This document shows, piece after piece, positions 1-64,000 of a stretch of 64,000 nucleotides of DNA; within the stretch, counting starts at the first letter, position 1, and every line of letters starts with the position of its first letter. Position numbers and translations under genes: made by a program. This DNA is from an uncultured Candidatus Saccharibacteria bacterium. GTDB taxonomy: Bacteria; Patescibacteriota; Saccharimonadia; Saccharimonadales; JALRHH01. Where the stretch lies: positions 11,096 to 75,095 of the forward strand of contig CAZXDT010000004.1 in the NCBI GenBank assembly GCA_964639295.1. Reading direction: 5' to 3'. The notes beneath the pieces were generated by a model that ran no database searches, was not told the DNA's origin, and saw nothing but the letters and a program-made list of their open reading frames with translations.

Positions 1-723
1 ATCTGTTTCGAGGTCGAAGAACGACTCAAGGCAGAACTAAACATCCCGGTATTTCATGACGATCAACATGGCACGGCCATAGTTGTATTAGCTGGACTCA
101 TTAACTCAATGAAGATTACGGGTCGTAACCTCAACGACTGCCGTATTGTCACCGTTGGTGCTGGTGCTGCTGGCACGGCAATTATGAAGCTCATTCACAA
201 ATATGCCGAAGGTGCCGAAATCCTTGCAGTAGATAGCAAGGGTATCATCAGCTCTGACAGAACTGATCTCAACGATGAGAAGAAAAAGCTTCTTGAGTTT
301 ACAAACCACGAATCCGTTAGCGGCTCGTTAGAATATGCACTCAAAAACGCTGATATATTTATTGGTGTATCGAAAGCTGGACTCCTGACAGCAGAAATGG
401 TCAGTACAATGGCAAAGGATCCTATTATCTTTGCAATGGCCAACCCCGTTCCTGAGATACTACCTGAGGTTGCGAAGCAGGCAGGTGTAGCAATCATGGC
501 TACCGGCCGTAGTGACTTCCCTAACCAAGTTAATAACGCCCTAGCCTTCCCGGGCATATTCCGCGGGGCACTCGATAACAAAGTTACCAAGATTACCGAT
601 GATCACAAACTAGCAGTAGCAGAAGTGATTGCCGGCCTCGTAGAAAACCCTACCGCCGAAAATATCATTCCGTCCGTCCTCGATGAACGCCTCGTCCCCG
701 AAATCGCCAAAGTCATCGTCTAA
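1..723 (+). CDS. NAD(P)-dependent malic enzyme, C-terminal part (5' end outside the window)
   Basis: Frame 1 is open from base 1 (ICFEVEERLKAELNIPVFHDDQHGTAIV). It has a GAGAAG Rossmann motif and the malic-enzyme NAD-domain motifs ANPVPE and ALAFPGIFRGALD. Confidence 0.85.
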   Translation: MCFEVEERLKAELNIPVFHDDQHGTAIVVLAGLINSMKITGRNLNDCRIVTVGAGAAGTAIMKLIHKYAEGAEILAVDSKGIISSDRTDLNDEKKKLLEFTNHESVSGSLEYALKNADIFIGVSKAGLLTAEMVSTMAKDPIIFAMANPVPEILPEVAKQAGVAIMATGRSDFPNQVNNALAFPGIFRGALDNKVTKITDDHKLAVAEVIAGLVENPTAENIIPSVLDERLVPEIAKVIV

Positions 724-2351
724 CCAACGACTCTAAGCACTTCTTCTAATGATGTTTCGCCAGCTATGGCTTTGAGGATGCCTTCTTGAAGCATAGTCAT
801 CATGCCGCTATTGATAGCAGCTTCTTCTATTTCTTGGGCAGATGGCTGACCACCGTGCTCTAGTAGGGCGCGAATCTCACCGTTCATTGTGAACTGTTCG
901 CGGAGTGCAATTTGCCCGGTGTAGCCAAAAGGATTTTCTGGAGATTTGCCTGGGTGATAAAGTTGAACATTCGTTAGGTCTGGTCTTTCGACACCGTGCG
1001 GTAGATTATCTACGACATGGCGGAGACCCTCAAGCGTCTTTTCATCAGGCGTGTAGGCTTCTTTGGTAGCATCATCGAGTCGCCTTACAAGCCGCTGAGC
1101 CATAATTAAACGAATAGCAGATACAAACAACGGGTTCTGGCCAATAGAGTCCATTAAACGGCTAATTGCAGCTGCCGCAGAGGATGCATGGAATGTAGAC
1201 AGGACCAAGTGACCAGTCAGTGAGGCTTGCAATGCAGTCTTAGCTGTATCCATGTCACGAATCTCACCGACCATCACAATATCTGGGTCAAGTCGTAGGA
1301 TGGCACGTAGTTTATTAGCAAAGCCTGATTCATTCACAGTATTACTACTAACTGGAATCTGGGTAATACCTTCGAACTGGTACTCGACAGGGTCTTCAAC
1401 TGTAATAATCTTACGTTCTTCGCTGTTAAGCGAGTTAAGCATGGAATACAAAGTGGTTGTCTTACCAGAACCAGTTGGACCAACAATCAACACCAGTCCA
1501 CTTGGTTTAGCAATAATATCATCGACGATTGCACGCTCGGGTGGCGACAAGCCAAGTCGATCAAGGTTATACATTTCTTGGTCCATATTAAACAAACGCA
1601 TGACCATATCCATGCCATTAACAGTGGGTACTGTTTCCAGACGAAGGTTAATGTCTACTTCTGTACCGTCAGCCATTTTGATCTTTTGTGAGACATGGCC
1701 TTGCTGGGCTTCATCAGAGGATGTAGAGATATTGCCCGCGCTCGCAATTGCAGACATAAGCACGCGGTACTTTTCAAAACTTAGTTGCGCGATAGGGTGC
1801 AAGATACCATCAATGCGGAACCTGATACGAACAAATTCCTTCTGGTTTTCGATATGAAGGTCAGATGAGCCAAGTCGGTGAGCCTGTTGTACGAGATATG
1901 CCAGCATATCATCTGCACGCACTTGCTCAAGCGTTGCAGAGACTTGCTTCATGAGATCTGCACCATTATCAGAATTGATCGAGATATCTTGATAGACTAC
2001 CTGTTTAGGTGGGTCATATAGCTTCATGTATTCGCGGTAACCAGCGTCAGAAATAAGTACAAAGTTTGCACGCTGATCTAGGAATCGCTGGCGGAGCTGC
2101 TCCATTGTCTGCCTGGAGGTAGTGTTTGTTACGCCAAAAGTCACATTGCTCTGATCGGCAACGATTGGAATAACACGCATTGAATACAGCTCTTCTATGG
2201 TCAGAAGGTCTTTGTATAATGTTTTCTGCGCAATTTGTGAGGTATCAGTGTATTGGAGGCCCAATATCTGAGCTCGACGCTGTGCATTGAGCTCCTCGTC
2301 GCGACGGGCATCTTGTGACATATGGTTCATTATAACCACAAGCACTTCCAA
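720..2351 (-). CDS. pilB: GspE/PilB-family type IV pilus / type II secretion ATPase
   Basis: 543 aa with Walker A GPTGSGKTTT, the VGEIRD Asp box and a TGHLVLSTFH His box, plus an N-terminal T2SSE_N-like region. The true start may be an internal Met (MSQD..., about 2321). Confidence 0.85.
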   Translation of the reverse strand: MEVLVVIMNHMSQDARRDEELNAQRRAQILGLQYTDTSQIAQKTLYKDLLTIEELYSMRVIPIVADQSNVTFGVTNTTSRQTMEQLRQRFLDQRANFVLISDAGYREYMKLYDPPKQVVYQDISINSDNGADLMKQVSATLEQVRADDMLAYLVQQAHRLGSSDLHIENQKEFVRIRFRIDGILHPIAQLSFEKYRVLMSAIASAGNISTSSDEAQQGHVSQKIKMADGTEVDINLRLETVPTVNGMDMVMRLFNMDQEMYNLDRLGLSPPERAIVDDIIAKPSGLVLIVGPTGSGKTTTLYSMLNSLNSEERKIITVEDPVEYQFEGITQIPVSSNTVNESGFANKLRAILRLDPDIVMVGEIRDMDTAKTALQASLTGHLVLSTFHASSAAAAISRLMDSIGQNPLFVSAIRLIMAQRLVRRLDDATKEAYTPDEKTLEGLRHVVDNLPHGVERPDLTNVQLYHPGKSPENPFGYTGQIALREQFTMNGEIRALLEHGGQPSAQEIEEAAINSGMMTMLQEGILKAIAGETSLEEVLRVVG

Positions 2352-2381
2352 TGAACAGACATAAAACGTAGACTGGAACGG

Positions 2382-2879
2382 ATGAGAGACATAATCTTAA
2401 TTGCACACGATATCCGAAGTTGCCACAATATTGGCTCTTTACTGCGCACCGCAGAGGGTTTGGGGGCTACCAAAGTGTATCTTACAGGTTACACACCCTA
2501 CCCACAAAAGACCAATGATCCCCGTCTGCCACATATAGCAGAAAAGTTAACTAAACAGATTAGCAAAACTGCTCTTGGGGCCGAAACTTCACAGACTTGG
2601 GAGCAATCTGACACAATTGAGCCAATTCTGTCTAAACTGAAAGCTGACGGATACACGCTTATCGGGCTTGAACAAACACAACATTCAACACCACTAAATG
2701 AATACCAACCACCGACAAAAGTAGCTCTTCTATTAGGACGTGAAGTGGAGGGTATTGCGCTAGAACTTGTCAAACTCCTCGATGCAACACTAGAAATACC
2801 GATGTACGGTACCAAAGAATCTTTCAATGTTGTCCAAGCAGCTGCAATGAGCCTGTACCATTTGCGCTTTACAGAGTAA
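2382..2879 (+). CDS. SpoU/TrmH-family RNA 2'-O-methyltransferase
   Basis: 165 aa with SpoU motifs NIGSLLRTAEGLG, LLLGREVEGI and IPMYGTKESFNVVQAAAM. Confidence 0.8.
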   Translation: MRDIILIAHDIRSCHNIGSLLRTAEGLGATKVYLTGYTPYPQKTNDPRLPHIAEKLTKQISKTALGAETSQTWEQSDTIEPILSKLKADGYTLIGLEQTQHSTPLNEYQPPTKVALLLGREVEGIALELVKLLDATLEIPMYGTKESFNVVQAAAMSLYHLRFTE

Positions 2880-2918
2880 GTTAGTACAATATGCTATAGC
2901 GAAAGTTAAACCAAAACT

Positions 2919-3836
2919 ATGCAAAAACTAAAAGCTAGACCAAATACCGTTACCCACCGCAAGCGGCAGGGTGAACACCACAAACGAAGTAAGGCTTATT
3001 CGAAGGTCTATTGGCCCTACGTACCAATGCTACTTGTCGTACTTGGCGGTCTACTTTTTAATTCCTGGTTGTCCCGACCTCAGGTACATGGCGTCCTTGC
3101 ATATGCGACAGAAATTAGCTTACAGAAACTACTTGATACAACTAATTCCCAACGTAAATCTAACGGTAAGTCAAACCTTGTAATCAACGACAAGCTAACA
3201 TCAGCCGCACAAGCAAAGGCTAATGATATGGCTAAGCGTAATTACTGGTCACACACAACGCCTGACGGTAATGCACCGTGGGTCTTTGTAAAGGACTCTG
3301 GATACGCTTACCAAAAAGCTGGCGAGAACTTGGCATACGGCTTCGATAGCAGCTCTGATACTGTTGCTGGCTGGATGAACAGTAAATCACACCGAGAAAA
3401 CCTCCTAGATGGAGCCTACAAGGAGGTTGGATTTGGCTATGCTAATGTTGCTAACTTCAATAAGTCGGGTCCAGAAACTGTAGTTGTAGCTATGTACGGC
3501 GAACCACAGACTGGAGCTAACCAAGCACCTACTGCTGCACCGACCAATGATGGACCTATAACAAGCAACTCGTCACACTTTGGCGAGCCCGCAACACTTG
3601 CAGTATCACGCATACAGTCGCTTACTGGTGGAAGTGCACCATGGATCAGCTTTGCAGTCGGACTATTCATTGGTGCGTCACTCATTTACATGGCGCTCAA
3701 ACATGGACGAGCCTTCAAACGGGCCTTCATTCACGGCGAGGAATTCTTCCTCCACCACCCAGTACTTGATGTAGTCCTGGTCGGATTGGTTATGGTTGGA
3801 TACATTCTTTCCCAAACTGCCGGCGTCATCCGCTAG
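2919..3836 (+). CDS. CAP/SCP (PR-1-like) domain protein with N- and C-terminal transmembrane segments
   Basis: 305 aa with CAP-type motifs (NYWSHTTPDG, GENLAYGF, WMNSKSHRENLL). Hydrophobic helices are present near both ends. Confidence 0.7.
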   Translation: MQKLKARPNTVTHRKRQGEHHKRSKAYSKVYWPYVPMLLVVLGGLLFNSWLSRPQVHGVLAYATEISLQKLLDTTNSQRKSNGKSNLVINDKLTSAAQAKANDMAKRNYWSHTTPDGNAPWVFVKDSGYAYQKAGENLAYGFDSSSDTVAGWMNSKSHRENLLDGAYKEVGFGYANVANFNKSGPETVVVAMYGEPQTGANQAPTAAPTNDGPITSNSSHFGEPATLAVSRIQSLTGGSAPWISFAVGLFIGASLIYMALKHGRAFKRAFIHGEEFFLHHPVLDVVLVGLVMVGYILSQTAGVIR

Positions 3837-3851
3837 ATTAGCTCTGGCTCA

Positions 3852-6800
3852 CTAATGGAGTTTGATGTTATCAGCTCCGACAAGCTCTGATATTTCATTC
3901 ATTATGTTCTGTGCGTGAACACGCATAGGCAAACGGATAATTTGCTTAGTGGCCTCTGGGCCAACTACAAGAACAACTTCTGTCTCACCCTGCATGCTGT
4001 CTATCTTACTCTTTAGTGTCATCAGCGTATCAGTATCATCGCTTTGTTCTACACGAATGTACAGACGAGGGTTCACCGGCTCTACGACACTTGGTTTAGG
4101 CGCCATAGCAACCTTTTTAGTTGGCTTAGGAGTCTTCTTTTTCTTGCCGGTTGGTTGATAGGCTGCAGCTTGTTCAGATGTAATCTCACGCGCATCATCT
4201 ACGAGAACTTTTAGATCGTTAGTAGTGTTGCCATCACGATCTTTGGCGTTAATCTTGCCCTTTACATGTACGATTCTGTCACGTTCCCATATGCCAATTG
4301 TCTGTTGGTAGATGCTCGGAAATAGTATAAGTTCGAGCTCAGAGAACTGATCGGCAATCTTTACAAAAGCCATCTTTTGACCTTTTTTGGTCATAATTTC
4401 ACGCATTTCCATGACTGCACCGCCGATACTGACGGCCTTACCATCATGCTCTGGCTTGAGTGTACTGAGCGGGACTGTTTGTTCTGCAAGTATTAATTCA
4501 AATGCCTCAAGTGGATGCTGACTCAAATAGAGCCCTAAGAGTTCACGTTCCCATGTTAACTGATCACGCATGGGATAAATTATAGTTGCAGCCTCTAGTG
4601 CTAACTGTGGTTTCAGATTTGCAGCATCATCTAAGATATTCCCAAATAAATCTACTTGCCCACTTGAACGCTCCTTCTGCAAACGCTGAGCATATGCAAG
4701 CATCACATCAAGGTTGTGTAGCAGATAACTCCGTTCACCAAAGCGGTCCAATGCGCCTGCCTTAATCAGACTATCTAGACCCTTACGGTTAACTATTCGA
4801 GTATTAACACGGGCAAAAAAGTCATCTAAATCCTGGAATTGGCCTTCTTTGCGTGCACGAAGGATTTCTTCCACTGCACCGGTACCAACATTTTTGATTG
4901 CAGCCATGCCGAATCTAATTGCATTGGTTTTAGGTACGACAGCAAATTCAACGAATGATTCGTTCACATCTGGTGGCATGACTTCGATTCCCATGTGCTT
5001 ACACTCTGCGATTTCGATTGCCAAGCGGTCAGTATCGTCATAGTCACTGGTCATAACAGCTGCCATAAATGCTGCTGGGTAGTGCGCTTTTAGATATGCA
5101 GTCTGGTATGCAATCAGGCCATAGCAAGCGGAGTGGGATTTGTTGAAACAATAATCCGCAAAGCCAATAAGCTTGGCCCAAAAATCTTCAATCAATTTAC
5201 GATTAATGCCGTTTTCAATCGCGCCCTCAATAAAGCGCTTCTCCATCTTGAGCATCATGTCACGCTTCTTTTTACCAATAGCTTTACGTAACGTGTCAGC
5301 CTCACCGCCAGTAAACCCACAGACGTCTTTGGAAATCTGCATAAACTGCTCCTGGTAGACTAGTACTCCGTAAGTACTACTGAGTGCTGGCTCCATAGAT
5401 GGGTGATCGTAAACTACTGTTTCGTGTCCATTTTTACGACGGATAAAGGTATCAACTAGCCCAGCACCTAGGGGTCCAGGACGGTATAGAGCACACATAG
5501 CGATAATGTCATCAAACTCTGTCGGTTTGAGGTCTTTTAGGTAGCGTTTCATGCCAGAAGATTCCAGCTGGAACACTCCAGTTGTATCACCTCGCTGGAG
5601 TAGCTGGAAGGTCTTTTCGTCATCCAATGGGATGGTGTTTATATCAACGTCCGTCTTGTAGACTTTCCTGACAATTCGGAGTGCATTCTTGATAGTTGTT
5701 AGGTTACTAAGTCCCAAGAAGTCCATCTTGAGTAATCCTAGCTCTTCAACCGGGCCCATAGAATATTGGGTCGTGACGACACCCTTTTGAGCCATTTCAA
5801 GGGGCGCAAACTTTACGATTGAATCAGGTGCAATCACAACACCCGCTGCGTGCACCCCATGACTCCGAATTGTTCCTTCGAGGATTACTGCCTGGTCAAG
5901 GACCTTCTTAGCAATATCATTTGTCTCGTATTCGCGCTTCAAATCAATATCATTCTTTAGTGAGTCAGCGAGGGGGATATGACGGCCTTGGACTGGTGCC
6001 GGGATCATCTTAGCCAAACGGTCGGCATCTGCGTATGGTACCTGGAGTACACGCGAGACATCACGTACAGCGTTACGCGCAAACATTCGGCCAAAGGTCA
6101 CAATGTTAGCAACACGATCTGTTCCGTATTTTTGTACACAATACTGGATAACCTCATCGCGGCGCGTATCCTGGATATCAATATCGACATCAGGCATAGA
6201 GATACGGTCAGGGTTCAAGAAACGTTCAAACAGTAAGTCATATTCAATTGGGTCAAGTTCTGTGATCTTGAGTGCATACGAGATAATTGATCCTGCCGCT
6301 GATCCACGTCCTGGTCCAAAGACAATTCCTTTGTCCTTACCCCAGTTAATAAAGTCCTGGATGATAAGGAAGTAACCGTTAAAGCCCATGCCTGCAATAA
6401 CGCCCAATTCGTATTCTGCACGAGTAGCAATTTCTTTGGGTAGCGTCTTGATCGCTTGGGGAATAGTTAGTCCCTTGGCTTCGTCTTCTGTTTTGCCACC
6501 ATATCGCCAAGCAAGCCCCCTGTAAACTAGCTTGTGGAGGTATGACTTCTCATCCTCACCTTTTGGTACCGGGAACTTTGGAATGAGGATTTTACCAAGT
6601 TCAATACTGACATCACAACGATCGGCGATCGCCTTGGTATTGGTGATAACTTCTGGGTGATCCTTACCCCAGCGTTCTATGAGCTCTGCCGGTTCCGTGA
6701 CATGCAACGGATAGTCCTTGAGTGACATACGCTTCTCATCACTCAGGAACGAACCAGTACCGACACAAAGTAAAATTTCGTGTGCTTCTTGGTCCTCGTG

Positions 6801-7472
6801 ACGTAAGTAATGGGCATCGCATGTTACGACGACAGGAATATCTAATTCTTCACCGAGTTTCAAAACTTGCTCGTTAATCCCCTGCTGCTCACTACTGTGC
6901 AGTGGGTTATCTGGGTGTCCGTGGTCCTGAATCTCTAGATAATATCTATCGCCAAAAACTGATTTGTACCACTTAGCTATTTCTCTGGCCTGATCATACT
7001 GTCCTTCTTTTAGCGCGCTGCCAACTTCGCCACCCATACAAGCGCTCAGAGCAATAACACCTTCGCTGTATTTTTCTAATAAGTCATGGTCAACACGTGG
7101 AAAATAGTAGAATCCATCAAGGTTCGCAGTCGTACTAAGCTGCATGATGTTCTGGTAGCCAGTGTTGTTCATGGCCAAGAGAATGAGGTGATAACGCTGT
7201 TTGTCTTTAACTGGATCCTTTTCGGTATGTTTGCGTGCTGCGACGTATGTCTCAATCCCGATAATTGGCTTTATACCTTTATCGTGGCCTTCTTTGTAAA
7301 AGTCGATTGCACCGGATAGTGTGCCGTGGTCAGTCATAGCCACTGCTTCCATACCCTGGTCTTTAATAAAGTCCATCAGCGGGCCAATACGCGTCAAACC
7401 ATCCAGTAAACTGTACTGAGTGTGGTTGTGAAGATGAACATAGTCACTTGGTTGTGGCAAAGTCTTAGACAC
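3852..7472 (-). CDS. dnaE: DNA polymerase III alpha subunit
   Basis: 1206 aa with an N-terminal PHP domain (HLHNHTQYSLLDG), the polymerase core (PDVDIDI, GVHAAGVVI, FDFLGL) and a C-terminal OB region. Confidence 0.95.
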   Translation of the reverse strand: MSKTLPQPSDYVHLHNHTQYSLLDGLTRIGPLMDFIKDQGMEAVAMTDHGTLSGAIDFYKEGHDKGIKPIIGIETYVAARKHTEKDPVKDKQRYHLILLAMNNTGYQNIMQLSTTANLDGFYYFPRVDHDLLEKYSEGVIALSACMGGEVGSALKEGQYDQAREIAKWYKSVFGDRYYLEIQDHGHPDNPLHSSEQQGINEQVLKLGEELDIPVVVTCDAHYLRHEDQEAHEILLCVGTGSFLSDEKRMSLKDYPLHVTEPAELIERWGKDHPEVITNTKAIADRCDVSIELGKILIPKFPVPKGEDEKSYLHKLVYRGLAWRYGGKTEDEAKGLTIPQAIKTLPKEIATRAEYELGVIAGMGFNGYFLIIQDFINWGKDKGIVFGPGRGSAAGSIISYALKITELDPIEYDLLFERFLNPDRISMPDVDIDIQDTRRDEVIQYCVQKYGTDRVANIVTFGRMFARNAVRDVSRVLQVPYADADRLAKMIPAPVQGRHIPLADSLKNDIDLKREYETNDIAKKVLDQAVILEGTIRSHGVHAAGVVIAPDSIVKFAPLEMAQKGVVTTQYSMGPVEELGLLKMDFLGLSNLTTIKNALRIVRKVYKTDVDINTIPLDDEKTFQLLQRGDTTGVFQLESSGMKRYLKDLKPTEFDDIIAMCALYRPGPLGAGLVDTFIRRKNGHETVVYDHPSMEPALSSTYGVLVYQEQFMQISKDVCGFTGGEADTLRKAIGKKKRDMMLKMEKRFIEGAIENGINRKLIEDFWAKLIGFADYCFNKSHSACYGLIAYQTAYLKAHYPAAFMAAVMTSDYDDTDRLAIEIAECKHMGIEVMPPDVNESFVEFAVVPKTNAIRFGMAAIKNVGTGAVEEILRARKEGQFQDLDDFFARVNTRIVNRKGLDSLIKAGALDRFGERSYLLHNLDVMLAYAQRLQKERSSGQVDLFGNILDDAANLKPQLALEAATIIYPMRDQLTWERELLGLYLSQHPLEAFELILAEQTVPLSTLKPEHDGKAVSIGGAVMEMREIMTKKGQKMAFVKIADQFSELELILFPSIYQQTIGIWERDRIVHVKGKINAKDRDGNTTNDLKVLVDDAREITSEQAAAYQPTGKKKKTPKPTKKVAMAPKPSVVEPVNPRLYIRVEQSDDTDTLMTLKSKIDSMQGETEVVLVVGPEATKQIIRLPMRVHAQNIMNEISELVGADNIKLH

Positions 7473-7519
7473 CTAGTAATAACCCCTCTTGATCACCTTA
7501 TTTTACCACGTGAGAAGAG

Positions 7520-7801
7520 TTATTCGCCTTTTATCTGGACTGTATCGTGAATTTTGTCTGTGAATGGGCCAATGAGCGGCACCTGGTCAAAGAGATTCAA
7601 AACCCAAAGCAAAATTGCCACTATGATGGTTGCGCCAACTACGCCTCCAAACCCAGCAGCGACGCCTTTCAAGAAGCTCATTTTATATACCCTCTTGCGG
7701 TTCGCATAGCCGGTTTCATAGATGGTTTCCATCATTTTACCGAGCTGTTCGTAATCGAGTGGTTTATTTGGCTTTTTTGATTTCTTGAGCATGCTTTTCA
7801 A
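7520..7801 (-). CDS. Small membrane protein (DUF5665-like)
   Basis: 93 aa with a basic N-terminus followed by FLKGVAAGFGGVVGATIIVAILLWVL. It overlaps the upstream ytxH-like gene by 38 nt, so the start is uncertain. Confidence 0.45.
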   Translation of the reverse strand: MKSMLKKSKKPNKPLDYEQLGKMMETIYETGYANRKRVYKMSFLKGVAAGFGGVVGATIIVAILLWVLNLFDQVPLIGPFTDKIHDTVQIKGE

Positions 7802-8189
7802 GGTAAGATTTTAGGTGCGTAATCGCTTTATTAACATCCGTGACTGCTTTTTGCAGATCCTTATCTTCGCTTTCGCCTTCGTGGAAGGCACTAATAACTT
7901 CACGAGCCTTTTCCTTGGCACCAACAGCAGATTCAAGTGCTTTGTGTAGCTCAGTTTTAGCGCCGGCTTGAGCTGACTTGGCTTTAGTCTTAGCAGTTGT
8001 AATGAGCTTGTTAAGCTCATTATTTAGTTCTTTGAGCTTTTTCTCTGACTCGGTCTTAGCTTTTATGGCCTTGTCCTGTATATCTTTGCGTGTTTCCTTG
8101 CCACTTTTTGGTGCGGTTAATACGCCGACTACATAGCCAACTCCGGCGGCTATAGCAGTACCAACAGCAAACTTCGTTCCTTTACCCAT
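7764..8189 (-). CDS. YtxH-domain general-stress-type protein
   Basis: 141 aa. N-terminal GTAIAAGVGYVVGVLTAPKSGKETRKDI followed by a long charged coiled region is typical of YtxH. Confidence 0.7.
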   Translation of the reverse strand: MGKGTKFAVGTAIAAGVGYVVGVLTAPKSGKETRKDIQDKAIKAKTESEKKLKELNNELNKLITTAKTKAKSAQAGAKTELHKALESAVGAKEKAREVISAFHEGESEDKDLQKAVTDVNKAITHLKSYLEKHAQEIKKAK

Positions 8190-8200
8190 AGCTATTCCCC

Positions 8201-8461
8201 TTATTTACGCTTTGATTTACGACTAAAAAAGTGATCCGAGATACCAGCGAGTACCTTACCCATTAAAACCGGGCCCGCAGCATGCTGCACAAACTCACTC
8301 ACAGCCTCTGCCTTATCGGTCAGTGTTTCAGCTTTTGCGCTGATCCGTTGCACGCTTTTAACGAGCTTGATAATAAACACCAAAGCCACGATATTAACTA
8401 TCAGGAAAATCGTCAATGTTGATGAAAGAATTATAATCAGAATTTGTTCAGCGTTATCCAT
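8201..8461 (-). CDS. Small membrane protein (DUF948-like)
   Basis: 86 aa with one N-terminal transmembrane helix and a helical tail. It is co-directional with the ytxH-like gene. Confidence 0.5.
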   Translation of the reverse strand: MDNAEQILIIILSSTLTIFLIVNIVALVFIIKLVKSVQRISAKAETLTDKAEAVSEFVQHAAGPVLMGKVLAGISDHFFSRKSKRK

Positions 8462-8478
8462 ATGTACTTAGTATATCA

Positions 8479-9384
8479 CTACTTACTTTTTGCTACTACG
8501 TCACGAAGATGCTCTAAGAATGGCTCTTTCAAATCGTTATTTTCGAGTGCGAAATCGACGACTGTTTTGAGATACTCCAGCTTATTACCAGTATCGTAAA
8601 ATGTACCGTTTTGAATCTCAAGGCCATAGAATGTATGCCCATCATTAATCATCTGTTGCATTGAGGGCTGTTGCACAAATTCTTCACCTTCAACCAGGTG
8701 TTCACGGGCTTTTAGCAAGTAGTCGAATAGTTCCGGGTTAAAGATATAGCCACTAACACTCGCTAGATTACTGGGCGCATTTTCCTTTCCTGGCTTTTCG
8801 ACAATGGTACTCATCTTTAACAAGCCGTTTTCCTGCGTCTCTCCTGCGACAATACCATAGCGGTTAAAGTCTTCGTCTTTATCAACTTTAATACAGGTTA
8901 ATACATTTGCGCCTGTGCTGTTATACAACTCAATCATTTGCTTAAACCTAGAAACCGGTTTAGCAACCACAAAATCATCGGCAAAAGTGTAAATGAATGG
9001 TTCATCGCCAATCAGGTGCGCTGCATTTAAAATTGGAGTTGCATTGCCATATGGGCCCTTTTGTCGGATATACGCAAAGTTTGCTAGATTAGAGACTCGC
9101 TGTACATCCTCAAGAATTTGGTCTTTGCCGCCCATAGCTAAATTATCACGAAGATCAGCGCTAATTGCATCAAAGTGATCTTCAATCGAGCGTTTATGAT
9201 AGCCCGTAACAATCACGATATCTTCTATACCTGCATCAACTAACTCTTCAACAATATATTGGATAATTGGCTTATCAACGAGTGGTAGCATTTCCTTGGG
9301 CATTGCCTTAGTTTGTGGCAAGAACCGTGTTCCAAATCCCGCTGCAGCAATCACTGCTTTTCTAACTTTCTTTTGTGTCATCAT
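8479..9384 (-). CDS. galU: UTP--glucose-1-phosphate uridylyltransferase
   Basis: 301 aa with N-terminal AAGFGTRFLPQTKAMPKEMLPLVDKPIIQYIVEE. Confidence 0.9.
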   Translation of the reverse strand: MMTQKKVRKAVIAAAGFGTRFLPQTKAMPKEMLPLVDKPIIQYIVEELVDAGIEDIVIVTGYHKRSIEDHFDAISADLRDNLAMGGKDQILEDVQRVSNLANFAYIRQKGPYGNATPILNAAHLIGDEPFIYTFADDFVVAKPVSRFKQMIELYNSTGANVLTCIKVDKDEDFNRYGIVAGETQENGLLKMSTIVEKPGKENAPSNLASVSGYIFNPELFDYLLKAREHLVEGEEFVQQPSMQQMINDGHTFYGLEIQNGTFYDTGNKLEYLKTVVDFALENNDLKEPFLEHLRDVVAKSK

Positions 9385-9413
9385 GCTAATGATAACAAAC
9401 TAGTCGTGATTTA

Positions 9414-10859
9414 CTACACGCCGAGTTGTTTTTTGATGAGTTGTTGGGCAAGGCCTGGGTTGGCTTTGCCTTGGGAGAGTTTCATGACTTGGCCTGTGAG
9501 GAATCCTATGGCTTTCATTTCACCATTCTTGACGTCTTCTGCGGCTTTAGGATTATCTGCGAGGACTTTAGCGACTATCTCTGCAATAGCACCTTCGTCT
9601 GATTCCTGAATAAGGTTCTTACTGGTTGCGATTTGCTCTGGATCACCACCATTTGCAAGGAGTTCTGATAGTACCTCCTTGGCTGCAGTTGAACTGAGCT
9701 TGTTGTCGGCAACCATCTGTGACAATGCAATCAGCTGCTCGTCAGTAGCTTTAGCAGAAGTCTGCTCGGATGACTCTGGCTCTTCTGTCTGGGGGTGCAT
9801 CAGCCAAAATGCTACGCGTTTAGCATGTGATGCATCTGCAAGATTGTAAATACGTCCAACCCGCTGAGCAGTCTCTGGTACAGCAATAATGTCTTCTATT
9901 ACTTCGCTGGTAAGTCCAATCTTGGCAAACATGTCACGATAATCGTTTGGTAGAAGTGGCATCTCTGACTTAACTCGAGCGATAAACTCTTCCGTAACAG
10001 TCACAGGTGGTAAATCAGGGTCCGGGAAGTAACGGTAGTCATGGGCATCTTCCTTGGTACGCTGACTGAACGTAGCGAGTTTAGCATCGTCCCAGCCACG
10101 GGTTTCCTGGATAATCTTGTTGCCCTTTTCTAGTTCATCGATCTGGCGATTAACTTCAAATTCCACTGCCTTTTCAACACTACGGAAAGAGTTAAGGTTC
10201 TTGGTCTCTGTACGTGTACCCATATCACCTGATTTGCTCACACTGACGTTTACGTCAAAACGCATGTTGCCGTAGTACAAATTAGCTTCTGAAACATCTG
10301 CGTACTTCATACGGAGGTATAACTCTTTTGCGAAGGCTTTTGCCTCTGCTGCAGAATGCATATCAGGTTCACTTACAATCTCGAGTAAAGGCGTTCCTGC
10401 GCGGTTAAGATCAACAAGGCTATGATCGCCCCCGCTAGGGTGAGTTGATTTACCAGCATCTGCTTCAAGATGCGCACGAGTAATACTCACAATTTTTGGT
10501 GTACCCTCGACTAAGAATTCAATCTGGCCACCAAGAATTATCGGCTGGTCGAACTGGGTGATCTGGTATCCCATAGGAAGGTCTGGGTAGAAATAATGCT
10601 TGCGATCAAATTTACTAAAGTGTTGTGGGACGGTACCTAGGGCAAACGCTGCACGAGCAGCTAGAGGCACTGCCTCGGCATTCAACACAGGTAATGCGCC
10701 TGGCAAACCAAAGTCAATGTGGTTAACTAGTGTGTTTGGCGGCGCCACACGAGCGTCATTATCGGCACCGCTAAACAATTTAGTCTTAGTTTTAAGCTGT
10801 ACGTGACACTCAATACCAATAGTTACGTTGTACTGTTTTTTAAGTTCTGCCGTAGCCAT
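9414..10859 (-). CDS. gatB: Asp/Glu-tRNA amidotransferase subunit B
   Basis: 481 aa with GIECHVQL, DLNRAGTPLLEIVSEPD and a C-terminal GatB_Yqey region. Confidence 0.95.
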   Translation of the reverse strand: MATAELKKQYNVTIGIECHVQLKTKTKLFSGADNDARVAPPNTLVNHIDFGLPGALPVLNAEAVPLAARAAFALGTVPQHFSKFDRKHYFYPDLPMGYQITQFDQPIILGGQIEFLVEGTPKIVSITRAHLEADAGKSTHPSGGDHSLVDLNRAGTPLLEIVSEPDMHSAAEAKAFAKELYLRMKYADVSEANLYYGNMRFDVNVSVSKSGDMGTRTETKNLNSFRSVEKAVEFEVNRQIDELEKGNKIIQETRGWDDAKLATFSQRTKEDAHDYRYFPDPDLPPVTVTEEFIARVKSEMPLLPNDYRDMFAKIGLTSEVIEDIIAVPETAQRVGRIYNLADASHAKRVAFWLMHPQTEEPESSEQTSAKATDEQLIALSQMVADNKLSSTAAKEVLSELLANGGDPEQIATSKNLIQESDEGAIAEIVAKVLADNPKAAEDVKNGEMKAIGFLTGQVMKLSQGKANPGLAQQLIKKQLGV

Positions 10860-11308
10860 TACTTCTTGACCTCTTCTGCTGGTGCTGTAGGTTCTGCAAC
10901 ATTCAACGCGCCTATATCCTTAAGCGCCTGACGGAAACCAATCAACGCAGTCTTCACGTCGGCTTCCTTAAGCCTAGTCTTTGGGTCAGCAATGATCTTT
11001 TTTGCCAGATTGTGAGCAAACCACAGACGATCATTATCGGTTATAGCTCGCTGGGCGGAAACCATACGCTCACCCATGCTCTTGCCCTTGAATTTACGAC
11101 GCTTGAGCGCCTTATCTAGCAGTTTGTCTGCCTCGGCAAGTGCTTGTGGCCACGTTGCTTTATCGCGGCAATAGCCCTGAAGTTCCTTCCAATCACCAAG
11201 AAACTGGTCAACTTTTAGCTTCTTAGGAATGCGTCGGTATACAAGACTACCAACTATAAGCAACGCAGCAATGCCTACACAAAGACTCACTAGTAATCCT
11301 ATGTTCAT
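10859..11308 (-). CDS. Hypothetical single-pass membrane protein embedded in the gatCAB operon
   Basis: 149 aa with an N-terminal transmembrane helix (IGLLVSLCVGIAALLIVGSLV) and a basic helical remainder. It overlaps the gatA stop by 4 nt and the gatB start by 1 nt. Confidence 0.6.
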   Translation of the reverse strand: MNIGLLVSLCVGIAALLIVGSLVYRRIPKKLKVDQFLGDWKELQGYCRDKATWPQALAEADKLLDKALKRRKFKGKSMGERMVSAQRAITDNDRLWFAHNLAKKIIADPKTRLKEADVKTALIGFRQALKDIGALNVAEPTAPAEEVKK

Positions 11309-12711
11309 ATAATTGCCTCCGTTGCGGCGGAAAATCCTAATAGTGCGCGGTCGGCACGTTGTGGTGCAATAATCTGTATTCCGACCGGCATACTATCTAC
11401 GGTTCCTGCAGGGATGCTGATAGCAGGAACGCCTGCAAGGTTAACAGCTACAGTCATAATGTCAGTTAGGTACATCTTAAGTGGATCCTCACTGTTCTCG
11501 CCAATTTTGAAGGCAATTTCCGGTGCTGTCGGGCCAACCAAAAAATCAACTTTATTGAAAGCTTCAGCAAATTCGTTAATAAGCTTAGTGCGTACTGTCT
11601 GTGCTTTTTTGTAGTAAGCATCGTAATAACCACTACTCAGTACATATGTGCCAATGATAATACGGCGCTTAGCCTCCTTGCCAAATCCAGTTTCTCGCGA
11701 TTTGATGTAGCTGTCAGTGAGATCCGTTGCATCATTAGCGCTAAAGCCAAAACGCTGACCGTCATAACGACTAAGATTACTACTGACTTCTGCGGGGCAA
11801 ATGATGTAGTAAACGGCTAGTGCAAGTGGTAACGAGGGTAAACTAACCTCTACGATTTCAGCACCAGCAGACTTGAGCTTAGCTATAGCTTGCTCAATCT
11901 GAGCTTTGACAGCCGGATCAACACCCTCACTCATATATTCTTTAATGACACCAACCCTAGTCTGCTCAACCTTGATATGAGCATCCAGGTAGCCGTGTTC
12001 GTTACGGTCAATAGTTGTACTATCGAGTTCATCCTTGCCGGACATTACGTCCAATACTAACGCTGTGTCATCGACAGTACGGGTCAACGGACCAATTACG
12101 TCAGTACTGCTCGCCATCGCAACAACTCCACTACGGCTAACAAGCCCATATGTAGGTTTATACCCCACACAACCTGTGAAACTTGCAGGTAAACGAATTG
12201 AGCCACCTGTATCAGTACCCAAGGCAAATGGGGCCAATTCTAATACAACGGCAGCTGCGGAACCGCCAGAAGAGCCACCCGGAACACGTGTTTCGTCATG
12301 TGGGTTTTTGGTGGTAAAGAAATCTGAATTTTCCGTACTACTTCCATGCGCAAATGCATCTAAGTTAGCCTTAGCAACACAAATTGCGCCTTCGGCTTCT
12401 AGACGCTCGATAGCTGTTGACTGATAGGGAGCATTAAAGCCCTTTAAGATGTTACTTGCAGCCGTGGTTTCTGCGCCAAATACCAGGAAGTTATCCTTGG
12501 CTATAAACGGTACTCCCGCTAAACGGCCTTTATTATCACCTGCATCGATCGCCTTCGCCCGTTCACGAGCTCGTTCTGCCGTGGTAGCAATAATAGACTT
12601 AAATGAATCTTTTTCAGCAATAAGTGCTAGTGATTTTTCAACGAGGTCAGTAGCTTTCAGTTCACCACTCTGTACTTTGGCGGCAATAGTAGCAATGGGA
12701 TCCCAAGCCAT
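11305..12711 (-). CDS. gatA: Asp/Glu-tRNA amidotransferase subunit A
   Basis: 468 aa with the amidase signature GGSSGGSAAAV and TDTGGSIRLPASF. Confidence 0.95.
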   Translation of the reverse strand: MAWDPIATIAAKVQSGELKATDLVEKSLALIAEKDSFKSIIATTAERARERAKAIDAGDNKGRLAGVPFIAKDNFLVFGAETTAASNILKGFNAPYQSTAIERLEAEGAICVAKANLDAFAHGSSTENSDFFTTKNPHDETRVPGGSSGGSAAAVVLELAPFALGTDTGGSIRLPASFTGCVGYKPTYGLVSRSGVVAMASSTDVIGPLTRTVDDTALVLDVMSGKDELDSTTIDRNEHGYLDAHIKVEQTRVGVIKEYMSEGVDPAVKAQIEQAIAKLKSAGAEIVEVSLPSLPLALAVYYIICPAEVSSNLSRYDGQRFGFSANDATDLTDSYIKSRETGFGKEAKRRIIIGTYVLSSGYYDAYYKKAQTVRTKLINEFAEAFNKVDFLVGPTAPEIAFKIGENSEDPLKMYLTDIMTVAVNLAGVPAISIPAGTVDSMPVGIQIIAPQRADRALLGFSAATEAII

Positions 12712-13004
12712 TAGCCAATCATCCTTTTGACTTTAATTTGATTGTTTTCGGTTGTTGGTACGTTCTTAAGTAGATCAAGTGGCTCGTAGCCATAGTCTTT
12801 TACCTCATCAGAACGAGTAACGTTTGTAAGGCCGGTTACTTGGCTAGTTGGCTCAAGCCCGTCAATGTCAACAGAGCCAAGCTGTTCGACATATTGAAGA
12901 ATAGCCGTAAGTTCTGTGCTGAACTCTGTGACTTCATCGTCAGTAAGCCCTAGCCTCGAAAGCTGGGCCAATTTTAAGATATCTTCTCGCGATAGTTGTG
13001 CCAT
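12711..13004 (-). CDS. gatC: Asp/Glu-tRNA amidotransferase subunit C
   Basis: 97 aa with LAQLSRLGLTDDEV...ILQYVEQL. It overlaps the gatA start by 1 nt. Confidence 0.9.
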   Translation of the reverse strand: MAQLSREDILKLAQLSRLGLTDDEVTEFSTELTAILQYVEQLGSVDIDGLEPTSQVTGLTNVTRSDEVKDYGYEPLDLLKNVPTTENNQIKVKRMIG

Positions 13005-13180
13005 TTCCCAACAGTATACCAGTAAGTGCCTCTTGAATTCCAGAGGTCAACTAATCCAATTTATACCGCTAATGATATATCCAGAGGATATTTATACTTA
13101 AAACAAAATCTCTATTTACAATCCCAAACAAAGGAATATGATTGTGCTTAAGATATATAATCACCCTAAACAGAGGCAAT

Positions 13181-14149
13181 ATGAGTATTCAAACTGTACC
13201 AGAAGCGATCACTGCAGCTAATGTTATTCCACTTTTTGAACCAAAGCCCGAAATCGAAACATTCACTGACCAAGGTAGCCGCAAGATCGGTGGTGCAACC
13301 GTACACTTTACGGTTGAGCAACCTGCTAATCCTGAACATATAGAAAGTGACACCGCTTTTGTAATCGCTCATGGCATCTGTGGGATAGAAGATGCGTATG
13401 TGGACCTTCGTCATACATTGGCACAAAACGGCTACCGTGCAATTACCTACAAACCGCCTCGTGCAAGTGGTGCAACTGGCTACCACCCAAAGCACTTCAC
13501 TCACCCAGAAAAATTACTTGGGCAAGCCGTATATGGCTCAATGATGGGAGCACGCGAACAATTTGGTTATGATAAGTTTGTTATTGCCGCACACTCCCTG
13601 GGTGGTTTATCTACAAAATCACTTATCGACCACCATGGTGACGCTAGTAGTGAACTGGTGGAAAGCATTATGCTTATGGACACCGTTGGTCTACACCCTC
13701 ACAACTTACAGCAAACAGGTAAAGACTTCCTCAAAATGATCAAAACACAGATCCCACCATTTATTGCAGATCGTTTAGCGAGTGATGGTATGAGCAAGCT
13801 GCTTCATGCTGCTGCAGCCGAGGTACACTATTTAGGACGTGACCCAACACGATTTTTCAGAGAAGCCTGGAAGGCCAAAAATACTCTACACAGTGATATG
13901 ACAGAAACACTGGGGTATGCCCGGGATATACTTGGTATCCGAATTGGTTACCTAGGCATGACCGGATCGGTAGTATTTTCTACAGAAAAAGCCCTAGAAC
14001 ACAGTGGTGATTACTTCGATGAATACAGGATCCGCGATAATGATCATTTAGGTCCTATGAACGACCCAGAAGGTACCGCCACGGATCTGATAGACATGGC
14101 CACGATCTTTGCAGCGCAACCAAAAACCCATCTTACTCTTACGACTTAG
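13181..14149 (+). CDS. Alpha/beta-fold hydrolase
   Basis: Nucleophile elbow AAHSLGG. I prefer the ATG at 13181 (MSIQTV) over the TTG at 13142 given in the ORF track. Confidence 0.7.
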   Translation: MSIQTVPEAITAANVIPLFEPKPEIETFTDQGSRKIGGATVHFTVEQPANPEHIESDTAFVIAHGICGIEDAYVDLRHTLAQNGYRAITYKPPRASGATGYHPKHFTHPEKLLGQAVYGSMMGAREQFGYDKFVIAAHSLGGLSTKSLIDHHGDASSELVESIMLMDTVGLHPHNLQQTGKDFLKMIKTQIPPFIADRLASDGMSKLLHAAAAEVHYLGRDPTRFFREAWKAKNTLHSDMTETLGYARDILGIRIGYLGMTGSVVFSTEKALEHSGDYFDEYRIRDNDHLGPMNDPEGTATDLIDMATIFAAQPKTHLTLTT

Positions 14150-14153
14150 GCAA

Positions 14154-16118
14154 CTAGATTTTAGATTTGATATCGGCGATGATGTCGCGTAGTTCTGCGG
14201 CTTTTTCGAATTCTAAGTTTTGTGATGCAAGGTCCATCTGACCTTCTAGGTCTTTAATGAGGTGTTTGTATTCATCTTTTGGAATCTTCTTGAGGTTAAG
14301 TTTGGCTGTCTTGGCCTCTTCTGGTAGATCTGGACGCATACCCTTCTCAATAGACCTACTAATACCTGTTGGTGTAATACCGTGTTTAGTATTGTATGTT
14401 TCTTGAATTTTACGGCGACGTACTGTTTCATCAAGCGTAGCTTGCATACTCTTTGTCACCCTGTCCGCATACATAATAACGCGCCCTTCCTCATGGCGAG
14501 CGGCGCGACCAACTGTCTGAATAAGCGCCTGCTCGCTTCGTAGAAAGCCTTCTTTGTCCGCATCAAGAATTGCCACCAGGCTCACTTCCGGAAGGTCTAA
14601 GCCTTCTCGTAGCAAGTTAATACCCACAACTACGTCGTAAACACCAAGACGCAGATCACGTAGTATATCCGTTCTATCAAGCGTATCAACATCACTGTGA
14701 AGGTACGTGACCTTTATATTGATTTCCTGCAGATACTCAGTCAGGTCTTCTGACATTCGTTTCGTTAAGGTTGTTACGAGAACACGTTGTTTCTTGGCAA
14801 TCGTATCTCGAATCTCTGCAATTAGGTCATCAATCTGGCCCTCAATTGGGCGGATTTCAATCGGTGGGTCAAGCAAACCTGTCGGACGAATAACTTGCTC
14901 GGCTGGCGGTGGTGTACGTGTCAGTTCATACTGTGCCGGTGTCGCTGATACATAAATAACTTGGTTCACGTGTTTTTCGTATTCAGTAAATGTTAGCGGG
15001 CGATTATCAAGCGCACTCGGCAATCGAAACCCGTGTTCTACCAATACCTCCTTACGGGCTCGATCGCCATTATACATTCCGCGAATTTGTGGCATTGTCA
15101 TGTGTGACTCATCAACCAACATCAGATAGTCATCTGGGAAATAATCAAGTAATGTCGCTGGCTGTTCTCCCGGCTCACGGTTAGTCAGGTAGCGACTGTA
15201 GTTTTCAATCCCCTTTACAAAGCCCGTCTGCTCTAGCATTTCTAGATCAAATCGAGTTCTCTGCCCAAGACGCTGTGCCTCTAGTAACTTACCTTGTTTC
15301 TTGAATTCCTTAAGGCGCTGATCTAGTTCATTCTCGATGTTACCCAGAGCAACTTTAAGTTTCTCTTGTGGGGTCACATAGTGACTACTTGGAAATACTC
15401 TTAGTTCATCTAAGTTGGCTTCAATCTCACCGGTGAGTGGATTGATTTTAGTAATACGGTCAATCTCGTCACCAAAAAATTCAATACGATATGCCACTTC
15501 TTCACTAGCCGGAAAGACGTCAACCACGTCACCGCGAACACGGAAGGTACCACGATGGAAATCAATATCATTACGCTGATACTGAATATCTGTCAGCTGG
15601 CGGAGAAACTTATCGCGGACACGGCGTTCGCCTCGAGTAGCTACTACGGCCATGTCGCCGTAATCTTCTACCGATCCAATACCGTAGATACAACTAACAC
15701 TCGCAACGATAATAACGTCTTTACGCGTAAGCAGGGCGTCAGTCGCAGCATGGCGAAGTCGATCAATCTCTTCGTTGATCTGGCTGTCCTTTTCAATAAA
15801 AGTATCAGAACGGGCTATATATGCTTCTGGCTGGTAGTAGTCGAAGTAACTCACAAAATAATGTACTGCATTGTTTGGGAAGAATTTCTTGAATTCTCCA
15901 TACAGCTGTGCGGCCAAGGTTTTGTTGTGACTCAAAACCAATGTTGGTCGTTGTACGTTGTTAATTACGTTCGCCATGGTAAACGTCTTACCGGAGCCTG
16001 TTACACCAAGTAGCGTCTGCTCTTTCTCACCAGAAATAAGACCATTCGTCAGCTGCTTAATAGCAGTCGGTTGGTCACCTAAGGGTTTATAGTCAGATGC
16101 TAGCTCGAATTTAGTCAT
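14154..16118 (-). CDS. uvrB: Excinuclease ABC subunit B
   Basis: 654 aa with Walker [13 protein letters not shown] helicase motifs and a C-terminal UVR domain (FEKAAELRD). Confidence 0.95.
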
Positions 16119-16145
16119 CCTAATATTGTAACAAGAGTTGAGATT

Positions 16146-16709
16146 CTATTTAAATAGTTCTTTGTAGCGTTGGTTACGGATATCCAAGAGAGCGGTTAAT
16201 CTAGCGACGAGATCTTCTGGGTTATCGCTGAAAACGACGTTTTCACTACGAGATTCGCCTGCAGCGTGGAGAATGTCCATAATCTCTGTACTAACACCGC
16301 CAGCACCCTGTAAGAAACCAATTGGCGTATCGGTTTCCATGGCAATAGTAAACTCGTGGAGCGTGCCCAAGCGGCCACCAATACTAATGACTGCATCACT
16401 AGAGTTAATGAGTAGCGTGTCCCGGCCGATATAGTGCAGCCCAGAGTATAGAATTGCGTCATACGCTTCTGTTGGTAGTCGATATTTCAAAACATGCTCT
16501 ATCTTACTCGCGGCAGGGCTAATTCCCAGGCTCATAGAACCACCAGCCTTTTTATAAGCTTCTGCGGCGTAGTTGGGTAGACCGACGGTCGCACCACTTA
16601 GTAAGCTTTGCCCAGCCTCAGCTAGAGCCTTACCTGCAGCACGAGCTAATTCCTTGCCCTCTTCAACACTCTGGCCCTTGGCCGCGCCCGATACGCAAAT
16701 TTGATACAC
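16146..16709 (-). CDS. LOG-family / TIGR00725-type Rossmann protein (SLOG superfamily)
   Basis: 187 aa with N-terminal VSGAAKG and the LOG-type motif IGGRLGTLHE. Confidence 0.75.
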   Translation of the reverse strand: MYQICVSGAAKGQSVEEGKELARAAGKALAEAGQSLLSGATVGLPNYAAEAYKKAGGSMSLGISPAASKIEHVLKYRLPTEAYDAILYSGLHYIGRDTLLINSSDAVISIGGRLGTLHEFTIAMETDTPIGFLQGAGGVSTEIMDILHAAGESRSENVVFSDNPEDLVARLTALLDIRNQRYKELFK

Positions 16710-17966
16710 TTACAATCTCCCTTTCAGTCCGATGGCCAATATTTCTGGTTCTATCATCTCATTATCTAATTGTTTTAACACCTGTTTTTCTAGGGTTTTC
16801 TCACCTAAATACCGCATATATATCTCATTCCACAGGCTATCTCTGAAATGATGTACAGATTGCTGGCCATACGCTAGATCATTCACGTAACTCACCGCCA
16901 TATCCATGAGGTTAAACGACACTGGTCGGCCATCAAATTCCACAGCTACATAGTCAATGTCATGCCAGAAGTGCAGCGCAGGTTCAAGCCGATACAGCGT
17001 TTCTTCCGTCTTACGCCACAATAGGTCATCTGGTTCAACATGTGGCTCAAAGATATCAGGGTGCTCACTTGCGTCTTTAGTGCCAAAGTGGCGATGAATA
17101 ACGCGCCAATGGACGTGCTGCCCGCCAATATTAGCGTGCTTACCATGATCACCAATTAATGTATTGACCAAGATAGAACTAAAGTCAGACCGCACTTGCT
17201 GCATCTTGAAGAATGAACTGTACAAACGTATTTCGTTCACGTAATGGAGGAGAAGCGGCAGTGCAGTGATCGTTATACCAGGCATACGCTCAATCGGCAT
17301 AGGTAACATTAAGATAACACCCAGCTCTTTGAGGTGTGTGATGTTATGACGCTTGTTTTTAACAAACTTGCCAGCCGAATCACTCCACTTGCTTGGTGTG
17401 ACGTGAATAATCTCAATATTACGAACTTCAAAGTCAGTTGGATGTAACGTTTTGTATGAGCCTATGAATCGGTCAAACCACTCTGGAGACTCCAAGAATC
17501 GCATCGCGCCGTAGATTTCCCCAACGGGCTCGCGCTTGAGCATAGAATCAATAGATCGGTAGCCAAGTTGTTTCATTACCTTCTTCGGTGGCATAGCCTT
17601 AAGGAGTCGTTTGGCGACACTATGCTTGAGGAGCCAGGCTTTCTTCGGTACATCAAGTGCCTCTACAACTTCTTTTATTCTGGCAAGCATTTTCTGCACG
17701 TCTTCTGGGTCTTCCCCACCAATCCGCTCAGCCAAGAAAGCATCATGTGTTTTCACGAGATTAAATAGTGCCCTATATAGCTCCCGGCCAGTTGTGTCGC
17801 TAGGATCAAGACCTAGTGAACGCATTTTGAGGTGAACCTTGCCTATAATCTCTGCTGTCAGTCGAACATCAACACTAGTGTTACCGCTGGCCTGCTCTAG
17901 CTGTTTGATAGCCATGCTAAAGAGGGGTTCTTCAGCGGCTAGCAACTCAGACAGCACTCGTGTCAT
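16710..17966 (-). CDS. Hypothetical protein with no recognisable family
   Basis: 418-aa uninterrupted ORF, soluble-looking and His-rich in its C-terminal half. It abuts both neighbours with 0-nt gaps. Confidence 0.6.
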   Translation of the reverse strand: MTRVLSELLAAEEPLFSMAIKQLEQASGNTSVDVRLTAEIIGKVHLKMRSLGLDPSDTTGRELYRALFNLVKTHDAFLAERIGGEDPEDVQKMLARIKEVVEALDVPKKAWLLKHSVAKRLLKAMPPKKVMKQLGYRSIDSMLKREPVGEIYGAMRFLESPEWFDRFIGSYKTLHPTDFEVRNIEIIHVTPSKWSDSAGKFVKNKRHNITHLKELGVILMLPMPIERMPGITITALPLLLHYVNEIRLYSSFFKMQQVRSDFSSILVNTLIGDHGKHANIGGQHVHWRVIHRHFGTKDASEHPDIFEPHVEPDDLLWRKTEETLYRLEPALHFWHDIDYVAVEFDGRPVSFNLMDMAVSYVNDLAYGQQSVHHFRDSLWNEIYMRYLGEKTLEKQVLKQLDNEMIEPEILAIGLKGRL

Positions 17967-18971
17967 TTAGAATCTTTCTGGTTTGTACCATTCTGGTGCA
18001 GCTTTAAGTAGCTCACCTAGTTCGTTCTCCGTAAGAAGTCCTGCTTGAGCACCGACTTTTTGTACGACGTTCATTGAGTTAATCGGAGCCCACTGTAATG
18101 CACCCTCAATGGTGTTACCTTTTATGATTGAAGCTACAAATGTAGAGGCAAAAGCATCGCCTGCGCCAGTTCGTTCTACTGGTGGAGCTGGATCTGGGTA
18201 CAGGGGCATCTTGAATCGGTTTTCGCCATCACTTGCATATGCACCAGCTGGGCCATCTGTGATTACAACAATCTTAACGCCTAGTTGGTGGAATCTGTTA
18301 AATAAGTCATGAATGTCGTCATAGCTACCGCCAGATACGTATACCGCTTCTTCGCGGTTCAGTACTAGCACTTCTGTGCGAGCATATAAGCGCTTCAGTC
18401 GCTCAACACCTGCTTCCATCTGGAAGGTACCTGGCTGGAAGGCCAGCTTAATATCAGGATTCTCCTCAAGCCAGTCAGCAACGTGATCATGGTAGTTGTC
18501 GAGTGCAAGCTTACTAATAGAGCTAAAGTATACCCATTTTGGTTCGTCTGCCTCGCGGAAGCGCGGCCATTGGTAATCATATTCTTCGTGCTTGATAAGA
18601 ATGGTTCGCTCTTCTTTGTACCAAAGAACATAGTGGTAGTTACTGGTTTTCTTTGGGTTAACATGAACAAATCGGCTGTCGACATCTCTGTCATGTAAGG
18701 CCTTAATCATGTCACGCCCATGGTCATCTGATCCCACATTAGATACTAATCCACTATTAAGCCCAAGTCGTGCGAATGCAACAGCTGCGTTACTGGCATT
18801 ACCGACAGCTTCAATAACCTCTGCATGGTCAAATGGGATCTTAGTACCAAACGGCATTGCAAGCCATTTGCCCTTGTCGTTCTCGTATGTCGTAGCGCGG
18901 TCATCAAGCAACTTAATAAACGCATCGGTTACGACATCGCCGATACTCAGCACATCCAGTTTTTGACTCAT
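17967..18971 (-). CDS. PfkB/ribokinase-family sugar or nucleoside kinase
   Basis: 334 aa with the PfkB signature TGAGDAFASTF near the C-terminus and N-terminal LSIGDVVTD. A GGTGG Shine-Dalgarno sequence lies upstream. Confidence 0.85.
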   Translation of the reverse strand: MSQKLDVLSIGDVVTDAFIKLLDDRATTYENDKGKWLAMPFGTKIPFDHAEVIEAVGNASNAAVAFARLGLNSGLVSNVGSDDHGRDMIKALHDRDVDSRFVHVNPKKTSNYHYVLWYKEERTILIKHEEYDYQWPRFREADEPKWVYFSSISKLALDNYHDHVADWLEENPDIKLAFQPGTFQMEAGVERLKRLYARTEVLVLNREEAVYVSGGSYDDIHDLFNRFHQLGVKIVVITDGPAGAYASDGENRFKMPLYPDPAPPVERTGAGDAFASTFVASIIKGNTIEGALQWAPINSMNVVQKVGAQAGLLTENELGELLKAAPEWYKPERF

Positions 18972-19009
18972 CCCACCACCTTCAAATTTACTAGCTTATG
19001 TTTTGCTCA

Positions 19010-19039
19010 ATTATGGCACAGCTACCGATGTTTTGGCAA
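19010..19039 (-). promoter_or_regulatory. Candidate sigma70-type promoter for the pfkB operon
   Basis: On the minus strand: TTGCCA (19039..19034), an 18-nt spacer and CATAAT (19015..19010) preceded by TGC (extended -10-like). Confidence 0.4.
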
Positions 19040-19053
19040 TACGCTTATGTCTA

Positions 19054-19965
19054 TTACGGACGAGCCTTGTCTGCTGAATTAAACATATCAAGTTTACTCT
19101 CTACGACGGCCTGTACTGCTTCAACAACCGTATCCATGAGTTTAACCACGGCATACTCTGTTGGGTTGTCCGCCAGAACCTGCTCAAGTGTCTTGCGGTA
19201 TGCCACACGCATGTCGGAGTTAATATTTATCTTGGTGACACCAATTTTCACAGCATCAACAAAGTAATGACCAGGGGTACCACTGCCACCATGCAGACTA
19301 ATATTGCAATCAATGGCATTTCTAATCTGTTGGAGTAACTCAATATCAAGTTTTTTGGGCACCGGATAGCTACCATGCAGGTTGCCTACCGCGGCGGCAA
19401 AAGTATCAATACCCGTTGCCTCAACGAAAGCCCGCGCGCCTTCTGGAGTACTAAAGGTCTTCTTGATCTCGTTGTAATCAATCGCCTCTTTATGAACATT
19501 GGAAGAACCACCAAAGTAATGCGGCTCACTTTCTACCATTGCCCCGGTAAGAGTCGCATAATTAACAACTTGCTTTGTCTCAGCAATAATTTCCTCTACA
19601 GTAGCATCTTTGCGTGCCTGGCTAATATCAATGTGTATAAATTCAAATCCGGCTTCGATACCAGCGATTGCACCAGCGATAGTGGGACTATGGTCGAGGT
19701 TGATATATATTTCAACACCAAACTCAGCCTTATAGTTGTCTACCATATCACGCACGTTATCTATACCAAGAGCGTCTACTTCACCCTGACTAATTTCCAC
19801 GAGGAGCGGGGCCTTTTTATTAGCCGCTGCTCGGACTACGGCCTTCAATGTCTCTTGGTTATCAAGGTTGAACGCACCAAGCGCAAAATGCTCTGCTCGA
19901 GCACGAGCCATGGCGTTGCGAGCGTCCTCACAGTTTTTCCGTATCTGTTTTAGGCTCAATGACAT
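19054..19965 (-). CDS. fba: Class II fructose-bisphosphate aldolase
   Basis: 303 aa with LDHSPT and SLHGGSGTP zinc-aldolase motifs. Confidence 0.9.
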   Translation of the reverse strand: MSLSLKQIRKNCEDARNAMARARAEHFALGAFNLDNQETLKAVVRAAANKKAPLLVEISQGEVDALGIDNVRDMVDNYKAEFGVEIYINLDHSPTIAGAIAGIEAGFEFIHIDISQARKDATVEEIIAETKQVVNYATLTGAMVESEPHYFGGSSNVHKEAIDYNEIKKTFSTPEGARAFVEATGIDTFAAAVGNLHGSYPVPKKLDIELLQQIRNAIDCNISLHGGSGTPGHYFVDAVKIGVTKININSDMRVAYRKTLEQVLADNPTEYAVVKLMDTVVEAVQAVVESKLDMFNSADKARP

Positions 19966-19966
19966 T

Positions 19967-20953
19967 TTATTCCTTATTCTTTTTATCCATTAACTCATGG
20001 GCGGCGATGGCTAGGTGTTTACCTGTCAGACCAAAGTGGTGCATCAATTCGTCGGGTTTGCCTGATTCACCAAATCTATCGCGCATACCGATGCGTTTCA
20101 TGATTGTCGGAGCTTCTTCAGAAAGTAACTCTGCAACTGCTCCGCCAAGCCCGCCATTGATTTGAGCCTCTTCGGCTGTAATAACAGCGCCTGTTTTATG
20201 TACGCTCTTGAGAATGGTTACGGCATCCAGCGGTTTAATAGTTGGACAGTGTACGACTTCAGCATCGATGCCGTCTTTGAACAGCATTTCTGCGGCAACT
20301 AACGCGTGATATGTCATGGTACCGGTGCTTATAATTGTGACATCAGCACCCTCGGCCAATACGTAAGCTTTGCCGATTTCAAATGGAGTTTTATCAGTTG
20401 TAATGATTGGTGTAGCTTCACGTGCTAAGCGCAAGTAGGCTGGTCGTTTATCGACAGCAAGCGCCAGGGTAGCCTTCTCTGCTTCAACACTATCGCCAGG
20501 AGCAATCACGATCATATTAGGTAATGCGCGCATAAGGGCGATGTCTTCAAGCATCTGGTGTGTTGCGCCATCAGGTCCAACAGAAACACCTGCATGCGAA
20601 CCAACTATTCTTACAGGACGATCATTCAAACAGATAGTCGTACGAATCTGTTCCCAGTTTCGTCCTGGGCTAAATGCTGCGTAACTACTAACAAACGGTA
20701 TTTTGCCCATAGCAGCCATCCCAGAACCAACGGTTACGAGGTTTTGCTCAGCCACACCAATTTCTACAAATCGGTCCGGAAATTCGTTCTTAAATAAGTG
20801 CATCTGGGTAGATTCAGTCAAATCAGCACAAGCGGCCACGACATTCTCGTCCCGCTTACCAGCCTCCAATAACCCACGCCCGAACCCCTTACGAATTGGC
20901 TCCGCCGGCAAATCCTTAGCCAAGATATCTGGTACCAAGTGCATATTACTCAT
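19967..20953 (-). CDS. Transketolase, C-terminal (pyrimidine-binding) subunit
   Basis: 328 aa with EIGVAEQNLV and the transketolase C-terminal domain. This is one half of a split gene. Confidence 0.9.
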   Translation of the reverse strand: MSNMHLVPDILAKDLPAEPIRKGFGRGLLEAGKRDENVVAACADLTESTQMHLFKNEFPDRFVEIGVAEQNLVTVGSGMAAMGKIPFVSSYAAFSPGRNWEQIRTTICLNDRPVRIVGSHAGVSVGPDGATHQMLEDIALMRALPNMIVIAPGDSVEAEKATLALAVDKRPAYLRLAREATPIITTDKTPFEIGKAYVLAEGADVTIISTGTMTYHALVAAEMLFKDGIDAEVVHCPTIKPLDAVTILKSVHKTGAVITAEEAQINGGLGGAVAELLSEEAPTIMKRIGMRDRFGESGKPDELMHHFGLTGKHLAIAAHELMDKKNKE

Positions 20954-21803
20954 GTTCGCTCCGGATTTTGCCTTTTAGAGTGCGGAGCTCTTTGAGCGCA
21001 ACTACTGCTTGTTCGTGATTTGGTGGAGCGCCGTGCCAGTGGAAATCATATTCCATGAAGTCGACACCCTTGCCTGGCACTGTGTAGGCGATGATCATGA
21101 CTGGCTTTTCAACAACTGCACGGCCCATAGCGCAGGCATCAATAACTTCTTCAATGTTATTACCATCAATTTCTATCACATGCCAACCAAATGACTCCCA
21201 TTTTGCCTTCAGATCACCAAGTGGCATCACTGTCTCTGTCGGACCATCAATTTGAATATTATTGCGGTCAGTGATGGCAATAATGTTGTTGAGCTTGTAT
21301 TTACTAGCCAGCATTGCGGCTTCCCAGACATTGCCCTCGTCCTGCTCGCCATCGCCCATAACGGTATATATCCAACGGTGGTGATCCTTGTTCATACGCA
21401 TAGCAAGCGCCATACCAGCGGCTTGGCTGAGGCCGGACCCAAGTGGACCACTCGTATTCTCGAGTCCTGGTAATTTAGTACGCTCTGGGTGCCCCTGCAG
21501 GCGTGAACCAAATTGGCGTAGTGTCATAAGTTCTTTCACATCAAAATAGCCAGCATGAGCCATGGATGTGTACTGCACAGGTACACAGTGCCCGTTACTG
21601 AGAAGCAAAATGTCACGTTGATCCCAATCCGGATTCTTTGGGTCGTGTTTCAGGACATCAAAGTACAGCGCCGTGAAGATATCAGCCAGGCCTAATGGAC
21701 CCGCGCTATGGCCACTGCCAGCATGCTCTAAAGCCTTAATAATGTCCTGACGGATGTCGTTGGCTTTGAGTTCTAATTGCTCAAGTGTTAGTTTAGTCTT
21801 CAT
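20946..21803 (-). CDS. Transketolase, N-terminal (thiamine-diphosphate-binding) subunit
   Basis: 285 aa with GHSAGPLG and GDGEQDEGNVWEA motifs. It overlaps the C-terminal subunit gene by 8 nt. Confidence 0.9.
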   Translation of the reverse strand: MKTKLTLEQLELKANDIRQDIIKALEHAGSGHSAGPLGLADIFTALYFDVLKHDPKNPDWDQRDILLLSNGHCVPVQYTSMAHAGYFDVKELMTLRQFGSRLQGHPERTKLPGLENTSGPLGSGLSQAAGMALAMRMNKDHHRWIYTVMGDGEQDEGNVWEAAMLASKYKLNNIIAITDRNNIQIDGPTETVMPLGDLKAKWESFGWHVIEIDGNNIEEVIDACAMGRAVVEKPVMIIAYTVPGKGVDFMEYDFHWHGAPPNHEQAVVALKELRTLKGKIRSEHE

Positions 21804-22443
21804 CTCTGTTTTCTGTTACTGCTAACAGTGTAGCATAAGCAGCTTGTGGGTCCGAGGCTTTTTGGATGAATCCACCGACATTAAGTACGTCTACACCAGC
21901 TTCAATGAGTTGCATAGTATTGTGTTCGTTAATGCCACCATCCCAGCCAATTTCAGCATCTGGATGATGCTCGCGAATTTTGCGTACTTTATCTAGCAAT
22001 CCTAGGTCCGCTTGACCACCGTGATGGCCAAGATTACCACTAAATACCAGCACATGGTCAAAGCTATGCATAATCTGGTAAGCATACTCTACTGGGGTGT
22101 CCTGCAAGATAGCCAAGCCAACCTTTATATCATGCTTGTGCAGTTCGGCAGTGAAATGCATATGATGTACATTTGCTTCGTTATGAATCACCACCATATG
22201 TGGCTTTAGTTTAACAAGTTGGTCGAGCGCACTCATCGGATCTTGGTACATTAAGTGGACATCTACAGTATGGTGATGTGGCAACCAAATATCACCTAGA
22301 TCGGGCGATTTAGTTGGCGCAAAAACACCGTCCATAAGGTCAATATGGATTCGCTTTGCAAATGAAATTTTATGCAGTTGTGTACGATATTCACTCAGAT
22401 CGTAAGCTGTAACCGTTGGACAGATATCCGCCATCTTATGCAC
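21793..22443 (-). CDS. Divergent ribulose-phosphate 3-epimerase-family protein
   Basis: 216 aa with HIDLMDGVFAP and WDGGIN motifs of the Rpe TIM-barrel family. The start could be 22434. Confidence 0.7.
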   Translation of the reverse strand: MHKMADICPTVTAYDLSEYRTQLHKISFAKRIHIDLMDGVFAPTKSPDLGDIWLPHHHTVDVHLMYQDPMSALDQLVKLKPHMVVIHNEANVHHMHFTAELHKHDIKVGLAILQDTPVEYAYQIMHSFDHVLVFSGNLGHHGGQADLGLLDKVRKIREHHPDAEIGWDGGINEHNTMQLIEAGVDVLNVGGFIQKASDPQAAYATLLAVTENRDED

Positions 22444-22888
22444 CAGCTAGATCATCAATTTCTTTAATACGTCTACTGTATCTAGGAGCAGCCCCGAATG
22501 GAGTTGCTAAAAATGTTTCGGCCAATACATTTGCAACGTCTTTCTTAAGTACATCTGCTGGCAAACATAGAATATTCGCATCGTCATCATTACGTGAAGC
22601 TCTGACTGATTCCCGATCGTATCCCAGAAGAGCCCTAATTCCCTTGAATCTATTTGCAGCCATACACATACCTTGACCACTGCCGCATATCAATATTCCA
22701 CGAGCATCATGATCTTCGCTCGATAAAACATCTTTGACGACTTTTTGTGCGTAAACAGGAAAATCATCGGTTGGTTGTAGCTTTTCATCACCATCATCCA
22801 CGACATCATAGCCAGCCCGCCGTAAATACTCTATGAGTGAGTTACGGAGGTGAAATCCGTTATGATCTGCTCCGATGTATATCTTCAT
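22436..22888 (-). CDS. rpiB: Ribose-5-phosphate isomerase B
   Basis: 150 aa with MKIYIGADHNGF and GILICGSGQGM, matching the RpiB/LacAB family. Confidence 0.9.
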   Translation of the reverse strand: MKIYIGADHNGFHLRNSLIEYLRRAGYDVVDDGDEKLQPTDDFPVYAQKVVKDVLSSEDHDARGILICGSGQGMCMAANRFKGIRALLGYDRESVRASRNDDDANILCLPADVLKKDVANVLAETFLATPFGAAPRYSRRIKEIDDLAGA

Positions 22889-22894
22889 GAAATC

Positions 22895-23935
22895 CTACTC
22901 GTGGTGAGGAGTATGGTCTTCTTTTTGGTGTAACATCCGTCCAGTATCAGCTACGACTTCAACCAAACGGTTGCTGTAACCCCACTCATTGTCATACCAA
23001 ACGCACACTTTTATTAAGTTGCCACCAACAACCTTAGTCAGTAAGAGGTCAACTGTCCCAGAGTGGCTATTGCCAATGTAGTCACTGCTAACCAGTGGCT
23101 CTTCGCTCACGGCTAAGATTCCTTGGTAAAATGGCTCTTTGGCTGCCTTCTGGAAGACTGCATTGATCTCTTCAACTGTTACATTCTTCTTCAGAACAGC
23201 GGTGATGTCACTAATAGACACGACTGGGGTTGGTACACGGATACTAATACCGTCAAATTTGTCCTTGAGTTGCGGAAGAGTCAATGTGACCGCTATAGCG
23301 GCTCCTGTAGTGGTCGGGACCATGTTTTCTGCAGCATTACGGCCTTCACGCAAATCCTTGTTTGGTGCGTCCTGGAGAGCCTGGCTGGCAGTATAACTGT
23401 GGACTGTTGTCAGTAGTGATTTCTCAACTCCAAACTCTGACTCTAAGATAGCCATGACCGCACCTAGAGAGTTCGTAGTACAACTTGCGTTACTAATAAC
23501 TTCACTAGCACCAGCAAGCTTGTCATCATTGGCACCTAGAACGATGGTATCAACACCTTCGCTCTTGGTCGGGCCAGATATAACAACACGACGTGCACCA
23601 GCTTTGATGTGCAGCTCAGCATCTTCTTTCTTAGTAAAACGCCCTGTAGATTCAATAACGACATCAACCTTCATGTCACCCCATGGCAATGCAGCAGGAT
23701 CTTTCTCTGCTGTAACCTTGATGGTTTTGCCATTGACGATCAGGTTCGTAGCATCAAAGCTTACTTCGTGTTGGTAAGTACCGTAGTTACTGTCGTGCTT
23801 CAACAGATATGCTAGGGTCTTTGTGTCGGTCAAATCATTAATTGCTACTATTTCTGAATCACTGCGTTCAAACGCAATTTTAAAAGCATTACGGCCAATG
23901 CGCCCAAATCCGTTAATCGCCACCCGTGTTTTCAT
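22895..23935 (-). CDS. gap: Type I glyceraldehyde-3-phosphate dehydrogenase
   Basis: INGFGRIGR and the active site SNASCTTN. I prefer the ATG at 23935 (MKTRVAINGFGRIGR) to the track start at 24022. Confidence 0.95.
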   Translation of the reverse strand: MKTRVAINGFGRIGRNAFKIAFERSDSEIVAINDLTDTKTLAYLLKHDSNYGTYQHEVSFDATNLIVNGKTIKVTAEKDPAALPWGDMKVDVVIESTGRFTKKEDAELHIKAGARRVVISGPTKSEGVDTIVLGANDDKLAGASEVISNASCTTNSLGAVMAILESEFGVEKSLLTTVHSYTASQALQDAPNKDLREGRNAAENMVPTTTGAAIAVTLTLPQLKDKFDGISIRVPTPVVSISDITAVLKKNVTVEEINAVFQKAAKEPFYQGILAVSEEPLVSSDYIGNSHSGTVDLLLTKVVGGNLIKVCVWYDNEWGYSNRLVEVVADTGRMLHQKEDHTPHHE

Positions 23936-24111
23936 GTATTTTCCCTGTTTAGAATTAGTAATGAGGCTTTCGTGTCTTTTTGTAGATAACACGGTGCTTT
24001 TGGCTAGGGCGAAAACTTTCAATTAGCACGAAAGGTAACCATAGTTACCTTGAGGGATAAGTGAGAGTTTGCAGTCAGTCAAAAGTGAAGTGTTGCCACA
24101 CAAAAGATACG

Positions 24112-24129
24112 TAAGCCTTATTCGGCTTA
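24112..24129 (-). terminator. Possible weak terminator after the IMPase-family gene
   Basis: Minus strand TAAGCC-GAATAA-GGCTTA, then CGTATCTTTTG. The stem is short and the T-run is displaced. Confidence 0.35.
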
Positions 24130-24173
24130 TGCTTAAAGTCTACCCTATACGGTATTGTTTCTCAAGAAGAGGA

Positions 24174-24944
24174 TTATATTGTCTCTGTGATAATTTTCAT
24201 TAGATCGTCGAAAACTAAGGTATTTGCCATGAGGACATTATTATTACGAAAATCATACGTATCTGAGCCAAGATTTGCGACACGTCCACCAGCTTCCTTG
24301 AATAGCAGTGCTCTCGGTGCATAATCCCACGGACCACCGCCAGATGTATACAACAACTGTGCATCTACTTTGCCTTCTACAACATACGTAAATTCTCCAA
24401 TAACTCTAAAGCCATTTATATGCGGTGTGACTGCATTCATAATCGAGTTAAAGCCCTGTTGTAGTGGTGGGGCCGAGATATCAAGCCAGGTCCTACCTAG
24501 TGGTCGTTGACTCACACTCACCGGCTTACCATCCTTGAGTGTCCCGTGGCCATCTGAGGCGACAAATAGTTCATCAGTGATTGGTCGATAGACAAATGCA
24601 AAAACTGGCTGACCACCTGCTATCAATGTCACCATATTGCGCACAAAAGGTAGTCCCCGCACAAAGTTCTCCGTACCATCAATCGGATCGATTAGCCAAA
24701 AAGTATCCTCATTGCCAGACTTCCCTAGCTCTTCACCTTCAAAACCGATTGACGGATCAAATGTTGTCAACGCGTCACGCAGTAACTGTTCAAGCTCTTG
24801 GTCATATAGCGTGACCGGAGTGGCATCAGGCTTGATCGATGGATCAATATTGCCGTAAGCATCTAATATCTTAGGGCGATACTGTCTTACAACTTTCTCA
24901 ATACAAACCTGGGCCGCCGCATAAAAATCAGCTGTCTGCTGCAT
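24174..24944 (-). CDS. Inositol monophosphatase-family phosphatase
   Basis: 256 aa with WLIDPIDGTENF and GGGPWDYA motifs. Confidence 0.85.
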   Translation of the reverse strand: MQQTADFYAAAQVCIEKVVRQYRPKILDAYGNIDPSIKPDATPVTLYDQELEQLLRDALTTFDPSIGFEGEELGKSGNEDTFWLIDPIDGTENFVRGLPFVRNMVTLIAGGQPVFAFVYRPITDELFVASDGHGTLKDGKPVSVSQRPLGRTWLDISAPPLQQGFNSIMNAVTPHINGFRVIGEFTYVVEGKVDAQLLYTSGGGPWDYAPRALLFKEAGGRVANLGSDTYDFRNNNVLMANTLVFDDLMKIITETI

Positions 24945-25477
24945 TATTTACTCTGGTTGTAGCGGTCGATGGATTCGGCAATGATTTTCTTGGCAGCATC
25001 CAGGTTGCCCCAACCGTTCACCGTGGTTGAACCAGGCTTCTTGAGGTCTTTGTAGTGGTTGAAGTGGTGTTCAATTTTAAGCTTCCACTGATCATGCAAG
25101 TCATCTATGGACTCAATTGCTTTGCCGACATTTCGGTCGTCCGCAGGTACGATTACAATCTTGTGATCAGCTTCGCCATCATCAGTAAAATCAAGTACAC
25201 CAATTACTTTGCCTTCAAGGTAAACACCAGTTGGGATAGGTTCGTTAGTCAGTACCAATGTGTCGAGTTCGTCACCATCCTCGTCAAGTGTTTGCGGGAT
25301 GAAGCCATAGTTACATGGTTTGGCAAAAATACTTGGTTCAACGCGGTCCAGTTTAAATGCAGCAATTTTGCGATCCCACTCAATTTTGAGCGTAGACCAC
25401 TTTGGAATTTCAATTACAGTGTTCACGGTGCCATTTTGGTAATCACCAGGTGTCAGTACTTGGTTAAAATCAGCCAT
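24944..25477 (-). CDS. ppa: Inorganic pyrophosphatase (family I)
   Basis: 177 aa with NYGFIPQTL.EDGD.LD and DHKI motifs. Confidence 0.95.
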   Translation of the reverse strand: MADFNQVLTPGDYQNGTVNTVIEIPKWSTLKIEWDRKIAAFKLDRVEPSIFAKPCNYGFIPQTLDEDGDELDTLVLTNEPIPTGVYLEGKVIGVLDFTDDGEADHKIVIVPADDRNVGKAIESIDDLHDQWKLKIEHHFNHYKDLKKPGSTTVNGWGNLDAAKKIIAESIDRYNQSK

Positions 25478-25536
25478 TTTTTCTCCTTTTATCAGAAATA
25501 ATCGTCACAAATATTGTACACTAGACAGATAAGATC

Positions 25537-26250
25537 ATGAAAGTAATCGGACATCGCGGAGCGGCTGGACTAGCCCTGGAAAATACACTGGAAAGCATAA
25601 CAGCCGCTAAACTGGCGGGCGTTGATGCTGTTGAGTTCGACGTACGCCTGACCGCGGATGGCGAATTTGTATTGTGCCACGACCACACCCTTGCGCGCGT
25701 CAGTGAACATCAGCACGTAATCAAAGAAGTTGCTGCCGAGCATATCGGCAACATTATTCTCCTGAATGGTGAGAAATTACCAACATTGAGTGAAGCATTA
25801 CTCGCAGCAGGCGAAACTCCCGTTATTATTGAGGCAAAGGGAGCGAACTGGGCCAAGCCGCTTGCTACATTCTTTAAGAAACACAAGCCCACGGACGCAT
25901 CTGTAATTTCATTTAATCACGATGAGCTGGGCAATTTTGCTAAATTAGTACCTGATATCCCTATATACAGCATAGAAAAGACCAAGCCATTCGACGTCAT
26001 CCAGCTAGCTAAACAGAATCGGTTTACCGGAGTAGATATGAATTTCTGGATCCTTAACCCACTAACCTATTACATGGCGAGGCGCAAGAAACTAGATATT
26101 ATTGTATACACTGTTAACTCACGTGCCATCGCTTGGTTTTTGAACTTACTTTTTCCAAAAATCGCCATAACAACCGACAGACCTCACTTAATGCAATTTT
26201 TGAGATCTAACGATAAGAGTACTTTCAAGATACACAAGAAAAAGAAGTAA
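25537..26250 (+). CDS. Glycerophosphodiester phosphodiesterase
   Basis: 237 aa with N-terminal IGHRGAAGLALENTLES and EFDVRLTADGEFVLCHD. Confidence 0.85.
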   Translation: MKVIGHRGAAGLALENTLESITAAKLAGVDAVEFDVRLTADGEFVLCHDHTLARVSEHQHVIKEVAAEHIGNIILLNGEKLPTLSEALLAAGETPVIIEAKGANWAKPLATFFKKHKPTDASVISFNHDELGNFAKLVPDIPIYSIEKTKPFDVIQLAKQNRFTGVDMNFWILNPLTYYMARRKKLDIIVYTVNSRAIAWFLNLLFPKIAITTDRPHLMQFLRSNDKSTFKIHKKKK

Positions 26251-26252
26251 CC

Positions 26253-26957
26253 ATGCAAGCCACTCTCGACCATATTGAAGACATTGCCGAACATATCAAG
26301 ACATTCTGGTTTAAGCCAGAACATGACTTGCGATATGAAGCTGGCCAGTTTGTTGAGTTAGCACTCCCTCATGACAGTCCTGACGACAGGGGCATTCGGC
26401 GTTGGTTTACATTGTCATCATCACCAACCGATAACCTGGTTTCTATTACTACCAAGCTAGCAACTAAGCCAAGTAGCTTCAAGCAATACCTTTTTGCTAT
26501 GAAGCAAGGGGACATAGTCACGATTTCCGATGCAATGGGTGACTTCGTCCTACCAAAGGACAAAAAAGTACCCCTACTCTTTGTCACGGGTGGTATTGGT
26601 GTAACTCCGGCTCACAGTATGGTTAAGTGGCTCGTAGATGCTGCTGAGCAACGTGAAGTACATATCCTCTACGCCGCACACAACGACAACGAGCTAGCTT
26701 TTAAGGGTTTGTTCGATACCTATGCTAAAACAGCTCAATACTTGATTCAGGAGCCCACATCTAGCTGGAGTGGACCTGTCGGTTCCATAACCACTGCAGA
26801 TATCTACAATTTGTCCTCTACGCTTGATAACCCATACATTTACTTGTCTGGTCCCGAGGAAATGGTTGAAGTCTTTTTTGCCGAACTAAAGCAAAAAGGC
26901 GTGAAACCTTCACGCCTCATTACTGATTACTTCCCTGGCTACGCTGGGACAATTTAG
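26253..26957 (+). CDS. FNR-like FAD/NAD(P)-binding oxidoreductase
   Basis: 234 aa with RRWFTLSSSP (RxYS-type FAD motif) and a GGIGVTP nucleotide-binding motif. Confidence 0.75.
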   Translation: MQATLDHIEDIAEHIKTFWFKPEHDLRYEAGQFVELALPHDSPDDRGIRRWFTLSSSPTDNLVSITTKLATKPSSFKQYLFAMKQGDIVTISDAMGDFVLPKDKKVPLLFVTGGIGVTPAHSMVKWLVDAAEQREVHILYAAHNDNELAFKGLFDTYAKTAQYLIQEPTSSWSGPVGSITTADIYNLSSTLDNPYIYLSGPEEMVEVFFAELKQKGVKPSRLITDYFPGYAGTI

Positions 26958-27383
26958 CTACTCAGTTACGACTATCGTACCCTTCATATAAGGGTGTGGA
27001 GTGCAGTGATACGTGAATGTTCCAGTAGTGTTAAATGTCACACTGTAACTTTCGCCTTTTGCTAGTAGGTCACTCGTTTTAAAATCAGCCGTTTCGTCGT
27101 CTGGGGCGATATTGTGCCTAGTTGCGTCCTGGTTAGTCCAGGTAACCTTCGTTCCCTTTTTGACGGTAATAGCACCCGGGCTAAACGCAAAGTCCTTTAT
27201 AGCCACCTTGTCAGTTGCCTCGGCCTTAGTGTTCTGCTGGCTCGTTGTATTAGTGTTAGCTGGCATATTAGACATATCTGAGGTACCAGACGGTGCAGAT
27301 GCTGGTTTCTTCATCACCAGAATACCAACAAGACCAGCTAGAACGACTAGACCAATAACACTGAAAATCACTTTCCTGTTCAT
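26958..27383 (-). CDS. Membrane-anchored cupredoxin (amicyanin/plastocyanin-like blue copper protein)
   Basis: 141 aa with an N-terminal transmembrane helix, a Thr/Ser-rich linker and the type-1 copper ligand pattern H...YHCTPHPYMKG. Confidence 0.8.
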   Translation of the reverse strand: MNRKVIFSVIGLVVLAGLVGILVMKKPASAPSGTSDMSNMPANTNTTSQQNTKAEATDKVAIKDFAFSPGAITVKKGTKVTWTNQDATRHNIAPDDETADFKTSDLLAKGESYSVTFNTTGTFTYHCTPHPYMKGTIVVTE

Positions 27384-27422
27384 GACACTCCCCTATCACT
27401 TATGAAACAAGTATAGCGCTTT

Positions 27423-27842
27423 TTAACGTGCTGAAACGAATTTTTCGAGCGTGGCTATATACATCTGGAGCTGCTCTTTAGATACACCGTCAAGCCATGT
27501 CTCCATAGCTGCATCGAGAGCCTTATTAGCGTCATCAAGTGCCAACTGGCCCTTGCTAGTAATAGTCACTAGACGACTTCTTCTATCGTTGCTTGCAGAT
27601 TTTTGTTTGATAAGTTTAAGCGGCAGGAGCTTATTCACTAAAGCTGTTACCTGAGGTAGTGTCACTTGTAGTGTGTTGGCAATCTCTGACATAGTCAGCC
27701 CTTGGCCCTTACCCTCAGTTACTACACCTAAAAGCAGCCACTCCATCATAGTAATATTGAGCCCCTCTAGGCGCTCTGCAATAATTGCTCGCATTGCCCG
27801 GTCGCTGCGGGCGTGCAACAAGCATATTTCATACATCTTCAT
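27423..27842 (-). CDS. MarR-family transcriptional regulator (OhrR-like N-terminal Cys)
   Basis: 139 aa winged-HTH protein. Cys7 sits in EICLLHARSDRAMR, aligning by eye with the OhrR reactive Cys region. Confidence 0.85.
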   Translation of the reverse strand: MKMYEICLLHARSDRAMRAIIAERLEGLNITMMEWLLLGVVTEGKGQGLTMSEIANTLQVTLPQVTALVNKLLPLKLIKQKSASNDRRSRLVTITSKGQLALDDANKALDAAMETWLDGVSKEQLQMYIATLEKFVSAR

Positions 27843-27864
27843 ACCTTGACTCCAATCTTGTTAC

Positions 27865-27886
27865 CAATCCAGCATGCACTGGATTG
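27865..27886. promoter_or_regulatory. Candidate MarR operator palindrome
   Basis: CAATCCAG-catgca-CTGGATTG: perfect 8-bp arms, 22 nt upstream of the marR start codon. Confidence 0.4.
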
Positions 27887-27908
27887 TACAGGGCGTAAAG
27901 TAAATATC

Positions 27909-28883
27909 TTACACGGCCTGAACTGTTGCGTGAGATTCGTGAGCGGCCTTGTCTTCAATATATTTACGCATAACGAGAGCGGCAGTTGCACCTTCACCAG
28001 TTGCGCTAGCTATTTGCATAGTCGCACCGCTCCTCACATCACCTGCTGCGAATACACCTGGTACACTGGTTTCTAATTGGTTATCGGTCTTAACCATGCC
28101 AATCTCGTCTAATTCAACACCTGAATCCTTAAGAAAACCTGTATTTGGCAACAAACCAATGAACACGAATACTCCGTCAGTCTCAAAGCTAACCTGTTGG
28201 CTAGTAGTCTTGTCTGTCCCGGTAACACTCACCACTTTGCCATCTTGGCCTACAATTTCGTCAGTAACTGTATTGAAGTGGACCGTAATTTTATCTTCGA
28301 ACTTGGTTAATTCATGTTGCAATATTTCAGAAGCGCGCAGACTGTCGCCACGGACCAAAACGTCAATATGAGTAGCAAAACGGGTTAAGAAAATAGCTTC
28401 TTGGATAGCGGAGTTACCGCCACCAACAACTACCAAACGTTTATCACGGTAGAATGCACCATCGCAGGTTGCGCAGTAGTGCACGCCTCGGCCGTAGTAT
28501 TCTGCTTCGCCGGGGATTCCCAATTTCTTGTAGTCACTACCAGTAGCAATAAGCACGGCTTTGGCAAGGATATCACCATCAGTTGTCTCAAGTCGTTTCA
28601 AGTCACCTTCATCAGTGATACTTAACACTTCTCCGAGTCGGATATCAGCACCAAATCGCTCAGCTTGTTTGGTGAGTCCATCAGCCAAGTCAAGCCCGGC
28701 TATACCTTCAGGAAAGCCTGGGTAATTATCAACCCAATCAGTAATAGCCGCGAGACCACCAATAGCACCTTTCTCAAACAGAACAGTGTCCATATCCTCA
28801 CGCGTTGTGTAAATGGCCGCAGTTAATGCAGCAGGTCCCGCACCGATAGCAATAACATCATGAATTTCTGGCTGATCGTTCAT
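27909..28883 (-). CDS. trxB: Thioredoxin-disulfide reductase
   Basis: 324 aa with GAGPAALTAA, the redox centre CATCDG and GGGNSA. Confidence 0.95.
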   Translation of the reverse strand: MNDQPEIHDVIAIGAGPAALTAAIYTTREDMDTVLFEKGAIGGLAAITDWVDNYPGFPEGIAGLDLADGLTKQAERFGADIRLGEVLSITDEGDLKRLETTDGDILAKAVLIATGSDYKKLGIPGEAEYYGRGVHYCATCDGAFYRDKRLVVVGGGNSAIQEAIFLTRFATHIDVLVRGDSLRASEILQHELTKFEDKITVHFNTVTDEIVGQDGKVVSVTGTDKTTSQQVSFETDGVFVFIGLLPNTGFLKDSGVELDEIGMVKTDNQLETSVPGVFAAGDVRSGATMQIASATGEGATAALVMRKYIEDKAAHESHATVQAV

Positions 28884-28891
28884 ACAGTCCT

Positions 28892-29140
28892 TTAAGCAAC
28901 TGCCGGAGCTAGTTTAGCGAGGTTATACCCAACAATAACTTCTTGTGAGTCATCTGCTTTGGTAACTATCGTTACTGGGACAGCGAACTGACCACTGGCA
29001 GCAAAAGCTTCCTGTTGGCGTTCTGGACTGGTATCCAAGTTAACTTCCTCGTAACCGATACCTTTAGCGCCTAGCCACTTTTTAACCATAACGCAGTAGG
29101 CGCAGGTGTTGGTAGTAAAGATAGTGATGTTCTTGACCAT
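28892..29140 (-). CDS. Glutaredoxin-like (NrdH-type) small redoxin
   Basis: 82 aa with CAYC (CxxC) in TNTCAYCVMVKKWL. Confidence 0.8.
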   Translation of the reverse strand: MVKNITIFTTNTCAYCVMVKKWLGAKGIGYEEVNLDTSPERQQEAFAASGQFAVPVTIVTKADDSQEVIVGYNLAKLAPAVA

Positions 29141-29249
29141 GGTTTCCTCTTATATTGTGTATATTTTTATCATTTACGAACTATGGTGGCTATTATATAT
29201 AGCGCTTATGCCACCTGGCAATACCCCATATGTTGTGTTTTTTGACTAT

Positions 29250-29816
29250 TTACTGCTGAACAGCGGTAAGTTCAATATCAAACACGAGTGGTGCGTTTGC
29301 AGGGATGCCAGAACCAGCTGGTGGGTTAGCACCGTAAGCTTGGTCGGCAGGGATAATGAGTCGACGAGTACCGCCAACTTTCATACCGGGGACCCCGTCA
29401 GTCCAGCCTTTAATAACTTGGTTAAGACCAAATGGAACTGGTTGTCCGCTGTCGTGTGAGCTCTGGAATATAATGCCGGTAGCTGCAACCGCACCTGTGT
29501 AGTGAGCAGTTACTGTAGCGCCTGCCTTTACGACATCGCCGGTACCTTCTTTAATATCGACGATTTGTAGTGAATCAACCTTGTCGACTGGTGTGAAGTT
29601 GTTAAGTTTAGTTCCTTGCAATTTACCCTCCTGTGGCTGTGTGGCCGTGTTATCTGTTGTTTGGTTTGTTGACGAATCAGTCGTCTGATTTTTCTGCTTA
29701 TTCTCTGACACTATCGTGTAGATAACGAACGCACTCGTTGCAAGCGTCGTTACCAGAAAAATTAGCGCCATAACAAGGGCGAAAGCCCGTTGTCCCGGCT
29801 TTGTATTTGAAGCCAT
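29250..29816 (-). CDS. Membrane-anchored FKBP-type peptidyl-prolyl isomerase
   Basis: 188 aa with an N-terminal transmembrane helix and an FKBP core (VTAHYTG, FDSS-like, VIKGWTDGVPGMKVGGTRRLIIP). Confidence 0.9.
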   Translation of the reverse strand: MASNTKPGQRAFALVMALIFLVTTLATSAFVIYTIVSENKQKNQTTDSSTNQTTDNTATQPQEGKLQGTKLNNFTPVDKVDSLQIVDIKEGTGDVVKAGATVTAHYTGAVAATGIIFQSSHDSGQPVPFGLNQVIKGWTDGVPGMKVGGTRRLIIPADQAYGANPPAGSGIPANAPLVFDIELTAVQQ

Positions 29817-29871
29817 ATTACCCTCTCACTTTTGTAACTCGTTCTAGTATACAACCTACAAAAAACAAGTG

Positions 29872-30312
29872 CTAGCGGATTTGCTGTGTTTCTGTAGGAA
29901 ATCCAGTTGCCACAGACTGTAGAATAGCGGCTTTTAATTTCTCAGAGAGAAACGGTAGGCCAGCAAGCTTGTCCAGATCAATCCAACGGGGATCGTACAG
30001 ATTTTGACCCAGTTTGTTAATATGCGCTTCTTCACTGTCTGGTCTGAGCTGAGCTTCGCCAGAGACGTAGTCACACAAGAATATATATTGCGTACCGTAT
30101 GGGTCGCCCGCTTCTTCAGTGAATACCAACCGAGGGTTGGCAATGACAATCATACTTTCTTCATCAACTTCACGGGCAACTGCCTGCTCTGGTGTCTCAC
30201 CTACTTCAATATTACCGCCAGGTAGTGTTTCGTACTCTGTTCCAAACTTGTTACGGTGCATGACAAGCAACTGCTTGTCTTTGATGATGATCGCTCTTAC
30301 AGCTCTACGCAT
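29872..30312 (-). CDS. NUDIX hydrolase
   Basis: 146 aa with the Nudix box GGNIEVGETPEQAVAREVDEESM. Confidence 0.85.
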   Translation of the reverse strand: MRRAVRAIIIKDKQLLVMHRNKFGTEYETLPGGNIEVGETPEQAVAREVDEESMIVIANPRLVFTEEAGDPYGTQYIFLCDYVSGEAQLRPDSEEAHINKLGQNLYDPRWIDLDKLAGLPFLSEKLKAAILQSVATGFPTETQQIR

Positions 30313-30317
30313 TGACC

Positions 30318-33188
30318 CTAAGCCTTCTTACTGCGGTTACGAAGGATCTTGTTAACAACAGGCCAAAGTACTGCAAATAGCAGCGTTAACGGTAGTACAG
30401 CATTACCACCGCCGACCTTGCCAAGCAATACTGCCACAATCACAACACTTACCAGCCACGTGAGTGCTGCTTTGCGTGAAACATGCGTACGCAAATACTC
30501 ACCGCCAAGGTAGTAGTAAGGGAAAACTGTAATCACTAGGAATGTGCTTGAGAGTAGACCGCCGATAAGTACCACTGCAAGACCTTGCCAGAATGGGCTC
30601 GTGATTGCCAATGGTATCAGGGAGAATACTGCAGTCAAACTGGTTGCAATGAGAGGACGGAATCGTTCCTCAAGAGCAGCGGTTGCCGCATCAATTGGCC
30701 CCATACCGGCTCTCCTAGACTGATTGGCATAATCTACCACCAAAATCGTGTTCTTGAGACTCAGACCAATGAGTGCAAAGAAGCCCATAGCACAGAAGAA
30801 ACTGAATGCGTTGTGTGTTACAAACAACCCAAGTGTTACACCAAACAAGCTGAAAGGTATCGCCATAAAGATAAGCAACGGCTGTAGCAATGAACGGAAT
30901 TCAAGTACTAACAGCAAAAATATCGCGAGCAGAACGAGTGGGAACGCAATCACCAGACCCTTGAATGAGTCTTGATTCTCTTGTTCTTGACCTATATCAA
31001 ACCCAACAGCGTCCTTGCTCAAGCCGTATTTACTGACCCTGTCGCCTGTAAATTCTTTCTTTACTGCGTCTTGGGCCAAAGTTACCAGCGTAGTAGTATC
31101 ATCCGCATCGAAACCAGATGTGACCTGAATGACTTGTTTTGCCTTAGAGCGAGTTACGGTGCTTTCAGTAGCTACGGCCACACTGGTAAAGTGCGCTTTC
31201 GTTCCACTTACTCGTGTAAGCTCAGCGGTCTTAAGGTACTCTGCAACGTCGTTAGCAAGCTTAAATCCAGCATCACGGTTTTCAGTCTGGATCTGTACAT
31301 TGAACACTGCGGCTGGTGGACCAGCGTCTATCTGAGCGACTGATGCCACAACATTCGGCAGAGCCTTGTTGATCTGCTGTTGCAATTGAGTAGCAAGTTC
31401 TTTAGAAGTCGGTTTTCGGCTCGTATAAGGAGTCAACTCCAAATACAAGCTGGCCTGTTCTGGTGTAGCCAAGCCGTAGTATGAACCGATTTTAAACTCT
31501 TGGCCTAGGGTTATGCCAACCACATTGTCTGCCTTCTGGGCAATTTCCTGGGCAGATTGAATAGTTGTACCCTGTGGCATAGTCATCATGACCATCAGCT
31601 GGTTAGCATCCTTGCTTGGTGGGAATAGGTTAAAGGTAACTTTACTAAAGATTGCACCTGCGCCACCAATAAACAACACGCCAATCATCACCGCAGTAAT
31701 TCCAACCATCCACAATTTCTTGCCTGATCCACGAGCCCAATGCATTGGCCAAGTCAATGCATGTGCAATCTTGGCTTCGATACCAGCTGCGATTTCTTTA
31801 ACACCATCGTCACCCATTTGCTTCTTGCCAAGTAATACAAAACGCGCAAAGAATGGAATAAATATCAATGCCACAAACAAGCTAATGATAAGCGCCGAAA
31901 TGATAGTAATAGGGATCGCCCGGATGAAACTACCTAACACTCCACCGACAAACGCCAGTGGTAAGAAGCTCAATGCTGCAGTACTCGTCGCAGCAACCAT
32001 CGCACGGCTAATCTTACGAACGGCCATCTTGACTGCTTCCCGTGGTGACTTGGTCTTCCGCCGGGCCGCATCAATCGCCTCAACCATGATGATAGTGTCA
32101 TCAACGATTAGTGATAGGCCCAAGATGAGCCCAAATAGTGTAATCACATTTAATGTGTAACCAGTAAGGTATAGCAAACCAAGGGTTGCGGTAATAACAG
32201 TAATCATTGATATGACTGTGATGAATGAGGCACGTATAGCAATAACGATAGAACCTACTACAAGCACCGCTAACAGACCTTCGAGCAACACACGTTGTAG
32301 CTCACTAATGCTTTCTTGAATAGATGGTGCGAAGCTGGCGCTAATATGCGTGTCGTAACTGCTAAATTCTGGCAGTTTATTCATTTCGTCCAAGACGGTC
32401 TCCAGCTGAGCGTCGAGTTTAATAACATCTACGTTTTTAATTGCCGAAACGCCAATGATGACTGAGTTATAGAAGTTATTCTTGTCACCTTCGCGTACGC
32501 CAAACTGGTCAAATGTCTTTTGGACTTCCTGTTGTTGACCGGCAGCATTGCTCGCGGTCTCGAATGGCTTTTGAACGAAGAAATTATCCACCAAGCCAGG
32601 CTTGTGGGCATTCAGGTATGCAACAGCGGCAGTAGCGCGGTCGGTTAAGTCTTTAGTATCGTTTGAGCTGGGAGTTTTATAGAAAGAAATCGTTGCATCA
32701 ATTTTCTCGATTGAACCACCGGTAGCACCAAAATATGGTACAGCGTACGATAGTTGAGCGGACACTGGGACTTTGCCAGACTGTTTAACGGCGTCTTCTA
32801 ACTTCTTGGTAGCCGTAGGGCCATCGGTACCCTCTTTGAACTGTACTGTGACATTCACAAAGTTGTTAGCACTCTGGGCAAGTACGTTGCTTACGCCGTC
32901 TTGCTTGAGCGCAATTTCAGAGATTGGCTTAGCGAGGTCGGCATCAACCTTAGTTGCATCGTTAACAATATAAGTACCGTTTACAACCGCAATGGGGATG
33001 TTAATAGAAGGGAATCCCTCACGGCGAAGAAGCGTAGTATAGCTCGTAATACCGAAGGCTACGATAACCAGCCATATAACAAAAACCAATTTGGGCTTAC
33101 CAAATAGTGCAAGTGTTAGCTTAGGCAACAGCCTGTCAGTTGGCTCGGTTGATTTTGAACGTTTGATAATCTTAGATTTCTTAATCAT
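30318..33188 (-). CDS. RND-superfamily (AcrB-like) efflux permease
   Basis: 956 aa with two six-helix bundles and large loops, including RND-type motifs such as LSLIVDDTIIMVEAI. No adjacent membrane-fusion or outer-membrane partner is present. Confidence 0.85.
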   Translation of the reverse strand: MIKKSKIIKRSKSTEPTDRLLPKLTLALFGKPKLVFVIWLVIVAFGITSYTTLLRREGFPSINIPIAVVNGTYIVNDATKVDADLAKPISEIALKQDGVSNVLAQSANNFVNVTVQFKEGTDGPTATKKLEDAVKQSGKVPVSAQLSYAVPYFGATGGSIEKIDATISFYKTPSSNDTKDLTDRATAAVAYLNAHKPGLVDNFFVQKPFETASNAAGQQQEVQKTFDQFGVREGDKNNFYNSVIIGVSAIKNVDVIKLDAQLETVLDEMNKLPEFSSYDTHISASFAPSIQESISELQRVLLEGLLAVLVVGSIVIAIRASFITVISMITVITATLGLLYLTGYTLNVITLFGLILGLSLIVDDTIIMVEAIDAARRKTKSPREAVKMAVRKISRAMVAATSTAALSFLPLAFVGGVLGSFIRAIPITIISALIISLFVALIFIPFFARFVLLGKKQMGDDGVKEIAAGIEAKIAHALTWPMHWARGSGKKLWMVGITAVMIGVLFIGGAGAIFSKVTFNLFPPSKDANQLMVMMTMPQGTTIQSAQEIAQKADNVVGITLGQEFKIGSYYGLATPEQASLYLELTPYTSRKPTSKELATQLQQQINKALPNVVASVAQIDAGPPAAVFNVQIQTENRDAGFKLANDVAEYLKTAELTRVSGTKAHFTSVAVATESTVTRSKAKQVIQVTSGFDADDTTTLVTLAQDAVKKEFTGDRVSKYGLSKDAVGFDIGQEQENQDSFKGLVIAFPLVLLAIFLLLVLEFRSLLQPLLIFMAIPFSLFGVTLGLFVTHNAFSFFCAMGFFALIGLSLKNTILVVDYANQSRRAGMGPIDAATAALEERFRPLIATSLTAVFSLIPLAITSPFWQGLAVVLIGGLLSSTFLVITVFPYYYLGGEYLRTHVSRKAALTWLVSVVIVAVLLGKVGGGNAVLPLTLLFAVLWPVVNKILRNRSKKA

Positions 33189-33338
33189 AGTTCCCCTCTC
33201 ATTTACATCTACTATACCTTGTTTCGAATCGATGCGTAATAGTCTAAAGCTTATATCCTCATGAAGCTTAACATGTTAAGTATTTACTGATCAACTCCCT
33301 GTTTGTGGTCTGGGCGCTCCCACTTGAGTGTCCAGGGC

Positions 33339-35093
33339 TTACCAGCCTCCGCCGCCGCCACCACCGCCGCCGCCTCCGGAGAAACCTCCACCCCCACTAA
33401 AGCCACTACTACCCGAGCTTGATGGTGGAGTAAAGCTAGTATTGATAGAACTGGCGAATCCCCCGTTCAGTGAGTTTGCCAAATATACGGAGTTGAATGT
33501 ACTAGCGTTCCCGCTATACCAACTTGGCGCCGACGTGTACAGCGACTCAAATTGTTTGGCCCACTGACTCTCTACACCCATGATGATTGCATAGGGTAGT
33601 AATTTCTCGAACAGTTCAACCGTGCGTTTTGGTTCACCCTTATTTAATGCATATGGAGCATCTGGAGATTGTTGCATCTTAATACGATCTTTCTCTGCCA
33701 CATTCATATACATCTTCAGACCTTCTAGTTCTTCCTTAATTGCCACACCCGTATCAGACCTTGCCGCCATGAAACCCCAGAATACCCCTATACATGCTGC
33801 GCACATAAGTGCGCCAACAACAATTGCCCCAGACGCATCAGGGTTACTATTTCCGCCTATAATAGCTAGCAAGACTACCGCGATAGTAGCAAAACCAACA
33901 AGCAATAGGCCATATTTGTTAGAGCTTTGTTTTATGTATCCGGCCTGCTTCAGATCTTTTTTAACATTCGTACGAAGACTTGTTGCTACATCTTGAAGTG
34001 CAGCATTTGGGCTACCTAGGTCTGTTTTCTCACCAATCTTTTGTTCGACAAACAAAACTTTCATAAGATCAGCTTCGTAATCGTTAAGTTTTGATTCATC
34101 AGGATTTAACAGTTCTATCTCATATGTAATCTTATCTTTCAGGATTTTGCGATCTTTGACAATCTCGTGGATCCGAATATATTTTCTAACTGCTAGGTCA
34201 ATGATGGTTGCCGTGATGTCTTTATTATCCGTTTTAAAATCAAGTAGCGTGCCTGCTTGGAGTGGCGTCATGCCTTTGGGTGGCTCATATGCAGGTACGA
34301 TTACACCCCTACCCTTGGCATCACGTCCCATACGCCACCACCACGTAAATGCTCCCACTAGTGCAACAATCGGTAGGGCAATCAGAGCAAGAAGCGGGGT
34401 CGCGTTGTCCTTTATTTTTTCTGCTGTTGTTTGAGGCTGGAAGTAGCCTTTGGTGAATCCTACGACGTACGTCAATGTTTGATTGGCAGCTAAGTTTGAT
34501 GCGCTCGATTCAAGCTGCCTATCACTTACCGCAATAGTACATGTCTTGTTTGTCTCCCCATATGCACCGGTAAAACACTGTGGCTTATCGCTAGACAACG
34601 TAATACCACTCGGCAAATGCAAATTCACACTCACTGCTGTGGTTGGCTGGGCCCACTGATCACCGTTTACATCCCAATACAATTCATCGTGGTCATCATA
34701 GAAACTAATGACATTTTGTACCGTGTAGTCGATTGTATATTCCTGCGCACCCGTTACTGTACGGCTCGGATCACCTATCTTCAGATCTACATTTCCATTA
34801 TCAAATGACTGACTAACTTGTGACGGAGCTCCACTTGTAGAACTTACGCTATTCAGGTGGAAATTAAGCGGTTGGCCGTTGTAGTCATTCGGGATAGCCC
34901 GAATAATTCCATGATTATTGTCAGTAAACGTCACACCAATTGTCTCTACGATGTGCAATGTACCTTGAGGGTCGGTACTCGTTAGCGTCTGGTCGGACTT
35001 AAAGCTCGTAATTGTAAAGTTATTGACATCTGCATGGGCAACAACCGGTAACAAGAACACTACCAGCAAGCTTATTGCTGCTGATAAAGTCAT
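33339..35093 (-). CDS. DUF2207-family membrane protein with a C-terminal poly-Gly tail
   Basis: Signal peptide, a large extracytoplasmic domain, transmembrane helices and the tail SGGGGFSGGGGGGGGGGGW. I prefer the start at 35093 (MTLSAAISLL), which removes the overlap with pheT. Confidence 0.8.
   Translation of the reverse strand: MTLSAAISLLVVFLLPVVAHADVNNFTITSFKSDQTLTSTDPQGTLHIVETIGVTFTDNNHGIIRAIPNDYNGQPLNFHLNSVSSTSGAPSQVSQSFDNGNVDLKIGDPSRTVTGAQEYTIDYTVQNVISFYDDHDELYWDVNGDQWAQPTTAVSVNLHLPSGITLSSDKPQCFTGAYGETNKTCTIAVSDRQLESSASNLAANQTLTYVVGFTKGYFQPQTTAEKIKDNATPLLALIALPIVALVGAFTWWWRMGRDAKGRGVIVPAYEPPKGMTPLQAGTLLDFKTDNKDITATIIDLAVRKYIRIHEIVKDRKILKDKITYEIELLNPDESKLNDYEADLMKVLFVEQKIGEKTDLGSPNAALQDVATSLRTNVKKDLKQAGYIKQSSNKYGLLLVGFATIAVVLLAIIGGNSNPDASGAIVVGALMCAACIGVFWGFMAARSDTGVAIKEELEGLKMYMNVAEKDRIKMQQSPDAPYALNKGEPKRTVELFEKLLPYAIIMGVESQWAKQFESLYTSAPSWYSGNASTFNSVYLANSLNGGFASSINTSFTPPSSSGSSGFSGGGGFSGGGGGGGGGGGW
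33345..33377 (-). repeat. (GGN)11 low-complexity tract encoding Gly11
   Basis: Plus strand gcctccgccgccgccaccaccgccgccgcctcc, immediately before the terminal Trp codon. Confidence 0.9.
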
Positions 35094-35106
35094 ACATCGC
35101 TTCACG

Positions 35107-37602
35107 CTAAATCCGTTCTGCCTGAAGTACTTTTTGGGCTTTGGCTGCGACTTCATCGAGAAGCGCGTTTACTTCTTCTGCTACAAGAGTCTTGTCGTAA
35201 GAACTAATTGTCAGTCGGAAAGAAATCTGTTTAATATCTTGTTCTGTCTCTTTCTGGTAAATACTTACCGGTGATAGAGAAACAAACGTATTTTCACGAG
35301 TAATCAATTGTTCGAAAATAACTTTTTCTAGGTCCTGATATGTCACGGTACTAGGTACCTTGAGCGTAATATCCTGCACGGTCTTTGGGAAACGTGATTG
35401 TGGGGTATATGTACTTGCACCAGTTTGTAGTTTTGCAATCGGGTTTAGGAACAGTTCAAATCCAGCACAGTATGCTGGCAACTTGAGTGCCTTGGTGATA
35501 CTAGACTTGTATTCCCCAACTACACCGAGTGGCATTTCACCAGAGTAAATCACGGCAGATCTTGCCGGCTCAAATGGAGCCAACATCTGCTCAAATAGTT
35601 TGTGGTTCATAGTGTCAGCTTCGCTCAATACAACATACTTCAACTGTTGTGTCTCAAGTCCAAGCACGTATTCGGCATAGTATTTCGCTTGGTAATAGGC
35701 ACTTTCTTCTGGTTTAGCAGTCTTAGAGTCTTTGGCCAGTACAAGGCTCAGTCGCTCGAATTCTTTAGGCAGGTCGTCTTGTATCTCTGATTTGCCGTGT
35801 ACTTTTCCTAGCTCGAATAATGCAAACTCACCGTATCCCGCCTTAATATTAGGGTGCACTTTTTCAAGTAAGCCTGGCGTCAAACTAAGGCGGTAATATT
35901 GCAAGTCTGGGCTCAGTGCGTTTGTCAGACGGAAAGCCTGGGAATTATCCTGACCAACCTTACTCAACAGATCACCATGCACAAAGCTATATGTCAGTAC
36001 TTCGTTTGCGCCACCACGACTCAAGGTATTCCTAATGCCAGCTTTGAGAGTCAATATTGCATCTGGTGTCACAGGAGTTACGTCACGGCCAGGTAGTTGT
36101 AATGGCAAATGATCGAGCCCGTACAAACGTCCCACTTCTTCCACAATATCTTCAGCGATTTCTATGTCAGTGCGCCAGAATGGTGGGGTAATGCTTAGCT
36201 CGTCACCCTTTGCTTGAACGGTGCATTCTACATTGGCCAACAGCTCGTTAATCTCTTTTGCTTTCAAAACTACACCTAAGCGGTCATTAATAAAGGCCGT
36301 TGTTACGTTGACCGGTTTTGGTTCAGCTAGTCCGGCATGAACATCCATAACTTCACTTGCCACCTGAGCAGTACCCAAACTCTGGACCATTGCTACTGTC
36401 TCTTCAATTACACGTTCATTTTGCAGCTTGCTCTGGCCTTTATTGAACCTGGTAACGGCATCGGTAAATAGACCGTACTTCATACTCGTACGGCGTATAG
36501 AGTACATATCAAAGTTGGCGCATTCAATAACAATGTTCTTGGTTGTTTCGTCAACTTCCGTATCGGCACCGCCCATGGCACCGGCAATACCAACTGGTAC
36601 GTCATTTGAGGTAATCAAGATAGTACTGTCATCTTGTAGTTCTACTTCTTTACCATTGAGTAGGTTAATCTTGTCACCCTTACGTGACATGCGTGTCTCA
36701 AGGCTCAGATCACCATATTTCTTTAATTTGTCTGCATCGTAAGCATGTGTTGGCTGACCAGTCAGGAACATAATGTAGTTAGTGATATCTACGATGTTAT
36801 TGATTGGACGTAGTCCAACTCGGCTGAGGTACGTCTGCATAGTGAATGGACTTGGCTTAACGGTAACGTCAGTCATAGCAACTGCCATAAAACGCGGAAC
36901 TAACTCTGTGAGCTCATTTTTAACCTGCAACGGCAACTTTGTACGGCCAGGCTTAACACGACCAAGTGGCTGTAGATACCAATCAGGTGATTTGAACGCT
37001 TTGTGCTGGATTCCGGCAACCTCACGCGCGACACCCAACATACCAAAACAGTCAGGACGGTGCGTGAACATCTTGTTTTCTATATCAATGATGTAGTCGT
37101 CCAGTTGGTAAGCTTCTGCGAACGAACTGCCAGGCGCTGCATCAATATCCAGCTCCACAATGCCAGAATGGTCATCGCTAATAGCTAGCTCGCTAGCACT
37201 TGCAAGCATTCCATTACTGACAACACCACGCAATTCGCGGGCCTCAAGTACAAAAGGGTCTTTATCAACACTACTTGGGACGGTTGATCCTGGTGGCAAC
37301 CACGCAACTGTTAATCCTGAACGTACATTTGGGGCACCACAAACAACCTGAACATAACCCTTTTCGTCCCTATTGACATCGGGTGTAATACCCCCGTCGT
37401 CAATAGCACAAACGCTGAGCTTGTCAGCATTAGGGTGTTTTTCACATCCAACCACTTTTGCAATAACAACTCCCTGGTACTTTTTGCCCAGGTCAATGAC
37501 TTCTTCAACGGCACCAAGCTGTACGCCAATCTTTTCTACCAACTCATCGACAGATATATCAATATCCGTAAACTGCCGCAACCAATTTAAACTAACTTTC
37601 AT
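35107..37602 (-). CDS. pheT: Phenylalanine--tRNA ligase beta subunit
   Basis: 831 aa with an N-terminal tRNA-binding domain (CEKHPNADKLSVC), B3/4, B5 and FDX-ACB regions. Confidence 0.95.
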   Translation of the reverse strand: MKVSLNWLRQFTDIDISVDELVEKIGVQLGAVEEVIDLGKKYQGVVIAKVVGCEKHPNADKLSVCAIDDGGITPDVNRDEKGYVQVVCGAPNVRSGLTVAWLPPGSTVPSSVDKDPFVLEARELRGVVSNGMLASASELAISDDHSGIVELDIDAAPGSSFAEAYQLDDYIIDIENKMFTHRPDCFGMLGVAREVAGIQHKAFKSPDWYLQPLGRVKPGRTKLPLQVKNELTELVPRFMAVAMTDVTVKPSPFTMQTYLSRVGLRPINNIVDITNYIMFLTGQPTHAYDADKLKKYGDLSLETRMSRKGDKINLLNGKEVELQDDSTILITSNDVPVGIAGAMGGADTEVDETTKNIVIECANFDMYSIRRTSMKYGLFTDAVTRFNKGQSKLQNERVIEETVAMVQSLGTAQVASEVMDVHAGLAEPKPVNVTTAFINDRLGVVLKAKEINELLANVECTVQAKGDELSITPPFWRTDIEIAEDIVEEVGRLYGLDHLPLQLPGRDVTPVTPDAILTLKAGIRNTLSRGGANEVLTYSFVHGDLLSKVGQDNSQAFRLTNALSPDLQYYRLSLTPGLLEKVHPNIKAGYGEFALFELGKVHGKSEIQDDLPKEFERLSLVLAKDSKTAKPEESAYYQAKYYAEYVLGLETQQLKYVVLSEADTMNHKLFEQMLAPFEPARSAVIYSGEMPLGVVGEYKSSITKALKLPAYCAGFELFLNPIAKLQTGASTYTPQSRFPKTVQDITLKVPSTVTYQDLEKVIFEQLITRENTFVSLSPVSIYQKETEQDIKQISFRLTISSYDKTLVAEEVNALLDEVAAKAQKVLQAERI

Positions 37603-37925
37603 TTTTCTTCCCCGGAAAATCGTGCTTCAAGGCTATCCATGGTCTCATAAAAAGTAGCTCCCGGGGTACGCCCCAGTTGCTTACAAAGCACTAGATATGA
37701 CCACAATATATCGTCAAGTTCATGATCAATTTTTGCTTCAACATCCGCAATTTCACGGAGTCCCTGGTGTGCCATTATCAACTTACTGAGATCACCTATA
37801 TCACCAACCAGTCCTGACATATACTCACTTGGACCCCAGCTAGTATGCCCTGCTTGTTGGTTTGATTCGTCATAAAGCCCCGCTATTTGCAACGCACGAT
37901 CTTGCATATTATTTATATCACTCAT
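37599..37925 (-). CDS. MazG-like all-alpha nucleotide pyrophosphohydrolase domain protein
   Basis: 108 aa with the EVAKIDHELDDILWSYLVLCKQLG pattern of the MazG/NTP-PPase fold. It overlaps both pheS and pheT by 4 nt. Confidence 0.65.
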   Translation of the reverse strand: MSDINNMQDRALQIAGLYDESNQQAGHTSWGPSEYMSGLVGDIGDLSKLIMAHQGLREIADVEAKIDHELDDILWSYLVLCKQLGRTPGATFYETMDSLEARFSGEEK

Positions 37926-38956
37926 TTGAACTGCCTCAAGAATTCTAGTTTTGCTGATTCGAAGTGTCGAATGTCATCGATGTTGTATTTGATCATAGCC
38001 ATACGCATGAAGCCCACTCCCCAGGCGAAGCCAGTGTAGGCAGTTGGGTCAATGCCGGCTTCTTTTAGAACATTCGGATGGATCATGCCACAACCAAGGA
38101 GCTCTATCCAGCCTTCGCCACATACGCTACAGCCTACTTTGTCGCAGAAAGGGCAGCTAATAGCGAACTCGAATGATGGTTCAGTGAACGGAAAGTAGAA
38201 TGGCTGGGTTTTGATCTCTACATCACGCTTGTAGTAAGCCTTCATAAACTCTTTGAGCGTTGCCATGAGGTTACCAACGGTCACGCCCTTACCAACATAT
38301 ACACCTTCTAGCTGGTAAAAGGTGTGTTCGTGGCGAGCATCAAGGTCTTCGTTACGGAAAACACGTCCAGGAACAACTACAGCAATTGGTTTACCCTCTT
38401 CCAGCGCATCTTTGTGTTCTTTGAGTACACGGTTCTGCATAACACTGGTATGTGCCGGTGCAATCAAGCCCTCTTCCGTGATGAACGTGTCGTAATCATC
38501 ACGTGCGGGGTGATCTTTAGGGAAGTTAAGGCTATCGAACATATAATACTCATTGTCAATCTGGCGTGATTCGACTGCCTGGAATCCCATTCGGTAGAAG
38601 ATGTCGAGAATTTCATCCAGTTCAACCATCAACGGATGTCGTCCGCCAAGTTCGGTACTTAATAGCTGTGGTCGCTTGTCAGCCGGCACATTAATATCAA
38701 ATGGCGCTGTGACATCAATTGGTTCGACGACTTGTGCAGACTCAATTACTTTTGCAACTAATTCTTCTAGCTCTTGTTTAAGCGTGTTGATTTCTTGACC
38801 AAAACCAGAGCGTTCCTTGGGGTCAAGAGTAGGAATTTCCGCATATAAAGCCTTTAGTTCAACGGCCTTTAAAATATCGATTTTGTTTTCTAACTTCTCT
38901 AGCCGCTGACGCAACACATCAGCAACCTCAGCAATTTTGGAGTTTTGATAGCTCAT
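37922..38956 (-). CDS. pheS: Phenylalanine--tRNA ligase alpha subunit
   Basis: 344 aa with class II motifs (HPARDDYDTF, FRNEDLDARHEHTFYQLEG, GFAWGVGFMRMAM). Confidence 0.95.
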   Translation of the reverse strand: MSYQNSKIAEVADVLRQRLEKLENKIDILKAVELKALYAEIPTLDPKERSGFGQEINTLKQELEELVAKVIESAQVVEPIDVTAPFDINVPADKRPQLLSTELGGRHPLMVELDEILDIFYRMGFQAVESRQIDNEYYMFDSLNFPKDHPARDDYDTFITEEGLIAPAHTSVMQNRVLKEHKDALEEGKPIAVVVPGRVFRNEDLDARHEHTFYQLEGVYVGKGVTVGNLMATLKEFMKAYYKRDVEIKTQPFYFPFTEPSFEFAISCPFCDKVGCSVCGEGWIELLGCGMIHPNVLKEAGIDPTAYTGFAWGVGFMRMAMIKYNIDDIRHFESAKLEFLRQFK

Positions 38957-39089
38957 ATCTGCAAATTAGTATACCAGAGGTACTGGGTTGTATCGAATAT
39001 TGACATTTGTATCATATAATGCTATAGTTTATAGGTTTTCAGTCGAAGTTAATTACTCCTGAAAACGACCTTTGACAGAGTAGACCCAA

Positions 39090-39138
39090 GTTAAGTTGGC
39101 ATTTTTTCGCATATGGTGCGCAAAAATGCCAACTTAAC
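39090..39138. repeat. 17-bp perfect inverted repeat forming a long hairpin
   Basis: GTTAAGTTGGCATTTTT (39090..39106) pairs with AAAAATGCCAACTTAAC (39122..39138). An inner CGCA/TGCG pair extends the stem. Confidence 0.85.
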
Positions 39139-39165
39139 CGTAGCTTTACAAACTCCAGGAGAATC

Positions 39166-39522
39166 ATGACCACCAGCAAGCGAGTTGTCAGCACTATCAC
39201 GATCATTGTGATAGCCATCCTCGTGTTCGTTGCCTGGAAGACCATCTTCCACGACACCAACCAGCACGAGAAGCAGAACGCCGTCCACGCCCAGAAGTGT
39301 CCTCAGAACCCCACCATCATCATCCCGGGTACACAGCTGGTCCCCACAAGCGTCAAGAACACCGTCTTCCATGAAGATGACCCGTTCCACATCTACACCC
39401 ACTTCGTCGGACCAGACCACTACGTCTGTGGCGTACCTGTCACCGCTGAAGGGTACGAGCTCAGTTACCTGGGTCCGTATGAAAAGGGTTACGCCGTCAA
39501 GGTTCCCATTCGGGCGTACTGA
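39166..39522 (+). CDS. Hypothetical membrane-anchored protein with atypical (G/C-ending) codon usage
   Basis: 118 aa. An AGGAGA Shine-Dalgarno sequence at 39157..39162 precedes the ATG, and there is an N-terminal transmembrane helix (VVSTITIIVIAILVFVAW). By hand count, about 90 of 118 codons end in G/C. Confidence 0.6.
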   Translation: MTTSKRVVSTITIIVIAILVFVAWKTIFHDTNQHEKQNAVHAQKCPQNPTIIIPGTQLVPTSVKNTVFHEDDPFHIYTHFVGPDHYVCGVPVTAEGYELSYLGPYEKGYAVKVPIRAY

Positions 39523-39647
39523 AGCGTGTGAGCGGAGCTCTGTTTGTACGGTCACCCGTGCTCACATCTCCGCCCACACCCGCTCTACTCTGTCATATTA
39601 CTTTTTCTCTGAAGACATTCAGGTAAGAAGTAATATATACTTGTACT

Positions 39648-40145
39648 ATGGCAAATTTTTCTTTTGATATTGTTTCTGACTACGACAAGGCAGAAATGAA
39701 CAACGTATTCGATCAAGCCCAGCGCGAGATTGATAATAGATACGATTTTAAAGGCACCCCAGCTGCAATTGAGTGGCTTGATGGTGAAAAGACTGGTATT
39801 AAAGTAACTGGTTCTGGTGACTGGCAAATAGAGGCTATCCTCGATATTGTTCGCAAGAAACTAGCTAGCAGGAACCAAAGTCAGAAAACACTCGATACAT
39901 CCAAAGAACTTGTGACAAGCAATCTCAAAACTACTCAGGAAGTGCCGTTCGTAAAAGGCATGAACCAAGATAAGGCCAAGAAGATTACCGCCGTCATTCG
40001 CGAGCAGTATCCTAAGGTCAAAACTCAAATTCAAGGAGAAGAAGTCCGTGTAACCTCCACGAGTAAGGATGACTTACAGCAAGTCATGCAACTCATTCGA
40101 TCACAAGACCTCGACTTCCCAATAGACTTCACAAACTTCCGCTAA
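39648..40145 (+). CDS. yajQ: YajQ-family nucleotide-binding protein (UPF0234)
   Basis: 165 aa with SFDIVSDYDKAEMNNVFDQAQREIDNRYDFKGT. Confidence 0.9.
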   Translation: MANFSFDIVSDYDKAEMNNVFDQAQREIDNRYDFKGTPAAIEWLDGEKTGIKVTGSGDWQIEAILDIVRKKLASRNQSQKTLDTSKELVTSNLKTTQEVPFVKGMNQDKAKKITAVIREQYPKVKTQIQGEEVRVTSTSKDDLQQVMQLIRSQDLDFPIDFTNFR

Positions 40146-40175
40146 ACAATAGCTTTTTACGTTATACTTTAGGGC

Positions 40176-41495
40176 ATGGATGAACAGCCTGATTTGTTAG
40201 CTTCCGCAACAGCTGTTCTTGATATGAATGGGCGCGGAGCATATACGGTTCCTGCGCCTGATCTATACCCTCACCAATGGCTATGGGATAGCTGTTTTAT
40301 CGCAATTGGGCTTCGCCATATCGATGTTGATCGTGCCAAGAATGAGCTACTCAGTCTTGTTCGTGGACAGTGGCATAATGGCATGCTCCCGAATATGATT
40401 TTTGCTGACGGCGTTAAATACAACCGCGACCGTACTATCTGGAACAGTGCAATCAATCCTAACTCTCCTGATGGAGTAGCGACATCTGGTATTACACAGC
40501 CGCCAATGCTAGCAGAAGCAGTAGTACGAGTGGGTGAGAAACTCAAAAAAGCCGAAAGGCGCAGCTGGTACAAACAAATGTACCCTGTGCTTTTGTCCTA
40601 TCATGAGTGGTTGTATGCTGAACGTGATCCACATAATGAAGGGCTTGTGCTACAAATCCACCCTTGGGAAACGGGGCTCGACAACACACCACCGTGGATG
40701 AGTGAAATGCATGCCCATCAGCTGGCCGTCTGGATTCAGATAGTCAAAAAATTACACCTTGGGCCGGTATTCAACCTATTCCGCCGTGATACAAAGCGCA
40801 TCCCATCTGCCCAGAGGATTAACGTAATTGATGCACTTGGGCTATTTAGTACACAGCGTCGCTTGCGTCGTAAAAGATATGACATCAATCGCGTATTGAG
40901 ACATTCGTTGTTTTCTATTGAGGATTTAACATTTAATTGTGTATTTATCCGGGCTAACCAGCACTTGACAGACATCGCAACATTCCTCAAAGAAGACCTA
41001 CCCGAGGAATTTGTGGACCATACCAAGAAAACCGAGGCCGCACTTGAGCAACTCTGGGACGCATACTCTGGGCAATACTACTCGAGAGACTTTGTGACAC
41101 ACAGTCTGATTAAAGAGCCTTCTATTGCCACCCTCATGCCACTGTACGCAGGCACACTAAACCCCGATCGTGCCAAGCAGCTTGTCAGGTTACTTGAGAA
41201 TCAGCATGTTTTTGGGACCGACTTCCCTGTCGCTTCTGTACCTATTAGCTCCTCTTGGTTTGATCCTGATGGCTACTGGCAAGGACCGACCTGGGTTAAC
41301 ACCAATTGGTTACTAATTGAAGGGCTTAAGCGTATGGGCTACGCCGATCACGCCGAGGCATTAACACAGTCAACCCTGGACCTAGTCAAACAACATGGTT
41401 GTTATGAGTATTTCAATCCACTCAACGGCGAAGCAGCAGGTGCGCCCAACTTCTCCTGGACCGCAGCGCTCGCTATCGATTTAGATAAAAATTAG
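40176..41495 (+). CDS. (alpha/alpha)6-barrel glycoside hydrolase, GH63/MGH1-like
   Basis: 439 aa with YPHQWLWDSCF, GITQPPM, HPWETGLDNTPPW and YWQGPTWVNTNWL motifs. Confidence 0.75.
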   Translation: MDEQPDLLASATAVLDMNGRGAYTVPAPDLYPHQWLWDSCFIAIGLRHIDVDRAKNELLSLVRGQWHNGMLPNMIFADGVKYNRDRTIWNSAINPNSPDGVATSGITQPPMLAEAVVRVGEKLKKAERRSWYKQMYPVLLSYHEWLYAERDPHNEGLVLQIHPWETGLDNTPPWMSEMHAHQLAVWIQIVKKLHLGPVFNLFRRDTKRIPSAQRINVIDALGLFSTQRRLRRKRYDINRVLRHSLFSIEDLTFNCVFIRANQHLTDIATFLKEDLPEEFVDHTKKTEAALEQLWDAYSGQYYSRDFVTHSLIKEPSIATLMPLYAGTLNPDRAKQLVRLLENQHVFGTDFPVASVPISSSWFDPDGYWQGPTWVNTNWLLIEGLKRMGYADHAEALTQSTLDLVKQHGCYEYFNPLNGEAAGAPNFSWTAALAIDLDKN

Positions 41496-42547
41496 TCTTC
41501 AATAATTGGTTTGTCGAGTAGCAGTGGCTCAACTGATGGACTGCTATCTGTGATTTTCACTATGTCACGGTCAACTTTGCCGAGCTCTTTATACGTAGAG
41601 TTGTAGTGGTTTACTGTGGTGCCAAGTGAGTTACCAAGCTTTTGCATATATGCATTGTGGGCGACCAGGTGCTTACCAAGCTGCTCGATATTCTTGCGGA
41701 TTTTTTCTGTGTCTTTGTGGATTTCGATACTGCGGAGACCCTGCATGATTGTCTGTAACATGGCGCTGAGCGTGCTTGGTCCTACAATGGTGACCTTCTT
41801 CTCGCTAGCGTATTGGATAAGGTTACGGCCACTGACATTGCCAAGACCTACTTTATTTGCGAGTAGGTCGTAGTAGATAGCCTCGCTTGGGATAAACATT
41901 AGTGCCTGATCAAGTGTGCCTTTGCCCGGCAAGATGTACTTTGCAGTTTCATCAATACGACGCTTTAGGTCTTCCTTGAACGACTTAGCAAGTGCTTCTT
42001 GTTCGGCAGGTTTGGCTTCGAGGAGTCTATTGTAGTTCTCGAGACTAAACTTACTATCTAGTGGCAGTATGCGATCGTCGAGGATAATAGCCGCATCAAC
42101 AATCATGCCTTCAGCAAGTTTGTACTGCAATTGGTAGGCGCCAGGAGGCAAAGTGTTCTTGAGGATTTGCTCAAGATAGAATTCACCAATGACACCACGT
42201 TGCTTAGGGTTTTGCAGAACATTCTGTAATGTCTTTAGTTCGTTAGCAATGTCACCAACATTCTTGTTAGTACCCTCGAGTTTAGTGAGCTTTTCGGTCA
42301 CATCCTGCAGTATCTTGATGCTCGCCGCTGACTGAGATGCTATCTGCTTATTACTTGCACCTAGCTGATCAGTTAGCTGTTTCTGAACACCATCCTTGAG
42401 CTGGGTGATATCTTGACTCAGCTTTGTAAGGTCTTCTTTGAGCAGTAATGCGGTATTACCATCGGACTTTGGCGTGGCTTGTTGCTTCAAAATAAAAGCC
42501 ATAAGCCCAAGCACTAATATCCCTAAAACAATAACCGTAATATCCAT
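41492..42547 (-). CDS. rmuC: DNA recombination protein RmuC
   Basis: 351 aa with an N-terminal transmembrane helix, a coiled coil, and the RmuC nuclease core (DAAIILDDRILPLDSKF, MFIPSEAIY). Confidence 0.9.
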   Translation of the reverse strand: MDITVIVLGILVLGLMAFILKQQATPKSDGNTALLLKEDLTKLSQDITQLKDGVQKQLTDQLGASNKQIASQSAASIKILQDVTEKLTKLEGTNKNVGDIANELKTLQNVLQNPKQRGVIGEFYLEQILKNTLPPGAYQLQYKLAEGMIVDAAIILDDRILPLDSKFSLENYNRLLEAKPAEQEALAKSFKEDLKRRIDETAKYILPGKGTLDQALMFIPSEAIYYDLLANKVGLGNVSGRNLIQYASEKKVTIVGPSTLSAMLQTIMQGLRSIEIHKDTEKIRKNIEQLGKHLVAHNAYMQKLGNSLGTTVNHYNSTYKELGKVDRDIVKITDSSPSVEPLLLDKPIIED

Positions 42548-42559
42548 GCCTATATAGTA

Positions 42560-43285
42560 CTATGTCAACCGAGTAATAATGAAGATAAAGACTACTCCGA
42601 GAATTGTTAAGCCAAGTGACTTGAAGGAATTATTTTTAGTATGGGCGTGTGGCAGAATGTTGCCAGCTGCAATATACATGAGAAGCCCTGCGAAGAAACC
42701 GAGGTAGATTGTCAGTGTAGATTCAGAAAAAGTGTATACCAGGCTCGCAAGACCACCAATTATCGGCATGACAACAACCACTCCCAGGAACTTCTGTATC
42801 TGTACGATTTTGTTCTTGTGTAACAGCATGAAGCTCGCTGTATCAAACCCGTCAGCGAAGCGGTGTCCAATCACTGCCAATGCCACAGCATATCCAACTG
42901 TTGAGCTAACCTGGAATGCTACACCAATACTAAGTCCGTCAAGGAAGCTGTGTCCAATCAGGGCAAGCGCTCGACTTACACCTAGTTTTGGATGCTGGTG
43001 TGGGCCGTATTCATGTTCATGCCCCTCGTGAACCAAAATAAACTTTTCTACTATATGGAATAGCAAGAACCCCGCAGCGAACGCTACCATAGGCCAAGCC
43101 GGGTCTAGATTATTATTCTCTACGCCTTCGAAAATCTCAGGAAGTAAATCAAACGCAACAAGCCCAAGGACCAGCCCTGCCGTAATGCTCATTGCGATGT
43201 GTAGTTTATGTTGGCTTTTAATTGCAGTATAGCCGCCAGCTAAGGCTGCGATGGCCGCTGCAACAGTAAGTAAAAATATAGTCAT
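42560..43285 (-). CDS. ZIP-family divalent metal transporter
   Basis: 241-aa polytopic protein with a His-rich loop (HEGHEHEYGPHQH) and HSFLDG/HRFADG motifs. Confidence 0.9.
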   Translation of the reverse strand: MTIFLLTVAAAIAALAGGYTAIKSQHKLHIAMSITAGLVLGLVAFDLLPEIFEGVENNNLDPAWPMVAFAAGFLLFHIVEKFILVHEGHEHEYGPHQHPKLGVSRALALIGHSFLDGLSIGVAFQVSSTVGYAVALAVIGHRFADGFDTASFMLLHKNKIVQIQKFLGVVVVMPIIGGLASLVYTFSESTLTIYLGFFAGLLMYIAAGNILPHAHTKNNSFKSLGLTILGVVFIFIITRLT

Positions 43286-43291
43286 AGTGGT

Positions 43292-43345
43292 ATCGTACAG
43301 TCTGGTCAGCTATTATTGCAAATTTGTCGCAATTTTGCGTATAAT
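43292..43345. promoter_or_regulatory. Divergent promoter region with a shared palindromic -35 and a candidate Fur/Zur box
   Basis: TTGCAA (43316..43321) is its own reverse complement. The plus-strand -10 is TATAAT (43340..43345) and the minus-strand -10 is TACGAT (43297..43292). An imperfect palindrome GCAAATTTG-tcg-CAATTTTGC spans 43318..43338. Confidence 0.45.
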
Positions 43346-43351
43346 TGCACT

Positions 43352-43774
43352 ATGGAAGCCGCCATACATACTCTTGCGATCACTTTGAAGTCCAATAACT
43401 ATAGCCTGACAATGGCTAGAAAGTTAGTTTTTAAAGCATTACTAGATAAAGAGCCCCAAACCATGGCGGAACTTGTAAAAGCTGTTGGTAGTAAGATCGA
43501 CAGAGCAAGTATCTATCGTGTAGTTGCCCTGTTTGAACAGCTTGGCATCGTAGACAGGCTACAAATAGGCTGGAAGTATAAATTAGAACTTAGTGATAGC
43601 TTCAGGTCACACCATCACCATATTACTTGTACTAATTGTGGACGGACTCAAATGTTTGAGGAGAGTCGGGTTATAGAGTTTGAGTTGAAACAGCTTGCAG
43701 AAGAAGCAGGCTTCATAGAAACAGGCCACCAACTCGAACTCCGTGGCCTCTGTAGAAATTGCCAAAATAAATAA
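43352..43774 (+). CDS. Fur-family metalloregulator
   Basis: wHTH region (ASIYRVVALFEQLGIV), HHHH, and CTNCG...CRNC zinc-site pairs. I prefer the ATG at 43352 to the TTG at 43316. Confidence 0.85.
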   Translation: MEAAIHTLAITLKSNNYSLTMARKLVFKALLDKEPQTMAELVKAVGSKIDRASIYRVVALFEQLGIVDRLQIGWKYKLELSDSFRSHHHHITCTNCGRTQMFEESRVIEFELKQLAEEAGFIETGHQLELRGLCRNCQNK

Positions 43775-43796
43775 AGACCCGGATTCGGGTCTTTAA
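43774..43796. terminator. Bidirectional stem-loop terminator after the fur-family gene
   Basis: AAGACCCG-gatt-CGGGTCTT, flanked by an A-run on the 5' side and TTT on the 3' side. Confidence 0.65.
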
Positions 43797-43879
43797 GGTA
43801 GAAGCTAAAGCTTCTACTCCCATTCTACGCCCCCCAATCCTACACTTTCAAGCCTTGTAATATCTACTGATAATTACAA

Positions 43880-44212
43880 AATACTTGCTACCACCGATCA
43901 CAGACGCCTCACAATTGTGTCAATTTGGATTTTGTTCTGCGTATCGCAAAGGAGGCGTACTTTAGTACGGTGACTGCGTACCGTAAAGAAGAAAATTCGA
44001 AGTGACCAATAAGCTTAGCGGGTCGCGAGCTCTGCTCGTGAGCAGGCTAAGCAGGTGTGAGGTGTCTGAATAAAAAAATCCCGGACAAAAGCCCGGGATT
44101 GTTGGAAGCCTCACACTTCCACTACCATGGTACGTCTATTAGACTGCTTTTTCAACCCCAAAGTCCTTACGGTTTGGAGTCAAGTACACCCTCTGTTATC
44201 ATACCTGTAACA
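43880..44212 (+). other. Long hairpin-rich 5' leader / unclassified structured region upstream of the TerC/DUF475 gene
   Basis: Candidate promoter TTTCAA-17-GATAAT (43846..43874). Competing hairpins lie at 43956..43985 and 44024..44045. Stem GCTTAGC/GCTAAGC spans 44013..44052, stem GTGTGAGG/CCTCACAC spans 44055..44116, and the inner hairpin is at 44077..44100. Confidence 0.35.
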
Positions 44213-45265
44213 GTGAAGAATTTTTTAGACAAAATCACACATCCAGCAGGGCTTTTCAGGATATACGGCTTCTCGCTGTTTATCACGCTACTTGTATGGG
44301 CTCTCGTCGGCATATACAGTGGTTTTGGAGCTCTCATAACAGTCGTGATCCTAACACTTCTTGAGATAACCTTTAGTTTCGATAATGCAGTTATCAACAG
44401 CCGTATCCTGGTTACACTCTCTAAGTTCTGGCAAACTTTGTTCCTAACCATAGGTATTATCTTGGCCGTATTTGTTGTAAGGTTCTTCGTCCCTATCTTA
44501 ATCGTTGCGATTACCGCCGGACTGAGCCTATCAGAAGTGGTTCATCTTGCACTCGACAACCCTCACCAATATGCGGAAGAGTTACATCAGTCTGCACATA
44601 TGATTGATGCATTTGGTGGTACGTTCCTATTACTTGTCGGAGCGAGCTTCTTTATAGATGCTGGCAAGAAGCTACACTGGCTAAAAGCAATTGAACAACC
44701 CCTTGCAAAGGCTGGTAAGCTACACTACTTTACAATCCTTACAATGATTCTTATGACTGCTGCTATATATGTTGGTAACCTAAGCCGTTACGACTCCAAT
44801 GAGCGCAACGCAATCCTATTAGCCGGTGTTGTGGCCATTACTTTGCATGTAATTATGGGCTTTTTTGACAAAATTTCTAATAGCCAGTCTAAGTCGTCTA
44901 TCAAGGAAAAAGTTGGTATGTCGGCATTTATCACATTCATGTATCTGCAGCTACTTGACGCCAGCTTTAGTTTAGACGGTGTTATTGGAGCCTTTGCTAT
45001 CACGAGTAGTGTCGTATTAATTGCCGCTGGGCTGGGGGCAGGAGCGGTCTGGGTTCGATCTATGACCATACACTTAGTGCGATCAGGCACGTTGGCAAAG
45101 TACAAGTTTCTTGAGCACGGCGCCCACTGGGCCATAGTCTGTCTTGGACTAATTATGCTTATGAAACTCTACGGCTTTGAACTGCCCGAGTGGGCCACAG
45201 GTAGTGTAGGTCTTGTCTTTATCGCCTTCTCAATTGCTAGCAGTATCAAAAAGCAGTCTGCCTAA
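44213..45265 (+). CDS. TerC/DUF475-family integral membrane protein
   Basis: Polytopic protein with the LLEITFSFDNAVINS motif about 55 aa from the proposed GTG start at 44213. The track start at 44057 adds a non-hydrophobic extension that overlaps RNA hairpins. Confidence 0.7.
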   Translation: MKNFLDKITHPAGLFRIYGFSLFITLLVWALVGIYSGFGALITVVILTLLEITFSFDNAVINSRILVTLSKFWQTLFLTIGIILAVFVVRFFVPILIVAITAGLSLSEVVHLALDNPHQYAEELHQSAHMIDAFGGTFLLLVGASFFIDAGKKLHWLKAIEQPLAKAGKLHYFTILTMILMTAAIYVGNLSRYDSNERNAILLAGVVAITLHVIMGFFDKISNSQSKSSIKEKVGMSAFITFMYLQLLDASFSLDGVIGAFAITSSVVLIAAGLGAGAVWVRSMTIHLVRSGTLAKYKFLEHGAHWAIVCLGLIMLMKLYGFELPEWATGSVGLVFIAFSIASSIKKQSA

Positions 45266-45434
45266 ATCTTGAATCCAGAAGGCTAGCACTTGAGTGCCAG
45301 GTGCAATTTCTCTTCGAGAAACGGACCAAGCCGTACAGATGGTACGGTGAAGGGAGTATCGCAGAAGAAAATTGTGCTTGGTACCAAGAGGCTAGCAGAG
45401 TTTCTGGCTCTGCCAGGAAGTCAGCTAGCTGGTG

Positions 45435-45818
45435 CTAGTCTTGTGGTTTGTCTTCTAGTTCGTGGATACGGTCGTGATCTAATCCATAATGGTGGGCAAT
45501 CTCATGCCAGAGTGTATGTTTAACCTGTTTCTTAACCGCATCAAGATCTGGAGAATACCGCACTATTGGGTTTTTGAAGATAGTTATCTTGTCGGGTAAT
45601 ACAAGGTTATAGCCATCGCCACGTTTTGTAAGAGGTATACCCTCATAAAGTCCAAATAATGTCTGGTTCGGGCTAAGCCTTTGTTTAACTCGTTGTTCAG
45701 GAGTTGGGTCTTCTGCCCATACAACGGCTACATTTTTAACATGCGCCAAGAACCGCTCTGGCAAGGAATCCATGGCATCGGCAATTATTTTTTCAAAGTC
45801 TTGATCGGATAGTTCCAC
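45435..45818 (-). CDS. Zincin-like metallopeptidase-family protein (Zincin_1/DUF1025-like)
   Basis: 127 aa with HEIAHH (HExxH) in TLWHEIAHHYGLDHDRI. Confidence 0.75.
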   Translation of the reverse strand: MELSDQDFEKIIADAMDSLPERFLAHVKNVAVVWAEDPTPEQRVKQRLSPNQTLFGLYEGIPLTKRGDGYNLVLPDKITIFKNPIVRYSPDLDAVKKQVKHTLWHEIAHHYGLDHDRIHELEDKPQD

Positions 45819-45882
45819 TACTCAAATTGTAACAGATAACCTCTATACAAGTTCCCTGTTTGGCCGTACAATAAGCCAATCA

Positions 45883-46863
45883 ATGAGTACCACTCTTCTC
45901 GTCCTAGTAGTAACACTACTCATCTGCATGTCAGCAATCTGCTCGGGGCTCAATGTCGCCCTAATGTCACTCGAACAAGGTGACCTCAAGCGTAAAGCAC
46001 GGCTGGGTAATAGGTTTGCAAAACGTGTACTGCCATTACGCCGGAATTATCACCTTACACTGGCAAGCATTCTTTTAGTAAACGTAGCAGTAGTTTCAGC
46101 AACTTCACTTGTACTCGAAAGTGTCATGAGCGGCATACTAGCTGGGCTGCTTGGGACACTACTTATTGTTACTCTTGGAGAAATCGTCCCCCAAGCGTTA
46201 TTTAGTAGACAGGCACTGCTATTTTGTGGTGTGCTGACACCTGCTATGCATTTTATGATTCTGGTAACATATCCGGTGTCAAAGCCACTACAGCTATTAT
46301 TAGACCGCATGTTCAAGCACACTCCTCACCCGCTCCAAAGTCGTCACGAGCTAGGCCTAGTTATAACCGAACATCTCGACAATAAAGGCAGCGAGCTCGA
46401 TGATGACGAAGTAGAAATCATACGTGGGGCGTTGTCCTTGAGTGAAAAACGTGTACGTGAAATAGTGACACCAATTCAACGCACTTACTGGCTTACACCA
46501 GATACTCTCATTGACGCCCACCGCATCCTGGAAATCCAAACCAAATCATGGAGCCGCATCCCCGTATTCTCCGAAGACCTAACAATTTGTTATGGTGTGT
46601 TACTCATGAAGGATCTCGTTAATATTAACTTTGCCAAATCACCCATGGCTGTAGATGCATTGCCGCTACACCCTACCAAACTAGTTGGCAGCATGACCGC
46701 GCTCGACACAATGTTCCGCAAATTTATCAACGCACATACCCACCTCATACCAGTTGAAAAAGACGATGTAATTGTCGGTGTTGTCACCATTGAGGACTTG
46801 CTAGAAGAGATTGTTGGACACGAAATCATCGATGAAGTTGATCACCGCGTCAACCGCAAGTAA
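45883..46863 (+). CDS. CNNM (DUF21) + CBS-pair membrane protein, CorC/HlyC-type
   Basis: 326 aa with an N-terminal DUF21 transmembrane region (GEIVPQALF) followed by a CBS pair. Confidence 0.85.
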   Translation: MSTTLLVLVVTLLICMSAICSGLNVALMSLEQGDLKRKARLGNRFAKRVLPLRRNYHLTLASILLVNVAVVSATSLVLESVMSGILAGLLGTLLIVTLGEIVPQALFSRQALLFCGVLTPAMHFMILVTYPVSKPLQLLLDRMFKHTPHPLQSRHELGLVITEHLDNKGSELDDDEVEIIRGALSLSEKRVREIVTPIQRTYWLTPDTLIDAHRILEIQTKSWSRIPVFSEDLTICYGVLLMKDLVNINFAKSPMAVDALPLHPTKLVGSMTALDTMFRKFINAHTHLIPVEKDDVIVGVVTIEDLLEEIVGHEIIDEVDHRVNRK

Positions 46864-47790
46864 TTAGATCCAACGTTTTTTGTGGAAAATTGCCACCGCC
46901 GACAACATTAGTCCAACGATTATTAGAAGTACAACAGTAAACGCATGCTTGCTATCGTGAAGCGGTACTGCAACATTCATACCCCATAATCCACCAACGA
47001 TGGTTGGGATAGTCAGGAAGATTGCGATAGAGGTTAGTCGTTTGAAAGTCTGGTTCAAATTAGTAGTAGCTATAGTGTCATATGCTTGACGAATGTTAGC
47101 TAGTGCACGGGCGCGAGACTTAGCAAGCTCAATAAGCTCTGAGGCACCAAGACGGAGGTCCTCGACCATATCCTTATCATCTTCGTACAATTTAATGTAG
47201 CGACCGTTGAGCAGGATATTGAGGACAGTTGCTTGCGGTTGTAATGCAGTCAGGAACTCGTTGAGATCTTCTTCAATTTCAATTATGCTGACAAAATCAC
47301 GATTAGTCAGTTCTGACTGGCGCATTTGTGCCCTAATTTGTAGTGTCTTTTTGGACACCTTATTAATCTGCATACGATATGACTGATTAACTCGTTCCAG
47401 AATCTGCATCATCGTCTTGGTTTTTTGCGTGGTGACGACTTCTGTTTTACCTGTTGTAAAGGTGTTGAGTAAACCAGCATCTAAGCGCATAACGGTGATC
47501 AGATAATTGGGCGTATAGATAAAAAGTAATGGTTCTGTGGCAATTTCTTTACCCTCTGGGTGTGAATAACGGGTATAGAGATATACATTCCCCTCGTCAG
47601 TTTCTACACGTGGAGCCTCGTAAATATCTACCGCATCTGTCAGTAGATCAATATCAAGCTTGTAATCTGTAGCTAATTCTTCAAGTTCTGCCTGGCTTGG
47701 GGCCACAACAGAAATCCATGATCCGGCTTTTGGCTTTTCAATAGTAGCCAGCTCGCGGTCACGAGCCGTACTGTGATAGATAGATAACAT
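46864..47790 (-). CDS. corA: CorA-family magnesium transporter
   Basis: 308 aa with a C-terminal GMN motif (GLWGMNV) between two transmembrane helices. Confidence 0.9.
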   Translation of the reverse strand: MLSIYHSTARDRELATIEKPKAGSWISVVAPSQAELEELATDYKLDIDLLTDAVDIYEAPRVETDEGNVYLYTRYSHPEGKEIATEPLLFIYTPNYLITVMRLDAGLLNTFTTGKTEVVTTQKTKTMMQILERVNQSYRMQINKVSKKTLQIRAQMRQSELTNRDFVSIIEIEEDLNEFLTALQPQATVLNILLNGRYIKLYEDDKDMVEDLRLGASELIELAKSRARALANIRQAYDTIATTNLNQTFKRLTSIAIFLTIPTIVGGLWGMNVAVPLHDSKHAFTVVLLIIVGLMLSAVAIFHKKRWI

Positions 47791-47804
47791 AGGGGTATTC
47801 TACC

Positions 47805-49625
47805 CTATTTGTTGCGCTTGCGCTTGTTAGGATCGAGCTCTTTTTTACGAAGGCGGAGATTCTTTGGGGTAACTTCTAGTAGTTCGTCGTTTTCAATAAA
47901 GTCGAGACACTGCTCAAGACTAAAGACAACTGGTGGAGTCAATTGAACCACACCATCACTTGATGAGCTACGCATGTTAGTTAGCTGCTTGGCCTTACAG
48001 ATGTTGATCTCCATGTCTTCTGAACGAGCGTTCAGACCGATAATCTGGCCAGCGTAGACTTTCTCTGCTGGACCGATGAATGTCGTACCACGAGCTTCTG
48101 CATTCTGTAGTGAGTACGGTGTTGAAACACCTGTTTCAAAGCTAATTAGTACGCCACTACGGAGCTGCTGCAATGCAGAGCCTTGTGGTTCAAATCCAAT
48201 AACAAGACTGTTCATAACAATCGTACCCTTAGTATTCGTCAACAAAATGTTACGCATACCAAGTAACGCACGGGTTGGCATTACATAGATCAACTTAGTC
48301 ACACCCTTAGGGCTAGCAAACTGTTCCTTCAACATTGCACGGCGTTGACCGAGCTCCATTTGCACCGTACCAACATGTTCTGCAGGCACTTCAATAATTA
48401 CTTCTTCGACTGGCTCGACAGTTTGTCCGTTTTCTTCCTTAGTCACCACTTGTGGACGACCAACTTCGAACTCATAGCCTTCGCGGCGCATAGTCTCAAT
48501 CAATACACCAAGGTGTAATTCGCCACGTCCAGCAACAGTAAAGCCAATACCATCGTCTTCCACACGCAGACCAACGTTAGTTTCAAGCTCCTTCTGAAGG
48601 CGCTCAGAGATCTGACGTGAAGTGCCGTACTCACCCTCAGTACCCTTGAATGGGCTGGTGTTTGGGCCAAGGTAGATACGGAGTGTTGGTGCTTCTACTT
48701 CAATAGTTGGGAGTGCTTCTGGTTCATTAGCGTCGGCTATGGTTTCACCGATTTGTGCATCAGCGATACCAGTAAGCTGCACGATGTCACCAGCGATACC
48801 GCCAGGGACTTCGAACTTACTGACACCATGGCTCATGAAGACATTATCAACTTTAGCCTTAGCAAAAGTTCCATCTTTCTTACAAAGTGTAATCTGGTCG
48901 CCTGGCTTGACGCTACCACGAGTAATACGGCCAATGGCGTATTTACCCTTAAATGTGTCGCTCGCAAGTGCAGTTACTAACATCTGGAATGGCTTATCAA
49001 CTTCTACTTTTGGTGCTGGGATCTTTTCGATCACTGCGTCAAAGATTGGATCAAGGTTGGCATCTGCTTCTGGGTCAGCAGGCACAACCGCCCATGACTT
49101 TCCGGCACGGCCAATGGCGTAGTACACAGGATAGTGCAGTTGTTCTTCGTGAACAGCGAGTTCTAGGAACAAGTCAGCAAGCTCGTCTTCAACTTCCTTA
49201 ATACGTGACGCAGGCTTGTCGATCTTGTTGATAATCACGATTGGGCTTAGTTCAGCCTCAAGTGCACGCTCCAACACAAACTTTGTCTGTGGCATTGGGC
49301 CTTCCTGAGCATCAACGATCAACAAACAGCCATCTGCAAGATTCAAAGTACGTTCAACTTCACCACTGAAGTCAGCGTGTCCAGGAGTATCAATAATGTT
49401 GATACGGTAATCGCCGTGTTGAACTGCAGTTACCTTAGCGGTAATCGTAATACCGCGCTCTTTTTCCTGATCACCACTGTCCATGATCAATTCCTGGGTC
49501 ATTTCTGCCTGGTTATCACGGAAAGTTTTAGACTGCTTTAATAGACCGTCAACGAGGGTAGTTTTACCGTGGTCAACGTGTGCAATAATTGCAATATTAC
49601 GAATTTTGGTTGGATCTTGCTGCAT
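47805..49625 (-). CDS. typA: Translational GTPase TypA/BipA
   Basis: 606 aa with [27 protein letters not shown] and NKID. Confidence 0.95.
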
Positions 49626-49637
49626 TTCAATAAAAAT

Positions 49638-49698
49638 GCGTCGATTTGCCGACGCCTGCCTTTGATGTCATTATCGCATAACAGAGGAGAATTAGCAA
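49638..49698 (-). promoter_or_regulatory. typA promoter plus a terminator-like leader hairpin
   Basis: On the minus strand: TTGCTA (49698..49693), a 17-nt spacer and GATAAT (49675..49670). Hairpin GCGTCG-GCAAAT-CGACGC (49655..49638) follows, then ATTTTTATTGAA and the ATG. Confidence 0.45.
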
Positions 49699-49710
49699 CC
49701 GCTAGTGCGC

Positions 49711-50364
49711 TCACCAATCTATATCGTATTGTTCAAAGAATAGGCTTTTGGCGCCCAGGACCTTAGAGAAAACTTCTTTAGTTGCTGGAGCAAGTCTGAG
49801 TGTGTCTAGCTCATCGACACTACACCACCTAGTGCCAGTGGATAGCTCTACATTGTCGTCAACCGTTGCAGTAAATACGTTTGCCAGAATACTTGAAATA
49901 AGCTCGCCACGAACCATCGCTCTAATAAAGCAGCTCCCTCTATGATCAAGCCCTTCCGGCGTTATGTGCAATTTCTCATCTGCTTCTCTGACAGCGGCAG
50001 AGAAAAATGACTCGTCTTCCATATGGACTTTACCGTACGGCAACATCCACGTATCTATAAATGGCTGTTTAGATTTTGAAATTAACAATACTTCACCTTT
50101 GCTGTTTTGGATAACTAGCATGTTCGTAAGCTTGGGCTGAATCCGTGGCTCAAACTTTTCCATACTTACTTTATCAACATATGAAAGCCCCTTGGGGCTC
50201 AAACGGTATCCCTCGTCACCCTTTTCAACGAAACCCTCTTTTTGGAGTGTTTTTAAGTGGTAACTATATGCATTGCTGTCGACTTTAGGTGGACGCATAT
50301 CACGAAACCGCGCCCATTTGGTATACATAAGTGTCCGAAGAATATGTTTTTGAATGTAGTGCAT
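49711..50364 (-). CDS. Winged-helix + degenerate-Nudix domain protein (putative ligand-sensing regulator)
   Basis: 217 aa. The N-terminal wHTH is YSYHLKTLQKEGFVEK. The C-terminal Nudix fold has an off-consensus box, GKVHMEDESFFSAAVREADEKL. Confidence 0.65.
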   Translation of the reverse strand: MHYIQKHILRTLMYTKWARFRDMRPPKVDSNAYSYHLKTLQKEGFVEKGDEGYRLSPKGLSYVDKVSMEKFEPRIQPKLTNMLVIQNSKGEVLLISKSKQPFIDTWMLPYGKVHMEDESFFSAAVREADEKLHITPEGLDHRGSCFIRAMVRGELISSILANVFTATVDDNVELSTGTRWCSVDELDTLRLAPATKEVFSKVLGAKSLFFEQYDIDW

Positions 50365-50479
50365 CTGTTAATCAGTATAACTTGTTTTGAGTCAATTTTT
50401 ACTAGCTATTTTTGAAACTATTTAGAGATTACTATTCGTATGTATCTGTTAATTATTACAAGAAAAGTGAACATAGATT

Positions 50480-51157
50480 ATGAGCTTGACTCAGAGTTAC
50501 GAAATATTTGACCAGTTTGAGTACATAAATACGAACCCCGAGCAAGAAGCGCAAGCAATTGGCAACACGGTACTGGCAATTAGCCAACTAACGATCGACT
50601 TTGCGTCGGTAGAAAGAATTCCACGTTATTTCCACAACCGTCGCGAGAATGACGCCGAACATAGCTTCATGCTTGGACTTACAAGTATGGAGATCGGTAA
50701 ACAATACTACCCGGGCCTTGACGCCGGTCTTATGGTCCAGTTCTCACTGGTACACGATCTTGTTGAACTTGAGACCCTTGACACCCCTACTTTTCAAGCA
50801 GACGAAGCGACTCTTGCCGCAAAGCATGATGCGGAACAAGCCGCACTCGAAAAGCTATCCCGCACACTTCCACCACACATTGCCGACATGCTTATTTGGT
50901 ATGAAGAGCAAGAACAAACTGAAGCTAGGCTGGTCCGACATATTGATAAGCTACTCCCTTATGCCGTCAACACAACCGGAGCTGGAGTAGCAGTCATGAA
51001 TGAAGATTACGGAGTTACGAGTGTTCCACAAATGATGGCAAAGAACGACATTCTGGAAGCCCGTTTTAACCTGATGTTCCCGGATAGAGTTCACCAGATT
51101 CTTCACGGAACACACACTGTGCTTGCAAAAAGATTCGCGCTTGAACTAGGCGCATAA
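50480..51157 (+). CDS. HD-domain phosphohydrolase (YfbR-like)
   Basis: 225 aa with ENDAEHSF...LVHDLVE (the H...HD...D pattern). Confidence 0.75.
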   Translation: MSLTQSYEIFDQFEYINTNPEQEAQAIGNTVLAISQLTIDFASVERIPRYFHNRRENDAEHSFMLGLTSMEIGKQYYPGLDAGLMVQFSLVHDLVELETLDTPTFQADEATLAAKHDAEQAALEKLSRTLPPHIADMLIWYEEQEQTEARLVRHIDKLLPYAVNTTGAGVAVMNEDYGVTSVPQMMAKNDILEARFNLMFPDRVHQILHGTHTVLAKRFALELGA

Positions 51158-51161
51158 CTGT

Positions 51162-52277
51162 CTACTGCACATGCTCCCATGGCAAGCCAGGCTTGCCGAA
51201 GTGACCATATGCAGCGGTTTGCAGGTAAATTGGTTTTCTCAGATCTAGACCTTCGACAATTCCCTGTACTGAAGTATCTAGAAGAGCCTCCGCAAATGCT
51301 TGAATCTTCTCTGCTGGGCTCTTATTAGTACCAAAGGTATCAATAGTAAAGTTCACTGGCTTCTTGGCGCCAATATAGTAGGCCAGAGCAACTTCTGCTT
51401 TGTCAGCAAGACCCGCAGCTACAATATTTTTTGCAATGTATCGGGCGGCGTAGGCACCAGAACGGTCGACTTTACTTGGATCCTTACCGCTAAACGCCCC
51501 ACCACCAACACGCGCATACCCGCCATAACCGTCCACCACGATCTTACGACCGGTAAGCCCTGCGTCAGATGACGGACCTGGCGTGTACCATACGCCTGTA
51601 CCATTTACGACAATATCCTTTTCGGCTATCACATACCCGTAGTTCTTGAGTACTGGCGTAATGATCGTTTCGTAAATATCCTTCCGGACCCGTTCAAGAC
51701 TAATCTCTTCCGCATGGGGCACGGCAATAGTCACGTGCTCAACAGCAACTGGCTTGTCGTCCTCGTATCGAACTACAACCTGAGCCTTACCATCAGGACG
51801 TAAGTGCGGCAGAGTACCGTCCTCACGTGCCGTATCAATTGCTTTAGTCAGTGCATGGGCCAAGGTAATGGGAAGCGGTAAATACTCTGGTGTCTCATTA
51901 CTAGCAAACCCAAACATTAAACCCTGATCACCTGCACCAAAATCATCAACACCGACAGAAATCTCTGCAGATTGTTGGTGTAGATGGTTGTCAATTGGCG
52001 ACTTATCGCTAAAACCCCATTTTGGTTCGGTGTAGCCAAGTCGTGTTATTTCTTTGCGCACAATTGCATCAATATCAATCTTCGCTGTAGTGTTAATCTC
52101 ACCGGCTATCGTCACCCTATCGTGAGCAACCAATGTTTCTACGGCAGTTCTGCCATTCGGATCTTGTGCGAGTACCGCATCAACAATTGCATCGCTAATC
52201 TGATCGGCTACTTTATCGGGGTGTCCTGCACAGACTGATTCACTCGCAAAATGAGTTATAACTTTAGTCTTTGGCAT
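51162..52277 (-). CDS. metK: Methionine adenosyltransferase
   Basis: 371 aa with GHPDKVADQISDA, GAGDQGLMFGFA and GGGAFSGKDPSKVDRS. Confidence 0.95.
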   Translation of the reverse strand: MPKTKVITHFASESVCAGHPDKVADQISDAIVDAVLAQDPNGRTAVETLVAHDRVTIAGEINTTAKIDIDAIVRKEITRLGYTEPKWGFSDKSPIDNHLHQQSAEISVGVDDFGAGDQGLMFGFASNETPEYLPLPITLAHALTKAIDTAREDGTLPHLRPDGKAQVVVRYEDDKPVAVEHVTIAVPHAEEISLERVRKDIYETIITPVLKNYGYVIAEKDIVVNGTGVWYTPGPSSDAGLTGRKIVVDGYGGYARVGGGAFSGKDPSKVDRSGAYAARYIAKNIVAAGLADKAEVALAYYIGAKKPVNFTIDTFGTNKSPAEKIQAFAEALLDTSVQGIVEGLDLRKPIYLQTAAYGHFGKPGLPWEHVQ

Positions 52278-52532
52278 TTATCTAACCTCCACCTGCGTAA
52301 TCAGTTCCGCTGCATCTAAACGGCGACCATTACGATCATAAATGAGACTATCGGTACTAATGGGCACTTCTCCGCTAAAGATGTCAGTGAAGCTTACCCC
52401 CTCACCCAATTGCACAATCGTACTAGCTCCCAAGAGTTTAGCGACACGTATAGTACGTGCTGGTTCCACTAACAGGTCAGCAAAGAGTGCTCGCTCAACC
52501 TCCACACTAGGTCCAGTTAATAGATCTGACAT
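52278..52532 (-). CDS. Hypothetical 84-aa protein, first cistron of the riboswitch-controlled metK operon
   Basis: AAAGGA Shine-Dalgarno sequence 8-9 nt before the ATG. Its stop TAA abuts the metK ATG, and the metK GGAGG Shine-Dalgarno sequence lies inside its last codons. Confidence 0.5.
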   Translation of the reverse strand: MSDLLTGPSVEVERALFADLLVEPARTIRVAKLLGASTIVQLGEGVSFTDIFSGEVPISTDSLIYDRNGRRLDAAELITQVEVR

Positions 52533-52571
52533 AAAAAATATCCTTTCTGCCTACACAGCGAGAAAGGATAT
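52533..52571 (-). terminator. Intrinsic terminator (riboswitch expression platform)
   Basis: Minus strand ATATCCTTTCT-CGCTGTGTAGGC-AGAAAGGATAT (11-bp perfect stem) followed by TTTTTT, then the ATG. Confidence 0.8.
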
Positions 52572-52589
52572 GGAATTCGATTATTCAGC

Positions 52590-52707
52590 ATATATCTTTC
52601 CGCTATGGGCGGCTAGATGGAGCACCTTCATGGGTTCACGGCCTTTTCGTGTTACCAAGGGTTGCCGGCAGGTCATTGAGCTAGATCTCTCGCTGCACTC
52701 TATATAT
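52590..52707 (-). promoter_or_regulatory. SAM-I (S-box) riboswitch aptamer
   Basis: Minus strand: P1 ATATAT/ATATAT, J1/2 AGAG, the conserved blocks CCGGCAACC, AAGGTGCTCC and GCGGAAAGAT, and a P4-like hairpin GCCGC-CCATA-GCGG. The P1 3' strand GAAAGATAT can instead pair with the terminator 5' arm, which would form an antiterminator. Confidence 0.75.
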
Positions 52708-52738
52708 TTGTAATTATCAAAGAAAGGCTAAAAGCAGT

Positions 52739-52761
52739 GTAGCACATGCTGCTTGTGCTAC
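52739..52761 (-). terminator. Possible terminator after a small minus-strand ORF
   Basis: Minus strand GTAGCAC-AAGCAGCAT-GTGCTAC, then ACTGCTTTTAGCCTTTCTTT. Confidence 0.45.
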
Positions 52762-52767
52762 AAACTA

Positions 52768-52911
52768 CTACTCAGCTGCTTTTGCAGCAATTACATCAAG
52801 TTGACTATAGGTTGTTTCGAGTTGTTCAAGTTGTGGCAGAACAGCGGCATCAAGCAGCCATAATGGCGATAAAAGAAACCCCGCAAATAGTAGCAACCCT
52901 AGAACCCTCAT
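52768..52911 (-). CDS. Possible 47-aa signal-peptide-like small protein (not in the ORF track)
   Basis: Translation is MRVLGLLLFAGFLLSPLWLLDAAVLPQLEQLETTYSQLDVIAAKAAE. A hairpin follows it, but no clear Shine-Dalgarno sequence precedes it. Confidence 0.3.
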   Translation of the reverse strand: MRVLGLLLFAGFLLSPLWLLDAAVLPQLEQLETTYSQLDVIAAKAAE

Positions 52912-52950
52912 GGGTATAGTCTAACTAAGTTGATCCGGAGAAGAAATTGC

Positions 52951-53934
52951 TTACGCTTTTTTGTGGGGGATTTTTTTAAGAAAATTCTTATAAGATTTGA
53001 GGTGTTCTATTTTATCCCAAAATTTCTGGAATGTGCGCACAACATACGGTGCTATAAAGTAAGCAGCGACTGCGTATACTCCACCTAGAATTTCGTCAAT
53101 TGCGTAGTGTTCACCCTGGTAAACCGTGCCAAAGTAGATAAATGCCGGATACAGTAAGGACAAATACTTCCAACGTGTTTTGAATAGCTTGAATGCAAAA
53201 ATGGCAAATAGCGTGGCATATGCAGCATGTAATGATGGTACAGCTGCAACTGGGTTTGGTGAGATCCTGTTATAGACAGATGGAAAGTCGTGAATACCAA
53301 GTGATGACCATACACTACTGGACACACGCTGGATTGGCTCAATCAGCCCCATATCACTCGCCATCCATGGCGGTGCAGCCGGGAAAGCCAAGAATGTCAA
53401 AAAGCCCAGGAACGAAACAGTGAGGTACGACGTCGCGTAGTGCCAATAGTGCGAATCCCTCAGCCGCCACACCACAAACGCCAGAGCAAATGGCAATACA
53501 AAGTGCAGCATATAGGTGATATAGAGCACGAAGTCATACCACTGCACCGTACCGTGCCATAGATGTTGCTGCAACCATGCAGTTGGTAAGTGACCCAAGA
53601 ACAAGAACTTATCAGCATCCGGCATCCACATGTAGTTCACGTGATTGTTGAGATGCGGCACAATACCGCGGAAAGATTCGTACACGAGCAGCAAGCCGAC
53701 AAATGGCACAAAACGCTTCAGCATTTCCTCTGCTTGTTTAAATATCAAACAGATAAATGTCGCAAAAACCAACAGCTTATCTGGTGTCGGAAAACTTGGC
53801 TCACGAATAAAGATACCAATGCTAACAATTGTCGCGAGTAAACCGACAATTTGCATCTTCTGAAGTTTTGGTAGCTGCACCGCTCTATTATATACAACGG
53901 CCCTGAAAATAACTTGGGAAATAAGAAAACTCAC
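52951..53934 (-). CDS. PAP2-superfamily membrane phosphatase/phosphotransferase
   Basis: Polytopic 327-aa ORF with the AAVPSLHAAYA motif. The GTG start at 53934 is uncertain; the ATG at 53856 is an alternative. Confidence 0.7.
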   Translation of the reverse strand: MSFLISQVIFRAVVYNRAVQLPKLQKMQIVGLLATIVSIGIFIREPSFPTPDKLLVFATFICLIFKQAEEMLKRFVPFVGLLLVYESFRGIVPHLNNHVNYMWMPDADKFLFLGHLPTAWLQQHLWHGTVQWYDFVLYITYMLHFVLPFALAFVVWRLRDSHYWHYATSYLTVSFLGFLTFLAFPAAPPWMASDMGLIEPIQRVSSSVWSSLGIHDFPSVYNRISPNPVAAVPSLHAAYATLFAIFAFKLFKTRWKYLSLLYPAFIYFGTVYQGEHYAIDEILGGVYAVAAYFIAPYVVRTFQKFWDKIEHLKSYKNFLKKIPHKKA

Positions 53935-53970
53935 TCAGTTCAAGCCGGATAGTATGTATAATTAGAACAC

Positions 53971-54561
53971 ATGCAGATAAAGCACCTGAGACCACCCATG
54001 CTCGTTTTTGGACTTGTGATCCTGGTTGTTGCACTTGGAATAATGATTGGCCAAACTTTTAGACGGGAGGTACCATCCGTGGAGCCCGCAGTTCAGACCG
54101 TAGAAGGCGCAAAACTAACACTTACAAGCATTGCTTTTGATTCAGAGCAGGCTATTCCTTCTGTGTATACCTGTAGCGGTGCCAATGTTAATCCGCCATT
54201 ATCTATAGAAAACCCACCAGGTAATGCTAAAGAATTTGTGCTTATAATGCACGACCCAAATGCTTCAAATGGCGATTGGGTACACTGGACACTTTGGAAT
54301 ATACCCGTCGATACTACTAATATAGCCGAGCATTCGGTACCAGCTGGCACGACAGAAGGCGTCACCAGTTTTGGTATCGCTGGATATGGTGGCCCTTGCT
54401 CACCTAACGGCAGTGGTACGCATCGATATATATTTGAGCTATACGCACTGAATGACACCATTAGCCTGGATCCCAAGACTTCTCGTGACGGCCTAGTATC
54501 TGCAATGAACGGTAAAATCCTAGCACGTACGCAGCTCGTCGGTATTGTAAAATCTAAGTAA
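53971..54561 (+). CDS. YbhB/YbcL-family PEBP (Raf-kinase-inhibitor-like) protein
   Basis: 196 aa with an N-terminal transmembrane helix, then NPPLSIENPP...LIMHDPNA...WVHW...GYGGPCSP.GSGTHRYIFELYAL. Confidence 0.9.
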   Translation: MQIKHLRPPMLVFGLVILVVALGIMIGQTFRREVPSVEPAVQTVEGAKLTLTSIAFDSEQAIPSVYTCSGANVNPPLSIENPPGNAKEFVLIMHDPNASNGDWVHWTLWNIPVDTTNIAEHSVPAGTTEGVTSFGIAGYGGPCSPNGSGTHRYIFELYALNDTISLDPKTSRDGLVSAMNGKILARTQLVGIVKSK

Positions 54562-54563
54562 TC

Positions 54564-54719
54564 TTAGAATGTACGTGGAGTTTGTTCGTACTCCCAGAAT
54601 GATAATTCGCTCGTATCTTGCGTGTCTCTACGACTCGGCCTACTTGAGTGATTACTATATTTGATCGTCTTCCAGATATATTTGACGCGCTGCTTGGCAA
54701 CAAATTGTCGACTGTTCAT
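54564..54719 (-). CDS. Hypothetical 51-aa basic protein (not in the ORF track), coupled to the upstream 66-aa ORF
   Basis: Hand translation is MNSRQFVAKQRVKYIWKTIKYSNHSSRPSRRDTQDTSELSFWEYEQTPRTF. Its ATG overlaps the upstream stop (ATGA). Confidence 0.4.
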   Translation of the reverse strand: MNSRQFVAKQRVKYIWKTIKYSNHSSRPSRRDTQDTSELSFWEYEQTPRTF

Positions 54720-54916
54720 GACATGCCCCCATGACCACCAAACTGTCTTACATTGAGCCCAAATTTTACTTGTGGGACCAATCGTGTTTGATATAACGAC
54801 GGGCTTCTTTGTGCAAGTCGGTGCACATCATCGGATTTCCAAGAGTTTTGTTTTGAGGTTTGGGTCTTTGCAGTACTTCGATTTGTTTTAGCATTAATAA
54901 CAGTATCGTGACTCAT
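54716..54916 (-). CDS. Hypothetical 66-aa basic protein
   Basis: A strong Shine-Dalgarno sequence (AAGGGGGAAAT) precedes the ATG. A CRP-type box lies about 70 nt upstream. Confidence 0.5.
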   Translation of the reverse strand: MSHDTVINAKTNRSTAKTQTSKQNSWKSDDVHRLAQRSPSLYQTRLVPQVKFGLNVRQFGGHGGMS

Positions 54917-54986
54917 ATTTCCCCCTTGTAAGTCATAGTATTGATCAAGTTGTTTCTTTATTCAGTGCCAATCATCACCGTACTTA

Positions 54987-55002
54987 CGTGATTATTATCA
55001 CA
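54987..55002. promoter_or_regulatory. CRP/FNR-type box 3
   Basis: cGTGA-TTATTA-TCACa, located between the crp-family stop codon and the small-ORF pair. Confidence 0.5.
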
Positions 55003-55015
55003 AGTAGGAATCTGA

Positions 55016-55714
55016 CTATTTCTGCCTGAGGTGAGGCCATGTATTCATGACTTCCTCTGCCCCCATTGTCTGCGCTAAAGCTGAGGGATCCCTGATAATG
55101 AAGTACCCTTTGCCATCTTGCTTAATGAGCCCTTGTCGCTCCATCTTCTCAATCATTCGGCTCGCTGTCTCACGGGTTACACTCACCGCATCGGCAATTT
55201 GTTGATGACGAAAAGCCAGCGGGATATACCAACCATCTTCATGTTTAACGCCCAGTCTCCCAGCAAGGTACAGTAATCGATAGGCTACTTTGTCATATGC
55301 ATTATTAAATGCCAGGTTCTCTACGCGAGCTTTGAGACTAAATATCTGACGCATCATGATGTTATTCACTTCTTGCATCAATTCAGGATCTTTTTCTATG
55401 GCCGCCTTAACCACATCTGCCTCAAGACGTGTGACGGTTACGTCAGTAAACGCTTCCCGGAAGACGTTTTGGTTAATACCCAGGAACGCCCAAATAATAG
55501 AGAATAATTCGCCGGGGCCATAGAGAACGTGAAACCGTTCACTACCGTCTTTTGCCAAAGTATATTCTTTGACATAACCCTCTGCCAAAAAATAAACCCC
55601 TCGCGGGGTTTCATTGGCACGTTGGATGATCTCACCCTTCTTGTAGTCAAGCTTTCGCCCGCTTCCAAAGAGCTCTACTATTTGCGGATGGGGTACATTT
55701 AGTCCGTATTTCAT
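55016..55714 (-). CDS. Crp/Fnr-family transcriptional regulator
   Basis: 232 aa with an N-terminal cNMP-binding beta-roll and a C-terminal HTH (VSVTRETASRMIEKMERQGLI). Confidence 0.9.
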   Translation of the reverse strand: MKYGLNVPHPQIVELFGSGRKLDYKKGEIIQRANETPRGVYFLAEGYVKEYTLAKDGSERFHVLYGPGELFSIIWAFLGINQNVFREAFTDVTVTRLEADVVKAAIEKDPELMQEVNNIMMRQIFSLKARVENLAFNNAYDKVAYRLLYLAGRLGVKHEDGWYIPLAFRHQQIADAVSVTRETASRMIEKMERQGLIKQDGKGYFIIRDPSALAQTMGAEEVMNTWPHLRQK

Positions 55715-55745
55715 AGCTCTACCTCTACTTTAACAAAGGTGTACT

Positions 55746-55775
55746 ATATTAAATACCTAAATCGCATAATGTCAA
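55746..55775 (-). promoter_or_regulatory. Candidate promoter of the crp-family gene
   Basis: On the minus strand: TTGACA (55775..55770), an 18-nt spacer and TAATAT (55751..55746). An AGAGG Shine-Dalgarno sequence precedes the ATG. Confidence 0.5.
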
Positions 55776-55794
55776 TACGTACAGGCTAAAAGTC

Positions 55795-55810
55795 AGTGAT
55801 ATATGTCACG
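55795..55810. promoter_or_regulatory. CRP/FNR-type box 1
   Basis: aGTGA-TATATG-TCACg. Confidence 0.5.
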
Positions 55811-55821
55811 AGTGATATATC

Positions 55822-55837
55822 TGTGATATATTTCACC
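55822..55837. promoter_or_regulatory. CRP/FNR-type box 2
   Basis: tGTGA-TATATT-TCACc. Confidence 0.5.
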
Positions 55838-55879
55838 AAAGGAAGCTCTCCACCCCTCTAGCATCAGATACAAAATTCT

Positions 55880-55887
55880 TGTATAAT
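55880..55887 (+). promoter_or_regulatory. Extended -10 element upstream of tRNA-Gln
   Basis: TGTATAAT, 24 nt upstream of the mature tRNA 5' end. Confidence 0.5.
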
Positions 55888-55910
55888 CCACTGGTCCAAC
55901 ACCCAAACAA

Positions 55911-55985
55911 TGGGATGTCGCCAAGTGGTAAGGCACTGGTTTCTGGTACCAGCATTCGGGGGTTCGAATCCCTCCATCCCAGCCA
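55911..55985 (+). tRNA. tRNA-Gln (anticodon CUG), CCA encoded
   Basis: Hand-folded cloverleaf: acceptor TGGGATG/CATCCCA, 3-bp D stem GCC/GGC, anticodon arm CTGGT-TTCTGGT-ACCAG, T arm GGGGG-TTCGAAT-CCCTC, discriminator G, then CCA. The architecture matches E. coli tRNA-Gln. Confidence 0.95.
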
Positions 55986-55992
55986 AAATATG

Positions 55993-56030
55993 AAGTCCAT
56001 CTGCAAATTGCAGTTTGGACTTTTTATTTT
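55993..56030 (+). terminator. Intrinsic terminator after tRNA-Gln
   Basis: AAGTCCA-t-CTGCA-aat-TGCAG-tt-TGGACTT followed by TTTTATTTT. Confidence 0.75.
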
Positions 56031-56240
56031 GGCCTGTGCGGATTGGGGATTCGAACGGGACTGCCAGTGGCAGTCCCCGCCCCTTGCCCCAGAAAGGCCT
56101 ATGGCCTTTGGGGTCGTCTAAGCAGAATATTTTGTTCTGCGGACGAGGCGAATCCCTCCGTTTACGATCGTGAGTCGAACCCCTCTTCTTACAGTCATGT
56201 ACTACCTTCCACATAAGAAAAGTGACTCCGGTCACAGTCT
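56031..56240 (-). ncRNA. Unclassified GC-rich structured RNA candidate with tRNA-like T-loop motifs
   Basis: Non-coding, and more G+C-rich than its flanks. The minus strand carries GGGTTCGAC, GGGATTCGCC and CGTTCGAATCCCC...GGCCA. Hairpins lie at 56057..56077 (9 bp), 56087..56113, 56122..56140 and 56222..56235. No canonical cloverleaf could be folded. Confidence 0.4.
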
Positions 56241-56269
56241 CGTTAGTTATAGAAAGTTATAATTAATAT

Positions 56270-56881
56270 ATGAAGACTGACTACAAGAAAGAATTAAAGC
56301 AATTCTACACCGGGAAAGTTAACAAACCCGTCGTCGTACAGCTGCCAAAAATGAACTTTATTATGATAGATGGTAAGGGTGACCCTAATACAAGCCAGGA
56401 ATACATTGATGCTATTCAGGCTCTCTACCCTGTTGCATATACGATCAAATTCACAAGCAAGAATAAGTATGGTCAAGATTTTGGTGTTATGCCACTTGAA
56501 GGCCTCTGGTGGACAGAAGACATGGCCCAATTTAGCACCAAAGACAAGAGTGACTGGCTCTGGACAGCAATGATCATGCAGCCCGATATAATCACTGAAG
56601 ACGTCTTCAATGAAGCCTTCCAACAGGTCAGACAGAAAAAATCCCCCAAATCCTTAGATAAACTTCGCTTTGCATCATACGAGGAAGGCAGGGCGGCACA
56701 AGTATTATATGTTGGCCCCTACTCTGAAGAAGGCCCAACAATACAAGAACTGCATGGCTTCATAAAGGAACAGGGCGGCGTACTTGAGGCAAGCACAAAA
56801 CACCATCATGAGATCTATCTCGGTGACCCTAGACGAACTGACCCAACCAAACTTAAGACTATTATTCGCCAACCCTTTTAA
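56270..56881 (+). CDS. GyrI-like small-molecule-binding domain protein
   Basis: 203 aa with IMIDGKGDPNTS, PLEGLWW and YLGDPRRT patterns typical of the GyrI-like family. Confidence 0.8.
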   Translation: MKTDYKKELKQFYTGKVNKPVVVQLPKMNFIMIDGKGDPNTSQEYIDAIQALYPVAYTIKFTSKNKYGQDFGVMPLEGLWWTEDMAQFSTKDKSDWLWTAMIMQPDIITEDVFNEAFQQVRQKKSPKSLDKLRFASYEEGRAAQVLYVGPYSEEGPTIQELHGFIKEQGGVLEASTKHHHEIYLGDPRRTDPTKLKTIIRQPF

Positions 56882-56882
56882 A

Positions 56883-57824
56883 CTAAATATACCTTCGACG
56901 CAATGCGACCTGCAGACAAACAAACCCTGGCACAATAGGCAACCAATACGTAATAAAACGGTACATTAACGCCGTGATCAATGCTTGATGAGGCGTAATT
57001 CCGACAGACACTAACGCCGCAACGATTCCAACTTCTGCCCCACCAATCCCACCGGGCGTCGGAGTTACAGAAGCGGCAGCCACGCCTATAGTTAGCACAA
57101 ACAATGCCTGCGGTATAGAAAGATGCACATTGAACGCCAACCCAATAGTATAGAGCGCAAGCGTATAGCCTACGGTAATCGCCATAGAGGATAAGAGCGC
57201 CCAAAATAAGCGCACGGGTTTATGTAGGCTACTTTTGATCACCGTTTTAAATGCCCTTTTTACTTTACGAATTAACTTCAAGCCAAAAGTAACCAGCAGA
57301 AGTAACCCCGCAAACAAAATCATAACGATCAGCGTCAACCATCCACTCGATATATGTGCGTGAACTTCAAGAGAGTTCCTGAGTGAACCTGGGTTCAACA
57401 TTAGTGTACATAGGAGCAAAATCACCATCCCAACAAACCCCAGGAAGTTATTTAGAGCCACTACAGCACCGGCTTGAATTCCTGTATGACCACGCTTAAC
57501 CAGGTAGCTAATGTTCAGAGTAACGATTCCAGCACCCAACGGCACAAGCCTATTAGTAAACCCGCTAGCCAGCTGAATAAGTAGCGTTCTGGTGTACGGT
57601 AAAGGCTTCAGTGATATAAATACATACACCAATGCAGCTGCAAAAAAGGTAGATACCCAAGCCAGGATACTCAGTCCCACATACACGAAGTCTGCATCCT
57701 GCAAGGTATTAACACTGTCTCCAAAGGATGACAGGCGCGGCAATACAATACAAAAAGCCAAAACAACAAAAACCAGCATTAAGACATTTCTACGATTAAA
57801 GTGCCTGTTATGCTTATTTGTCAT
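56883..57824 (-). CDS. UPF0104 / lysylphosphatidylglycerol-synthase transmembrane-region (flippase-like) membrane protein
   Basis: 313-aa polytopic protein with the TPGGIGGAEVG motif. Confidence 0.75.
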   Translation of the reverse strand: MTNKHNRHFNRRNVLMLVFVVLAFCIVLPRLSSFGDSVNTLQDADFVYVGLSILAWVSTFFAAALVYVFISLKPLPYTRTLLIQLASGFTNRLVPLGAGIVTLNISYLVKRGHTGIQAGAVVALNNFLGFVGMVILLLCTLMLNPGSLRNSLEVHAHISSGWLTLIVMILFAGLLLLVTFGLKLIRKVKRAFKTVIKSSLHKPVRLFWALLSSMAITVGYTLALYTIGLAFNVHLSIPQALFVLTIGVAAASVTPTPGGIGGAEVGIVAALVSVGITPHQALITALMYRFITYWLPIVPGFVCLQVALRRRYI

Positions 57825-57850
57825 ATCTTCATGATATCAGCTGTCTAACT

Positions 57851-57879
57851 AAAAAGACCGCCACTTGGGCGGTCTTTTT
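57851..57879. terminator. Bidirectional intrinsic terminator
   Basis: AAAAAGACCGCC-actt(g)-GGCGGTCTTTTT. Confidence 0.8.
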
Positions 57880-57893
57880 AGTATGTATAGTCT

Positions 57894-58415
57894 TTATTCA
57901 CTAACTGTGAACTTGATTGGGTACATACCAAGTTTAACATTTGTACCAGTCGTACCAGTGGTGTAGGTTCCTTGGAGCTCTAAGAAGCCTTCAGCACCCT
58001 TTGCGCTTGAGTTAAATACCTTATTAGATACAGTGAAAGTTCCCTTACCGCCCGTACCTTCCATGTTACCGCCGCCCATTGGCTGAACTTTGCCGTCAGC
58101 TTGGATGTAGTAGAGCTGGTATGACAATGTCGCATACGAATCATTATTTGTTTTGCTGCCATCATATTCAAACGTCAGTGTCTGGCCGTTGCCAAACTCT
58201 ACGCCCTTTTCCGGGTATTTAGTAACACTGGGGTCAGAAAATACTTTGTAATCACCGTTAGGATCATCAAGCTTTACCTTAGAGTCAGAACCCTGACTTG
58301 TACCAGTACTGTTACTTGCTGTTGGTGTGTCTTTCTTGTTAGTAACTAACACAACTCCGGCGACCACTACGACCGCACCTACGGCACCTGCTGCAATTAT
58401 TGCTGGTTTTGGCAT
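57894..58415 (-). CDS. Hypothetical membrane-anchored extracytoplasmic protein
   Basis: 173 aa with an N-terminal transmembrane helix, a Ser/Thr-rich linker and a beta-rich C-terminal region. Confidence 0.6.
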   Translation of the reverse strand: MPKPAIIAAGAVGAVVVVAGVVLVTNKKDTPTASNSTGTSQGSDSKVKLDDPNGDYKVFSDPSVTKYPEKGVEFGNGQTLTFEYDGSKTNNDSYATLSYQLYYIQADGKVQPMGGGNMEGTGGKGTFTVSNKVFNSSAKGAEGFLELQGTYTTGTTGTNVKLGMYPIKFTVSE

Positions 58416-58501
58416 CTAAACTCTCCCTGTATTTATGCTGAACATTGTAAACTAAAGCATAAGCCCCGTCACTAACTAAATACTTTGCTATACTGCCACC
58501 A

Positions 58502-58804
58502 ATGAACTTGCAGAAATTTCGATGGTCTAAGGTATACGAATCTTCAGAAGAAGAGTTAGTTGAGCTTTTAGATGCCCAGAATCAAACTGCCGAACGGTGG
58601 GTAGCAGCAGAGTTTCACGACTTTGGTGCCCAAAACCTGGAACAAGATGCAACCATTTACTGTGCGGATGGTTCGCTTGTTGTCTGGTCAGAGGGTAAGA
58701 AGATATCCTTGCAGCCTGGCGACGCACTACGGCTACCCGCAGATGCCCCATTCAAAGCAACAGCCGGCATGGCTGGCTGTGTGTGCTACGAAGTTTTAGC
58801 TTGA
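58502..58804 (+). CDS. Hypothetical 100-aa protein (possibly cupin-fold)
   Basis: The ORF has a plausible beta-rich composition. No firm motif was found. Confidence 0.4.
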   Translation: MNLQKFRWSKVYESSEEELVELLDAQNQTAERWVAAEFHDFGAQNLEQDATIYCADGSLVVWSEGKKISLQPGDALRLPADAPFKATAGMAGCVCYEVLA

Positions 58805-58970
58805 GTACCCCATCACACCTAAATCTACGGGTCTAACCAACAAGTAATAACATCTGACGTCTTATCCACTCTGCCGCTCGTAGCTACGGCTACGACAACA
58901 GAGCTGTCTAAATCGCCAGCTGCCATTACTAGTTGGTCATCTTGCCAAAGATTTAGGTATGACGGGGTAC
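58805..58970. repeat. 166-nt imperfect palindromic intergenic element (MITE-like or long hairpin)
   Basis: Terminal 22-nt inverted repeats at 58805..58826 and 58949..58970 match 20/22. The inner pair CCAACAAGTAAT/ATTACTAGTTGG matches 11/12. The central hairpin CGTAGC-tacg-GCTACG lies exactly at the symmetry centre. Confidence 0.65.
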
Positions 58971-59779
58971 TAATTACTAGATTTGTTGCGGAAGAGAATT
59001 GATGCGACTGGGATGGCAACGACCATAATCCCAACACTCCACGCAATAGATGTCCAGACATAGTTCTGAACCGGTGCGTTGAGCATCAGCGCACGAACTG
59101 CGTCAACTACTTGTGTAATAGGTTGGTTCTCTGCAAATGTTTTGAGTACACTCGGCATACTCTCGGCGGGCACAAAGGCACTACTAGCAAAAGTCAGTGG
59201 GAAGATGATAATAAACGTCAGCCACTGCACTGCCTCTACACTCTTTGCGATAACACCCATAATTGCGGCCAACCATGAGAAAGCAAAGGTAAAGAGCACT
59301 AGAATACCGGCAATAAGCAGCCAATCAGTAAAGCTCGCACTACTACGGAAGCCAATTACGAGACCAGTCAGTAACATTACAGTAGTAGAAATTGTGTTTC
59401 GTAACAGATCAGAGATAACATGGCCGTTTAATACTGCCAGGTTTGCCATCGGTAGTGAGCGGAACCTGTCTACGATTCCCTTTTGTAGGTCATTACAGAC
59501 AGCAATAGCGGTGGTCGTGGAGCCAAATGATACAGTTTGCACAATAATACCAGCCATCAAGAAGTTAAGATAACTCACGCCTTCTGGTAGAGATTCTTTA
59601 ACCGCGCCACCAAATACGGCCGCGAACAATACCAAAAACATGATTGGCTGGAAGAATGCACCGAGCAGCTGATCAGTATTGCGTAAAATATGCGTGCTGC
59701 TACGCTTGATCATGATCCATGAATCAATCGCGTAGAGTAGCCACTTTGGTTTCTTCTCAAATTCTAGAGTAACTGCCAT
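58970..59779 (-). CDS. ABC-2-type exporter permease (DrrB-like)
   Basis: 269 aa with six predicted transmembrane helices. It overlaps the ATPase gene by 1 nt. Confidence 0.85.
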   Translation of the reverse strand: MAVTLEFEKKPKWLLYAIDSWIMIKRSSTHILRNTDQLLGAFFQPIMFLVLFAAVFGGAVKESLPEGVSYLNFLMAGIIVQTVSFGSTTTAIAVCNDLQKGIVDRFRSLPMANLAVLNGHVISDLLRNTISTTVMLLTGLVIGFRSSASFTDWLLIAGILVLFTFAFSWLAAIMGVIAKSVEAVQWLTFIIIFPLTFASSAFVPAESMPSVLKTFAENQPITQVVDAVRALMLNAPVQNYVWTSIAWSVGIMVVAIPVASILFRNKSSN

Positions 59780-60741
59780 TATTTTTTACCCTCTTTCTCG
59801 ACTGTCTTTTGCTTACCGGTTAGTGACAAGAATACGTCGTCTAATGTTGGCTTATGGACGGCCATAGAAGCGATGACTGCTTTAGTTGTAGCTAATGTAT
59901 CAAGCACGCTCTTCACATCCTTATTGGTGTCGCTGATAACCAGACTAACAGTAAATTCCTTGTCGTTTGTATCAACGATTGCCTTACCAAGTGCCTTCTT
60001 GGCAATATCAAGCCCGACTGCATCCTTGAAGGTTAGCTCGAGGCGGTCTTTACCAACTTTGCTCTTCAGTTCTGATGCAGTTCCCTTAGCGATGACCTTA
60101 CCACCATCGATCACCACAATCTGGTCGGCAAGTTGGTCAGCTTCTTCAAGGTATTGGGTGGTTAGCAGAATGGTTGTTCCGTTAGCCATTAACTTCTTGA
60201 TAATTTCCCACATTGCTAAACGTGAACGTGGGTCAAGACCCGTTGTCGGCTCATCCAGAAAGATAATAGGCGGAGTAGCAATCAAGCTAACCGCCAGGTC
60301 TAAACGGCGGCGCATACCACCAGAATAAGTCTTTGCTGGGCGATCAGCAGCCTTAACGATATCAAACTGTTCTAGAAGTTCATTCGCACGTGCAGTGGCA
60401 CTTTCCTTAGTCAAACGATAGAGCCTGCCCATCATAACCAGGTTTTCACGGCCAGTTAGCAGTTCGTCAACAGCAGCGGATTGGCCAGTAAGCCCAATAA
60501 CACCACGTACTTTATCTGCCTCACTGGCAACGTCAAACCCAGCAACATGCACATCACCTTTATCAAAGTGCAGTAGTGTACTAAGGATACGCACAGTAGT
60601 CGTCTTGCCCGCGCCATTTGGCCCGAGAAGCGCCAACATTGTGCCCTTTTCAACTGTGAGGTCGATTCCTCTTAAAACTTGGTTAGTACCGTAGGACTTT
60701 GTCAGCCCTTTTACCTGAATTGCGTAATCTGTCTTGCTCAT
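59779..60741 (-). CDS. ABC transporter ATP-binding protein (DrrA-like)
   Basis: 320 aa with Walker A GPNGAGKTT, the signature YSGGMRRRL and Walker B IIFLDEPT. Confidence 0.95.
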   Translation of the reverse strand: MSKTDYAIQVKGLTKSYGTNQVLRGIDLTVEKGTMLALLGPNGAGKTTTVRILSTLLHFDKGDVHVAGFDVASEADKVRGVIGLTGQSAAVDELLTGRENLVMMGRLYRLTKESATARANELLEQFDIVKAADRPAKTYSGGMRRRLDLAVSLIATPPIIFLDEPTTGLDPRSRLAMWEIIKKLMANGTTILLTTQYLEEADQLADQIVVIDGGKVIAKGTASELKSKVGKDRLELTFKDAVGLDIAKKALGKAIVDTNDKEFTVSLVISDTNKDVKSVLDTLATTKAVIASMAVHKPTLDDVFLSLTGKQKTVEKEGKK

Positions 60742-60831
60742 ATGTGACCACTATACCATATATAGTATGTCAATTTCAGGGGTGTATTTTGGACCAATAA
60801 TAAGCGATCGTAATTGTGGTAGACTGGCCTC

Positions 60832-61614
60832 ATGATTATCCTGATCCATACCTCCAAAACAATGCGCCACCCAGGGCCGGAGTGTTCATCAGGCAAAAAA
60901 CCACAATTACTAGGGCAAGCACAAAAGCTAGATTCCAAACTAAAGAAACTCACTGCTGCCCAAATAGGCGCAATGATGCAGATTTCCCCAAAGCTCGCAG
61001 CCACAACTTATAGCTTAATTACTGAATGGAATACTGATCCCAGTCAGCAACGAATTGCGATAGATAGCTTTAAGGGGGATATTTACAGTGGGTTACAAGT
61101 TCCTCAGTGGTCAGAGGCAGATAGACAGTACGCTAACAAGACTCTTCGAATACTGTCCGGGTTGTATGGCATACTTCGACCGCTTGATGATATATATCCA
61201 TATCGTTTTGAAATGGGCTATAAGCTGCCTGGTGATCCAAAGACTAACTTATACGAATTTTGGGGAGATGCAGTTGCTAAGACGCTTCCGGAAGACGGAC
61301 CAATCATTAACCTCTCGGCCGTAGAATACAGCAAAGTTATTACTCCATACGTTGACCAAGCACGGGTTATTACACCTCGTTTTCTTACAATCAACCCTAC
61401 GACTAGCGAGCCTACGTTTGTAGTAGTCCATGCCAAAATAGCCCGCGGAGCCTTTGCGAGTTGGCTTATTACTAAACGTATTACGGACACCGAGCAATTA
61501 CATGCATTTAAAGACCTAGGCTACGACTACGATCAAGGTTTAAGTACCCCGCAAGAGCCAGTATTCATATGCAAAGAGTTCGGTGGGCTTGGCTTAAGTA
61601 TTCGCCTAACCTAG
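60832..61614 (+). CDS. yaaA: YaaA-family (UPF0246) peroxide-stress protein
   Basis: 260 aa with MIILIHTSKTM, SGLYGILRPLD and HAKIARG motifs. Confidence 0.9.
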   Translation: MIILIHTSKTMRHPGPECSSGKKPQLLGQAQKLDSKLKKLTAAQIGAMMQISPKLAATTYSLITEWNTDPSQQRIAIDSFKGDIYSGLQVPQWSEADRQYANKTLRILSGLYGILRPLDDIYPYRFEMGYKLPGDPKTNLYEFWGDAVAKTLPEDGPIINLSAVEYSKVITPYVDQARVITPRFLTINPTTSEPTFVVVHAKIARGAFASWLITKRITDTEQLHAFKDLGYDYDQGLSTPQEPVFICKEFGGLGLSIRLT

Positions 61615-62643
61615 TACTGGAATAGGGATCGGTACGTACTGATCCAGTTCCAATACTTCTTCAATATCTTCCAAATCACGTGCAAATGCCAAGCGCACTA
61701 TTGCCAACATCATTTCTTCATACTCAAGCTCCTGATTCAACACGCAGGATTTCGGGAACGAACCATAGCCTGTGATAAGGCTAGGAAGCAAGTTTGCTTC
61801 AAGAAAATGTGGGACACCATGCTGATCCATACGTATATCAATTCTGCCATAATCACGGGCACCGAGCACTTCAAAAGCATCAATTGCTAAAGCACACAGT
61901 TCACTCTTTAATTCTGTGTCAGTAACAATCGACACTACTTCGGTATTAGCTGCTTTAATCTCAGCACTCAGTACAGCATCCTCAGAGACCAACTCTATAG
62001 GCATAACACTATACTCATCACTGAATTCATGCTTCAGTACAGCCACGCTAAATTCGCGCCCAGGTAGGTGGTTTTCGATAAGGGAGTCTGCTTGAAGATC
62101 GTTTGATAATGATACGACTTTTGCCTGGAGCTCATCAAATGTATGCACTAGAGAATCTGTATCAATTCCCTGTCCGCCGCCACGGTTAGCTGGCTTAACA
62201 AACAATGGGTACGCCAAATCAGTGTCAGTAATATCGGGTATTTCACCTTGTTGCACTAACGAGAACGCCGAGGTCTTGAGGCCCGCTTCCATGACCCTTT
62301 GCTTAGCAAGTTCTTTGTTGAGTTCGAGTATGTGGGATTCATGGCCCGAACCGGTATATAGAATATCGTGTTCGTCCAAACGTTCAGCAACCCAAATCTT
62401 ATGTGGATCGTGACGGCCAATTGAAGCATTAGCCGGAACAAACTTTGTACCTAAAAAGACCAAATCAGGCTTACGGCGGATGAGCGCCTCAAGATCATGT
62501 AAGTTATTTACAATTGTGACTGCCACCGAAGCATAGTGCTTGCTCAGTACTTGTTGGGCTGCCTCACGGGAGACTCTGCCCATAGAACTCAGGCCAAGTT
62601 CAGTAGAACTCACAATTTCAATGTGTTTGGGTATTTTTAACAT
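61606..62643 (-). CDS. ATP-grasp enzyme of the D-Ala-D-Ala ligase family (atypical)
   Basis: 345 aa with PLFVKPANRGGGQGI, GREFSVAVL and GRIDIRMD...FLEANLLPSL. Its 3' end overlaps yaaA by 9 nt in convergent orientation. Confidence 0.75.
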   Translation of the reverse strand: MLKIPKHIEIVSSTELGLSSMGRVSREAAQQVLSKHYASVAVTIVNNLHDLEALIRRKPDLVFLGTKFVPANASIGRHDPHKIWVAERLDEHDILYTGSGHESHILELNKELAKQRVMEAGLKTSAFSLVQQGEIPDITDTDLAYPLFVKPANRGGGQGIDTDSLVHTFDELQAKVVSLSNDLQADSLIENHLPGREFSVAVLKHEFSDEYSVMPIELVSEDAVLSAEIKAANTEVVSIVTDTELKSELCALAIDAFEVLGARDYGRIDIRMDQHGVPHFLEANLLPSLITGYGSFPKSCVLNQELEYEEMMLAIVRLAFARDLEDIEEVLELDQYVPIPIPVLG

Positions 62644-62703
62644 AGAGACCTTTGCCGACTCCTTTTATAGGAGCCGGCTAGTGTTTATCTTAGTAGTCTA
62701 GGA

Positions 62704-62997
62704 CTAGTAGGACTTGTTGAAGCCACCGCCACCGCGGTTACCACGGTCAACTTGTGGACGTGCTTCGTTAACAGTGATTGAACGACCATCAACATCTTTG
62801 CCGTTCATAGCTTCGATAGCTTTTTTAGCTGCATCAGCATCTTCTAATTCTACGAAACCAAAGCCTTTTGATTGGCTAGTATCGCGGTCCTTAATAACTG
62901 CTGAGCTTACTACTTTACCGAACTCGGTAAACATTGCTTCTAGTCCTTGGTCGTTTACGCTGTATGCGAGTCCACCAACATATAGTTTAGTAGCCAT
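62704..62997 (-). CDS. RRM-type RNA-binding protein
   Basis: 97 aa with RNP2 LYVGGL, RNP1 KGFGFVEL and a Gly/Arg tail. Confidence 0.9.
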   Translation of the reverse strand: MATKLYVGGLAYSVNDQGLEAMFTEFGKVVSSAVIKDRDTSQSKGFGFVELEDADAAKKAIEAMNGKDVDGRSITVNEARPQVDRGNRGGGGFNKSY

Positions 62998-63177
62998 GAT
63001 TTATATCCTTCTTTTGAGTTAATATCACACGAGTTTAGTATCGTCTAACCGTAATGATAGTGAGCCCAAAAGAGTCCAATATAAGTCGGAGAGGTTATAG
63101 TAACCACTTGCGTACCCTTATTCTAACACGTTTACGGCAATACCGCCCCATACTCGAGCGAGTTTACCCCTGTTATT

Positions 63178-63726
63178 CTAGGCCTGTTGATCAAGTAGCT
63201 CCATTAATTTAGTGACCGTATCGTAGGTGCGGATGGTCATGTTTTTATATGCAGGCGTACCGACAATTCTATTGAGTCGACTCTTAGTCCTCATGGCACT
63301 AAGCCGCTGGGAGTAAACCACTGCTTCGCCCTGCCAGATTGTATCGACTCCCTCTTTAGGGCTGAATACCATCATTGCTTCGACAACGTCTACGTCCATA
63401 AGGAAGATAACATCACTATGGTATTTGTCTGGCCGTTCACCAAACCCTTTGGGCTTGTTATCAATAACCTTTTTAATCTGATCTTGGCTCAGCACCAGCA
63501 CTTTTATAATCTCACTGTCTAACTTGAAACATTTTGGTAGAGCTTCTTCTATATGCGCTTTTACTTCACCTTCCTTTTTGTCGGATTCTAAGATCACGTT
63601 CCCGCTGGCTATATAGGTAGAAACATTAGAAAAGCCACGTTCTTCAAGGCATTCCCTCAGCGCCGCCATCGGCACTTTGTTCTTACCCCCAACATTAATC
63701 CCCCGAAGCAACACAACATATTTCAT
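63178..63726 (-). CDS. DUF1697-family protein
   Basis: MKYVVLLRGINVGGKNKV N-terminus. I prefer the ATG at 63726 (with an AAGGA Shine-Dalgarno sequence) to the track start at 63765. Confidence 0.8.
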   Translation of the reverse strand: MKYVVLLRGINVGGKNKVPMAALRECLEERGFSNVSTYIASGNVILESDKKEGEVKAHIEEALPKCFKLDSEIIKVLVLSQDQIKKVIDNKPKGFGERPDKYHSDVIFLMDVDVVEAMMVFSPKEGVDTIWQGEAVVYSQRLSAMRTKSRLNRIVGTPAYKNMTIRTYDTVTKLMELLDQQA

Positions 63727-63776
63727 ATCCTTATTGTATCGCGGGGGCATATAATCTATACACAATGTCTAAAAAC

Positions 63777-64000
63777 TTAACTCTGTGTTGCCCAGTCTTC
63801 ACCGAACAGGCTAGCCTGTTCAAGTACTAGGTCAGTTGCCAGTTTTGTCTCGTCTGGGGGATACCCATATTCACGTAATAAGCGCTTAACCTCGACGCGT
63901 AGTCTCGCTTGGGCATCCAACCTCAGAGTCCAATCTACGGTTACATTCGCTCTCACTCTCTTAACTAATAAAGCTGCGAGTTTACGTAACTGATCATCAC
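63777..64000 (-). CDS. hsdR: Type I restriction enzyme R subunit, C-terminal end (5' part outside the window)
   Basis: Hand translation is ...DDQLRKLAALLVKRVRANVTVDWTLRLDAQARLRVEVKRLLREYGYPPDETKLATDLVLEQASLFGEDWATQS*. This matches the DUF3387-type HsdR tail (..DWT.R......R..VKRLL.KYGYPPD...A...VLEQA). Confidence 0.75.
   Translation of the reverse strand, partial: DDQLRKLAALLVKRVRANVTVDWTLRLDAQARLRVEVKRLLREYGYPPDETKLATDLVLEQASLFGEDWATQS

Follow-up and report, generated by a model that had tools for sequence, protein, structure and literature searches.

The structured non-coding element that follows the tRNA-Gln gene in the window (the whole 64-kb stretch of DNA analyzed here) is built from copies of that tRNA's T arm and 3′ end, and we read it, at about even confidence, as a product of site-specific recombination at tRNA-Gln (a cargo-less module or a remnant) and not as an RNA gene. 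Copy relationships to the tRNA, recurrence of the layout at about a quarter of related loci, presence or absence of whole units and cargo between core copies were all observed. The original prediction had proposed a tRNA-like RNA, possibly of a new class. That interpretation is largely replaced, and the apparent new RNA class resolved into copies of the neighboring tRNA-Gln.

The genome is Saccharibacteria-like, and MetK (51162–52277, minus strand) is 75% identical to that of the metagenome-assembled Candidatus Saccharibacteria genome L003. The exact locus also occurs in the read sets SRR8931239 and SRR8931241. A SAM-I riboswitch (RF00162) was recognized in the MetK leader at 52589–52710 on the minus strand, with a score of 48.8 bits that is just above the gathering score of 44.4. 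MetK and tRNA-Gln are ~330 nt apart in L003; in the window they are separated by PAP2, PEBP-family and Crp-type regulator genes (52951–55714), and PAP2 and PEBP-family genes are likewise found there in L005. The element is flanked by genes for the Crp-type regulator, a GyrI-like protein (56270–56881) and a protein with an LPG_synthase_TM domain. The open reading frames listed in the region comprise two on the plus strand (52 and 57 aa) and one of 123 aa on the minus strand, which runs through tRNA-Gln as had been noted. The terminator after tRNA-Gln is a long hairpin flanked on either side by T runs, its left arm starting with the tRNA's own GCCA and its right arm ending in TGGC (56030–56033). 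The minus-strand GCCA that had been taken for a tRNA-like 3′ end is therefore the complement of this TGGC, which belongs to the right arm of the terminator and pairs with the GCCA of tRNA-Gln.

Table 1. Features of tRNA-Gln and the adjoining element in the window.
Feature	Position	Strand	Description
tRNA-Gln(CUG)	55911–55985	+	Intact; ARAGORN; Rfam RF00005, 61.4 bits
Core	55958–55985	+	T arm and 3′ end of tRNA-Gln; source of the copies in the element
Extended palindromic terminator	55982–56033		Arms 55982–55999 and 56016–56033, 89% complementary; repeat analysis and sequence
Left repeat, CTGTGCGGATTGGGGATTCGAAC	56034–56056		Degenerate inverted copy of tRNA-Gln from T loop to discriminator, mirrored across the terminator
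Hairpin H1, GGGACTGCC-AGT-GGCAGTCCC	56057–56077		9-bp perfect stem; CC-AGY-GG triloop type
Hairpin H2, CCCC-AG-AAAGGCC-TAT-GGCCTTT-GGGG	56087–56113		Bulged; every pair Watson–Crick; in the MFE fold of both strands
Hairpin H3, TCGTC-TAA-GCAGAA-TATTTTG-TTCTGC-G-GACGA	56114–56146		Two-tier; in the MFE folds of both strands
Right repeat, CGAATCCCTCC	56149–56159	+	Exact direct copy of tRNA-Gln 55965–55975; repeat analysis and local alignment
Second direct copy, CGAACCCCTCT	56176–56186	+	Degenerate, 82%; repeat analysis and sequence
Palindrome, GTGAC-TCCG-GTCAC	56222–56235		Terminator-like match on the minus strand; 35 nt upstream of the GyrI-like gene

The locus runs from the direct core within tRNA-Gln through the terminator to an inverted core, three hairpins (56057–56146), a direct core and a decayed core (Table 1). 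The motifs, the 9-bp stem, the bulged stem, the 6-bp stem and the GTGAC palindrome on which the original prediction had been built are all in place, the 6-bp stem with its 7-nt loop (56122–56140) being the inner part of the H3 arm (56114–56146). The left repeat was recovered by blastn as an inverted match to the tRNA (82% over 33 nt); local alignment scored it 13 (z = 5.4 against shuffles), and both repeat analysis and blastn showed that 56016–56056 imperfectly mirrors 55962–55999 across the terminator loop. Inside the left repeat, GGGGATTCGAA (56045–56055) in addition matches, in direct orientation and at 91%, the 5′ half of the tRNA-Gln T arm; the source of the right repeat (55965–55975) comprises the 3′ half of the T loop and the 3′ strand of the T stem. 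The plus strand carries a partial tRNA-Gln T arm whose halves, GGGGATTCGAA and CGAATCCCTCC, are separated by ~90 nt of hairpins. The suggestion of a disrupted or insertion-bearing tRNA gene had come closest to this arrangement, although a whole tRNA is present on neither strand.

On the minus strand, GAGGGGTTCGACTC (56172–56185), GGAGGGATTCGCC (56147–56159) and GTTCGAATCCCC (56045–56056) are the three motifs that had been described as T loops; the sequences are there, as copies of T-arm halves of tRNA-Gln. On the recombination reading, such motifs would arise because the T arm is itself a dyad, its halves being the repeated, putative recombination core. Downstream of the intact tRNA-Gln there are two direct copies, one exact over 11 nt and one at 82%, the pattern of a tRNA attachment (att) remnant, and by eye the flank of the copy at 56176–56186 (..TTAC..) resembles that of the copy at 56149–56159. 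The GTGAC-TCCG-GTCAC palindrome might serve as an operator or as a terminator-like site for the minus strand, and its belonging to the module is uncertain. No second copy of the element was found by blastn within the 64-kb window.

Searches for known RNAs recovered only the tRNA-Gln gene itself. ARAGORN returned nothing credible on either strand in default or relaxed mode, with introns allowed or with hairpins H1–H3 deleted: tRNA-Gln 55911–55985 was the only call at default, and the relaxed mode (-ps80) added one mispaired 94-nt call at 56160–56253. Whether removal of H1 (56057–56077) would restore a foldable tRNA had been raised as a check; ARAGORN found none, nor did it after deletion of any combination of H1, H2 and H3. 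No tmRNA was detected by the ARAGORN tmRNA mode or by Rfam. Rfam 15 was searched with the window at the gathering threshold and at E ≤ 10 and with 14 related loci at E ≤ 0.1. There was no credible match at E ≤ 10 in 55850–56330 besides tRNA-Gln, no covariance model of families including Y RNA, 6S, SRP and riboswitches matched the element in the window, and the related loci yielded tRNA-Gln only. The statement that the element matches no known RNA class is upheld by these searches. Among the fetched loci, nhmmer and blastn detected no sequence homologs of the element, and in an exact-pattern scan of the viral contigs neither H1 nor the class A hairpin was found. Several other identities were set aside on reading the sequence only: a retron non-coding RNA (no reverse transcriptase), a group I or II intron (no intron core), an invertible promoter (none seen inside the hairpins) and an integron attC site (the RYYYAAC/GTTRRRY core is absent).

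Two known groupings share part of this architecture. The element shares its GTTCGAATCC-type motifs and four-way-junction topology with the tRNA, tmRNA and tRNA-like RNAs of Rfam clan CL00001, as well as its place beside a tRNA gene and terminator. In contrast to them, it is without acceptor stem, D arm and T arm, its arms measure 9–13 bp, its T-loop sequences are strands of one long helix, and covariance models and ARAGORN reject it; the earlier failure to build a canonical cloverleaf was borne out. Miniature inverted-repeat transposable elements (MITEs) and REP-type repeats are likewise small non-coding sequences bounded by terminal inverted repeats, and their hairpin folds are strong and equal on both strands. 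Unlike these, the element occurs once in 64 kb, with no further copy at sequence level in 2.4 Mb of related loci; it is tied to one tRNA gene, implies no transposase family, and has tRNA T-arm halves as its 'terminal repeats'.

The layout recurs at related loci. Metagenome contigs were scanned with the tRNA-Gln sequence common to the window and L003, giving 120 loci (109 distinct), and 27 of the 109 distinct contigs contain, downstream of tRNA-Gln and its terminator, a directly repeated copy of the tRNA 3′ part, at a distance of 45–445 nt in most. These copies span 14–23 nt in the relatives versus 11 exact nt in the window. Loci with the direct copy also carry an inverted one immediately past the terminator (mean local score 9.2 versus 5.7, p = 3e-7); the layout of the family after tRNA-Gln is terminator, inverted copy, hairpins and direct copy. 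In the MFE fold of every element the left repeat and the core copy form the closing helix, in a varying register, namely GGGATTCG:CGAATCCC in the window, L169 and L128, GGATGAGGG:CCCTCATCC in L101, and GGGATGAG:CTCATCCC in L165, L176 and L003. The window, L100, L115, L128 and L169 also share TGTG..GGGATTCGAA at equal offset.

An NNNNN-CC-AGY-GG-NNNNN hairpin stands 84–100 nt after the T arm in the window, L100, L119, L121, L165 and L169, and ~12 such hairpins occur elsewhere in the 4.7 Mb searched. Stems vary with pairing kept (86% of cells paired; 9 of 10 pairs changed on both sides), a count that is partly circular because the set was picked for complementarity; the positional enrichment is independent evidence. 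As nhmmer and blastn link no relative to the window element, family membership rests on layout and short motifs. Synteny with MetK is common to only 6 of ~120 loci, suggesting that the metagenome contigs are taxonomically wide-ranging. By eye, the class C relatives L100, L121, L143 and L169, together with a downstream part of L200, contain two highly conserved blocks, TTCCGATGACGATTGATCGTCAAT.GTGAA and, beside the core copy, GGGGTCGCGG.ACGTGACC; L181 has a 20-nt loop expansion in the second. A separate common motif, GTTTGGTTA(C/G)TCAT, was noted ~60–90 nt after tRNA-Gln in L098, L107 and L137. On the opposite strand AGGAG(G/A) and ATG precede it, and an open reading frame starting there would run towards tRNA-Gln, through the terminator.

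Whole units are present at some loci and absent at their homologs, as seen in three occupied/empty site pairs (L193/L132, L121/L164 and L187/L207). L193 carries a 121-bp unit of terminator, hairpin body and core copy, and its flank past this unit aligns at the same offset with the L132 sequence directly after the tRNA (76.5% over 392 nt). Such pairs could reflect insertion or deletion between repeats, and they do not give the direction. Among the loci syntenic for MetK, the closest relative (L095, 79% MetK identity) has a plain terminator only and no element; L003 and L165 have another unit class, and L149, L191 and L145 have none. An empty-site relative of the window locus with its own right flank was not found among the related loci.

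Cargo was found between core copies at several loci, including a Fic protein gene in L143 and 3 kb in L003, both of which have a second terminator-plus-hairpin unit beside the distal core copy. In L105 and L181, stand-alone GIY-YIG proteins of 82–87 aa (Pfam PF01541) are the sole cargo between tRNA-Gln and the core copy and may represent a homing-type cassette. L105 also contains a tRNA-Ala(GGC) gene (10314–10390) followed within 180 nt by two tandem 89-nt units, each ending in a tRNA-Ala copy that spans the D-loop region through CCA and has CCCCGACGCATCGGGG in place of the anticodon arm.

Phages that encode tyrosine integrases probably use tRNA-Gln as an attachment site: a Phage_integrase gene lies directly beside tRNA-Gln in viral contigs L089 and L233, and the partial tRNA-Gln copies in L212, L218, L219, L229 and L231 are read as phage att sites. 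By tblastn and motif scan, no integrase was detected in the 64-kb window, and one was near tRNA-Gln at only 1 of ~120 metagenome loci, such genes being found in just L089 and L233. Any recombinase for the element would therefore act in trans.

The region 56025–56245 folds into equally stable structures on the minus strand (−89.0 kcal/mol, z = −4.9) and the plus strand (−88.8 kcal/mol, z = −5.2), with 0 of 200 shuffles as stable in either case; together with a GC content of 0.56–0.59 versus 0.45 for the window, this agrees with its description as GC-rich and highly structured. In the MFE fold of either strand 56045–56053 pairs with 56149–56157 and closes a four-way junction around the three hairpins, which makes the T-loop-like sequences the two strands of one helix and not loops. 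Only 2–3 of the ~47 predicted pairs in the window element are G-U on either strand, mismatches in the CC-AGY-GG hairpins are divided between G-T (4) and A-C (3), and alifold energies and G-U counts are alike on both strands in three classes. Single-sequence and alignment folds favor the minus strand for class A and slightly the plus strand for classes B and C. No consistent strand was found from MFE, alifold energies or G-U versus A-C counts. This evidence favors, short of proof, DNA-level palindromes rather than a transcript fold. The proposed new RNA class keeps some probability, although evidence specific to RNA was not found for the element.

Transcribed readings were weighed against these data. 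A structured plus-strand RNA derived from tRNA-Gln, made by read-through of the terminator, would resemble tRNA-Gln with expanded arms and end in tRNA 3′ sequence, and might be processed by tRNA enzymes or switch between pairing of the tRNA 3′ half and of the decoy copy. We regard it as unlikely. The four-way junction is cloverleaf-like, classes B and D as read keep T-stem-like and acceptor-like pairings and end ..CCCAGCCA, and the plus-strand fold is slightly the better one in classes B and C, but the strong intrinsic terminator upstream means that a plus-strand transcript would need read-through, and no promoter of the element's own was seen by eye in the 10–20 nt after the terminator. Class A, moreover, has its better fold on the minus strand, no T stem forms, searches with ARAGORN and Rfam were negative, and the closest relative (L095) lacks the element. 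There is still less to recommend the minus-strand gene originally envisaged, a tRNA-like, tmRNA-derived or Y-RNA-like RNA convergent on tRNA-Gln and ending at the shared bidirectional terminator, which we judge very improbable. Its fold is as strong as that of the plus strand, a bidirectional terminator does follow, and a weak promoter-like TTCATA-N17-TATAAC site lies near 56245–56275 (by eye; not called by the scan). Against this, its 'GCCA end' and 'T loops' are complements of tRNA-Gln, mirroring that gene; neither T arm nor acceptor stem exists, ARAGORN at default gave nothing beyond tRNA-Gln and in relaxed mode only the mispaired call, an overall G-U bias for the minus strand is absent, and occurrence is patchy among close relatives. 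In the relatives, with flanks as read, the element sits between two terminators or abuts a plus-strand gene, so that a minus-strand promoter could not be accommodated. A plus-strand 5′ leader or riboswitch controlling the GyrI-like gene would fit the position of the element (directly upstream, in the same orientation, GC-rich and structured), but GyrI-like homologs with 76–83% identity occur in five unrelated contexts, none with the element upstream. The element is thus not their leader and goes with tRNA-Gln instead of the GyrI-like gene; this lack of co-occurrence refutes the idea, and we give it next to no credence.

The GyrI-like gene was found directly downstream of a tRNA or tRNA fragment in several places, namely tRNA-Ala(CGC) in L087 (4863–4938) and L088 and tRNA-Gln in the window, and PIN, transposase and toxin genes are among its neighbors in L085 and L086, which suggests that it travels as island cargo. 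Upstream of GyrI-like homologs in two unrelated gene contexts (~4715–4750 in L083 and L084; ~4780–4815 in L085) lies a conserved 32-nt motif, GGTGTTCGAAACAAAGCGCGTCAAGC(G/A)CACCA, followed by a terminator. In appearance it combines half of a T arm with a hairpin whose end reads ..CACCA, and it may be a further att remnant of tRNA origin and similar build. In L083, L084 and L086 (~4860–5000) a conserved upstream open reading frame of ~44 codons, as read, starts ATGATAAATAA(G/A)CTTTGGCAC... and extends up to the GyrI-like start; it is absent from the window.

A DNA-level alternative needs no recombinase. Template switching or fold-back at the terminator hairpin could have copied the tRNA 3′ end in inverted form, a second fold-back could have given the direct copy, and templated correction of the quasi-palindrome would then keep the hairpins perfect with no selection. 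We consider such palindrome growth unlikely, if worth keeping in view. It would account for nested, nearly pure Watson–Crick palindromes with no strand bias and for a neighborhood in which no recombinase gene lies nearby, and in L140 the left and right repeats, as read, are more alike than either is to the tRNA, consistent with copying of one arm from the other. Left unexplained, however, are the all-or-none occurrence of complete units at homologous sites, the cargo genes between core copies, and the same-loop CC-AGY-GG hairpin that recurs at the same offset in distant loci with differing stems.

Under the preferred reading, a cargo-less module or remnant of recombination, site-specific exchange at the T arm of tRNA-Gln would have created the module, which could be a miniature non-autonomous integrated element or its remnant, much like a cis-mobilizable element. 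A recombinase, if any, would be supplied in trans, and the palindromes formed by the hairpins and closing helix would exist at the DNA level and might still serve as a recombination substrate. Several points count against this reading. With just 11 nt, the direct copy in the window is a weak point, and a unit of 120–200 bp is very small for a double-stranded circular intermediate. Modules flanked by att sites are known at tRNA genes, but neither the inverted core copy nor the conserved, covarying hairpins that recur here are accounted for by ordinary double-strand integration.

Cis-mobilizable elements (CIMEs) of streptococci are decayed or cargo-only remnants of integrative elements that target tRNA genes. 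Partial tRNA copies left by successive integrations are a hallmark of tRNA-targeting islands, as described for tycheposons (preprint, 10.1101/2020.12.28.424599). The tRNA-Gln loci resemble CIMEs and the partial-tRNA arrays of tycheposons in having an intact tRNA followed by direct copies of its 3′ part, units that are present or absent, tandem accretion, cargo between copies, no recombination genes in the unit and phage integrases that probably use the tRNA. They differ in that the units are 120–200 bp and gene-less, that a recombinase gene is almost never nearby, and that an extra inverted core and conserved hairpins fold with the core into a closed multi-branch structure.

This last feature has a parallel in sites that recombine as folded DNA. 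The attC site of integrons is a folded site with inverted repeats and a variable terminal structure. In CTXphi, attP(+) comprises two inverted dif-like sites ~90 nt apart that form a forked hairpin used by XerCD; the phage integrates this folded single-stranded attP(+), and three site copies remain (PMC3089051). Common to these systems and the element are inverted cores separated by 40–130 nt whose folding restores the duplex core as a stem, with a variable, branched center. In the window the inverted cores pair as 56045–56053:56149–56157, and such pairing holds across the family. The order of core copies, direct, inverted and direct, is also that of integrated CTXphi. By analogy, terminator, inverted core, hairpins and direct core may form a folded-DNA attachment site that mimics the duplex tRNA target, an idea we put forward as speculative and rather unlikely. 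The likeness is one of architecture only: the target here is a tRNA T arm and not dif or attI, no recombinase or replication gene is linked to the element, and its strands show no asymmetry; any Xer or IntI link, single-stranded stage or strand-specific extrahelical bases would be hypothetical here.

These results offer a caution for the discovery of non-coding RNAs, as T-loop-like motifs and a CCA-like end beside a tRNA may be copies of its recombination core. They also reveal a previously unannotated, recurrent layout at tRNA-Gln in small-genome Saccharibacteria-like bacteria, in which few mobile-element genes are recognizable. If mobile, the units would be among the smallest integrative elements known and would point to folded-DNA recombination at a tRNA target. 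Should the folded attachment site prove true, they would constitute a new family of tiny, integron-cassette-like mobile units that stack at tRNA-Gln in Saccharibacteria, either empty or carrying Fic, GIY-YIG or other cargo, with the recombinase encoded elsewhere.
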